The notes under the pieces were generated by a model. The model worked only from the letters and a program-made list of their open reading frames with translations. It was not told the DNA's origin and searched no databases. Source: an uncultured Rhodospirillales bacterium (GTDB lineage: Bacteria > Pseudomonadota > Alphaproteobacteria > Bin95). From it: a stretch of DNA of 29,031 nucleotides. Below, piece after piece: positions 1 to 29,031 of the stretch. The position numbers were made by a program, and so were the translations under genes. Numbering within the stretch: the stretch's first letter is position 1; each line of letters starts with the position of its first letter. Where the stretch lies: NCBI GenBank assembly GCA_964474065.1, contig CAYYSC010000002.1, forward strand, positions 1 to 29,031, read 5' to 3'.

Positions 1-468
1 GTGCGCGCCGCGGCGCAGCAGCTTCGCGCCAATGAATATCCTTTTACTTTTCATGGCTTCGTTGAAGGTAACCAGATCACCACAGGTGCCGTCGATGTTG
101 TCGTAACCGATGGTTTTACCGGCAACATTGCGCTGAAAACCGCCGAAGGAACGGCTGAGCTCTACAGCCATTTCCTGCGACAGGCGTTCAAGTCGTCCTG
201 GGCGGCCAAGATCGGATACCTGCTCGCGCAGAAGGCGCTGCGGCAGCTTCGGGCCCGCGTTGACCCGCGGCGGTATAACGGTGCAGTGTTCGCCGGCCTT
301 AACGGCATTGTTGTGAAAAGCCATGGAGGGTCGGATGCCCTCGGTTTTGCGAACGCAGTCGGCGTTGCGGCCGATATGGTGGAGCAAGGCTTCATGGCAG
401 ATATCCGGAAGGAGTGCGAACGGTTGAACTGGAACCACGCCCGGGCCGCGACGGTGACATCTGCGTAG
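1..468 (+). CDS. plsX: Phosphate acyltransferase PlsX, C-terminal part (5' end outside window)
   Basis: Motifs F.GFVEG, DVVVTDGFTGNIALKT.EG, YNGAVFAGLNGIVVKSHG; lies directly upstream of fabH as in the conserved plsX-fabH operon. Confidence 0.96.
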   Translation: MRAAAQQLRANEYPFTFHGFVEGNQITTGAVDVVVTDGFTGNIALKTAEGTAELYSHFLRQAFKSSWAAKIGYLLAQKALRQLRARVDPRRYNGAVFAGLNGIVVKSHGGSDALGFANAVGVAADMVEQGFMADIRKECERLNWNHARAATVTSA

Positions 469-471
469 CCG

Positions 472-1446
472 ATGATGTATCGTTCTTTTGTTGCTGGCTG
501 CGGCGCGTATCTGCCTGAACGCGTCGTCGAAAATGCAGAACTGGCTACGCTGGTCGACACTTCAGACGAGTGGATTGTCGAGCGCACGGGGATCCACCGC
601 CGGCATATTGCAGCGGCCGGTGAGACGACGAGCGATCTGGCCTATGCGGCTGCCCGGGCAGCCTTGCGCAACGCCGATATGACTGTCGACGACATCGACT
701 TGATTGTGCTGGCCACGGCAACGCCGGACAATACCTTTCCCGCCACAGCAACGCAGGTTCAGGCCCGGCTTGGCATGGCCCATGGCGCCGCCTTTGATGT
801 GCAGGCCGTTTGCTCCGGCTTCGTCTTTGCGCTCTCGGTTGCCGACAATTTCATTCGAACTGGTCAGTCGAGAGCGGCGCTGGTGATCGGCGCGGAAACT
901 TTTTCCCGAATCCTGGATTGGCAGGATCGTGCGACCTGCGTCCTGTTCGGCGATGGAGCGGGCGCGGTGGTGCTGCGGCAGTCACCGGGGACGGACAGTG
1001 TTGCGGAGCGGGGAATTTTGTCCACGCACCTCCATTCGGACGGCCGATTTAAAGAGCACTTGTACGTGGATGGCGGCCCGTCTTCGACACAGTCCACCGG
1101 CTACCTTCGGATGGCCGGCAAAGAAGTCTTCCGGCATGCGGTTACGAACTTGGCGAACGTCGTTCGGGAGGCGTTGGATGCCAACAAAATTTCCGCAGAT
1201 CAGATCGACTGGGTCGTTCCGCATCAAGCAAATCAACGGATTCTGGACGCTACCGCGCGAAAATTGAAGATCGATCCGAGCAGGGTGATCAGCACGGTAG
1301 CCAGTCATGCCAACACATCGGCAGCTTCGGTTCCTCTCGCCCTGTCGACAGCAGTGGACGACGGCCGCATTAAACCGGGCGATTTGTTGATTTTGGAAGC
1401 GATGGGCGGTGGTTTTACCTGGGGATCGAGTCTGGTTCGCTGGTAG
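472..1446 (+). CDS. fabH: 3-oxoacyl-ACP synthase III
   Basis: [13 protein letters not shown], catalytic AVCSGF, VVPHQAN and HANTSAAS, C-terminal AMGGGFTWG. Confidence 0.98.
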
Positions 1447-1494
1447 AAGGTTAAGCTACCGCGCCTGCTTGCGAAATTCTCCTGATCGAAGTTA

Positions 1495-1523
1495 TTGACA
1501 AGGCGGCGTACTCGTACGACTGT
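1495..1523 (+). promoter_or_regulatory. Putative sigma70 promoter for ihfA-merR
   Basis: Perfect TTGACA (1495-1500), 17-nt spacer, then GACTGT (keeps only the -11A and -7T), 28 nt before the ihfA ATG. Confidence 0.45.
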
Positions 1524-1551
1524 AAGTTCGCATTGTAGGGGATGAATTGAG

Positions 1552-1869
1552 ATGGCGGGCCAAACAGTCACCCGAGCCGACTTGAGCGAGGCGATTTGCG
1601 AAGAGGTCGGCTTGTCACGCGTTGATGCTGCTGAGTTGGTAGAATCGATTATCGATGAAATCTCTGATGCGCTCGTCAGGGGCGAGCAGGTGAAGATTTC
1701 ATCTTTCGGCAGCTTCTCGGTCCGCGAGAAGGGCGAGCGTTGGGGGCGTAATCCAAAGACCGGGGAGCCCGCACGGATTGATCCACGGAAGGTTTTGGTT
1801 TTCCGCCCGTCCCATATCCTGCGGGACCGCATGAACGGCGGTCACGAGTCTGGCGACGACGACGAATGA
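1552..1869 (+). CDS. ihfA: Integration host factor alpha subunit
   Basis: [41 protein letters not shown]; fabH-ihfA-merR-tRNA-Pro order is typical of Alphaproteobacteria. Confidence 0.96.
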
Positions 1870-2294
1870 AGGGGGATGCGGGCCGTTCTGCGCGGCGGAA
1901 GAGTCCGGACGCGTTCCGAACCATCGGAGAGGCTTCCGCGGAATTGGATATCCCGGCTCATGTCTTGCGGTTCTGGGAGACGAAATTTCCGAACCTGAAG
2001 CCGCTTACCCGGCGTGGCGGCCGGCGATATTACCGCCCGGCTGATATTGACCTGCTTCAAACGATCAAGCGCCTGCTCTACGAGGAAGGATTCACCATCA
2101 AGGGGGCGCAAAAGTTTTTGGATCAGCGGCGCAACCTGGATGAACTCGCCAAGGCGCCGGCCGCGGACAGGGCGGTAAAGACCCAAGATATCAATGCACT
2201 TCACGCCTTGCGTACGGAAATTGCTGCCCTTGCTATCGAGGCTCGGCAGGTCGCCGGCGGGGGTATACCGCGAACCGAAACCGACAAGGATTGA
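1866..2294 (+). CDS. MerR-family transcriptional regulator
   Basis: [13 protein letters not shown]...[25 protein letters not shown]...IK.LLY.EG.TIKG; ATGA overlap with ihfA. Confidence 0.93.
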
Positions 2295-2323
2295 TTGCCA
2301 TAGAGTGCCGGCCTCGCTATGGT
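2295..2323 (+). promoter_or_regulatory. Putative sigma70 promoter of tRNA-Pro
   Basis: TTGCCA (2295-2300)-N17-TATGGT (2318-2323), 11 nt before the tRNA 5' end. Confidence 0.6.
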
Positions 2324-2334
2324 CACCGGCCTAT

Positions 2335-2411
2335 CGGAGCGTAGCGCAGCTTGGTAGCGCGCCAGCATGGGGAGCTGGAGGTCGTGGGTTCAAATCCCGC
2401 CGCTCCGACCA
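2335..2411 (+). tRNA. tRNA-Pro, anticodon GGG
   Basis: 77 nt; acceptor CGGAGCG/CGCTCCG, D arm GCGC..GCGC, anticodon stem CCAGC/GCTGG with loop ATGGGGA, T loop TTCAAAT, encoded ACCA end. Confidence 0.97.
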
Positions 2412-2473
2412 GTTAATTCAACCCGCCCATTACCCAAGGGCGGAGACAGTCGCGGCCCGGCTGCGTTACAAAT

Positions 2474-4387
2474 GTGACGAACGGGGCATGTTCAGACCGA
2501 TACGGACCGACTGGTTACTTGCAGCTATCGCATTTAATCTGGCGCAGCGCGACTGTGGCGCATGCTTCTTTCTGGCGGCGCATTCGGCGGAGCATAGCCG
2601 TGATTGCCGTCGGCGCGGCAACGCTTCCGGCAGTGGCTAATCCTCAATCCGAAGCCCCGGAAGTGGAGGGCTTCTCCCCCGTTTCCTACGAAGCCGACCT
2701 GGTCGGCGCTCCTAGCGCAAAAGCCGAGGATTTGCTCAAGGCCAGCCTCAAGGTTTTCCGCTTTCAGGAGGAGGGAGCGCCGAGTATCCCCATGCTCAGG
2801 GGGCGGGCGACGGCCGATGTGGACATCGGCCAGCGGGTGATGCGATCCCTGGGCTATTACGAGGCGACCTTCGAGACCAACGTTGCGGCGCGCGAGGGCC
2901 AGCCGGCGATGGTCACGGTCCGGGTGATGCCCGGCCGGCCCTTTACGCTCGCCAGTCATCGTTTCGATGTTTCGCACGATCTGTTGAGTCCGCCGCCCGA
3001 CCTCACGAGCGCAGAGAAGTTGGGCTCGCCTGTCGGCGCCGCCGCGCGCGCAGAGGCCATTCTGGAGGCTGAAGCCGCGGCGATCCGGCGACTGAAGCGG
3101 CAAGGTTATCCCTACGCCGAACAATCAGAACGGGATGCGGTGATGAATCCGGAAGAGGCCACCCTGGAGGTGAACACGTCCATCGCTGCCGGTCGGCAAT
3201 ACCGTTATGGCGAATTAAGTTTCGATGGGATTCCAGACGTCGAAGAAACCTATCTCCGGACCTATGTTCCCTGGGAAGCCGGCCATTTGGTGGATTTGGA
3301 ACAATTGGCAGCCTATCAAAGAAGGCTGATTGAAACAGGGCTGTTTGCAGCCGGCTCTGTGACATTGCCCGAAGAACCGCCAGATGGGGAAGCGGCTCCG
3401 ATTCAGGCCACAATGGAGCAGAGGCCTTTTCGCACCGTCGCAGCGGGCGCCCGTTACTCCACCGATGTTGGGCCGGGCGTGAAGCTTGAGTTCCAACACC
3501 GAAACCTATTTGGCGCCAACGAGACGTTCAAAGCCGTTGCCGAAACCGGGTTCGAGGAGCAGCGCCTCGACCTGAGCTACATCGAGCCTCAATTCGGGCG
3601 CGCGGGCCAGGACCTGATTGCCGGCGTCTCGCTCCGCAACCTCACCACCGATGCTTTTGATGAAACGGCTGCCACGTTCACCCTGGGACTGGAGCGCGAG
3701 TTGACGCCGAACTTGGTCGTAGGTGCAGGCGGTTTGATCGAGATCACCATTACCGAGTCCGCCGACTCCGAGGGAACGGCGTATCTTGGCGGTTTGCCGG
3801 CATTTGCCGAATACATCTCGACGGACGATCCATTGAACCCGACTGAAGGTTGGGTGGTCCGTGCCAATGCCACGCCGTTTCTGGGGCATTTTGACGAGAA
3901 TTTTGTGCCTTTTCTGAACTTGGAAACCTCTGCTTCCACTTACTTCGCACTGGATGGGGATGCACGCTATGTGCTCGCGGTTCGCGGGAGGGCCGGTTCG
4001 ATCCTTGCGCAGGAGCTCGAAGACGTACCCCCGGGTCGCCGTCTTTATTCCGGGGGCGGAGGCTCTGTCCGGGGGTACGAGGAACGCCACATCGGCCCCC
4101 TGGGAGCGAACGGTGACCCTATCGGTGGCCTTTCGGTGTTGGAAGGAGGGGTGGAATTCCGGGCGCGGGTCTACGGCGATTTTGGCACGGCCGTATTCCT
4201 GGAAGCCGGTTCCGTTGCGGAGGACACAGTGCCGACCTTTGAGGAGGGGGTTCAATATGCCGCGGGCGGAGGCCTGCGATATTTCTCGCCGGTTGGTCCG
4301 ATTCGCGTTGACGTTGGCGTGCCGCTGAATCCGCGGCGTGGTGACGACAATTTCATAGTCTACTTTTCAATCGGGCAGGCATTTTGA
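2474..4387 (+). CDS. tamA: TamA / Omp85-family autotransporter assembly protein (start uncertain; GTG at 2555 also plausible)
   Basis: POTRA-like N-terminal part (MRSLGYY, GYPYA), barrel motifs R.YSGGGGSVRGY and GGGLRYFSPVGPIRVDVG.PLN, C-terminal YFSIGQAF; paired with tamB. Confidence 0.9.
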   Translation: MTNGACSDRYGPTGYLQLSHLIWRSATVAHASFWRRIRRSIAVIAVGAATLPAVANPQSEAPEVEGFSPVSYEADLVGAPSAKAEDLLKASLKVFRFQEEGAPSIPMLRGRATADVDIGQRVMRSLGYYEATFETNVAAREGQPAMVTVRVMPGRPFTLASHRFDVSHDLLSPPPDLTSAEKLGSPVGAAARAEAILEAEAAAIRRLKRQGYPYAEQSERDAVMNPEEATLEVNTSIAAGRQYRYGELSFDGIPDVEETYLRTYVPWEAGHLVDLEQLAAYQRRLIETGLFAAGSVTLPEEPPDGEAAPIQATMEQRPFRTVAAGARYSTDVGPGVKLEFQHRNLFGANETFKAVAETGFEEQRLDLSYIEPQFGRAGQDLIAGVSLRNLTTDAFDETAATFTLGLERELTPNLVVGAGGLIEITITESADSEGTAYLGGLPAFAEYISTDDPLNPTEGWVVRANATPFLGHFDENFVPFLNLETSASTYFALDGDARYVLAVRGRAGSILAQELEDVPPGRRLYSGGGGSVRGYEERHIGPLGANGDPIGGLSVLEGGVEFRARVYGDFGTAVFLEAGSVAEDTVPTFEEGVQYAAGGGLRYFSPVGPIRVDVGVPLNPRRGDDNFIVYFSIGQAF

Positions 4388-7300
4388 AGGCGGCGCTCAT
4401 CCTCGCGTTCAGTGTATGGGTGGCCTCGGTCTCGCCCGCTTTTGCCCAGCTATCCTTGCTGGGGCTTAAGAACAACCTCATCCAGTTTGTGCTCGGCCAG
4501 ATCAGTGTGCCGGGAGAGTTCGAAATCACCGTCGAAAAGGTAGAAGAGCCGGGCGACGGGGCGACCGACCTGGTAGGCGTGAAGGTTGCCGATAGCGAGG
4601 GAGTCTGGCTGACGATCAGACGCGTTTCGCTGAAGTGGCGACCGCTTCGGCTTGTGACGGGCAAAATCCATATCACCGACCTCACCACTACGGAGGTGAG
4701 GGTGCACCGATTGCCGAGACCTGCCGGGCCGGCGGAGGAGCCGCCAGAGGAAGAAGGGGATGGCGAGATTGCTTGGCCGCGATCGCCGATATCGGTCCGC
4801 CTGGACAATCTGGTCTTGAACCAAGTCGAGATTGCGGAGGACGTCATTGATGGGCAAGCCGTGTCATTTGATGCAGCCGGGTCCTTTCGGGACGAAGGGA
4901 ATGTGCAGTCTGCTGCGTTGACGCTGGAACGCACGGACAAGGTAGACGCCACTGTCCAATTGGCCTTTGAGCGGCAGTTCGAGGCGGATCGGTTGCGCTT
5001 CGATCTGAAGGCGGAGGAAGGACCCGGCGGCTTGGTGGCGTCTCTTGCTAACCTGCCGCCCGACGCGGGAGCGAGTGTCAGAATCTTCGGCAGCGGTCCG
5101 ATTGAGGACTGGCAGGCCGACCTGGATGCGCTGGTTGAACAGCGGTTGCAGGCTAACGGAAAGATCGTGGTCCGTTCGGTTCAACCTTTATCCCTGACCA
5201 CTGCCCTGCGTGTTCAGTCTGAAGGCGAGCTTCGCCAAACGATAGAGCCGGTTCTGGGCCCTACGCTCAATCTTGACGCTGACGCGGTGGTCGAGACGGA
5301 AGGATTGATTACGTTACAGCAACTGCAAATCCGCGGGGAAAATGCCGAAGTATCGGCTCAGGGCACCTTCGACACCAATACCCAGGAAATGGACGCCGAG
5401 GCACAGGCCACGATAGTGGCGGTGGGCGAGCCATTCCTCCCCGGCGCGAGGGTCCAGAACATTGGCTTCGAGGGGCGTGTTTCGGGCACTCCGAATTCTC
5501 TGACAGCCGACGGCAGGATCACTCTGGCAGAAGTGGCTGCCGATGCCCTGCAGGCCACCGGCGTGAGCCTGAATGGAGAGGTTGCCGTGGCAGGGGAAAC
5601 GATCCGGTTCGACCTTTCCGGGCAGAGCGAGACCCTGACGGCAGACAAGCTGGACCTTCACCAAGGCGGCGTGCTCCGCTTCGGCGGGGAGGGAGAAATG
5701 GCCGCCGGCGTCCTGACGCTCCAAACCTTTTCCGTTACGTCGCCACTGCTCAGTGTCGAGGCGGACGGCCAAGTTTTTTTGGATGAAGGCCGGCTGGACT
5801 TGCTGTACCGCGCGGACGTGCTGGAACTGACACCGGTTGCGGCGGCCTATGGTGCCGCCGCTGCCGGGACGCTGACGGGCCAAGGCACCGTTGCCGGGCC
5901 GTTTGACGCGCTGGCAGTGTCGGGCGGTCTGTCGTTAGCCGGCCTGTCATGGCAGGAACAGGAAATCGGCAATCTTGAACTGAACCATGATGCCACCATC
6001 GCGGAGACCATTGCCGCAGCCCTGGATCTGACGCTCCGCGATTCTCCTTACGGTCCCGCCATGGTCGCGACGGAATTGGCCCTCGCAGGCAACCAGCTGG
6101 AACTGAGGTCGCTGGAAGCCAGTGCACTCGGCGTCGATGCAGAGAGCATCGAACCGCTTACCGTGGACCTAGATACCATGCTGGCGTCCGGAAAGCTGGA
6201 ATGGCAGGCGCCCGATCTCTCCCAAGCCGGCAACGCCCTGGGCACGCCTTTGCAAGGGAAGGCGAGCGGCAGCGCTGCCCTCGTTCGGGCAAACGGCCAG
6301 CAGGATATAATCCTCGCGGTGAACGGCGCCAACCTGGCGGCGGGCGATGCTCGGGTGCAGCGTGTGACGCTCGATGCGTCCCTGAGCGATGTCCTGGCTG
6401 AGATGCCAAAGGTACAGGCGCGATTACGGGCGACGCAGGTGGCGGCGGGTGGCGCGACCCTTACCGAAACGACAGCCCGCGCCGAGGGGGCGTTATCGTC
6501 CCTGCAGCTAACCCTGCAGACAGAGGGGGAGGCGTCGGATGGTGAGCCTGTGGCGGCGGAGACCGCCATGACGGCCGATCTCTCCGCTGCGCCACAGCGG
6601 ATCACGGTCTCGAAGCTGAGCGCCAACTATGCCGATCAGGAGGCGCGTCTAGCCCAGCCTGCCGTGATCGAGGTGCAAGAATCCGGCACTTTCATCCGGG
6701 ACCTGAATCTCCGGACACTGGGCGGCAGCGTGGCCGGAAACGTGGCCATGCTCCCGGCTTCGCTCCAGGGGGACCTGCAGGTCGATTTTCCAGACCTGGA
6801 GCCACTTGCGCGGTTGGCTGACCTGCCGGTGAGGGAAGGGAGCCTCAACGTGAGCGCCGAGTTCGACACGGCGCAGTCGGCCAACTGGCGGTTCGAGGTC
6901 GCCGGGCTCCGCCTCGCCGAAATCGATAGCGGCGAACGGGAGTTCGCCATCAGCCTGCTGGGAGGCTGGAACGGACGCGAAGTCGGGCTGCAGGCGCAGA
7001 TGGCCGGCGACTTCGGCATGCCAGCGACTGCCGAGATCAGCTTTCCGCTTCGGCCCGGTCCCGGATTGGTTCCCACCCCGGCACCGGGTGCTCCGCTTAA
7101 CGGCTTTGTGCGCTGGTCAGGCGACATCCAGCGGGTTTGGGCGCTCGTGCCCGCTCCCGACCATTATGTCCGAGGCGAGGCGGACGTTGATCTCGATATC
7201 GGCGGAACTATCGCGGAACCGGCTTTGGCCGGCCGGGCAAACGTCAACGATGGCCGGTATGAGTTCCTGGAAACGGGTACCATCCTGACCGATCTCAGGA

Positions 7301-8346
7301 TCCGGTCGTCCGTCACCGAGGACGGCAGCTTTAATCTCAGCTTGGATGCGGAAGACCCGCAGGGCAGGCCGGTCAAGGGCGTGATTTCGCTCGACGGAAC
7401 GGAACTCGACGCCTCGATTACTACCGACAAAGCATTGTTGGTCACACGGGAGGACGTAACGGCGCGCATCACGGCCAACATCGAAGCCAAGGGGCCGGTG
7501 ACTGCTCCTGCCGTTGAGGGCGATGTGCTGATCAATCGGGCGGAGGTACGCTTGGTTCAAGCAATGCCGCCGGAGATCGCGACGCTTGGCGACGTTCGCA
7601 TCAAGGGAGCGCCGGTTCCAAGACCGGAGCCGTCCGAAGACGGCAATATCACGCTGGATATCTCCGTGCGCGCTCCGAACGATATTTTCGTGCGCGGCCG
7701 GGGATTGGACAGCGAGTGGCAAATGGATCTGACCGTGGAAGGGACCGCCGCCAAGCCACGGGTGGTGGGCAGCATCGAGCGGATCCGCGGGCAGTTGGTT
7801 CTTCTGGGCAAGACCTTCGAGATGGACAGCGGGGTGATCGACTTTAATGGGGCGGTGCCAGTGAATCCGACCTTGGACATTGCGCTATTGCGGAGTGCAG
7901 ATGGCATCCGAGGCGGAATCCAGGTTTCGGGGACAGCGAACGATCCAGCCGTCGACTTCGTGTCGACGCCTTCGCTCCCGGAGGGAGAGGTGATGCCGCG
8001 TGTCCTGTTTTCGCGCTCGCGCCAGTCGCTGAGCGCGGTGGAGGCGTTAGAGTTGGCGAGCGGCATCGCAACGCTGTTGAGCGGTTCTGGCGGGACGGTG
8101 GACCGGGTGCGGACCGCCGTCGGACTCGATGTCTTGCGGTTCGGAAGCACGGAGGAGGGGGAAGCCGAGGTTACGATCGGCCAGAACATAGCGGAGGGAG
8201 TGTTCGTGGGTGCCAGCCAGCCGATCGACGGCACCGCGCCGAGCCTGAATGTGGAAGTGGAAGTCCTCGACGACGTCTTGCTGGAGAGCGAGGTCAAGGA
8301 GACCGGGGGCACTTCCATCGGTGTGAAGTGGAAATACGATTTCTGA
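4384..8346 (+). CDS. tamB: TamB translocation/assembly module protein (C-terminal DUF490)
   Basis: 1320 aa; N-terminal hydrophobic anchor; DUF490-like C terminus (IFVRGRGLDSEW, GQLVLLGKTF, P.LDI, FVSTPSLPEGEVM.R.LF, SIGVKWKYDF); TTG start overlapping the tamA TGA. Confidence 0.9.
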   Translation: MKAALILAFSVWVASVSPAFAQLSLLGLKNNLIQFVLGQISVPGEFEITVEKVEEPGDGATDLVGVKVADSEGVWLTIRRVSLKWRPLRLVTGKIHITDLTTTEVRVHRLPRPAGPAEEPPEEEGDGEIAWPRSPISVRLDNLVLNQVEIAEDVIDGQAVSFDAAGSFRDEGNVQSAALTLERTDKVDATVQLAFERQFEADRLRFDLKAEEGPGGLVASLANLPPDAGASVRIFGSGPIEDWQADLDALVEQRLQANGKIVVRSVQPLSLTTALRVQSEGELRQTIEPVLGPTLNLDADAVVETEGLITLQQLQIRGENAEVSAQGTFDTNTQEMDAEAQATIVAVGEPFLPGARVQNIGFEGRVSGTPNSLTADGRITLAEVAADALQATGVSLNGEVAVAGETIRFDLSGQSETLTADKLDLHQGGVLRFGGEGEMAAGVLTLQTFSVTSPLLSVEADGQVFLDEGRLDLLYRADVLELTPVAAAYGAAAAGTLTGQGTVAGPFDALAVSGGLSLAGLSWQEQEIGNLELNHDATIAETIAAALDLTLRDSPYGPAMVATELALAGNQLELRSLEASALGVDAESIEPLTVDLDTMLASGKLEWQAPDLSQAGNALGTPLQGKASGSAALVRANGQQDIILAVNGANLAAGDARVQRVTLDASLSDVLAEMPKVQARLRATQVAAGGATLTETTARAEGALSSLQLTLQTEGEASDGEPVAAETAMTADLSAAPQRITVSKLSANYADQEARLAQPAVIEVQESGTFIRDLNLRTLGGSVAGNVAMLPASLQGDLQVDFPDLEPLARLADLPVREGSLNVSAEFDTAQSANWRFEVAGLRLAEIDSGEREFAISLLGGWNGREVGLQAQMAGDFGMPATAEISFPLRPGPGLVPTPAPGAPLNGFVRWSGDIQRVWALVPAPDHYVRGEADVDLDIGGTIAEPALAGRANVNDGRYEFLETGTILTDLRIRSSVTEDGSFNLSLDAEDPQGRPVKGVISLDGTELDASITTDKALLVTREDVTARITANIEAKGPVTAPAVEGDVLINRAEVRLVQAMPPEIATLGDVRIKGAPVPRPEPSEDGNITLDISVRAPNDIFVRGRGLDSEWQMDLTVEGTAAKPRVVGSIERIRGQLVLLGKTFEMDSGVIDFNGAVPVNPTLDIALLRSADGIRGGIQVSGTANDPAVDFVSTPSLPEGEVMPRVLFSRSRQSLSAVEALELASGIATLLSGSGGTVDRVRTAVGLDVLRFGSTEEGEAEVTIGQNIAEGVFVGASQPIDGTAPSLNVEVEVLDDVLLESEVKETGGTSIGVKWKYDF

Positions 8347-8364
8347 CGGGCACTGTGGGGCGAT

Positions 8365-8391
8365 AAAGGCCGTCTCCCAAGAAGGCGGCCT
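8365..8391 (-). terminator. Putative intrinsic terminator between convergent tamB and pheT
   Basis: Stem AGGCCGTC (8367-8374) / GGCGGCCT (8384-8391); only a short T run on the minus strand. Confidence 0.45.
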
Positions 8392-8414
8392 CTCACGGCG
8401 GTGCCATGAAAATA

Positions 8415-10808
8415 TTAGCCGCGCAGTTTGCCGCCGGTCGCTTTTTCCACCGCCGCGACGACCTTGGCGCCAAGCGCATCGATTTGCTCGTCGGTGAGCG
8501 TAGCCTCGCGCGGCTGGTAAGTGACGGACAGGGCCAAAGACTTTTGCCCCTCGGGTACGCCCTGGCCTTTATAGACATCGAATACCGAAACATCGGTGAT
8601 CATCGTCTTGTCTGCCTGGCGTACTGCCCGCATCACGGTTTCCGCCGGCACATCCTCCTCCACGAGGAAGGCGAAATCGCGCTCCACCGGCAATAGCGGC
8701 TCCAGTTTGAGCAGCGCTCGGGCTTTGCCTTTCGCGCGGGGCAAAGGGATGTGATCCAGGAAGCACTCAAAGCCAACGGCGGTGCCGTCGATATCGTAAT
8801 CGCGGAGGATTGCCGGATGCATGGCACCGAAATAAGCCAAGACCGCCTTGCCCAGGCGGATCGAACCGGATTGGCCGGGATGGTACCAGGAAGGAGCCTC
8901 CGCTACCACTTGGGCGGTGTCCACCGGCGCGCCGCAGCCGGCCAACGCGGCAAGCGCGTCCGCCTTGGCATCGAACACGTCGACCGCGCGCGGCGTCTCT
9001 GCCCAGTGTCGAGGCCCGGTTTGGCCCCAACGCAGGCCGGCGGCCATCAGGTCCTGGCCGGTGTGGGAGGAGTCGCGGTATTGCGGCCCCACCTCGAACA
9101 GCCCCGCCGAGCGGAAGCCGCGGTCGCGGTTGCGCCGGGCGGCATCCAGCAGGTTCGGCAGGATGGAAGGCCGCATCTGGTCGAGTTCGGCCGAAATCGG
9201 ATTGACCAGGCTCAGTTCCGCTGCACCGCCGCCGAATTTTTCCGCCTGTCCCTTCGGCATGAAAGAAAAGGTCACCGCCTCCAGCAGGCCGCGCACCGCC
9301 AATGCCCGCCGGGCGCGTGGACGCCGGGCCTGGCTTTCGCTCACCGCTGGCTGCGGCAGCGTGGTCTGGCGGGGGAGCGGAGTAACCGGAATGGCGTCAT
9401 AGCCGTGGACGCGGATCACCTCCTCCACCAGATCCGCCTCGCCATGAACGTCCGGCCGCCAGGAAGGCGGGGAGACCATAATGCCGTCATCCGTGAGTTC
9501 CCAGCCGAAGCCGAGCGTTTTCAAGGTCGCCTCTGCCACTTCCCGCAGGACGTCGACTCCTGTCAGTTCCTGCACGCGCTGCGGCCGGAAGTGGTAGGAC
9601 CGCCGCCATTCGGGCTCCTCTCCTGCGATCACGAGTTCTGACGGCTCGCCGCCGCACAGTTCCAGGATCATGGCCGTCGCCCCTTCGGCGCCCGGGATCA
9701 GGGACTGCGGATCGACGCCGCGCTCGAACCGGTAGCGTGCATCGGAGTGGATGCCGAGCTTGCGGCCGGTTGCGGCGGTACGGGTAGGGTCGAACCAAGC
9801 GCTTTCGACGAAAACGTTTTCCGTCTCCCCCGTACAGCCAGACGGTTCGCCACCCATGATGCCGCCGAAGGCTTCCGCGCATTTCTCGTCCGCGATCATG
9901 CACATGGTCTCATCGGCGGTGTAGGTGCGGCCATCCAGGGCTTCCAATGTCTCTCCAGGCTTGCCGAACCGGACATGGATATCCCCGTTCACCTTGTCGG
10001 CATCGAAAACGTGCAACGGACGGGCGCGGTCGTAGGTGAAGTAATTGGTAATATCGACCAGCGCTGAGATTGGCCGGAGGCCGATCGCCTTCAGCCGCTG
10101 CTGCAGCCAAGCGGGGCTTGGCCCATTCTTCACGCCGCGGATGTAGCGGCCGACGAAGATCGGACAGGCGTCGCCTGCCTCAAGATGAACGTTGATCGGC
10201 GAGCCGAAATTGCCGGCTACCTTGCCTGAATAGGGCTCCGGCTTCAGGATACCCAGCCCCGCCGCGGCCAAGTCGCGGGCGATGCCGCGGATGCCCGCGC
10301 AGTCGCCCCGGTTCGGCGTCAGGCCGATCTCCACCACTGGGTCGTTCAGGCCCATCACCTCGGCGAAGGGTGTGCCGACCGGCGGGTCCAGGTCGGTCAC
10401 GTCGATGATGCCGGCATGATCGCTGGAGAGTTCCAGTTCCCGCTCGGAGACAAGCATCCCAGAGGAGGCCTCGCCGCGAATCTCGGCAGCCTTGAGCGTG
10501 ATGTCCGTGCCGGGAATGTAGGTGCCTTCCGGGGCGAAGACGCCCTTCATGCCGGAGCGTGCGTTCGGGGCGCCGCAGACCACCTGTACCTCGCCCTCAC
10601 CCGTGTCGACGCGGCACACGCGCAGGCGGTCGGCATTCGGGTGCTGTTTCGCCTCGACCACATAGGCGACGCGGAAAGGCTGCAGCGTTTCCGCAGGGTT
10701 GGTAATGCTGTCTACCTCCAAACCCAGCATCGTGAGGCGCTCGCAGATTTCCTCCAGGGGCGCTTGCGTCTCCAGATGGTCTTTCAGCCAGCCGAGCGTG
10801 AACTTCAT
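8415..10808 (-). CDS. pheT: Phenylalanine--tRNA ligase beta subunit
   Basis: [47 protein letters not shown]-terminal anticodon-binding domain. Confidence 0.99.
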
Positions 10809-11884
10809 CGGGCCAGCCCTCCGAGCATGCTGGGCACGTCGAGCGGCACAAAACCGTAGTGGCGCAGCCAGCGGAGATCGCTGTCATACATGGTGCGCAG
10901 GTCCGGTATCCCGTATTTCAGCATGGCAATGCGCTCGATCCCCATGCCGAAGGCCCACCCTTGGTAGCGGGTCGAATCGATGCCACAAAATTCGAGCACC
11001 CGGGGGTGCACCATGCCGGAGCCGAGAATCTCCAGCCAGTCGCCGCCCGCACCGATGGTGAGCCCGCCCCCCGCGCGCGAACAGCCGATGTCCACTTCCG
11101 CGCTCGGCTCCGTGAACGGGAAGTGGGAGTTGCGGAAGCGCACTGGCAGATCGTCGATTCCGAAGAAGCCGCGGCAGAACTCGATCAGCGTTCCTTTCAG
11201 GTGCCCCATATGGGTAGTCTCGTCCACAACCAGCCCCTCTACCTGGTGGAACATTGGGGAGTGGGTGGCGTCGTGATCGGAGCGGAAGGTTCGGCCCGGC
11301 ACGATGATCCGGATCGGCGGCTTCTGCCGCACCATGGTGCGGATCTGCACGGGGCTGGTGTGGGTGCGCAGGACCGGGCGCTGGCCGTTTTGGTCCTCCC
11401 TCAGATAGAACGTGTCCATCTCCTGCCGCGCCGGGTGCTCTTCCGGGATGTTGAGGGCGGTGAAATTATGCCAGTCGTCCTCGATGTCCGGTCCCTCGGC
11501 GACCGAGAAGCCCATCTCGCCGAAGATAGCGACCAACTCGTCCCAGGCCTGCATCAGCGGATGCACGCGCCCCTTCGGCTGCGGACGCACCGGCAGGGTC
11601 ACGTCCACCCGCTCCTTGGCAAGCCGCGCTTCGAGCTCCGCCGCTTCCAGTGCCGCCTTGCGGGTTTCAAGCGCCGCAGCCACTTCGTCCTTCAGGGCAT
11701 TAAAGGCTTGGCCGGCGCTGCGGCGTTCTTCTGGCGGCAGCGAGCCCAGGGTCTTCATCTGCTCGGTGATGATACCCTTGCGCCCGAGTGCCTGGACCCG
11801 CACTTCTTCCAACGCGGCGGTCGATTCGGCCGCCTCTACCTGCGCGAGGAGAGATTCGCGCAGCTCCTCAATGGCGATGGCCAT
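10805..11884 (-). CDS. pheS: Phenylalanine--tRNA ligase alpha subunit
   Basis: [64 protein letters not shown]; start moved to ATG 11884 (GGAG at 11895-11898); ATGA overlap with pheT. Confidence 0.99.
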
Positions 11885-12059
11885 GGGACACACTCTCCAA
11901 TTTCCGATTCCACCGCGTTTTCACGCTTGAATGCTCCCGGGGCAAGAGACGAATTGCTGCGGAGCAAGCCTGGTCTTGCGGCCAGCCTTGCCGTGCGGCA
12001 CCGTGATGACTAGCTTTGCGCCAATCCCGCGAACCTGATTCATGTGAGAGCGCGCTGCG

Positions 12060-12359
12060 ATGGACGTGATCCTAATACCTTTGCTGAACATCGTCTGGAC
12101 CGTGGTGTCGATCTACATATGGGTCGTCATCATCAGCGCGGTGCTCACTTGGCTTGTCAATTTCAACGTCGTCAACACGAGCAACCGGCTCGTTTACATG
12201 ATCGGCGATTTCTGCTTCCGCTTGACCGAGCCCGCGTTACGGCCGATCCGTAACTTTCTGCCGAACCTTGGGGGCATTGACCTGTCGCCCGTCGTGCTGA
12301 TCCTTATTCTGATCTTCGCGCGTGACGTTTTCGCGGGCATCGTCCGCAGTGCCGTGTAA
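12060..12359 (+). CDS. yggT: YggT-family membrane protein
   Basis: IYIWVVIISAVLTWLVNFNVVN..N, LTEPALRPIR..LP.LGGIDLSP. Confidence 0.92.
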   Translation: MDVILIPLLNIVWTVVSIYIWVVIISAVLTWLVNFNVVNTSNRLVYMIGDFCFRLTEPALRPIRNFLPNLGGIDLSPVVLILILIFARDVFAGIVRSAV

Positions 12360-12375
12360 AAGACTGCGTCGGTCG

Positions 12376-12666
12376 ATGTGCGACGGCGGCCTTCGGATTG
12401 CGGTCCGCCTGACGCCCGGCGCGAAGGTTGACCGGATCGAGGCGGTAGATTGCGATGCTGAGGGCAAGCCATGTCTGCGGGTGCGTGTAAGGGCGCGGCC
12501 GATAGGCGGCCAGGCCAATCAAGCGCTAATCGAGCTGTTGGCAAAGCGCTGGCGTCTGCCGAAATCGGCAGTTGCCATCGTCAAAGGGAGCACGTCACGG
12601 AACAAAGTGGTTGCGCTGCAGGGTGACGCTAAACTTCTGAAAGCCGGGATTGAGGCCGAGATATGA
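12376..12666 (+). CDS. DUF167 (YggU-like) protein
   Basis: [28 protein letters not shown]....LPKS.V.IVKG.TSR.K; ATG 12376 preferred over the ORF-track start; between yggT and folD. Confidence 0.88.
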
Positions 12667-13547
12667 CTGCGGAACGCATTGACGGAAAAGCCATCGCCCA
12701 GTCCATGCGGGAAACCGTGAGCCGGGCGGTAGGGAACATGGCCATCAAGCCCGGCCTGGCGGTTGTGCTGGTCGGGGAGGACGCGGCCAGCGAGGTTTAC
12801 GTTCGCAACAAGGTTAAGGCGTGTGAGAAAGCAGGAATTGTTTCCTTCCATCACACGCTGTCGGCCGAGACGGCTGAAACCGAACTCCTCCTCCTGCTGG
12901 ACAAGTTGAATGGTGACCCGGCGGTGCACGGCATCCTGGTGCAGTTGCCGTTACCCGATCATATCGACGCGCAGGCAGTGATCGAGCGGATCGACCCGGA
13001 GAAGGACGTGGATGGATTCCACCCGGTCAACGTTGGACGCTTGTCGCTCGGCCTGCCCGCCCTGGAGCCTTGTACGCCGCGCGGCTGCATGATTTTGGCG
13101 GAGTCGGTGCGGCAAGATCTGACCGGTCTGCATGCCGTGGTCCTGGGCCGCTCGAATATCGTCGGGAAACCGATGACTCAGATGCTGCTGGCCGCCAATT
13201 GCACGGTCACGATCGCGCATTCCCGAACTCGCGACCTGGCGGAAGTCGCGCGCACAGCGGACCTGCTGGTGGCGGCGGTCGGGCGGCCGCAGATGGTGCG
13301 AGGGGGGTGGATCAAGCCCGGAGCGATCGTCATCGATGTCGGCATCAACCGGGTGCCGCGGGAGGACGGCAGTGGCAAGATGCGGCTTGTCGGCGATGTG
13401 GCCTACAAGGAGGCGGAAGAAGTAGCAGGCGCGGTTACACCGGTGCCCGGTGGCGTAGGGCCGATGACCATCGCTTGCCTGTTGCGGAACACGGTTATTG
13501 CGGCCTGCCGCCAGACAGGCGCGCCTGTCCCCGCCAGTCTCGTTTGA
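12663..13547 (+). CDS. folD: Bifunctional methylenetetrahydrofolate dehydrogenase/cyclohydrolase
   Basis: [57 protein letters not shown]. Confidence 0.98.
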
Positions 13548-13604
13548 TGTCCGTACTGCGCGATCAAACGGGCATGGGGCAGGAACAGGGCTACTCAGAC
13601 CGCT

Positions 13605-13871
13605 TTAGGAACTAGGCGCCTTTGCCCATATTTGACACCATCCGCTTGGGCTGATTTCGCCCCGGACAAGTTTGCAGGCATTTGGCGGCTGCCAGTGCCT
13701 GCATCCGTCGCAACGTTTTCCGTCTTTTGGCTCGTCTTGGTAGCTAACCGCTTTTTGCGGTGCCTTCGCTTCGGCTTTCGTCGCCACCAAGCTGGCTGCT
13801 GCTACCCCCGCAGGGATCGCAGCCAGCCAGGCAAGGGCCTGACGCCGCTGCCACGTTTTCGACCCGTCCAT
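13605..13871 (-). CDS. High-potential iron-sulfur protein (HiPIP), copy 1, Tat-exported
   Basis: Twin-Arg leader QRRQAL with AEA cleavage site; YQ..PK.GKR C-x2-C-x8-C-x12-C ending GWC..W; AGGAGG 8 nt upstream of the ATG. Confidence 0.88.
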   Translation of the reverse strand: MDGSKTWQRRQALAWLAAIPAGVAAASLVATKAEAKAPQKAVSYQDEPKDGKRCDGCRHWQPPNACKLVRGEISPSGWCQIWAKAPSS

Positions 13872-13924
13872 ACAACTAGCCTCCTTGGATACTCACTGAC
13901 AGGCTGTGCAAGGCGTCTGAGCCC

Positions 13925-13933
13925 TGCATTAAC
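13925..13933 (-). promoter_or_regulatory. Conserved upstream motif GTTAATGCA, copy 1
   Basis: Identical 9-mer 54 nt upstream of the HiPIP-1 ATG; the same 9-mer is 55 nt upstream of the HiPIP-2 ATG (14295). Confidence 0.5.
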
Positions 13934-14034
13934 CTGCTTCACCATATGTTGCTGAGTTAAGGAACGGTACCGGGGTTCCCGCGGATGTGACCCTGGGTGA
14001 ACTGTTGTGATGGCTCTGACGGATTTCGATGGCG

Positions 14035-14298
14035 TTAGGCGGCTGCAGACCATAGCTGGCACCAGCCGTCCGGGCTGATTTCGCCCCGGATAAGCTTACA
14101 GGCGTCGGGCGGCTGCCAATTCTGGCATACCTCGCAGCGTTTTCCGTCTTTCGGCTCGTATTGATAGTTAACTGCTTTTTTCGGCGCTTTCGCTTCGGCA
14201 TCCGCCGGCGTGAGGCTGGCTGCTGCCGCGCCTACAGGCACCGCGGCCAGCCAGGCAAGCGCCTGGCGCCGTGGCAATGTTTTCGGTCGATCCATCAC
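14035..14298 (-). CDS. High-potential iron-sulfur protein (HiPIP), copy 2, Tat-exported
   Basis: PRRQAL leader, same Cys spacing and GWC..W motif; 61/86 aa identical to copy 1 by manual alignment; start GTG 14298 or ATG 14295, AGGAG at 14306-14310. Confidence 0.88.
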   Translation of the reverse strand: MMDRPKTLPRRQALAWLAAVPVGAAAASLTPADAEAKAPKKAVNYQYEPKDGKRCEVCQNWQPPDACKLIRGEISPDGWCQLWSAAA

Positions 14299-14349
14299 AC
14301 CTCGGCTCCTCTAGTCCAAGCGCGCAGACTGAGCAAACTGCCGTGGCCA

Positions 14350-14358
14350 TGCATTAAC
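14350..14358 (-). promoter_or_regulatory. Conserved upstream motif GTTAATGCA, copy 2
   Basis: Identical 9-mer at matching distance from the start codon, in otherwise diverged intergenic DNA. Confidence 0.5.
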
Positions 14359-14386
14359 GTGGGTCAACGCAACCGGTTGCGAGGAC

Positions 14387-14409
14387 AAAAAACGCCACCC
14401 CTTGGGGCG
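14387..14409 (-). terminator. Putative intrinsic terminator after metF
   Basis: Minus strand CGCCCCAAGGGGTGGCG followed by TTTTTT; a second GC hairpin lies at about 14415-14446. Confidence 0.55.
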
Positions 14410-14472
14410 AGAAACGAGGGGGGCCCGAGGCGAGACCTCCCCCGTACGGTTGTAACGGATATGAAGAAGAAG

Positions 14473-15339
14473 CTAGGCGGCTGCAGCCGGCATGGTTGGC
14501 GCTGCATCGAGCAGGCGGCAGATCGCCCAGGTCAGTTCCGCACGGTTCAGGGTATAGAAGTGGAAGTGCTCTACCCCTTCTGCCTGCAACCGGCGGCAAA
14601 GCTCGGCAGCGTGGGTGGCGGCGACCAGCCGCCGCTGTTCCGGATCATCGTCAAGCCCTTCGTAAAGCTCCTGCATCCATTTGGGAATGCCGGCGCCGCA
14701 CATTTTGGCGAACTTCGCGGCCTGGGCGAAGTTAGTGATGGGCAGGATCCCCGGAACCAATTCGATACGCGCGCCCGCCTTGTCCAGCCGGTCCCGGAAG
14801 CGCAGGAAGCTGTCCGCCTCGAAGAAAAACTGGGTGATGGCGCGGGCTGCGCCCGCGTCGATCTTCCGCTTCAGGTATTCCAGTTCGAATTCGGCACTGG
14901 GCGCGGCCGGGTGCACTTCAGGGTAGGCGGCGACGCTGATTTCGAAATCCGCAACCTTTTTCAGCCCTTCCACCAGATCGAGCGCGTAGGCGTAGCCGCC
15001 GGGATAGGGCTCGTAATTATCGGCCCCTTCCGGCGGGTCCCCCCGCAGGGCGACGATGTGATGGATGCCGGCATCCCAGTACTTGCGTGCAATGTCGTCG
15101 ATTTCTTCCCGCGTTGCAGAGACGCAGGTCAGGTGCGAGGCCGGCTCCAGATCGGTTTCCCGACGCATGCGCATGATGGTTGAATGAGTGCGCTCGCGGG
15201 TGGAGCCGCCAGCACCGTAGGTGACGGAGGCGAAACGGGGTTTTAATGGCGCGAGGCGCTCGATTGCGTTCCAGAGCGATGCTTCCATCGCATCGTTCTT
15301 TGGCGGAAAAAATTCGAAGGATACTTGTGGCATACTCAT
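14473..15339 (-). CDS. metF: 5,10-methylenetetrahydrofolate reductase
   Basis: SFEFFPPK, SVTYGAGGSTRERT, HLTCV, ALRGD, YPEVHP, KIDAGA.RAITQFFF, HFYTLN; start set to ATG 15339 (AAGGA 6 nt upstream). Confidence 0.97.
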   Translation of the reverse strand: MSMPQVSFEFFPPKNDAMEASLWNAIERLAPLKPRFASVTYGAGGSTRERTHSTIMRMRRETDLEPASHLTCVSATREEIDDIARKYWDAGIHHIVALRGDPPEGADNYEPYPGGYAYALDLVEGLKKVADFEISVAAYPEVHPAAPSAEFELEYLKRKIDAGAARAITQFFFEADSFLRFRDRLDKAGARIELVPGILPITNFAQAAKFAKMCGAGIPKWMQELYEGLDDDPEQRRLVAATHAAELCRRLQAEGVEHFHFYTLNRAELTWAICRLLDAAPTMPAAAA

Positions 15340-15400
15340 TGGAGTTCCTTCCATCAAATCGTTAGGTTCGATGTTCTAGGGTTCGCGATCGTAATCGCAT

Positions 15401-16372
15401 TTAAAGCCAGGGAGAGGCTGCAGCAGGCAGTCTCGAAACCTTTACGTCCGCCCCGGGCACGTCGGCTGCCCAGAGAACCACTGTCAGCGCCCGGCCGGGC
15501 AAGGCATCGGCCTGCCGCCATTGCAGGCCGGTGTTCTCGAACCACTGCCGAACCTCTTCGTCCGCAAAGCCCAGACGGCGGTGTTCGTGTTGGGTCCGCA
15601 ATTCCTCGTGGCTATGCGGAGCGAAGTCCGCGATGATCAACCGGCCGCCGGGGCGCAAGACGCGCGATGCTTCGGCAACGGCCTGTTCCGGCGCATCCGT
15701 GTAGTGCAGTACCAAGTGAATTGTTACCAGGTCCACCGAGTTGTCCGCGAGCGGCAAGTTGTACAAATCGGCCAGTCGCAGACTGACATTCGAAAGGCCG
15801 GCGCGGCTGACGCGGTCTCTTGCGATCGCGAGCATCGCGCGCGAATTGTCGACCCCCACCGCGCTTTGAACCCTGGGCGCCAGGAGCATGAGAATACGGC
15901 CCGTGCCCGTTCCAATGTCGAGGTGCGAGCGGAAGTCATGTGGCGGCACATGACTGAGGAGCTGCTTTTCCACCAGTTCCTCTTCGACATACAGGGCGCG
16001 TATCGCATCCCATTGCCGGGCGTGCCGCTCGAAGTAGGCCTCCGCAGCAACTTCCCGGCGCTCGCGGACGCTCGCCAAGCGCTGCAGGTCGGCAGCGATG
16101 ACTGGATCGTCCGGATTGAGCAGGGTAAGAATTGTATCGGACGTGCGGTCTTCTCCCCGTTCCAGCCGGTAAAATGTCCAGTTGCCCTCCCGCATCGGTG
16201 CGATGAGGCCAGCGTCCGTAAGGATTTTCAAATGGCGTGAGACGCGTGGCTGACTTTGCCCGAGAATGTGGGTCAACTCTGACACCGCAAGCTCTCCCTC
16301 TGCGCACAAGGCAACAATCCTCAGGCGGGTCGGTTCAGCCACAGCTTTCAAACGGTCTACTAAACGAAGCAC
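15401..16372 (-). CDS. ArsR-family HTH fused to a class I SAM-binding methyltransferase-like domain (SahR-type methionine/SAM-cycle regulator)
   Basis: LKAVAEPTRLRI..L...EL.VSELT.ILGQSQPRVSRHLK.L plus LDIGTGTGR..VGVD.S..ML and H.VLHY...P; directly upstream of metF, the known SahR-like context. Confidence 0.9.
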   Translation of the reverse strand: MLRLVDRLKAVAEPTRLRIVALCAEGELAVSELTHILGQSQPRVSRHLKILTDAGLIAPMREGNWTFYRLERGEDRTSDTILTLLNPDDPVIAADLQRLASVRERREVAAEAYFERHARQWDAIRALYVEEELVEKQLLSHVPPHDFRSHLDIGTGTGRILMLLAPRVQSAVGVDNSRAMLAIARDRVSRAGLSNVSLRLADLYNLPLADNSVDLVTIHLVLHYTDAPEQAVAEASRVLRPGGRLIIADFAPHSHEELRTQHEHRRLGFADEEVRQWFENTGLQWRQADALPGRALTVVLWAADVPGADVKVSRLPAAASPWL

Positions 16373-16407
16373 CAGCGTCTCTATTCAGCGCATCCTGACT
16401 CATAACG

Positions 16408-16441
16408 ATATAAAGATATCATTATGTTCTTTCCTTGCCAA
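16408..16441 (-). promoter_or_regulatory. Sigma70-like promoter overlapped by a 20-bp palindromic operator (probable autoregulatory site)
   Basis: Minus strand TTGGCA (16441-16436)-N17-TATCTT (16418-16413); palindrome ATATAAAGATATCATTATGT (16408-16427, 8/10 symmetric pairs). Confidence 0.7.
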
Positions 16442-16604
16442 GCCCTGTAAGGTTGTGGGCCGTGAATGGTGCCGTGCTAGGCGTGTGCTAACCGGTCATC
16501 AGGCAACGCGAGCGAGAGCCAAAACCGAATTTGAATGGCCTGCTATCCAAGCGACTGTTAGGAGGGTAGGCAGACCTTGAGGGGTTGCATAAAAGGGATT
16601 TACC

Positions 16605-17387
16605 ATGGACCAGCTTCGTTTTTTTTCGTTGCGCTGGCGGTCATTGGCACGGCGGCTGGCAATGCTGGCGATTGTGTGTTTGGCCGTTTCCAGTTGTGCC
16701 ACGGAGCCCGATAGCGCGAACTCGATGAACGATCCGCTGGAAGGGTTCAACCGTCACGTTTTCGCTTTCAATGATGCGGTGGACACCGTGGCTATTCGGC
16801 CGGCAGCGGTTCTTTACCGCGACACGGTGCCGGAGCCCCTCAAGAACATCGTTTCCAACTTTCTGGATCATCTCACCCTGCCGCTGACGATTGTCCATGA
16901 CCTGCTGCAGGGAAAACCGGACCGGGCGGGGATTGCCGCCAAGCGCCTGTTTTTGAACACAACGGTCGGGATGGCCGGATTGTTTGATATCGCCACCCCG
17001 GCGGGCTTCGTCTATCACCAAGAGGATATGGGCCAGACCCTCGGGGTTTATGGCGTCGGGCCGGGGCCCTACCTGGTGTTGCCGTTCTTGGGGCCGTCGT
17101 CGGTTCGCGATGCTGCCGGTAACCTGGTCGATCGGTTCATCGATCCCGTCAGCATTGCCACCTACGCTGCGTCTTCCGACATGGCCTTGCGAATGGGCCG
17201 CACTGCGGCCTCCGGACTGGTGGAACGGGAAAAATTGATAGGAACGTTGGACGCCTTACGGGAATCCCTGGACTATTATGCCACGCTCCGGTCTTCGTAC
17301 CGGCAGCGGCGGGAGAGCGTCATCCGTGATGGACGGCCGCCGTCGCCGGAAGAGCGGGAGAAAGATCCGTTCGCCGACTTCGAGTAG
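16605..17387 (+). CDS. mlaA: MlaA/VacJ-family outer-membrane lipoprotein
   Basis: Lipobox VSSC, DPLEGFNR..F.FN, R.F.NTTVG.AGL.D.A, ED.GQTLG.YGVGPGPYLVLPFLGPSS.RD, DYY..LR..Y.Q.R. Confidence 0.95.
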   Translation: MDQLRFFSLRWRSLARRLAMLAIVCLAVSSCATEPDSANSMNDPLEGFNRHVFAFNDAVDTVAIRPAAVLYRDTVPEPLKNIVSNFLDHLTLPLTIVHDLLQGKPDRAGIAAKRLFLNTTVGMAGLFDIATPAGFVYHQEDMGQTLGVYGVGPGPYLVLPFLGPSSVRDAAGNLVDRFIDPVSIATYAASSDMALRMGRTAASGLVEREKLIGTLDALRESLDYYATLRSSYRQRRESVIRDGRPPSPEEREKDPFADFE

Positions 17388-17422
17388 CCCGTCTTTTTTG
17401 CCATCGCGTCACCCGAATAATC

Positions 17423-18640
17423 TCAGCCGATGGAACCGGCCGGAAGCGCCATGTGAGGAACGCTGATTCGGATACGCGCACCCTCCCCGGGGCGGCTGTC
17501 GATCGCCAGGCTTCCCCCGTGCGCGGCCATGACACGCTCCACGAACTGCAAGCCAAGGCCGTGGCCGGCAACAGGACGCGAATTCGGTTCGGTGAAGGCG
17601 CTATTCCGCAAACGGCGCGGCAAGCCAAGCCGGACCGGATCCATCCCAATGCCGCTGTCTGCCACCGTGAAAACGGTTTCCTCCGCAGACTGCGCGACTG
17701 TCACCGTGATCGAGCCACCTTCCGGCGTATACTTGATTGCGTTCTGAACCAGATTGAAAAGAGACTGCAGGAGGAGGCGGCGATTGCCGCGGAAAGCCGT
17801 TGCGTCCGGGCAGATTTCCAGGTGAAGTGTGAGAGACCGTTCTTTGGCGGGAGCGGCGAACGCATCTGCGATTTCCTTCGCTAGGACCGCAGGTTCGATC
17901 CGGTCGTCGCATGGAATGGCGACTGTCTCTGCATCGCCAACCGTGAGCAGGTCTTCAAACAGGCCCCGCAGATGTTCGCTGCTCCGCCGGATGTTTGCGG
18001 CATAGTCGCGGTATTGCTGTTGGGCGCTGCTCCAGCGTCCGATGGAGGCGTGCTCGATCGCTTGCGCAAACCCGATGATAGCGTTTAAAGGCGACAGCAT
18101 TTCATGGCTTATCTCTGCGAGAAGCGGCCGATCCGGTGACTCGACGCCCGATGCCTGTTTGGCAGGCGATGCTGCCGGCAGGCCAAGCGCAATCCAAGCT
18201 GCATGCCGAACTGCCGCCAGCAAGGCGGATTCGGGCCAAGGCGGCCCTGACAAAATCTCGAACGCGCCACCTGCCCAAAGGCGTTCCCTCAGTGCCGGGT
18301 CGCTTTCCCGGTTGACGCAAACAATGACGGGCAGGCAAGGAGCTAGCGAGGAAATTGCGGCGAGATCGCCGCCGGCCGGTGAGGGCGTGCCCCTGCCATC
18401 GACAACGGCGAAGTCGAGGTTCTCGCGAGCGCTCCACGTCTGCACCTCTCTCAAATCGCGGCAGGCATGCAGAACGGCCGGTTTCCTGGCGTCGCGGGCC
18501 AATGGAGCCCGCAGGGAGGGAGCGAATAGCGGATCCCGCGACAGCGAGAGCCCAATCGGAGAGGCCTCGCAGCCCCAGGGAGCCGACGGCGTTTCCTCGG
18601 TTGCAACAGCAGGCTTCCGGCTCCATCGTGAACCTATCAC
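17423..18640 (-). CDS. Soluble sensor histidine kinase with degenerate N-terminal receiver domain (HisKA + HATPase_c); start uncertain
   Basis: H box SHEMLSPLNAIIGF, N box NLVQNAIKYT, G1 DSGIG, G2 GHGLGL, ID S.PGEG; N-terminal REC-like segment (FAVVD, LPVIV, GAFEIL); no transmembrane stretch seen. Confidence 0.85.
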   Translation of the reverse strand: MIGSRWSRKPAVATEETPSAPWGCEASPIGLSLSRDPLFAPSLRAPLARDARKPAVLHACRDLREVQTWSARENLDFAVVDGRGTPSPAGGDLAAISSLAPCLPVIVCVNRESDPALRERLWAGGAFEILSGPPWPESALLAAVRHAAWIALGLPAASPAKQASGVESPDRPLLAEISHEMLSPLNAIIGFAQAIEHASIGRWSSAQQQYRDYAANIRRSSEHLRGLFEDLLTVGDAETVAIPCDDRIEPAVLAKEIADAFAAPAKERSLTLHLEICPDATAFRGNRRLLLQSLFNLVQNAIKYTPEGGSITVTVAQSAEETVFTVADSGIGMDPVRLGLPRRLRNSAFTEPNSRPVAGHGLGLQFVERVMAAHGGSLAIDSRPGEGARIRISVPHMALPAGSIG

Positions 18641-18830
18641 CGGCGAACTCCTCAGGCGGCTTGTGGATAACGGTGTGCTCCACCAGTCGGTTCAGCGCCC
18701 TTCGCTTCTCTGCACGGGGCTGTTAGTCATTTGCTTGCCAACGATGATTACGGTAAGGCAACTAACCTGAATTAAACCTTAATGCGCGGTGACAGGCGGA
18801 CACAGCCAGTAGGCACCGCAACGAGGAACG

Positions 18831-20042
18831 ATGACGGACTCGATCAAGCGCGTGGTGCTGGCCTATTCAGGCGGGCTGGATACTTCGGTAATACTCAAGT
18901 GGCTTCGGGAAGAATACCATTGTGAAGTGGTGACTTTTACCGCTGATCTTGGGCAAGGCGAAGAACTGGAGCCTGCGCGGAAAAAAGCCGAAATGTTTGG
19001 GGTACGGCAGATCTTTGTCGACGATCTGCGCGAGGAATTCGTACGGGATTTCGTGTTTCCGATGTTTCGCGCCAATGCGCTGTATGAGGGGCTATATCTG
19101 CTCGGTACGTCCATTGCCAGGCCGCTTATCGCCAAACGTCAGATTGAGATCGCTGAACAGGTCGGGGCTGACGCGGTTGCGCACGGCGCCACCGGCAAGG
19201 GCAACGATCAGGTCCGCTTCGAACTCGGTTATTACGCGCTGAAGCCGGATATCAAGGTGATCGCACCCTGGCGGGAGTGGGAGCTGAACTCCCGCACCAA
19301 GCTGATCGAATTCGCTGAGCAGCATCAGATCCCCATCGCAAAAGACAAGCGTGGCGAGGCTCCATATTCGACCGACGCCAACTTGCTACACATTTCTTAC
19401 GAAGGAAAAGCGCTGGAAGATCCGTGGGTTGAACCCGACGAGGATATGTTCACCCGGTCGGTTTCTCCCGAAGAAGCGCCGGACCGGCCGGAATATGTGG
19501 AAATCGATTTTGAGGGGGGCGACCCCGTCGGCGTGGACGGCGAGCGGCTGTCGCCTGCTGCGCTGCTCACCCGTTTGAACGAAATTGGCGGCGCCCACGG
19601 CATTGGCCGCCTGGATTTGGTCGAAAGCCGGTTTGTGGGGATGAAGTCCCGGGGGGTCTACGAGACGCCGGGCGGGACCGTCCTCCTGGAAGCGCGTCGG
19701 GCGGTCGAGTCGCTGTGTCTCGACCGGGGGGCGATGCACCTGAAGGACGAGTTGATGCCGCGGTATGCGGAGTTGGTTTACAACGGGTTTTGGTTCTCGC
19801 CGGAGCGGGAGATGTTGCAGGCGGCGATTGACGAAAGTCAAAAGCGTGTGACCGGGACTGCCCGGCTGAAACTGTTCAAAGGGCATGTCCGCACTGTCGG
19901 CCGTAAGTCGCCGTTTAGCCTGTATCATCCGCATTTCGCTACCTTCGAAGAGGATACGGTCTACGACCAGCGGGACGCGGAAGGCTTCATCAAGCTTAAT
20001 GCGTTGCGGCTTCGTTTGCGGGGCATGATGGGGTCGGAATAG
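18831..20042 (+). CDS. argG: Argininosuccinate synthase
   Basis: [58 protein letters not shown]. Confidence 0.99.
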
Positions 20043-20088
20043 CTTCGCCTAAGATTGCGGCAAAAGCGCAAAATTCCGAACGGAGTCC

Positions 20089-20117
20089 TTGCTTCTGCGG
20101 CGCGATACACCTACCTT
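20089..20117 (+). promoter_or_regulatory. Putative sigma70 promoter ~200 nt upstream of the DJ-1/PfpI gene
   Basis: TTGCTT (20089-20094)-N17-TACCTT (20112-20117). Confidence 0.4.
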
Positions 20118-20314
20118 CCGGTCCCTACGCCGGGTCGGATTTGGCCGCCGCGCCAGAGGTTTCCGCGCAGCCAACCGCTTGCCGACCCCCCAACCGCGTG
20201 CTCCCGCACCGCGCCTCCGCTGCGTCGTCGCGCCTGCTCTCGCAAGAATGCGGCTGAAATGCTCGTCGCTGTGTGCCGGCGGAAGCACCTAGAAAACAAG
20301 GATTGGAGACATCA

Positions 20315-20890
20315 ATGCAGCAGGATAAACGCCTCAGTGGAAAGAAAGTGGCCATCATGGTGGCCAACGGCTTTCAGGAAACGCACATGACCGAGGCGCA
20401 GAGAACGCTGACCGCAGAGGGTGCTGGCTCGGTCATCATCTCCAGCGAAATCGGCGTGGTGAATGGTTGGCACGAAGGCTCCTGGGGCCACAATTTCTTC
20501 GTCGACAGCGGCCTCAACAAAGTACTGCCCAGCCAGTATGACGCGCTGCTAGTGCCGGGCGGTGAGCGCAGCATACTCGCCCTTTCGGGGAATGCCCACG
20601 CAAAGCGAATCATCAAAGGCATGCTGGATGCCGATAAGACGGTAGGCATGATTGGCCGTGCTGTCGGGCTGCTAGCATCGGCGGAATGCGCCTCTAATCG
20701 TACTGTCACCGGCAACGAAGTGGTGAAGGAACAGGTCCAACAGGCCGGCGCGATCTGGTCGACGGATCAAGCTGCCGTAGATGGCCATTTGATCTCCAGC
20801 GCCGGCAATGACGATTTGCCCGCCTTTATCGAAGCTTTTGTCGCCTCGATCAGCGGCGTTGAAGTCGAGACCGAGAGCGAGGCCGCTTAG
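20315..20890 (+). CDS. DJ-1/PfpI-family protein lacking the catalytic cysteine
   Basis: GKKVAI.VANGF, YDALLVPGG, VDG.LISS...DDLPAF; GGAG RBS before ATG 20315; nucleophile elbow reads MIGRA instead of ICHG. Confidence 0.85.
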   Translation: MQQDKRLSGKKVAIMVANGFQETHMTEAQRTLTAEGAGSVIISSEIGVVNGWHEGSWGHNFFVDSGLNKVLPSQYDALLVPGGERSILALSGNAHAKRIIKGMLDADKTVGMIGRAVGLLASAECASNRTVTGNEVVKEQVQQAGAIWSTDQAAVDGHLISSAGNDDLPAFIEAFVASISGVEVETESEAA

Positions 20891-21624
20891 GTCCGAGGCG
20901 CCCAGCTGACCGGGTCGCCGGGGGCAAGGCCGAGCACGGCGGCGGCCGATCCTTTGTTCACGGCGATTTCCGCTAGGCCTAACGAGTTTCGATACCAAAA
21001 CGCTTCGCCAGGCGCGGCATCCGAAAAGGTGCTTGCCTGGCGAAACTCTTGTGGACCGGCCCGCAGCCGAAGCCCCACAACCGGGGTCAGACCGGTCATC
21101 AAATTGCCGTATGCGTCCTCATAGATGATAGCGCTCATCTCGTCCGGCCACCCTGAGCCTACAGGCGCGTCGCCGAGCAAGGTCAGCCCCGATAAATTGC
21201 CTTGAGCCAGACGCGCCGCCGTCGGTGCAAACAGGTCCCGGCCGTGAAACGAGGTCGAGAGCGCCTGGGGCTGCCAAGTTATCTCTAACCATTCCGGTTT
21301 GGCCCGGTTGCTGCCGGCAAGGCGCCGGGCGGCGGGAACGAGAAGGCCGTTGTCCGGCCCGACCAGCCAGCGCTCGCCTGCACGGACGGCGATCGGTCGG
21401 CGGGTACTGCCGACGCCGGGATCGACAACGGCGGTTACGACCGCGCCCTCTGGCCAATGGGGAGCGAGCGCAGCCAGCAGATAGGCAGCGGCCTGCGGTT
21501 GAAAGGCGGATGCATCGTGCATCAGATCGATGACCGGCACGCCCGGAGCGGTCTGGGACAGAACCGCATGCATCTGCCCGACATAGGGGCCTCGCCAGCC
21601 GAAATCCGTGAACAACAGGATCAT
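20887..21624 (-). CDS. DUF62-family SAM hydroxide adenosyltransferase (SAM hydrolase; halogenase-related fold)
   Basis: MILLFTDFG...YVG.M..V, VVDPGVGSTRRPI, VGPDNGLL, TSFHGRDLFAP.AA, D.YGNL.T, NSLGLAEIAVN.GSAA; true ATG at 21624 overlaps the GNAT stop. Confidence 0.9.
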   Translation of the reverse strand: MILLFTDFGWRGPYVGQMHAVLSQTAPGVPVIDLMHDASAFQPQAAAYLLAALAPHWPEGAVVTAVVDPGVGSTRRPIAVRAGERWLVGPDNGLLVPAARRLAGSNRAKPEWLEITWQPQALSTSFHGRDLFAPTAARLAQGNLSGLTLLGDAPVGSGWPDEMSAIIYEDAYGNLMTGLTPVVGLRLRAGPQEFRQASTFSDAAPGEAFWYRNSLGLAEIAVNKGSAAAVLGLAPGDPVSWAPRT

Positions 21625-22217
21625 GGCGGCGGTATTACCGGATGGAAGCTGGCGGCTTCCGCCGCGATATCCCCGGAAAGGCGCGGGTCGGCTGCGACCT
21701 CTACTTCCCGTTTGAAGGCGCGAAATCCTTGGCGGAGGTAGAAGGGTAGGGCGCCCGGGTGGTCGAAGGTGCAAGTGTGCAGCCAGAGCCGGCGTGCCCC
21801 GCCATCTTGGAAGGCCAGCCGCTGCGCCTCCCCCATCATCCAGTTGCCGAGGCCCTGGCCGATCGCTTCCCGCACCAGGCCGAAGAACACGATCTCGCAG
21901 TCGGGCGCCTCGCGCCAATCCATCTCCAACAGCCCGATGTCGCGGCCGCGCTCGCGCAGCGCGTGGATGTGCACCTGGGGATGGCGGATGATCGCGGCGA
22001 GTTGCTCATCCGTCATCAGGGTGCGTGTGAACCAAAGCCAATCCTCGCCTACCTCCCGGTAGAGTCCGCGGTACCAATTCAACTCCGGCTGATCGATCCG
22101 CTCCAGCGTCACGCCCGGACGCGGACAAGGCGGGAAGCGCTCCGGCGGTGCGTGCCTTTCCAGGTGGGTGACGATGGACGCGATCGCGCCCGGCGGCAGG
22201 GGCAGGTAGGACGACAT
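21621..22217 (-). CDS. GNAT-family N-acetyltransferase
   Basis: FGLV.EAIGQGLG..MM (acetyl-CoA motif A), RLWLHTCTFDHP.AL.FY...GF. Confidence 0.88.
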   Translation of the reverse strand: MSSYLPLPPGAIASIVTHLERHAPPERFPPCPRPGVTLERIDQPELNWYRGLYREVGEDWLWFTRTLMTDEQLAAIIRHPQVHIHALRERGRDIGLLEMDWREAPDCEIVFFGLVREAIGQGLGNWMMGEAQRLAFQDGGARRLWLHTCTFDHPGALPFYLRQGFRAFKREVEVAADPRLSGDIAAEAASFHPVIPPP

Positions 22218-22226
22218 CTCAGGCTC

Positions 22227-23882
22227 TCATTCCACCCGCCACTCCTCGATCCATAAGGTCGTCGGGGCAAGATGGCCGGTTGGGCGCACGCCCTTCAGCC
22301 AGCGGGGAATCACATACGGGTCGGCGCGGAAATAGAGCGGCAGCGCGGGCAGGTCTTCAGCGTAGATCCGTTGCAGTTCGTGCCAGCGCTCCAGACGGGA
22401 TTCGCGGCTGAGATCGACCTCGATCGCGTCGATCAGCGCGTCCATCACCGGGTTCTTATAGCCCGTGTAGTTCTGGCCGGCCCAATTGTTTGCCTGCGTC
22501 GGGATCATGGAGGAATGGAGAGTGGACCGGGGCACGCTTTCGGGCGCAGAAATCCAGGCAAACATGGCCATGCCGTCGAACCGTCGCTCCCGCACGGTCT
22601 GGCCGAAGAACACGCGGGCCGGCTGGTTCCGGATCTGGATATCCACGCCTATCTGTTTCCAGTAATGCTGCAGCACCTGCTGCACCTGTTCCCGGACCCG
22701 TGCGCCGGCCGTCGTACCGAGCGCCAGCGACAGCTTTGCGCCGTCCGCGTTGACGCGCACCCCACCGGGACCCGGCGTCCAGCCTGCTTCTTCAAGCAGG
22801 GTCTTAGCGCGCTCCGGATCGTAGGAGTAGTGCGGCACGTCTTCCGCGTGCACCCAGTCGAGCGGGCTCACATTGGTGTGCGCAACCGGTTGCTTGCCCC
22901 GGAACAGGCGCTGGCTGACCGCCTCCCGGTCCACGCCGTGGAGCAAGGCTCGGCGCACTCGCGGATCGGCCAGGATCGGATTGTCGAGATTCAGGTCGAT
23001 GTGCTCGTAAATCAGGCCGGCTTTGTAGACGAACTCGAATTCCGCGCTGCGCCGCTCTTCCAGCGACAACGCCTGGTCGAGTGTGAGGCCGAGAGAGCCG
23101 GCGATGTAGTCGAGGGCGCCAGACAGCAGGTTCGCCTCCAGTGCGGCGGTGTTCTCTACGACGCGGATGACAATCCTGTCGAAGTACGGTTCCTCCCCGT
23201 ACCAATGTTCGTTTCGGGCCATTTCCACGAATGCGCCCGGCGAGACCCGGGCAATCCGATACGGACCGAAATAGAGGCCGGGGTTGGCCGTGTCCGTATC
23301 GTAGAGCGTGCGGCGCTTGTATTCGCGCGGGTTTTCCTCAAACCTCGCCCGCTCCAGGTGGGCGGGGAGGGGGGCGACGCCAAAGGCGTTGTAGGTATAG
23401 GTGATCCGGTCCGTATGCAGGATGGCGGTTTTCGGGTCCGGCGTCTCGATCTTCCAGATTCGCTGGTAGACATCCGCACCGGTTACGCCCGATTCGGGAT
23501 GCTTGCCGACTTCCCAGGTGAAGCGGATGTCGTCTGAGGTGACCGGCCTGCCATCCCCCCATGTTGCGCCATCGGCGATGCGGTAGGTAACGGCGACCCC
23601 GTCTTCGCCTTCCGGCGTGGCTTCCCGGACCGCACCGCCGTTCTCCAGCGTCGGCAGCTCCTTGCAGAGCATACAAGCGAGTTGCCAATCATGGTCGTAG
23701 ACCGTGACCGGACGGAGCGCCATGCCGAGCACGTACGACTTGGCCAGCATGGCGTCGATGATCGGGTGAAAGGTGGACGGAAATTGTGTGACGCCGATGG
23801 TAAGCGTTGTCTTCTGCGCCTGAGCCATGCTGCCGGTGGCCGCAAGCATCAGCGCCGCGATCCCAAAAAGAAGCGCACGCAT
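22227..23882 (-). CDS. Peptide/nickel-type (family 5) ABC transporter substrate-binding protein
   Basis: Signal peptide MRALLFGIAALMLAATGSMAQA; WGDGRPVTSDDIRFTW, GPY, D.RVRRAL..G.DR, G.NY.GY.NP..D.L, DLP.LPLY; ATG 23882 overlaps the pyrE TGA. Confidence 0.92.
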   Translation of the reverse strand: MRALLFGIAALMLAATGSMAQAQKTTLTIGVTQFPSTFHPIIDAMLAKSYVLGMALRPVTVYDHDWQLACMLCKELPTLENGGAVREATPEGEDGVAVTYRIADGATWGDGRPVTSDDIRFTWEVGKHPESGVTGADVYQRIWKIETPDPKTAILHTDRITYTYNAFGVAPLPAHLERARFEENPREYKRRTLYDTDTANPGLYFGPYRIARVSPGAFVEMARNEHWYGEEPYFDRIVIRVVENTAALEANLLSGALDYIAGSLGLTLDQALSLEERRSAEFEFVYKAGLIYEHIDLNLDNPILADPRVRRALLHGVDREAVSQRLFRGKQPVAHTNVSPLDWVHAEDVPHYSYDPERAKTLLEEAGWTPGPGGVRVNADGAKLSLALGTTAGARVREQVQQVLQHYWKQIGVDIQIRNQPARVFFGQTVRERRFDGMAMFAWISAPESVPRSTLHSSMIPTQANNWAGQNYTGYKNPVMDALIDAIEVDLSRESRLERWHELQRIYAEDLPALPLYFRADPYVIPRWLKGVRPTGHLAPTTLWIEEWRVE

Positions 23883-24589
23883 CAGGCGTTCCAGTTTTCG
23901 GGATCGTTCAGAAACGCCCGAACGACGGCAGCCTTCTCCGGCGGGAAGTAACCCCGCGTCTCCGCTTCCTCGATCACGTCCCACCAAGTGGCGAGTCCGT
24001 GTAGCGTTACGTCCATCTGGCCGAGCGTGCTGACGCTTTGCGGGAAAATGCCATAGTGGAACAGTACAAGGCAGTCCTCGATCCGGCCGCCCGCCTTACG
24101 GATGGCTTCGATGAAATTGACCTTGCTGCCGCCATCGGTTGCCAGATCTTCCACCAGCAACACACGGGCGCCTTCGGGCATGTGCCCCTCGATCTGCGCC
24201 ATGCGCCCGAAACCTTTCGGATTCTTGCGCACATAGACCATCGGCAGGGCCAAACGCTCGGCGATCCAGGCGGCGAAGGCGATGCCCGCGGTTTCCCCAC
24301 CTGCGATCACGTCGATGGATTCGAGCCCGATATCGCGGCCGATCATCTCCACCGCCAAGTCCATCAGTTTCGCGCGGGCGCGCGGGAAGGAGATCAGCTG
24401 ACGGCAGTCGATATACACGGGGCTGCGCCGCCCGGACGTGAAGGTGAACGGTTCGTCCTCGTAGCAATACGCAGCCTTAATCTCGAGCAGGGCGTAAGCG
24501 GTTGCGCGGGCGGCAACGGCGCGCTCGATTTCGTGGGCTTGCTGAACGCTGATGGTCGTGGTCGGCTTGGCGCCGGCGGCTTGGGACAT
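23882..24589 (-). CDS. pyrE: Orotate phosphoribosyltransferase
   Basis: PFTFTSGRRSPVYIDCR.LIS.P, GGETAGI.F, YVRK.PKGFGR..QIEG, PRPP motif LLVEDLATDGGSK. Confidence 0.93.
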   Translation of the reverse strand: MSQAAGAKPTTTISVQQAHEIERAVAARATAYALLEIKAAYCYEDEPFTFTSGRRSPVYIDCRQLISFPRARAKLMDLAVEMIGRDIGLESIDVIAGGETAGIAFAAWIAERLALPMVYVRKNPKGFGRMAQIEGHMPEGARVLLVEDLATDGGSKVNFIEAIRKAGGRIEDCLVLFHYGIFPQSVSTLGQMDVTLHGLATWWDVIEEAETRGYFPPEKAAVVRAFLNDPENWNA

Positions 24590-24666
24590 GAGCTAAGCGC
24601 TTCTCTGGGGTGAAAGGGAGCATTATGGTGAGGGGATCTTCCGCCGTAGGCACCGATCCCACCCCA

Positions 24667-25449
24667 ATGCTCGCTACCTTAACCCAAATCTTTGGGGACT
24701 TGCAGCCGTCGACCCTGGTCTTTATCGGGCTCGGCGCGTTTTTTTCCGCCATGTTCCACAGCGTCGCCGGATTCGCAGGCGGCCTGATTCTGTCCGTTCT
24801 TCTTGCGCCGGTTATTGGCATCAAGGCCGTGGTCCCGGTGATCGCCGTTTCCCTGCTGGTAAGCCACACGAGCCGTGTCTGGGCCTTCCGCAAAGGCTTC
24901 CGATGGCCAATCTACCGCGATGTGATGACCACCGCCTTTCCCTGCATCATCCTGGGCGCGGCGATTTATGCCTATCTCCCGGTCAACGCGGTGGCGCTGT
25001 TGCTGGGCTTGTTTCTGGTTGGCACCGTGCCGTTGCGGCGGCTGATGAAGCGCTACAACTATCAGGTTGGAAAGCGCTCGCTGATGGGCGTAGGCGTGCC
25101 GTTCGGAGTGTTGAGCGGATCCACCGTGGGCGCTGGAATGATCCTGGCGCCGTTCATGCTGGCAGTCGGATTGGCGGGCGAGGCGCTGATGGGCACCATG
25201 GCCGCCGTAGCGCTGACCGTGAACGTGACCAAGGCGGTAGTGTTCGGTGGCTTTGCCGTGCTGGACAGCGGGTTGGCGCTGGCCGGTTTTCTGGTCGGGC
25301 TTTGTACCGTACCCGGCAACCTCAGTGGCCGCTGGATCGTACGCAACACGCCTATTCGCGTGCATGTTATGGTTGTGGAAAGTGTGGTGATGGCCGGCGG
25401 TCTCTATTTTCTCTACGCGGCGGGTGAAGGATGGAACTGGTGGGGATGA
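24667..25449 (+). CDS. TSUP (TauE/SafE) family membrane transporter; start uncertain (24610 possible)
   Basis: About 8 hydrophobic segments; AGFAGGLILSVLL..V.G.K.VVP and GVLSGSTVGAG..LAPF repeats typical of TSUP. Confidence 0.85.
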   Translation: MLATLTQIFGDLQPSTLVFIGLGAFFSAMFHSVAGFAGGLILSVLLAPVIGIKAVVPVIAVSLLVSHTSRVWAFRKGFRWPIYRDVMTTAFPCIILGAAIYAYLPVNAVALLLGLFLVGTVPLRRLMKRYNYQVGKRSLMGVGVPFGVLSGSTVGAGMILAPFMLAVGLAGEALMGTMAAVALTVNVTKAVVFGGFAVLDSGLALAGFLVGLCTVPGNLSGRWIVRNTPIRVHVMVVESVVMAGGLYFLYAAGEGWNWWG

Positions 25450-25517
25450 CCGCGTCGCTTGGACCGCGTAACTTGGATTGCATCGGCTGGGAACTGAACC
25501 GGAAGACATGGGTAGGC

Positions 25518-25546
25518 TTGACAAAGCGCCGCACTGCGACAATTAT
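25518..25546 (+). promoter_or_regulatory. Putative sigma70 promoter with no long ORF downstream
   Basis: Perfect TTGACA (25518-25523)-N17-AATTAT (25541-25546); predicted start about 25552-25553, exactly where the first helix begins. Confidence 0.6.
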
Positions 25547-25631
25547 GCCAGTGAAGGCATCGTCTGGCTCGGGGTCCAGGAACGCTTCAACCAGACCTAG
25601 CCTTCAGCGCACGCAATCCGGCTTGCGCTGA

Positions 25632-25882
25632 CGGAACCAGGAGGGTGTGTTAAACATGACTCCACCCGGTTACAAGAACCCGCTGCGCTGAACGCGAGAC
25701 ATCGTGCTTGCCCGGGTCGCGCCGATGCATCCGGCGAGGCATTGACCTTGAAATCGGTTCCGCAACCAGGAGGATGCGATTGCGCATGACCCTACCCGAT
25801 TGCCAGAACCTGCCCCGTTGAACAAACGGGGCAGGGCGCAACATGGCCGCGGACGCACATCCTAGCGGAAATTTGCGCCTGA
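25632..25882 (+). repeat. Diverged ~130-nt tandem duplication, each unit with AACCAGGAGG plus an 11-codon ORF
   Basis: AACCAGGAGG at 25635 and 25764; ORFs 25656-25691 and 25786-25821 share 27/36 nt; weaker similarity continues (GATGCATCC 25724 vs GACGCACATCC 25852). Confidence 0.75.
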
Positions 25883-25968
25883 TCCCAAAAACATGCGTAA
25901 TACGGGCTGCCCGCTAATCGGGTAGGCATTGGCTTGCGGAGCACCGCAAGCAGACCGGAACGGTCAAC

Positions 25969-26006
25969 GAAAACCCCGCGCGCCAGAAGGGCCGCGGGGT
26001 TGTTCT
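25969..26006. terminator. Probable bidirectional intrinsic terminator
   Basis: 9-bp stem AACCCCGCG (25972-25980) / CGCGGGGTT (25993-26001); stem ends in a TTTT run on the minus strand (tauD side) and in TTGTTCTT on the plus strand. Confidence 0.65.
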
Positions 26007-26035
26007 TGGGACGAAAAGAGCCGCTAATAAGCCAT

Positions 26036-27112
26036 CTAGACGGCTTCCAGCGGCGCATTCATCATGGTGCCAGAGACAATGATGCCGCCGCGGTCGCCGA
26101 TATCGATCTTCCCGTAGCGTTCCGCATAGACCGGCGGCAGCGGCCGGGCCTCCGGGGCAGCCAGCCATAGGCGCAGCAGGTGGCGCTTTTTCTCAGGCTC
26201 CGGCCAGTCAATGAAGGCGGTGCGGTCATGCAGCAGGGTATGATTGTGCACCCATTGCATGTCGCCCCGCTGGAAGTCCATGTTCAGGTGTAATGCTGGG
26301 TCGTTGGCCAGATCATCGAACAGGTCGAGTGCACTCTTCTGCTTTTCGGTGAGCGGCGGCACGCCTTCCAAACGCCGTGCACTCTCAATGTAACGCCGCG
26401 CGTAAATGGCGGATAGGCGGCCCTCGTAGTAGTTGAACACCGGTATCTCGAAGTATGGGAGCTTGCCTTCCGGGATCTCGCCGCGGCGGTCCGTGGCGAA
26501 AGGCTGGAACAGTTCCCAGAGCAGATCCGGCGCGCGTTTGTACATCTCGTTATAGATGGTCATCGTGCTGACGATCGACGACTTGCCGCCTTCTTTCGCC
26601 GTTTTCAGGCAGAGCAGGGCGACGATATCGCAGCTGTCGGTGTGATAAGTCTGCCGCTCGGTCGTCTGGTAGATCCGGACCTTTGGATCCTCGGTGGAAA
26701 GCCCCAGGTCCTTGACATGGCCCAACACGTGCCCCTTGGCGTTTTGCGAACGCGCATTGCCGAAATAGGTGCCGACGCCGAAATAGGCGATCGCGCTCTC
26801 GCGCATGGAGTAGCGGTCAACCGGCAGGCCGCGCATCAGCGCGAACCCGCGGCCGTTGAGAACGTCGCTGCACAGATCCTTCAGCTTTGGGCCGAGCGTC
26901 GGCAGGGGGAAATCCGCCTGGGTGATCCGGGCGATGTCCGCTTCCCGGGCCACCAGGGGTGCGATGGCTGCATCGATTTCCGCAATGTCGCTTTCGGTGA
27001 GCTGGTAGACCCATTCGTCCGAATTGGCGAGATCTGGCCCGTACCAGGCACTCGGTCCGGCGATCGGCTCCGGCAATTCCGCCGGAATGATATAACTGAG
27101 GCCGTCAGGCAT
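26036..27112 (-). CDS. TauD/TfdA-family Fe(II)/2-oxoglutarate dioxygenase, copy 1
   Basis: Facial triad YHTD...NHTLLHDR, 2-OG arginine in RHLLRLWL; AGGGA RBS; 358 aa. Confidence 0.9.
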   Translation of the reverse strand: MPDGLSYIIPAELPEPIAGPSAWYGPDLANSDEWVYQLTESDIAEIDAAIAPLVAREADIARITQADFPLPTLGPKLKDLCSDVLNGRGFALMRGLPVDRYSMRESAIAYFGVGTYFGNARSQNAKGHVLGHVKDLGLSTEDPKVRIYQTTERQTYHTDSCDIVALLCLKTAKEGGKSSIVSTMTIYNEMYKRAPDLLWELFQPFATDRRGEIPEGKLPYFEIPVFNYYEGRLSAIYARRYIESARRLEGVPPLTEKQKSALDLFDDLANDPALHLNMDFQRGDMQWVHNHTLLHDRTAFIDWPEPEKKRHLLRLWLAAPEARPLPPVYAERYGKIDIGDRGGIIVSGTMMNAPLEAV

Positions 27113-27127
27113 GGTGCGCGTTTCCCT

Positions 27128-28204
27128 TTATGCGTCGGCTTCGAGGGGGGCGTTCAGGGGCACGCCCGGCACCTTGATGCCATCGGGACGCCCACCCTTG
27201 GTCTTGCCTTGATGCTCTCCGGTGTAGCTTTCTGGCAAAGTCGGCCCATCGTCGCACGCCAGCCAAAGGCGCAGCAAATGGCGCCGCTTCTCCGGCTCCT
27301 CGTAGTCCTCGTAGGCGGTGCGGGAGTGGGCGACAGCGTGGTTGCTCACCAGTTGGATGTCGCCCGGTTCGAACGCCATATCGAGATGCAGTGCCGGGTC
27401 GTTCGCCAACTCGTCGAACAGGTCCATTGCCTCGTTCTGCTCTGGCGTTACGCGCGGCACCACATCCATCAACTGCGCCTTCCGCACGGCGCTGCGCACA
27501 TAGGTGCAGATCACGCGTCCGTCGCAGAGATTGAACGGTGCCGTTCCGTAATAGGGTTTGCGACCTTCCGGCACCTCGCCCCAACGCGTGCGGTAGACGG
27601 GCTGGGTCAGAACCGCCGCCAGGTCAGGGCGGCGCTTCACCATCTCGTTGTAGATCGTCGTCGTGGAGACAAGCGACGACAGGCCACCCGATTTGCTCTT
27701 CTTCAGGCACAGCAGGGCGACGGTGTCGGAACTGTCCGTGTGATAGGGCAGGCGCGCGCTGGTCTGGTAGCCGCGGGCGAGGGGGTCGTTGTAATCGAGG
27801 CCAAGGTCTTTCACGTGCCCCAGCACGTGGCCCTTTCCGTTCTGGCTTACGGGTTCGCCCCAATAGGCGCCAATACCCCAGAAAATGCGGGCAGCTTCCG
27901 CGACGTCGTAGCGCTCGATCGGCAGCCCGCGCAGCAGGAAGAAGCCGCGGCCATGCAGCACTTCGCGGCAGATACCGGTGAGGCGAGGGCCCAGCGTCGG
28001 CAGCGGGAAGTCATCCCGGCCAATGCCCAGGATTTCCTTGCTCCGCACGCGCTCAAGCGCTGCCTGCACTTCGCCAATCTCGGCTTCGTTCAAGGTATGG
28101 ATCCAGTCAGTGCGCTTGGCTTGATCGGGACCGGACCAAGCTTGCGGCCCATTAATCAGCGGCAAATCAGTGCCGGCGGACATCACGGTATCAGGCATTT
28201 TCAT
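27128..28204 (-). CDS. TauD/TfdA-family Fe(II)/2-oxoglutarate dioxygenase, copy 2
   Basis: YHTD...NHAVAHSR, RHLLRLWL; start ATG 28204 puts the GPxAW tryptophan at residue 23 in both paralogues and gives 358 aa. Confidence 0.9.
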   Translation of the reverse strand: MKMPDTVMSAGTDLPLINGPQAWSGPDQAKRTDWIHTLNEAEIGEVQAALERVRSKEILGIGRDDFPLPTLGPRLTGICREVLHGRGFFLLRGLPIERYDVAEAARIFWGIGAYWGEPVSQNGKGHVLGHVKDLGLDYNDPLARGYQTSARLPYHTDSSDTVALLCLKKSKSGGLSSLVSTTTIYNEMVKRRPDLAAVLTQPVYRTRWGEVPEGRKPYYGTAPFNLCDGRVICTYVRSAVRKAQLMDVVPRVTPEQNEAMDLFDELANDPALHLDMAFEPGDIQLVSNHAVAHSRTAYEDYEEPEKRRHLLRLWLACDDGPTLPESYTGEHQGKTKGGRPDGIKVPGVPLNAPLEADA

Positions 28205-28270
28205 GCTCACTATCGGTTTTCGGCTGCGCGTTTGCAGCGGACTTGCACACAATCTAATCCGAAATGCTTC

Positions 28271-29029
28271 CTAAGAGAACCGCCGGATGGCTTCTTTGCT
28301 CAGCGACTGTCGCAGGTCGTCGTATCCCTCCCACGGGTCGTTCTGAAGGTGGGCCAGCCGCTGACCGATGTTTTTGATGGTGTAACACGCTGCGTCCGCA
28401 ATTCCGGAAAGCTCCTCCCAGGAAACCGGCGTCGCTATCGGCGCGCCTTTTCGTGCCCGCGGCGAAAAAGGGGCGATGGCAGTCGAACCGCGCTCGTTAC
28501 GCAGGTAATCAATGAAAATCTTACCGGCGCGCTTTTCTTTGGACGCAGTGGCGATGTAGCGCTCGGGGTTCAATTTCACCATGGTCTTGGCAAGGCCGGA
28601 AGCGAAATCCTTTACATCACCCCACGAGGAGCGCCGTACGATAGGAGTGATGACATGAATGCCCTTGCCGCCCGTTAACATGGCAAAACTCTCTAGCTGG
28701 GCCTCCTCTCTCAGCCTGTCGCGTAAGGCAAAGGCGGTGTCGCGGATCTCGGCGAAGTCGAGTCCCTCATCCGGATCGATGTCGAAGATGAGACGCTCCG
28801 GCCGTTCCGGCTGGTCGGCGCGTGCCGACCAGATGTGCAACTCCAGCGCACCAATTTGTGCCGCCGCCACGAGGCCGGATGCATCGTTCGCCAGAATATA
28901 CGGGGCCTTTGTTCCATCCTTTTCCTCAATCGTGACCGTGGCCAGGGCATCCGGAATGCCCTTGGTGTGGTGCTTTTGAGCACCTCGGTCGACGACGTAG
29001 ATCGTGCCGTTTGGATTAAGGGCCGCAGA
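28271..29029 (-). CDS. ligD: LigD polymerase (AEP primase-polymerase) domain; frame open to the window edge, with a non-LigD peptide upstream of 28978
   Basis: QIGALELHIW, LIFDIDPD (motif I), TGGKGIH (motif II), IFIDYLRN (motif III), PFSPRAR.GAP.ATP.SWEEL, DPW.GY; no stop between 29029 and 28274. Confidence 0.85.
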   Translation of the reverse strand, partial: SAALNPNGTIYVVDRGAQKHHTKGIPDALATVTIEEKDGTKAPYILANDASGLVAAAQIGALELHIWSARADQPERPERLIFDIDPDEGLDFAEIRDTAFALRDRLREEAQLESFAMLTGGKGIHVITPIVRRSSWGDVKDFASGLAKTMVKLNPERYIATASKEKRAGKIFIDYLRNERGSTAIAPFSPRARKGAPIATPVSWEELSGIADAACYTIKNIGQRLAHLQNDPWEGYDDLRQSLSKEAIRRFS

Positions 29030-29031
29030 TA

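Follow-up and report, generated by a model that had tools for sequence, protein, structure and literature searches.

The leaders of cat-86 (MVKTD...), cmlA, ermCL and ermDL contain very short open reading frames (ORFs) whose effect depends on the initial residues alone, the rest being free, and each leader directly precedes a resistance gene whose Shine-Dalgarno (SD) sequence it unmasks. In the STAB-SD element of Bacillus thuringiensis cryIIIA and in the two-codon minigenes of lambda bar, the role of the element is ribosome binding and not the production of a protein; both are unstructured, occur singly and lie inside mRNAs or phage transcripts. RNAIII of Staphylococcus aureus is about 500 nt long. 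RNAIII (hld), SgrS/SgrT and Spot 42/SpfP are independent multi-hairpin RNAs in which RNA-level regulation goes together with a small ORF (reviewed in PMC12612679), with 15–43 residues conserved over their full length. In the alphaproteobacterium Sinorhizobium meliloti, the ~110–140 nt rnTrpL contains one Trp-codon-rich ORF and is an attenuator upstream of trpE(G), and it functions at the RNA level as well; translation of this short ORF is tied to the fate of the RNA (PMC6614838, PMC7298713, PMC12612679). The encoded 14-aa peptide, peTrpL, acts in trans (PMC7298713), and of 54 translated sORFs newly detected in the same species, a third are located on annotated sRNAs (PMC10117765).

The RNA described here is predicted from a 29,031-nt stretch of DNA of an uncultured Rhodospirillales bacterium (the window), in a gap between two convergent genes (Table 1). 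Like rnTrpL, it is an alphaproteobacterial small RNA with an intrinsic terminator and very short, in this case predicted, ORFs. Unlike rnTrpL, it is ~455–530 nt long, has two paralogous ORFs of 7–15 codons and its own promoter, and is not followed by a co-oriented gene; the two RNAs have no sequence or Rfam similarity. It resembles RNAIII, SgrS and Spot 42 as an independent multi-hairpin RNA with small ORFs, but it has two of them, conserved in five N-terminal residues only, and in each initiation region a conserved hairpin sequesters the SD. Homology to RNAIII, SgrS/SgrT or Spot 42/SpfP was not found. A strong SD and a downstream pairing that a leader ribosome would disturb are shared with the cat-86-type leaders, but there is no such resistance gene here and the second SD lies ~100 nt past the first ORF; this likeness is offered as functional speculation and not as membership. 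In contrast to STAB-SD and lambda bar, the SDs are located in conserved hairpins of a covarying, multi-domain RNA.

Table 1. Coordinates of the predicted RNA, its elements and the flanking genes in the window.
Feature	Position	Strand	Remarks
TauE-like gene	24610-25449	+	
Gap	25450-26035		between convergent TauE-like and TauD-like genes
-35 box TTGACA	25518-25523	+	motif scan; same in 8/8 aligned homologues
-10-like hexamer AATTAT	25541-25546	+	motif scan; spacer 17 nt
Predicted primary transcript, ~455 nt	25553-26008	+	delimited by promoter and terminator motifs
5'-terminal stem-loop (helix 1)	25552-25606	+	TGAAGGC/GCCTTCA (25552-58/25600-06) around GTCTGG/CCAGAC (25562-67/25591-96); in MFE fold
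Hairpin Ha (helix 2)	25605-25630	+	CAGCGCA/TGCGCTG (25605-11/25624-30)
Hb long-range helix, 5' strand CGGAACC	25632-25638	+	immediately upstream of SD1
Module 1 initiation hairpin (helix 4)	25639-25663	+	SD1 AGGAGG at 25639-44
Mini-ORF1 MTPPGYKNPLR*	25656-25691	+	
Inter-module region	25692-25755	+	homologues: hairpin from ORF1 stop third base, plus long hairpin
Hb long-range helix, 3' strand GGTTCCG	25756-25762	+	complement of 25632-25638
SD2 AGGAGG	25768-25773	+	
Mini-ORF2 MTLPDCQNLPR*	25786-25821	+	
Window-specific 11-bp long-range helix, 5' arm	25791-25801	+	spans mini-ORF2 codons 2-5
Hairpin Hf, 11 bp (helix 9)	25809-25835	+	25809-19/25825-35; overlaps mini-ORF2 end; stop TGA at loop edge
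Window-specific hairpin domain	25835-25879	+	GGCGCAA/TTGCGCC (25835-41/25873-79)
Window-specific 11-bp long-range helix, 3' arm	25916-25926	+	perfect complement of 25791-25801
Two 3' hairpins	25932-25965	+	GCTTGCGG/CCGCAAGC (25932-39/25944-51) and GACCG/CGGTC (25953-57/25961-65)
Intrinsic terminator (stem: helix 13)	25972-26008	+	CCCCGCG...CGCGGGG, then TTGTTCTT; read directly
TauD-like gene	26036-27112	-	

We consider it very probable that a real structured RNA gene lies in the gap. The RNA constitutes a small uncatalogued family, so far in few uncultured Alphaproteobacteria. An earlier note on the window had read the gap as a novel structured RNA with its own promoter and terminator, and this reading is supported by the Rfam search, the comparison with shuffled folds and the compensatory changes in homologues described below. 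Each of the nine helices listed in that note is a perfect reverse complement (paired strands in Table 1). The promoter-like site TTGACA-N17-AATTAT at 25518–25546 is the sole sigma-70-like site in 25300–26200, with 10/12 consensus matches (shuffle average, 0.2). The TTGACA box was also picked up by the motif scan in loci L012 and L024, and the -10-like hexamers of the homologues read CAAAAT or CAAAGT after a spacer of 16 nt. An EcfG-type promoter (GGAAC..CGTT) upstream was ruled out by direct reading, its spacing being wrong. Transcription would start at ~25553, as judged from the position of the promoter motif. The terminator stem and its TTGTTCTT tract can be read directly at 25972–26001, where the scan tool made no call because the stem holds an internal 2x2 mismatch; the counterparts in L012 and L024 were called. 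Both the -35 box and the terminator are kept in 6/6 lineages, and the homologous units in the five other lineages measure 488–532 nt. A discrete transcript with its own promoter and terminator, such as a dual-function sRNA possesses, is predicted at the sequence level.

The plus strand folds with an MFE of -206.6 kcal/mol, compared with -175.2 ± 6.2 for dinucleotide shuffles (z = -5.1), and 0/100 shuffles match it. Two homologues also fold better than their dinucleotide shuffles (z = -6.2 and -2.8). Of the mononucleotide shuffles, 2.8% contain a perfect 11-bp inverted repeat; there are two such repeats in the region. The minus strand, which would carry CCCUCCUGG, also folds well (z = -4.7). 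However, 103 G-U cells in the paired alignment put the structure on the plus strand, and taking the alignment as minus-strand lowers pairing from 92% to 79%. Despite its z value, an RNA from the minus strand with anti-SD CCUCC loops was rejected on this G-U content. The alpha-r14/cuckoo/CcsR anti-SD sRNAs with CCUCCUCCC loops were also considered and rejected, with no Rfam match. The search against the 4227 covariance models of Rfam 15 used the gathering threshold of each family as criterion and returned, for the whole window, only a tRNA at 2335–2408. Within the gap, a single chance match of 12.8 bits (gathering score, 60) was found at E <= 10, and two homologues (L012 and L003) gave sub-threshold matches only, mostly across the terminator hairpin.

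Homologues were found in six lineages of uncultured Alphaproteobacteria, with an invariant TTGACA and with a terminator and a convergent downstream gene in all of them. A scan of genome contigs with the TauE protein gave nine loci, with the RNA in L001 and L003 only. Twelve contig retrievals guided by the Zn-ADH and ASL-family neighbours added L012–14, L016, L024–26 and L034; seven retrievals gave paralogous contexts or contexts without the RNA. The metagenome scan used a two-module pattern of 24 specified bases, which is strict and misses divergent relatives by design; it matched only a contig of the window organism (L010; 5 mismatches to the window in 2572 nt) and an unrelated palindromic repeat array (L011). 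No match was obtained in plasmid and phage collections (blastn, word 11), and nhmmer and regular-expression scans of the window and the fetched loci revealed no further copies.

Compensatory changes, which the earlier note had named as a test, are found across the six lineages in a MAFFT alignment made without fitting to structure. The consensus comprises 88 pairs and 700 cells, of which 92.1% are paired, compared with 39–45% when the partners are slid by 1–3 columns; double changes occur in 36 of the 88 pairs, compared with 10–15 after sliding. Any of the five pairing measures is reached by 0/500 shuffles. These compensatory changes and the conserved promoter and terminator make it extremely improbable that the locus is no functional unit, that is, a decaying gene-start, repeat or mobile-element remnant with GC-rich palindromes that fold by chance. 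The patchy distribution would fit such a remnant: the RNA is not present beside the closest TauE relatives (L002, L009) or beside ASL relatives of 75–85% identity, and in L033 a 73-aa ORF takes the place of the RNA locus. However, the RNA is single-copy in the window, plasmid and phage matches are lacking, and no long ORF stays in a kept frame across the homologues on either strand. A long coding ORF on either strand was rejected in its own right, since translated similarity appears in several frames, the frame switches between lineages and the modules are 129–139 nt apart. A REP/RIME or other mobile repeat was rejected on the lack of a second copy in the 29-kb window and ~250 kb of fetched loci and of a plasmid or phage match.

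The helices differ in how far they are shared among the lineages. Every homologue folds a 5' stem-loop, with sequences that are barely alignable; 78% of its cells are paired, and comparative support is weak. In Ha, both sides change in 7/9 pairs and 96% of cells are paired. The homologues have GAAACC/GGUUUC at Hb, where the window has a G-C in place of an A-U, representing one compensatory change; Hb is present in the MFE fold of 4/6 lineages, and two of its pairs are broken in L025 and L026. In the inter-module region, helices 5 and 6 show double changes in 2/6 and 11/13 pairs, and the window sequence is poorly alignable to the homologues. Both sides change in 5/9 pairs of Hf, with GAAA or GAAG as the homologue loop, and the terminator stem has double changes in 4/12 pairs. 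Of the helices in the earlier note, 25791–801/25916–26, 25835–79, 25932–51 and 25953–65 have no alignable counterpart in the homologues; the common structure therefore consists of the 5' two-thirds plus the terminator. No counterpart of the 25791–801/25916–26 helix was seen by eye in the 3' domains of the homologues, which have, at the equivalent of 25932–25965, a different 3' domain conserved among themselves (UGGCAGAAGGC...GCCGAGGNAGCCAAGAGGAGCCC). In the hairpin domain specific to the window, the natural variant C25879T in L010 changes G25835-C25879 to G-U and retains the pair. A distal AUGACCUAU, immediately 5' of the terminator, is a possible alternative partner for the 3' arm of Hf. This pairing has 0 double changes and does not overlap with the terminator stem, so covariation lends no support to an attenuator-like switch through it; no alternative pairing turned out to be both conserved and covarying.

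The gap had been described as gene-free. It contains no protein-sized ORF, but it does contain tandem mini-ORF modules that the earlier note did not see. A direct repeat with a spacing of 130 nt in the window has, in each copy, AGGAGG, ATG and an 11-codon ORF; across the homologues the spacing is 129–139 nt and not consistently a multiple of 3. These two SD + AUG mini-ORF modules are the most conserved parts of the RNA, so the RNA may be partly coding and not purely noncoding. AGGAGG or GGAGG is found in 12/12 modules, at 11–12 nt from a start codon that is AUG in 11 and GUG in one, and mini-ORF length varies from 7 to 15 codons. Conservation of the mini-ORFs is limited to the first five residues, MTPPA/G and MTLPD: the homologues read MTPPASFE, MTPPAQQN, MTPPAYYL, MTPPAYYG and (GTG)TSPAYYL for mini-ORF1, and MTLPDYQKGA, MTLPDYK, MTLPDYC, MILPDGQKRAVPKGI and MTLPDVS for mini-ORF2.

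Both initiation regions are folded into hairpins. In module 1, GGAG at 25640–43 pairs with CUCC at 25660–63 (codons 2–3), and GUGU at 25645–48 pairs with ACAU at 25654–57, which includes the A and U of the start codon. All cells (100%) of this hairpin are paired, with variation solely from G-C to G-U and from U-A to U-G, and its local dG, -7.4 kcal/mol in the window, ranges from -3.1 to -7.0 in the homologues. In module 2 of the homologues, GGAGGGUGC pairs with GCA....CCUUCC (codons 2–4; helices 7 and 8), with a dG of -9.7 to -11.1. Two of these pairs are missing from the window (A-A, A-C), where only SD1 clearly pairs with its early codons. Overall, 96–100% of cells in helices 4, 7 and 8 are paired, and the SDs have a P(paired) of 0.6–1.0. 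In five lineages the next hairpin (helix 5) begins with a pair that involves the third base of the stop codon of ORF1, and ORF2 ends within or just before Hf.

The genes around the RNA are not the same in all lineages. A convergent gene comes next in the window and also in L001, L003, L012, L016, L024 and L034; it is TauD-like in the window and of the ASL (lyase) family in the other lineages, and the upstream gene is TauE in the window and Zn-ADH in the others. The RNA locus is single-copy and syntenic in the window and the fetched loci, with no second copy in the 29-kb window or in ~250 kb of fetched loci. Neither a conserved candidate protein partner nor a modifying enzyme or exporter adjoins the RNA, and no ThiF-family gene is found among the neighbours. 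There is no co-oriented downstream gene for a leader-type mechanism to regulate.

The mini-ORFs, hairpins and terminator do look like those of ribosome-dependent attenuators, and SD-sequestering hairpins of -3 to -11 kcal/mol could melt with temperature. Nevertheless, a cis element of a neighbouring gene, whether a leader/attenuator, an RNA thermometer, a long structured 3' UTR of the upstream gene or antisense read-through into the convergent gene, is very unlikely: the next gene is convergent in 6/6 lineages, downstream and upstream gene identities both differ, the unit starts with a conserved -35 box of its own, the mini-ORFs are not enriched in regulatory codons, and no Rfam leader or thermometer family matches. 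Specific candidates of this kind were considered and rejected. A ribosome-dependent attenuator would need a co-oriented downstream gene or operon, which is absent. A leader-peptide attenuator would also call for enrichment in codons of the regulating amino acid, but in the peptides MTPPxxxx and MTLPDxx only Pro at positions 3–4 recurs, and the tails vary. The anti-SD strands, CUCC and CCUUCC, lie inside the mini-ORFs and are not U-rich or UYGCU as in ROSE/fourU thermometers, no protein gene follows downstream, and Rfam thermometer models gave no match above noise in the gap.

Are the mini-ORFs translated? We lean slightly toward translation of at least one of them. Over the 12 nt after the start codon in both modules, 5/8 wobble columns vary, compared with 3/16 other columns; this bias is marginal (one-sided Fisher p = 0.047) and comes from six lineages only. 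In the window, a change from CUU to CUA keeps Leu and breaks a pair of the SD2 hairpin. After the paired A-U of the start codon come an invariant G and A, which the consensus leaves unpaired. A perfect AGGAGG is not usual upstream of the ordinary genes of the window. On the other side, the SD-AUG distance of 11–12 nt exceeds the optimum and the SDs are largely paired, and both count against translation. It should be mentioned that the SD, start-codon and wobble-bias signals are all also compatible with an SD hairpin: the C-rich codons 2–4 are the anti-SD strand, the U-A pair survives as U-G when AUG becomes GUG, and the CCA/CCG and CCN-to-UCA changes keep the pairs with the SD strand or make them wobble. 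Peptides of 7–15 residues with variable tails have no obvious function.

These same signals could belong to a purely noncoding structured RNA, in which the SD + AUG hairpins are untranslated motifs that bind or decoy a translational repressor, 30S subunits (as an SD-type stabiliser) or an anti-SD small RNA, and the mini-ORFs are a by-product of a C-rich anti-SD strand placed after an AUG-containing stem. We regard this as possible but rather unlikely. It accommodates the location of both SDs in conserved hairpins, the near-complete pairing of helices 4, 7 and 8, the suboptimal SD-AUG spacing, the variable ORF lengths and unconserved tails, and the clear structural selection on the remaining RNA; all substitutions in codons 1–4 except the window CUA are compatible with pairing. 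However, consensus pairing leaves unexplained the unpaired invariant G and A of AUGA, the unpaired invariant GAU (Asp) and the CC-N-G pattern after the hairpin, and the window CUA keeps Leu while breaking a pair. A conserved nearby protein partner was not found, and GGA motifs are not enriched. A CsrB/RsmZ-type (CsrA) sponge in particular was rejected, as each RNA has 8–10 GGA compared with 9.5–11.6 in shuffles, and the GGAs of both SDs are in stems.

At the opposite end, the RNA would be a small bicistronic mRNA that functions through its two micropeptides (about TPPA... and TLPD... once Met is removed), acting for example as a signal, as a modulator of an enzyme or membrane protein or as a modification substrate, with the RNA structure serving only stability and translational control. 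The conserved SD, start codon and five N-terminal residues, the wobble-biased variation and the S. meliloti precedents (PMC10117765, PMC7298713) favour this possibility. It is nonetheless quite unlikely, considering that only five residues are conserved and that free C-termini and lengths are unusual for a folded or specifically recognised peptide. In addition, the neighbours differ (TauD-like compared with Zn-ADH plus ASL-family lyase) and include no conserved adjoining modifying enzyme or exporter, and ~85% of the transcript lies outside the ORFs but is under structural constraint. A microcin C-type mccA, whose product would end in Asn after seven residues and which would stand beside a gene for an MccB (ThiF-like) adenylyltransferase, was rejected: the peptides end in R, E, N, L, G, L and R, A, K, C, I, S, and no ThiF-like MccB gene adjoins.

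We propose a translation-coupled dual-function riboregulator as the best explanation overall, a preference held at somewhat less than even confidence; judged from its sequence features, the RNA is probably sRNA-like, with a fold tied to mini-ORF translation. The proposal starts from what is observed, namely conserved promoter and terminator motifs, helices supported by covariation, the strand of the structure, the way the modules are built and a syntenic location with one copy. From this we infer a plus-strand RNA of ~455 nt in the window, which would be transcribed independently and end at the intrinsic terminator. Its conserved core comprises the 5' stem-loop, Ha, Hb closing a multi-branch domain, and the two paralogous mini-cistron modules. 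Ribosomes would melt the initiation hairpins, of which that of module 1 is predicted to be weak (-3 to -7 kcal/mol) and that of module 2 stronger (-8 to -11), and, while translating only a few codons, could unzip the hairpins that follow the ORFs. The frequency of initiation, or the dwell time on the pentapeptide codons, may then set the conformation, stability or accessibility of other parts of the RNA. The remainder of the RNA would act in trans on a target. A single-stranded seed conserved in all six lineages could not be delimited; the 3' domain of the window is unlike that of the other lineages, so a trans-acting seed located there would not be conserved. The full translation-coupled switch, with all of these steps, is a more tentative proposition still.

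An unlikely but far-reaching reading is a new class of ribosome-sensing RNA, in which the two pentapeptide mini-cistrons (MTPPA/G and MTLPD) are programmed initiation or early-elongation checkpoints whose occupancy switches a free-standing RNA of ~450 nt between conformations. Such checkpoints might respond, for example, to temperature, to EF-P or the availability of proline, or to a small molecule that acts on the ribosome. Translational status would be converted into a trans-acting RNA signal, and no downstream gene would be needed.

Several earlier large unassigned bacterial RNAs turned out to be biochemically unusual. Bacterial RNAs of >400 nt that have a covariation-supported multi-domain fold and no assigned family are uncommon, and in this one the best-conserved elements are two full translation-initiation regions in hairpins, with no protein-sized ORF and no cis target gene. 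If the mini-ORFs are translated, then at 7–15 codons they would be among the shortest conserved bacterial cistrons; the sORFs of the Ribo-seq survey have a lower bound of 10 aa (PMC10117765). In that case the RNA would also offer a system in which to examine translation as an sRNA input. Untranslated mini-ORFs would instead make the RNA a candidate decoy for a factor that binds ribosome-binding sites.

The earlier note had described the gap between the TauE/SafE-family and TauD-family genes as gene-free and as holding a candidate novel structured RNA. The minimum free energy of 25545–26006 on the plus strand is -206.6 kcal/mol, compared to -175.2 ± 6.2 kcal/mol for dinucleotide-preserving shuffles (z = -5.1). 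The G+C content of the window is 61%, versus only 49–52% in two folded homologues, and since these score z = -2.8 and -6.2, the structure cannot be put down to the G+C content of the window. The minus strand of the gap also folds strongly (z = -4.7), so close to the plus strand that energy alone cannot pick the strand. A search of the gap against Rfam 15 gave no match at gathering score and nothing meaningful at E ≤ 10, in agreement with the proposed novelty.

The promoter proposed earlier, TTGACA-N17-AATTAT at 25518–25546, is the sole sigma-70-like site in 25300–26200 (shuffle mean 0.2). TTGACA is unchanged across all aligned sequences (n = 8), with CAAAAT, CAAAGT or AATTAT 16–17 nt 3' of it. 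The proposed terminator was likewise found: all copies close with a GC-rich hairpin and a U-run on the plus strand, and the hairpin, helix 13 in the pair count, was called by a terminator scan in two relative loci, L012 and L024. The predicted RNA lengths are 456–532 nt in the window and its homologues. Reading the same alignment columns on the minus strand cuts the pairing from 92% to 79%, with 103 G-U cells among the paired cells; the functional strand is therefore assigned as plus.

Each of the nine helices first listed is a perfect reverse complement at the positions given for it. Run on eight sequences in a MAFFT alignment not fitted to the structure, RNAalifold predicted 92 pairs, and 40 of these show compensatory changes. 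With one spurious helix taken out (88 pairs), pairing holds in 92.1% of 700 cells, compared to 39–45% after the 3' partners are shifted by 1–3 columns; 36 of the 88 pairs change on both sides, compared to 10–15 after shifting, and none of 500 column shuffles reached any of five measures. The suggestion that the element is a non-functional remnant has to be weighed against these counts. The multi-branched layout stands in part: Ha, Hf and the terminator covary and Hb is conserved, whereas several 3' helices are lineage-specific. The 3' third is common to the five non-window lineages (UGGCAGAAGGC...GCCGAGGNAGCCAAGAGGAGCCC...) and that of the window differs, so the helices at 25835–79, 25932–51 and 25953–65 and the 11-bp helix 25791–801/25916–26 have no alignable counterpart in the homologues.

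Features of the locus and of the RNA
Feature	Position	Strand	Detail
tRNA gene	2335–2408	+	Rfam, 64.7 bits; anticodon loop AUGGGGA, read directly as anticodon GGG (Pro)
TauE/SafE-family membrane-protein gene	24610–25449	+	upstream flank of gap
14-nt tandem direct repeat	25448–25475		GACCGCGTCGCTTG / GACCGCGTAACTTG; 5' of RNA promoter, overlaps end of TauE stop codon (25447–25449)
Intergenic gap holding the RNA	25450–26035		between TauE and TauD genes
Hairpin Ha	25605–30	+	7/9 pairs covary; among best-supported helices
Long-range helix Hb	25632–38 with 25756–62	+	conserved; encloses multi-branch domain with all of module 1
Module 1 initiation hairpin		+	GGAG.GUG with CAU..CUCC; local dG -3.1 to -7.4 kcal/mol
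Mini-ORF1	25656–25691	+	MTPPGYKNPLR*; peptides MTPPGYKNPLR, MTPPASFE, MTPPAQQN, MTPPAYYL, MTPPAYYG, (V)TSPAYYL
Long inter-module hairpin		+	11/13 pairs covary; among best-supported helices
Module 2 initiation hairpin		+	GGAGGGUGC with GCA....CCUUCC; local dG -8.3 to -11.1 kcal/mol
Mini-ORF2	25786–25821	+	MTLPDCQNLPR*; peptides MTLPDCQNLPR, MTLPDYQKGA, MTLPDYK, MTLPDYC, MILPDGQKRAVPKGI, MTLPDVS
Hairpin Hf, end of ORF2	25809–35	+	5/9 pairs covary; among best-supported helices
Terminator		+	4/12 pairs covary; among best-supported helices
TauD-family dioxygenase gene	26036–27112	-	converges on gap
Two tandem TauD/TfdA-family dioxygenase paralogues	26036–28252	-	3' of RNA

Hb contains one compensatory change, a G-C in the window replacing the A-U of other lineages, and two of its pairs are broken in L025 and L026. 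At about 4598–4605 these two Logan assemblies read GGCGTCCG versus GGTTTCCG in L024 and L034, which may reflect either an assembly error or the dispensability of Hb. A contig from the window organism itself (L010, JGI Ga0102940_1030603) differs from window 24928–27499 at 5 positions over 2572 nt; of these, C25879T alone falls within the RNA, where it turns G25835-C25879 into G-U. The 3' domain of the five non-window lineages (L012:4640–4700, L016, L024, L034) carries, besides a covarying hairpin, a third SD-like run (AAGAGGAG) and AAUGACCUAU immediately 5' of the terminator; its AUG opens a nonconserved ORF of 2 to more than 24 codons. A segment there is complementary to the Hf 3' arm, with no covariation in that pairing.

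A repeat search of the gap revealed a direct repeat with 130-nt spacing, each copy holding AACCAGGAGG, 11–12 nt, ATG and an 11-codon ORF. The gene-free description had thus overlooked two modules of SD, ATG and mini-ORF, while the structured-RNA reading holds. A perfect AGGAGG is unusual 5' of the ordinary genes of the window. Across six lineages with two modules each, GGAGG is kept in 12/12 and AGGAGG in 9/12, and the start codon 11–12 nt after the SD is AUG in 11/12 and GUG in 1/12. In the consensus structure each SD is paired with the beginning of its own ORF (SD pairing probability 0.6–1.0 in single-sequence ensembles). In five lineages the next hairpin (helix 5) opens with a pair that involves the third base of the ORF1 stop codon, and ORF2 terminates within Hf or just 5' of it. 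A micropeptide mRNA is one rival reading; in both ORF sets peptide conservation is limited to the first five residues, and no longer ORF is conserved across the homologues on either strand. In the short nascent-peptide leaders of cat, cmlA and erm only the first residues matter, and the five-residue conservation recalls them.

On the six lineages compared, translation of at least one mini-ORF appears slightly more probable than not; a rival reading is a pure ncRNA in which the SD hairpins would be decoys or binding sites. The canonical SD, the start codon and the AUG-to-GUG change argue for translation, as do variable columns at 5/8 wobble versus 3/16 other positions (one-sided Fisher p = 0.047), the CUA of the window, which retains Leu while breaking a hairpin pair, and the invariant nucleotides left unpaired by the model (G and A of AUGA, the GAU codon, CC-N-G). 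However, the SD-start spacing is above optimum, the SDs are sequestered, the C-rich codons are just the anti-SD strand, and the AUG>GUG, CCA/CCG and CCN>UCA changes also preserve pairing (U-A to U-G, G-C to G-U).

A genome scan with the TauE protein gave nine MAG loci from uncultured Alphaproteobacteria, with the element in two (L001, L003). Look-ups via the usual neighbours, an upstream Zn-dependent alcohol dehydrogenase (ADH) and a downstream convergent adenylosuccinate-lyase-family (ASL) gene, added L012, L013, L014, L016, L024, L025, L026 and L034, bringing the RNA to six lineages, window included; these homologues carry compensatory changes. Most often the order is pyrE, TauE, optional inserts and Zn-ADH, then the RNA, with the ASL-like gene converging on it. 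The window lacks both the ADH and the ASL gene, and its RNA is flanked by TauE and a TauD-like gene. Beyond the two TauD/TfdA paralogues lies a 199-aa ORF (28271–28870, minus strand) that matches only positions 78–254 of the LigD primase-polymerase profile and so is probably truncated or mis-started.

The RNA is missing beside the two closest TauE relatives (L002, L009) and beside ASL relatives of 75–85% identity (L027–L033). In L033, whose ASL-like protein is 85% identical to that of L001, a 73-aa ORF without Pfam hit occupies the RNA locus (4348–4700, minus strand); upstream of it, GTGATCCAAATTA is similar to the spacer and -10 of the L003 RNA promoter, suggesting that the RNA was replaced while a remnant of that promoter stayed in place. 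Eight loci (L015, L017–L023) carry a Zn-ADH 86–88% identical to the RNA-adjacent one in another, RNA-free context (SDR, ADH, TauD); by this comparison the ADH is duplicated within the clade, and the presence of the RNA cannot be predicted from protein identity alone. Plasmid and phage collections gave no match, and a metagenome scan with the strict two-module pattern hit nothing beyond the window organism and a single unrelated repeat. This repeat (soil metagenome, L011:7230–7500) comprises tandem ~45-nt palindromic units just past a gene end, CCCCTCCCC..CGCAAGGGGGAGGGAG-A6-TCATGA, each also with an SD-like run and then ATG. Given the few loci, the absences beside close relatives and the lack of matches in these collections, we regard the family, though real, as narrow and patchy.

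The RNA gene, its fold, strand and module architecture are established by comparative sequence analysis; beyond these, we infer a mechanism. The hallmark of a regulated initiation region is the combination of SD, start codon and anti-SD strand, and its occurrence twice on a free-standing, heavily structured RNA makes a translation-coupled riboregulator (broadly, a dual-function RNA) the most economical reading. Action in cis on a neighbouring gene is a further rival, and no co-oriented gene lies downstream of the RNA. In a translation-coupled riboregulator, ribosomes loading on the mini-ORFs would open the initiation hairpins and those abutting the stop codons, and the remaining RNA would change in fold, stability or accessibility. 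If so, the nearest systems in mode of working would be dual-function sRNAs, among them the alphaproteobacterial rnTrpL/peTrpL (PMC6614838, PMC7298713) as well as RNAIII, SgrS and Spot 42 (reviewed in PMC12612679). We place the RNA in none of the named systems, nascent-peptide leaders included, because it has no Rfam match, regulatory-codon enrichment in its mini-ORFs, downstream gene, GGA motif enrichment, anti-SD loop motif on the supported (plus) strand, or dispersed copies in the window and the related loci. In the categories of a genome-wide ncRNA survey (PMC11109978) it would count as an sRNA or sORF candidate.

The distribution is narrow and the function putative; the comparative evidence is solid and the architecture unusual. 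Covariation, shuffles and absence from Rfam 15 bear out the original interpretation and point to a genuine, uncatalogued structured RNA family, the core of which, beyond that account, is a predicted pair of mini-cistron modules.

Follow-up and report, generated by a model that had tools for sequence, protein, structure and literature searches.

Do the two look-alike modules in the intergenic region of this Rhodospirillales contig, each consisting of a ribosome-binding site followed by an 11-codon micro-ORF, represent a genuine genetic element, and if so, is it the peptide, the RNA or the act of translation that is under selection? To address this question we analysed a 29,031-nt stretch of DNA of an uncultured Rhodospirillales bacterium (GCA_964474065.1, contig CAYYSC010000002.1, positions 1 to 29,031; hereafter the window). 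A first-pass annotation had described the two modules as homologous and in tandem, and everything it described was found in the sequence. The sequence AACCAGGAGG occurs at 25635 and 25764, and the two ATGs lie 130 nt apart. Both ORFs are 36 nt including the stop and share 27/36 nt: 3 codons are identical, 2 differ synonymously, and 6 non-synonymously. The GGAGG-to-ATG spacers are 11 and 12 nt, and unit 2 has an in-frame TTG 6 nt after GGAGG. The motif CAGGA occurs at 25577, 25638 and 25767. The composite motif GGAGGRTG-N5-11-ATGANYCNNCC occurs only at these two sites in 29 kb (0.00 expected from 100 shuffles), and a profile built from distant, Stellaceae-type relatives hits only these two sites in the window.

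The modules are situated in a predicted stand-alone transcription unit of roughly 455 nt on the + strand, within the 586-nt gap between a TauE/SafE exporter gene (+) and two TauD-family dioxygenase genes (-), the gap itself lying between convergent genes. The unit has its own conserved promoter and terminator (Table 1), and the RNA is far more structured than its shuffles (z = -4.7). The downstream gene is convergent in the window and in 19 of the 66 loci where it could be called, so the unit is autonomous; in the other 47 of the 66 a same-strand gene lies downstream.

Table 1. Features of the predicted small-RNA unit (positions are those of the window; MFE, minimum-free-energy fold; consensus fold, that of six sequences, with its alignment columns)
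Position	Strand	Feature	Support
25518..25546	+	Sigma-70-type promoter: TTGACA, 17-nt spacer, AATTAT; predicted transcription start near 25553	One site found by the scan against 0.2 expected; TTGACA, a 17-nt spacer and an A/T-rich hexamer sit 138-150 nt upstream of ATG1 in all six members of the window's clade
25553..25629	+	5' domain of two hairpins, about 25553-25605 and 25606-25629	Inverted repeats; both form in the MFE; several compensatory changes in the second hairpin (consensus fold, columns 67-90)
25632..25638	+	5' strand (CGGAACC) of a long-range helix enclosing module 1	Pairs with 25755-25761 in the MFE and in the consensus fold; relatives have GAAACC:GGUUUC where the window has GGAACC:GGUUCC, one compensatory A-U to G-C change
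25636..25647	+	Module 1 ribosome-binding core ACCAGGAGGGTG, GGAGG at 25640-25644	Invariant in synteny-derived relatives; profile hit E = 1.5e-8
25656..25691	+	Micro-ORF 1: ATG ACT CCA CCC GGT ... TGA, MTPPGYKNPLR*	ATG ACT CCN CCN G conserved, with changes only at wobble positions in relatives; in 5 of 6 relatives the stop is at codon 9 (TAG or TAA), which the window has lost, reading on to codon 12
25755..25761	+	3' strand (GGTTCCG) of the long-range helix, 7 nt upstream of SD2; could alternatively pair with SD2	MFE and consensus fold; GGUUUCC invariant in relatives
25765..25776	+	Module 2 ribosome-binding core ACCAGGAGGATG, GGAGG at 25769-25773	Composite motif; profile hit E = 5.7e-3; the GGAGGATG variant also occurs in second modules of other clades and in a further locus, L150
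25786..25821	+	Micro-ORF 2: ATG ACC CTA CCC GAT ... TGA, MTLPDCQNLPR*	M-(T/I)-L-P-D conserved in the window's clade, with CTA/CTT and CCC/CCG wobble changes; ORF length 7 to 17 codons
25809..25835	+	11-bp hairpin (arms 25809-25819 and 25825-25835) whose 5' arm and loop carry the stop codon of ORF2	Inverted repeat, 100% complementary; forms in the MFE; conserved with compensatory changes in relatives (consensus fold, columns 283-305)
25916..25926	+	3' arm of the 11-bp long-range helix pairing with codons 2-6 of ORF2 (25791-25801); specific to the window	Inverted repeat; forms in the MFE; relatives allow only about 5 bp and one of the aligned sequences, L002, has a mismatch; not supported as conserved
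25932..25951	+	Hairpin of the 3' domain: GCTTGCGG-AGCA-CCGCAAGC	Positionally conserved with compensatory changes (consensus fold, columns 458-477); forms in the MFE
25972..26007 (around)	+	Terminator hairpin CCCCGCG...CGCGGGG followed by TTGTTCTT; probably bidirectional, also ending the convergent TauD gene	Inverted repeat; conserved in all relatives with T-rich tails; not called by a simple terminator scan because the T-run is short

Is the element confined to this organism? It belongs to a small-RNA family that is widespread in Rhodospirillales-type soil bacteria: homologues were found in relatives identified by synteny, in Nitrospirillum, Azospirillum, Dongia and Stellaceae, and on at least 120 soil metagenome contigs. 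Three groups were retrieved without using the motif: five relatives through TauE synteny, all with orthologous tandem copies; Azospirillum plasmids through blastn, which carry ATG AGT CCA CCT (Thr replaced by Ser) and an ORF of 7 codons; and Stellaceae through hydrolase synteny, which carry GGAGGATG...CATGACTCCACCGGGC. In blastn searches against PLSDB plasmids neither the window element nor a Stellaceae-type element found a match, while the Nitrospirillum and Azospirillum queries found only Azospirillum brasilense/argentinense replicons, all unannotated at the site. Azospirillum brasilense carries the element on its roughly 650-700-kb replicon, for example at NZ_CP032348 166.8-167.1 kb, and Nitrospirillum amazonense and Dongia are further cultured carriers. 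Most family members were retrieved with a pattern that fixed the non-wobble bases, so that the large sample cannot itself prove three-base periodicity, and only about 8 independent lineages are unbiased. About nine of the pattern hits (among them the loci L011, L013, L043, L044, L053, L063, L099, L100 and L111) are ordinary genes that happen to start with MTPP or come from unrelated phyla, and were excluded by eye. Tandem two-module versions occur in at least four clades. A possible third degenerate module in the 3' domain of relatives (AAGAGGAG...AUG NCC stop) is not conserved as an ORF and is absent from the window.

The TauD/TauE neighbours are not conserved. The closest relatives carry the element between a Zn-dependent alcohol dehydrogenase (Zn-ADH) gene and an adenylosuccinate lyase (ADSL) gene, and other clades have other neighbours. 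More distant TauE loci (61-67% identity) lack the element, so it is not tied to TauE, and a Vineibacter locus with the hydrolase also lacks it. We sought a functional theme among the neighbouring genes and found none: they are generic alpha/beta hydrolases, a ferredoxin reductase, FecR-like proteins and an M48-like peptidase.

Which part of the element is conserved? The family shares AGGAGG(G/A)UG, a spacer of 9-13 nt, AUG-A(C/U)N-C(C/U)N-CCN, a short ORF ending at or in a hairpin, and its own promoter and terminator; the window element fits this description. In the synteny set the variable sites in codons 2-4 fall at wobble positions, and across the family the only other changes are Thr to Ser or Ile at codon 2 (Ile in unit 2 of one synteny relative, L028) and Pro to Leu at codon 3. 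A clade of about 12 distinct sequences keeps the stop at codon 8 while using TAG, TGA and TAA, with codons 6-7 varying freely, and the linker between the AUG and the first hairpin has no indels within a clade. Beyond codon 5, by contrast, the ORF varies in sequence, in length (7 to 23 or more codons) and even in reading frame: sister clades read the same covarying hairpin and pseudoknot in two different frames because of a 1-nt indel (...LPTPWHRQP... against ...VADxRGIGN). The first-pass annotation had held that its reading would be refuted by a lack of ribosome occupancy together with start, stop and frame not being conserved in homologues, and on conservation the outcome is mixed: the start codon and, with the substitutions above, codons 2-4 are conserved in every homologue; the stop position is conserved within clades; stop position and frame are not conserved between clades.

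The RNA structure is also under constraint. In 45 non-redundant sequences 96% of the cells are paired and 10 pairs show double changes, values that none of 500 shuffles reached; the pseudoknot is 100% paired and one of its pairs covaries. In the predicted ensemble of 117 unique units GGAGG is about 70% paired, almost entirely to nt +2 to +12. Two candidate helices are not supported as conserved features. For the 11-bp long-range helix, the window's CUACC:GGUAG could be taken as a compensatory change, but L002 has GGUAG opposite CUUCC and this support fails. An alternative helix between the 5' end and P1 (GUCGUCAAC with GUUGCCGAC) in the Stellaceae-type RNAs is not maintained in divergent members.

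The element matches no described family that we examined. In Rfam 15, the window scanned at the gathering score gave only a tRNA, the region 25300-26200 scanned at E<=10 gave only a chance viral hit (E = 7.7), and twenty homologous loci scanned at the gathering score gave no hit. Literature searches for MTPP sORFs, for Azospirillum or Rhodospirillales sRNAs with sORFs, and for EF-P leader peptides in sRNAs found no description of this family, which is therefore apparently undescribed. A minus-strand reading as an anti-SD (CCUCCUCCC) sRNA of the 'cuckoo' or alpha-r14 type is not supported either: Rfam is negative on both strands, and the conserved promoter and the T-tails of the terminators are on the + strand.

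The explanation that we consider somewhat more likely than not is that of a translated regulatory micro-ORF module, duplicated in tandem here, that gates the fold or stability of a highly structured small RNA. Each copy has AGGAGG(G/A)UG, an 11-13-nt spacer, and an AUG followed by Thr-Pro-Pro codons (Thr-Leu-Pro in copy 2). In this view ribosomes most likely load on the modules and translate the first few codons, the peptides being by-products. Each SD is predicted to pair with codons 2-4 of its own ORF, and the sequence just 5' of SD1 with that just 5' of SD2, so ribosome occupancy of module 1 should open that helix and change the accessibility of module 2, although the helix linking the modules rests on a single compensatory change among six sequences. 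A ribosome reading ORF2 would then have to melt the hairpin that holds its stop codon. Translation status, meaning ribosome availability possibly sharpened by slow Pro-Pro peptide-bond formation, would thus gate the fold, and through it the stability or trans-acting activity, of the 3' part of the RNA. Our computations establish the transcription-unit signals, the conservation of the module, the RNA-level rather than peptide-level conservation downstream of codon 5, and the pairings as predictions; that the ORFs are actually translated, that the two modules act as a relay, and what the output might be are inferred from sequence alone. Translation may moreover be weak, as the SD-AUG spacing is long (12-13 nt in 102 of the 117 unique units) and the SD is predicted to be masked. 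The interpretation of the first-pass annotation is therefore only partly supported: homology of the modules, selection on the ribosome-binding site, start codon, first 4-5 codons and RNA structure rather than on the rest of the peptide, and a translation-driven structural switch as the best available reading all stand, whereas its RiPP or micropeptide precursors, its link to the flanking dioxygenases and exporter, its CsrB-like sponge and, as a family feature, its 11-bp long-range helix do not find support.

Of the alternatives, a purely non-coding structured small RNA remains possible, though less likely. Here GGAGGGUG and CNCCNCC would be the two strands of a conserved hairpin, or a masked C-rich seed pairing with the Shine-Dalgarno regions of target mRNAs, or a protein-binding site, with an incidental AUG and ORFs that are never translated. 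The predicted masking of GGAGG, also seen in the consensus fold, the spacing that is poor for initiation, and the RNA-level conservation beyond codon 5 agree with this view, and C-rich seeds are common in alphaproteobacterial sRNAs. As the C-rich codons 2-4 are complementary to the G-rich SD, an RNA-only reason for their conservation exists and cannot be fully separated from coding. Against it, neither strand of this pairing ever covaries, both being constrained in sequence as expected for an SD and for codons; the central base of CCNCC is never U (0 of 117 units), although U would give the best pairing with GGAGG; the wobble base of codon 2 is not U in 45% of units, which breaks the GGAG:CUCC helix; the AUG and the A at +4 sit in the loop yet are invariant; the stop position is kept while the stop-codon identity changes; and the Thr to Ser and Thr to Ile replacements are conservative at the protein level.

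Only slightly less tenable, but still doubtful, is a sharper version of our preferred explanation, in which the module is a specific sensor of polyproline translation capacity (EF-P activity, prolyl-tRNA supply, or drugs acting at the peptidyl-transferase centre): the ribosome would pause at Pro-Pro-(Gly/Asp/Glu) just as its leading edge reaches the first hairpin or pseudoknot, and the length of the pause would set the fold. Pro-Pro at codons 3-4 is invariant in module 1, and residue 5 is Gly, Asp, Ala or Glu in 81% of the 117 units; PPG, PPD and PPE are reported to be strong EF-P-dependent motifs (Peil 2013, Woolstenhulme 2015). In the Stellaceae-type RNAs the first hairpin starts about 24 nt after the A of AUG, where the mRNA entry channel of a ribosome decoding codons 4-5 would sit. 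Proline-codon leader ORFs such as mgtP and mgtL sense proline or EF-P, and EF-P is needed for transcription-translation coupling at PPX leaders (PMC5021804). However, Thr, Ser or Leu before the prolines is the weakest stalling context, as found for Thr in E. coli reporters (PMC4176338), which argues against a design tuned for strong EF-P-dependent arrest; module 2 has Leu-Pro, not Pro-Pro; all four Pro codons are used, so no single isoacceptor is being sensed; the G at +13 may be conserved for RNA reasons; and no efp, proS or proline-metabolism gene is linked to the element at the loci examined. Were this unlikely but not excluded reading correct, the family would be a new class of ribosome-sensing riboregulator: a four-codon Met-Thr-Pro-Pro start at a fixed distance upstream of a hairpin or pseudoknot would convert the speed of the first peptide bonds, reflecting EF-P or prolyl-tRNA status or inhibition of the peptidyl-transferase centre, into an RNA conformational output, duplicated in tandem in several lineages to sharpen the response, and so form a translation-factor sensor built into a free-standing small RNA that is widespread in Rhodospirillales-type soil bacteria.

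A cis-acting leader-peptide attenuator controlling a downstream gene through the terminator is improbable. In many loci a same-strand gene does start 25-60 nt after the terminator, for example the alpha/beta-hydrolase-Nramp operon in Stellaceae, but in the window, its whole clade and several other clades the next gene is convergent, no antiterminator alternative to the terminator stem is visible in the 45-sequence alignment, and the downstream genes are unrelated between clades. Functional micropeptides or RiPP precursors (possibly hydroxylated by the neighbouring TauD enzymes) and a CsrB-like protein sponge are very unlikely, since, although RiPP precursors as short as the 7-residue MccA exist, TauD dioxygenases and an exporter flank the locus and three CAGGA motifs are present, the peptides are conserved only in residues 1-5 with neither length nor frame maintained, the TauD/TauE neighbourhood is absent in relatives, and only the two GGA motifs embedded in the SDs are conserved, which are predicted to be paired and are far fewer than in Csr/Rsm sponges.

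Among known systems, the closest are the rreB and rreR 'ribosome-regulated expression' small mRNAs of Alphaproteobacteria (Hahn et al., RNA Biol 2017; PMC5711450). These are small mRNAs of about 165 nt that, like the present element, stand alone with their own promoter and terminator and have an unusual conserved ribosome-binding region and a tiny ORF; for rreB translation is weak, and the interaction with the ribosome is thought to control the RNA's own stability, while, as here, genomic context is conserved only within clades. The rre genes, however, are defined by 16-17 contiguous nt of complementarity to the 16S 3' end, the last base belonging to a GTG start codon, whereas here the SD is at most 6-8 nt even allowing a bulge (assuming the canonical 3' end, as the organism's own 16S gene is not in the window), lies 11-13 nt from an ATG, and is followed by Thr-Pro-Pro codons; moreover, the RreB and RreR peptides are conserved over their whole length within a clade, whereas here only residues 1-5 are conserved. 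In the regulatory leader ORFs mgtP/mgtL and mgtQ (PMC8092293) a very short ORF likewise overlaps alternative stem-loops, and what matters is the ribosome's behaviour on the first codons (proline codons, or abortive translation), not the peptide. Translation of mgtQ opens a structure that frees a downstream ribosome-binding site, which resembles the relay proposed here, but those ORFs sit in the 5' leader or an intergenic region of an operon and control a defined downstream gene, whereas the unit in the window has no such downstream gene and ends at its own terminator. Dual-function sRNAs (SgrS/SgrT, RNAIII/hld, SR1/SR1P) are also structured, terminator-ended small RNAs with a ribosome-binding site and a short ORF, but in them the peptide is conserved and functional and the base-pairing seed is known, which is not the case here. 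In the short antibiotic-sensing leader ORFs (cat86 MVKTD..., cmlA MSTSKNAD...) arrest would, as here, be determined by the first 5-8 residues, with Thr or Ala as the penultimate residue, and a hairpin masks a ribosome-binding site; those ORFs lie directly upstream of a resistance gene whose ribosome-binding site they unmask, and no resistance gene is linked to the present element.

If our reading is right, this is a large, unannotated family of small RNAs in abundant soil and plant-associated Alphaproteobacteria (Azospirillum, Nitrospirillum, Dongia, Stellaceae), one that annotation pipelines and Rfam still miss. It would add a second, mechanistically different example to the rreB type of ribosome-regulated small mRNA, and, because cultured hosts exist, it gives a tractable handle on early-elongation and polyproline effects outside enterobacteria. 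Its most conserved part being a ribosome landing site plus four codons, the act of translation rather than the peptide is probably what matters, and the family would be a clean natural test case for how translation of a few codons can act as a signal.

The region reads exactly as the first-pass annotation had described it, namely as two homologous modules in tandem, each with a ribosome-binding site and an 11-codon micro-ORF, and that observation is fully confirmed. The two copies of AACCAGGAGG are followed by ATGs that are 130 nt apart, with GGAGG lying 11 and 12 nt before them, and the two ORFs share 27 of their 36 bases, three codons being identical, two differing synonymously and six non-synonymously. 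The composite motif GGAGGRTG-N5-11-ATGANYCNNCC occurs only at these two places in the 29-kb window, against 0.00 expected from shuffles, and the 11-bp long-range arms and the 11-bp hairpin of the annotation also exist. The element is flanked by a TauE/SafE-family exporter on the + strand and by two TauD-family dioxygenases on the - strand. The coordinates of these and the other features are collected in the table.

Features of the element and its surroundings in the window, and of related loci in other genomes
Sequence	Position	Strand	Feature
Window	2335-2411	+	tRNA-Pro (anticodon GGG), the only tRNA gene in the window
Window	21621-27112		Region compared with the relatives L001, L002 and L005
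Window	24610-25449	+	TauE/SafE-family exporter, mechanical ORF of 279 aa from a GTG start
Window	25448-25475	+	Imperfect 14-nt tandem direct repeat, GACCGCGTCGCTTG / GACCGCGTAACTTG
Window	25518-25546		Sigma-70-type promoter (TTGACA, 17 nt, AATTAT)
Window	25553-26010		Predicted RNA
Window	25632-25638		Long-range helix, strand just 5' of SD1 (CGGAACC)
Window	25635		AACCAGGAGG, first copy
Window	25656		ATG of ORF1 (36 nt, MTPPGYKNPLR*)
Window	25755-25761		Long-range helix, strand 7 nt 5' of SD2 (GGUUCCG)
Window	25764		AACCAGGAGG, second copy
Window	25786		ATG of ORF2 (36 nt, MTLPDCQNLPR*)
Window	25809-25835		Conserved hairpin with the stop of ORF2 at the junction of arm and loop
Window	25916-25926		Arm of the 11-bp long-range helix with codons 2-6 of ORF2
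Window	about 25972-26007		G+C-rich hairpin with a T-rich tail
Window	26036	-	End of the nearer TauD-family dioxygenase gene
Window	28271-28870	-	199-aa ORF matching part of the LigD primase-polymerase domain
L150-L152, L155-L158 (Stellaceae-type genomes)	about 1270-1470 in each		Single-module RNA directly upstream of an alpha/beta-hydrolase-Nramp gene pair
L001, L002, L005, L012, L028 (relatives)	alignment columns 420-492		Conserved 3' domain
L054 (Stellaceae-type member)	about 725-900		Internal partial tandem duplication
L134 (Stellaceae-type member)	about 6106-6260		Internal partial tandem duplication
L149 (Azospirillum brasilense plasmid p4, NZ_CP032348, about 166.8-167.1 kb)	2425-2675		Family member encoding MSPPALT*

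The modules sit in a predicted transcription unit of their own. Since the flanking genes converge, the 586-nt gap between them is neither a 5' leader nor an operon spacer. The promoter is the only sigma-70-type site in the region, the imperfect direct repeat that begins at the TauE stop codon lies upstream of it, and the predicted RNA folds much better than its shuffles (-207.5 kcal/mol, z = -4.7). Searches against Rfam 15 gave no match on either strand, even at E<=10. As for the surrounding genes, all close homologues of the TauE/SafE protein are about 260 aa in length, so that its true start is probably about 19 codons downstream of the mechanical one, while the 199-aa ORF matches only the C-terminal two-thirds of the LigD primase-polymerase domain (profile positions 78-254) and may be a truncated or mis-started non-homologous end-joining (NHEJ) gene. 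The tRNA-Pro gene lies 23 kb from an element whose hallmark is two proline codons, which is probably coincidence.

Homologues were retrieved without using the motif. Contigs encoding close homologues of the TauE protein (75-85% identity) carry the same element, there situated between a Zn-dependent alcohol dehydrogenase (Zn-ADH) gene and a convergent adenylosuccinate lyase (ADSL) gene. Relatives (L001, L002 and L005 were compared) have the gene order GNAT, SBP_bac_5, phosphoribosyltransferase, TauE, Zn-ADH, element, ADSL(-), while the window lacks the ADH gene and has two TauD paralogues in place of ADSL; the locus has therefore been rearranged around the element. An alignment of six distinct members shows conservation of TTGACA, a 17-nt spacer and an A/T-rich hexamer at 138-150 nt before ATG1; of an upstream hairpin with several compensatory changes; of CGAAACCAGGAGGGTG..CATGACTCCNCCNG and of AAGGTTTCCG......GGAGGGTGCGA....GCATGACCCTTCCGGAT; of a hairpin after each ORF; and of a 3' domain and the terminator. 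The 3' domain is strongly conserved among the relatives L001, L002, L005, L012 and L028, as GCACUGGCAGAAGGC..GCCGAGGAAGCCAAGAGGAGCC..GGCAAAUGNCCU, and contains a third SD-like AAGAGGAG and an AUG in a hairpin loop, which in three of the five relatives is followed by a single codon and a stop; the window's 3' domain has diverged from this. In module 1 the variable sites inside codons 2-4 are the wobble bases (CCA/CCG; CCC/CCG/CCT), and in module 2 the changes are CTA/CTT and CCC/CCG, plus one Thr-to-Ile change. ORF1 is 8 codons long in five relatives, ending in TAG or TAA, whereas the window has lost that stop and runs to 11 codons; ORF2 is 7-17 codons long. So the start codon and the first five residues are conserved (MTPP[A/G]; M[T/I]LPD), and the rest of each peptide is not.

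The element belongs to a much larger family. A pattern scan of one genome per species found the module in several Nitrospirillum species, in Dongia sedimenti and Dongiaceae, and in Rhodospirillaceae and other alphaproteobacterial metagenome-assembled genomes (MAGs), a few hits being chance matches, and a scan of metagenome contigs found it on at least 120 contigs. A blastn search with the Nitrospirillum element found copies on the large plasmids or chromids of seven Azospirillum brasilense/argentinense strains, which read ATG AGT CCA CCT GCG CTT ACT TGA (MSPPALT*). This family member, with a TTGACA promoter and a strong terminator, is present and unannotated in all seven records (L149 and six other Azospirillum replicons) and offers a convenient experimental system. 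The largest soil clade belongs to Stellaceae and relatives, judged from the names attached to the linked hydrolase. Retrieving the loci of that hydrolase independently gave the element again in three of four lineages, one of which has a GGAGGATG variant that the pattern could not have found. None of 20 such loci matches Rfam, and literature searches found no description of the family.

Across 117 unique units the spacing from GGAGG to ATG is 12-13 nt in 102 units. Codon 2 is ACN, rarely ATY; codon 3 is CCA, CCG or CCC and never CCT, or CTT/CTA in second-type modules; codon 4 is CCG, CCC or CCT; residue 5 is Gly, Asp, Ala or Glu in 81%; and the ORFs are mostly 7-23 codons long, although a few units run to 60. 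In the Stellaceae-type RNAs the ORF continues through a hairpin (P1) whose loop forms a predicted pseudoknot with a downstream AAGUCCAAG segment, followed by two more hairpins and the terminator. On 45 non-redundant sequences this structure is 96% paired and 10 pairs show changes on both sides; no shuffle out of 500 reached the observed values, and slid controls drop to 35-49% paired. The pseudoknot is 100% paired, and one of its pairs covaries (U-A to G-C). Two sister clades differ by a 1-nt indel before P1 and therefore read the same hairpin as ...QLPTPWHRQP... or as ...VADxRGIGN, which shows that conservation after codon 5 is at the RNA level. Two Stellaceae-type members, L054 and L134, carry internal partial tandem duplications of the module or of the P1/pseudoknot segment, and the locus appears prone to local duplication.

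Conversely, a clade with 7-codon ORFs (MTPPD..) keeps its stop at codon 8 while using TAG, TGA and TAA, and its codons 6-7 vary freely. Together with the invariant AUG, which sits in a predicted loop, and with the conservative Thr-to-Ser and Thr-to-Ile replacements, this is the signature of an ORF that is read but whose product does not matter. The case for translation must however be weighed against several points. Most family members were fetched with a pattern that fixed the non-wobble bases, and only the synteny- and blast-derived sets, about eight lineages, are unbiased for periodicity. The SD-AUG spacing is long, and GGAGG is predicted to be about 70% paired, almost always with nt +2 to +12, that is with codons 2-4; the consensus fold of the window's clade shows the same pairing. 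The C-rich Thr-Pro-Pro codons therefore double as an internal anti-SD, and part of their conservation could be at the RNA level. Against a purely structural reading, neither strand covaries, the base that would give perfect CCUCC:GGAGG pairing is never used (0 of 117), and 45% of the units lack the U needed for GGAG:CUCC.

In the tandem form of the window, the consensus fold of the six members and the window's own minimum-free-energy fold agree on a long-range helix that joins the bases just 5' of SD1 to the bases 7 nt 5' of SD2. Relatives have GAAACC:GGUUUC at this position, so there is one compensatory change. A ribosome on module 1 would have to open this helix, which suggests a relay from module 1 to module 2. 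The 11-bp helix pointed out in the first-pass annotation, between codons 2-6 of ORF2 and a downstream arm, forms in the window's fold, but in relatives only about 5 bp are possible and one relative has a mismatch, and we treat it as specific to the window. Tandem two-module versions also occur in at least three other clades, with 74-128 nt between modules, and in two of those clades only the SD-AUG-MTPP core precedes the full structured RNA. This points to the core module as the functional unit.

In many clades a same-strand gene begins shortly after the terminator. In the Stellaceae-type genomes, for example, the single-module RNA sits directly upstream of an alpha/beta-hydrolase-Nramp (MntH-like) gene pair; the best hit of the hydrolase, far below the family cut-off, is to intracellular PHA depolymerase, and in one lineage a phasin gene lies upstream, which could reflect read-through regulation of a metal or PHB-related operon. 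However, in 19 of 66 loci where the downstream gene could be called, including the window's whole clade, that gene is convergent, the neighbouring genes are unrelated between clades, and no antiterminator is evident. The element is best seen as an autonomous gene, although some read-through into downstream genes is possible in some lineages.

With moderate confidence we favour a translated regulatory micro-ORF module whose ribosome occupancy gates the fold or stability of a small RNA. The RNA-level conservation after codon 5 is shown by the comparison of sequences, while translation of the ORFs, the relay between the modules and the gating itself are inferred. A purely non-coding hairpin or seed RNA is less likely but remains a serious rival. 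A sharper version of the favoured reading, a Pro-Pro pause sensor reporting EF-P or prolyl-tRNA status, is attractive because residue 5 favours Gly, Asp and Glu, and because the first hairpin starts about 24 nt after the AUG, where the leading edge of a ribosome decoding codons 4-5 would be. Yet Thr, Ser or Leu before prolines is the weakest stalling context in E. coli (PMC4176338) and module 2 lacks Pro-Pro, and we consider this version, too, possible but less likely. The interpretation in the first-pass annotation is thus supported only in part, since its proposals of a RiPP precursor, a TauD substrate or a Csr-type sponge are not supported.

Leader ORFs such as mgtP, mgtL and mgtQ work in a similar way but sit upstream of a regulated gene. 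The closest described system is the rreB/rreR class of alphaproteobacterial small mRNAs (PMC5711450), with which the element, on the reading favoured here, shares the logic of a stand-alone small mRNA with a tiny ORF and an unusual ribosome-binding site, whose stability is regulated at the ribosome. The defining feature of that class, 16-17 nt of complementarity to 16S rRNA ending in a GTG start, is not found here, and the sequences are unrelated. We therefore regard the element as belonging to an apparently undescribed family that would follow this same logic with a different ribosome-binding site and start.
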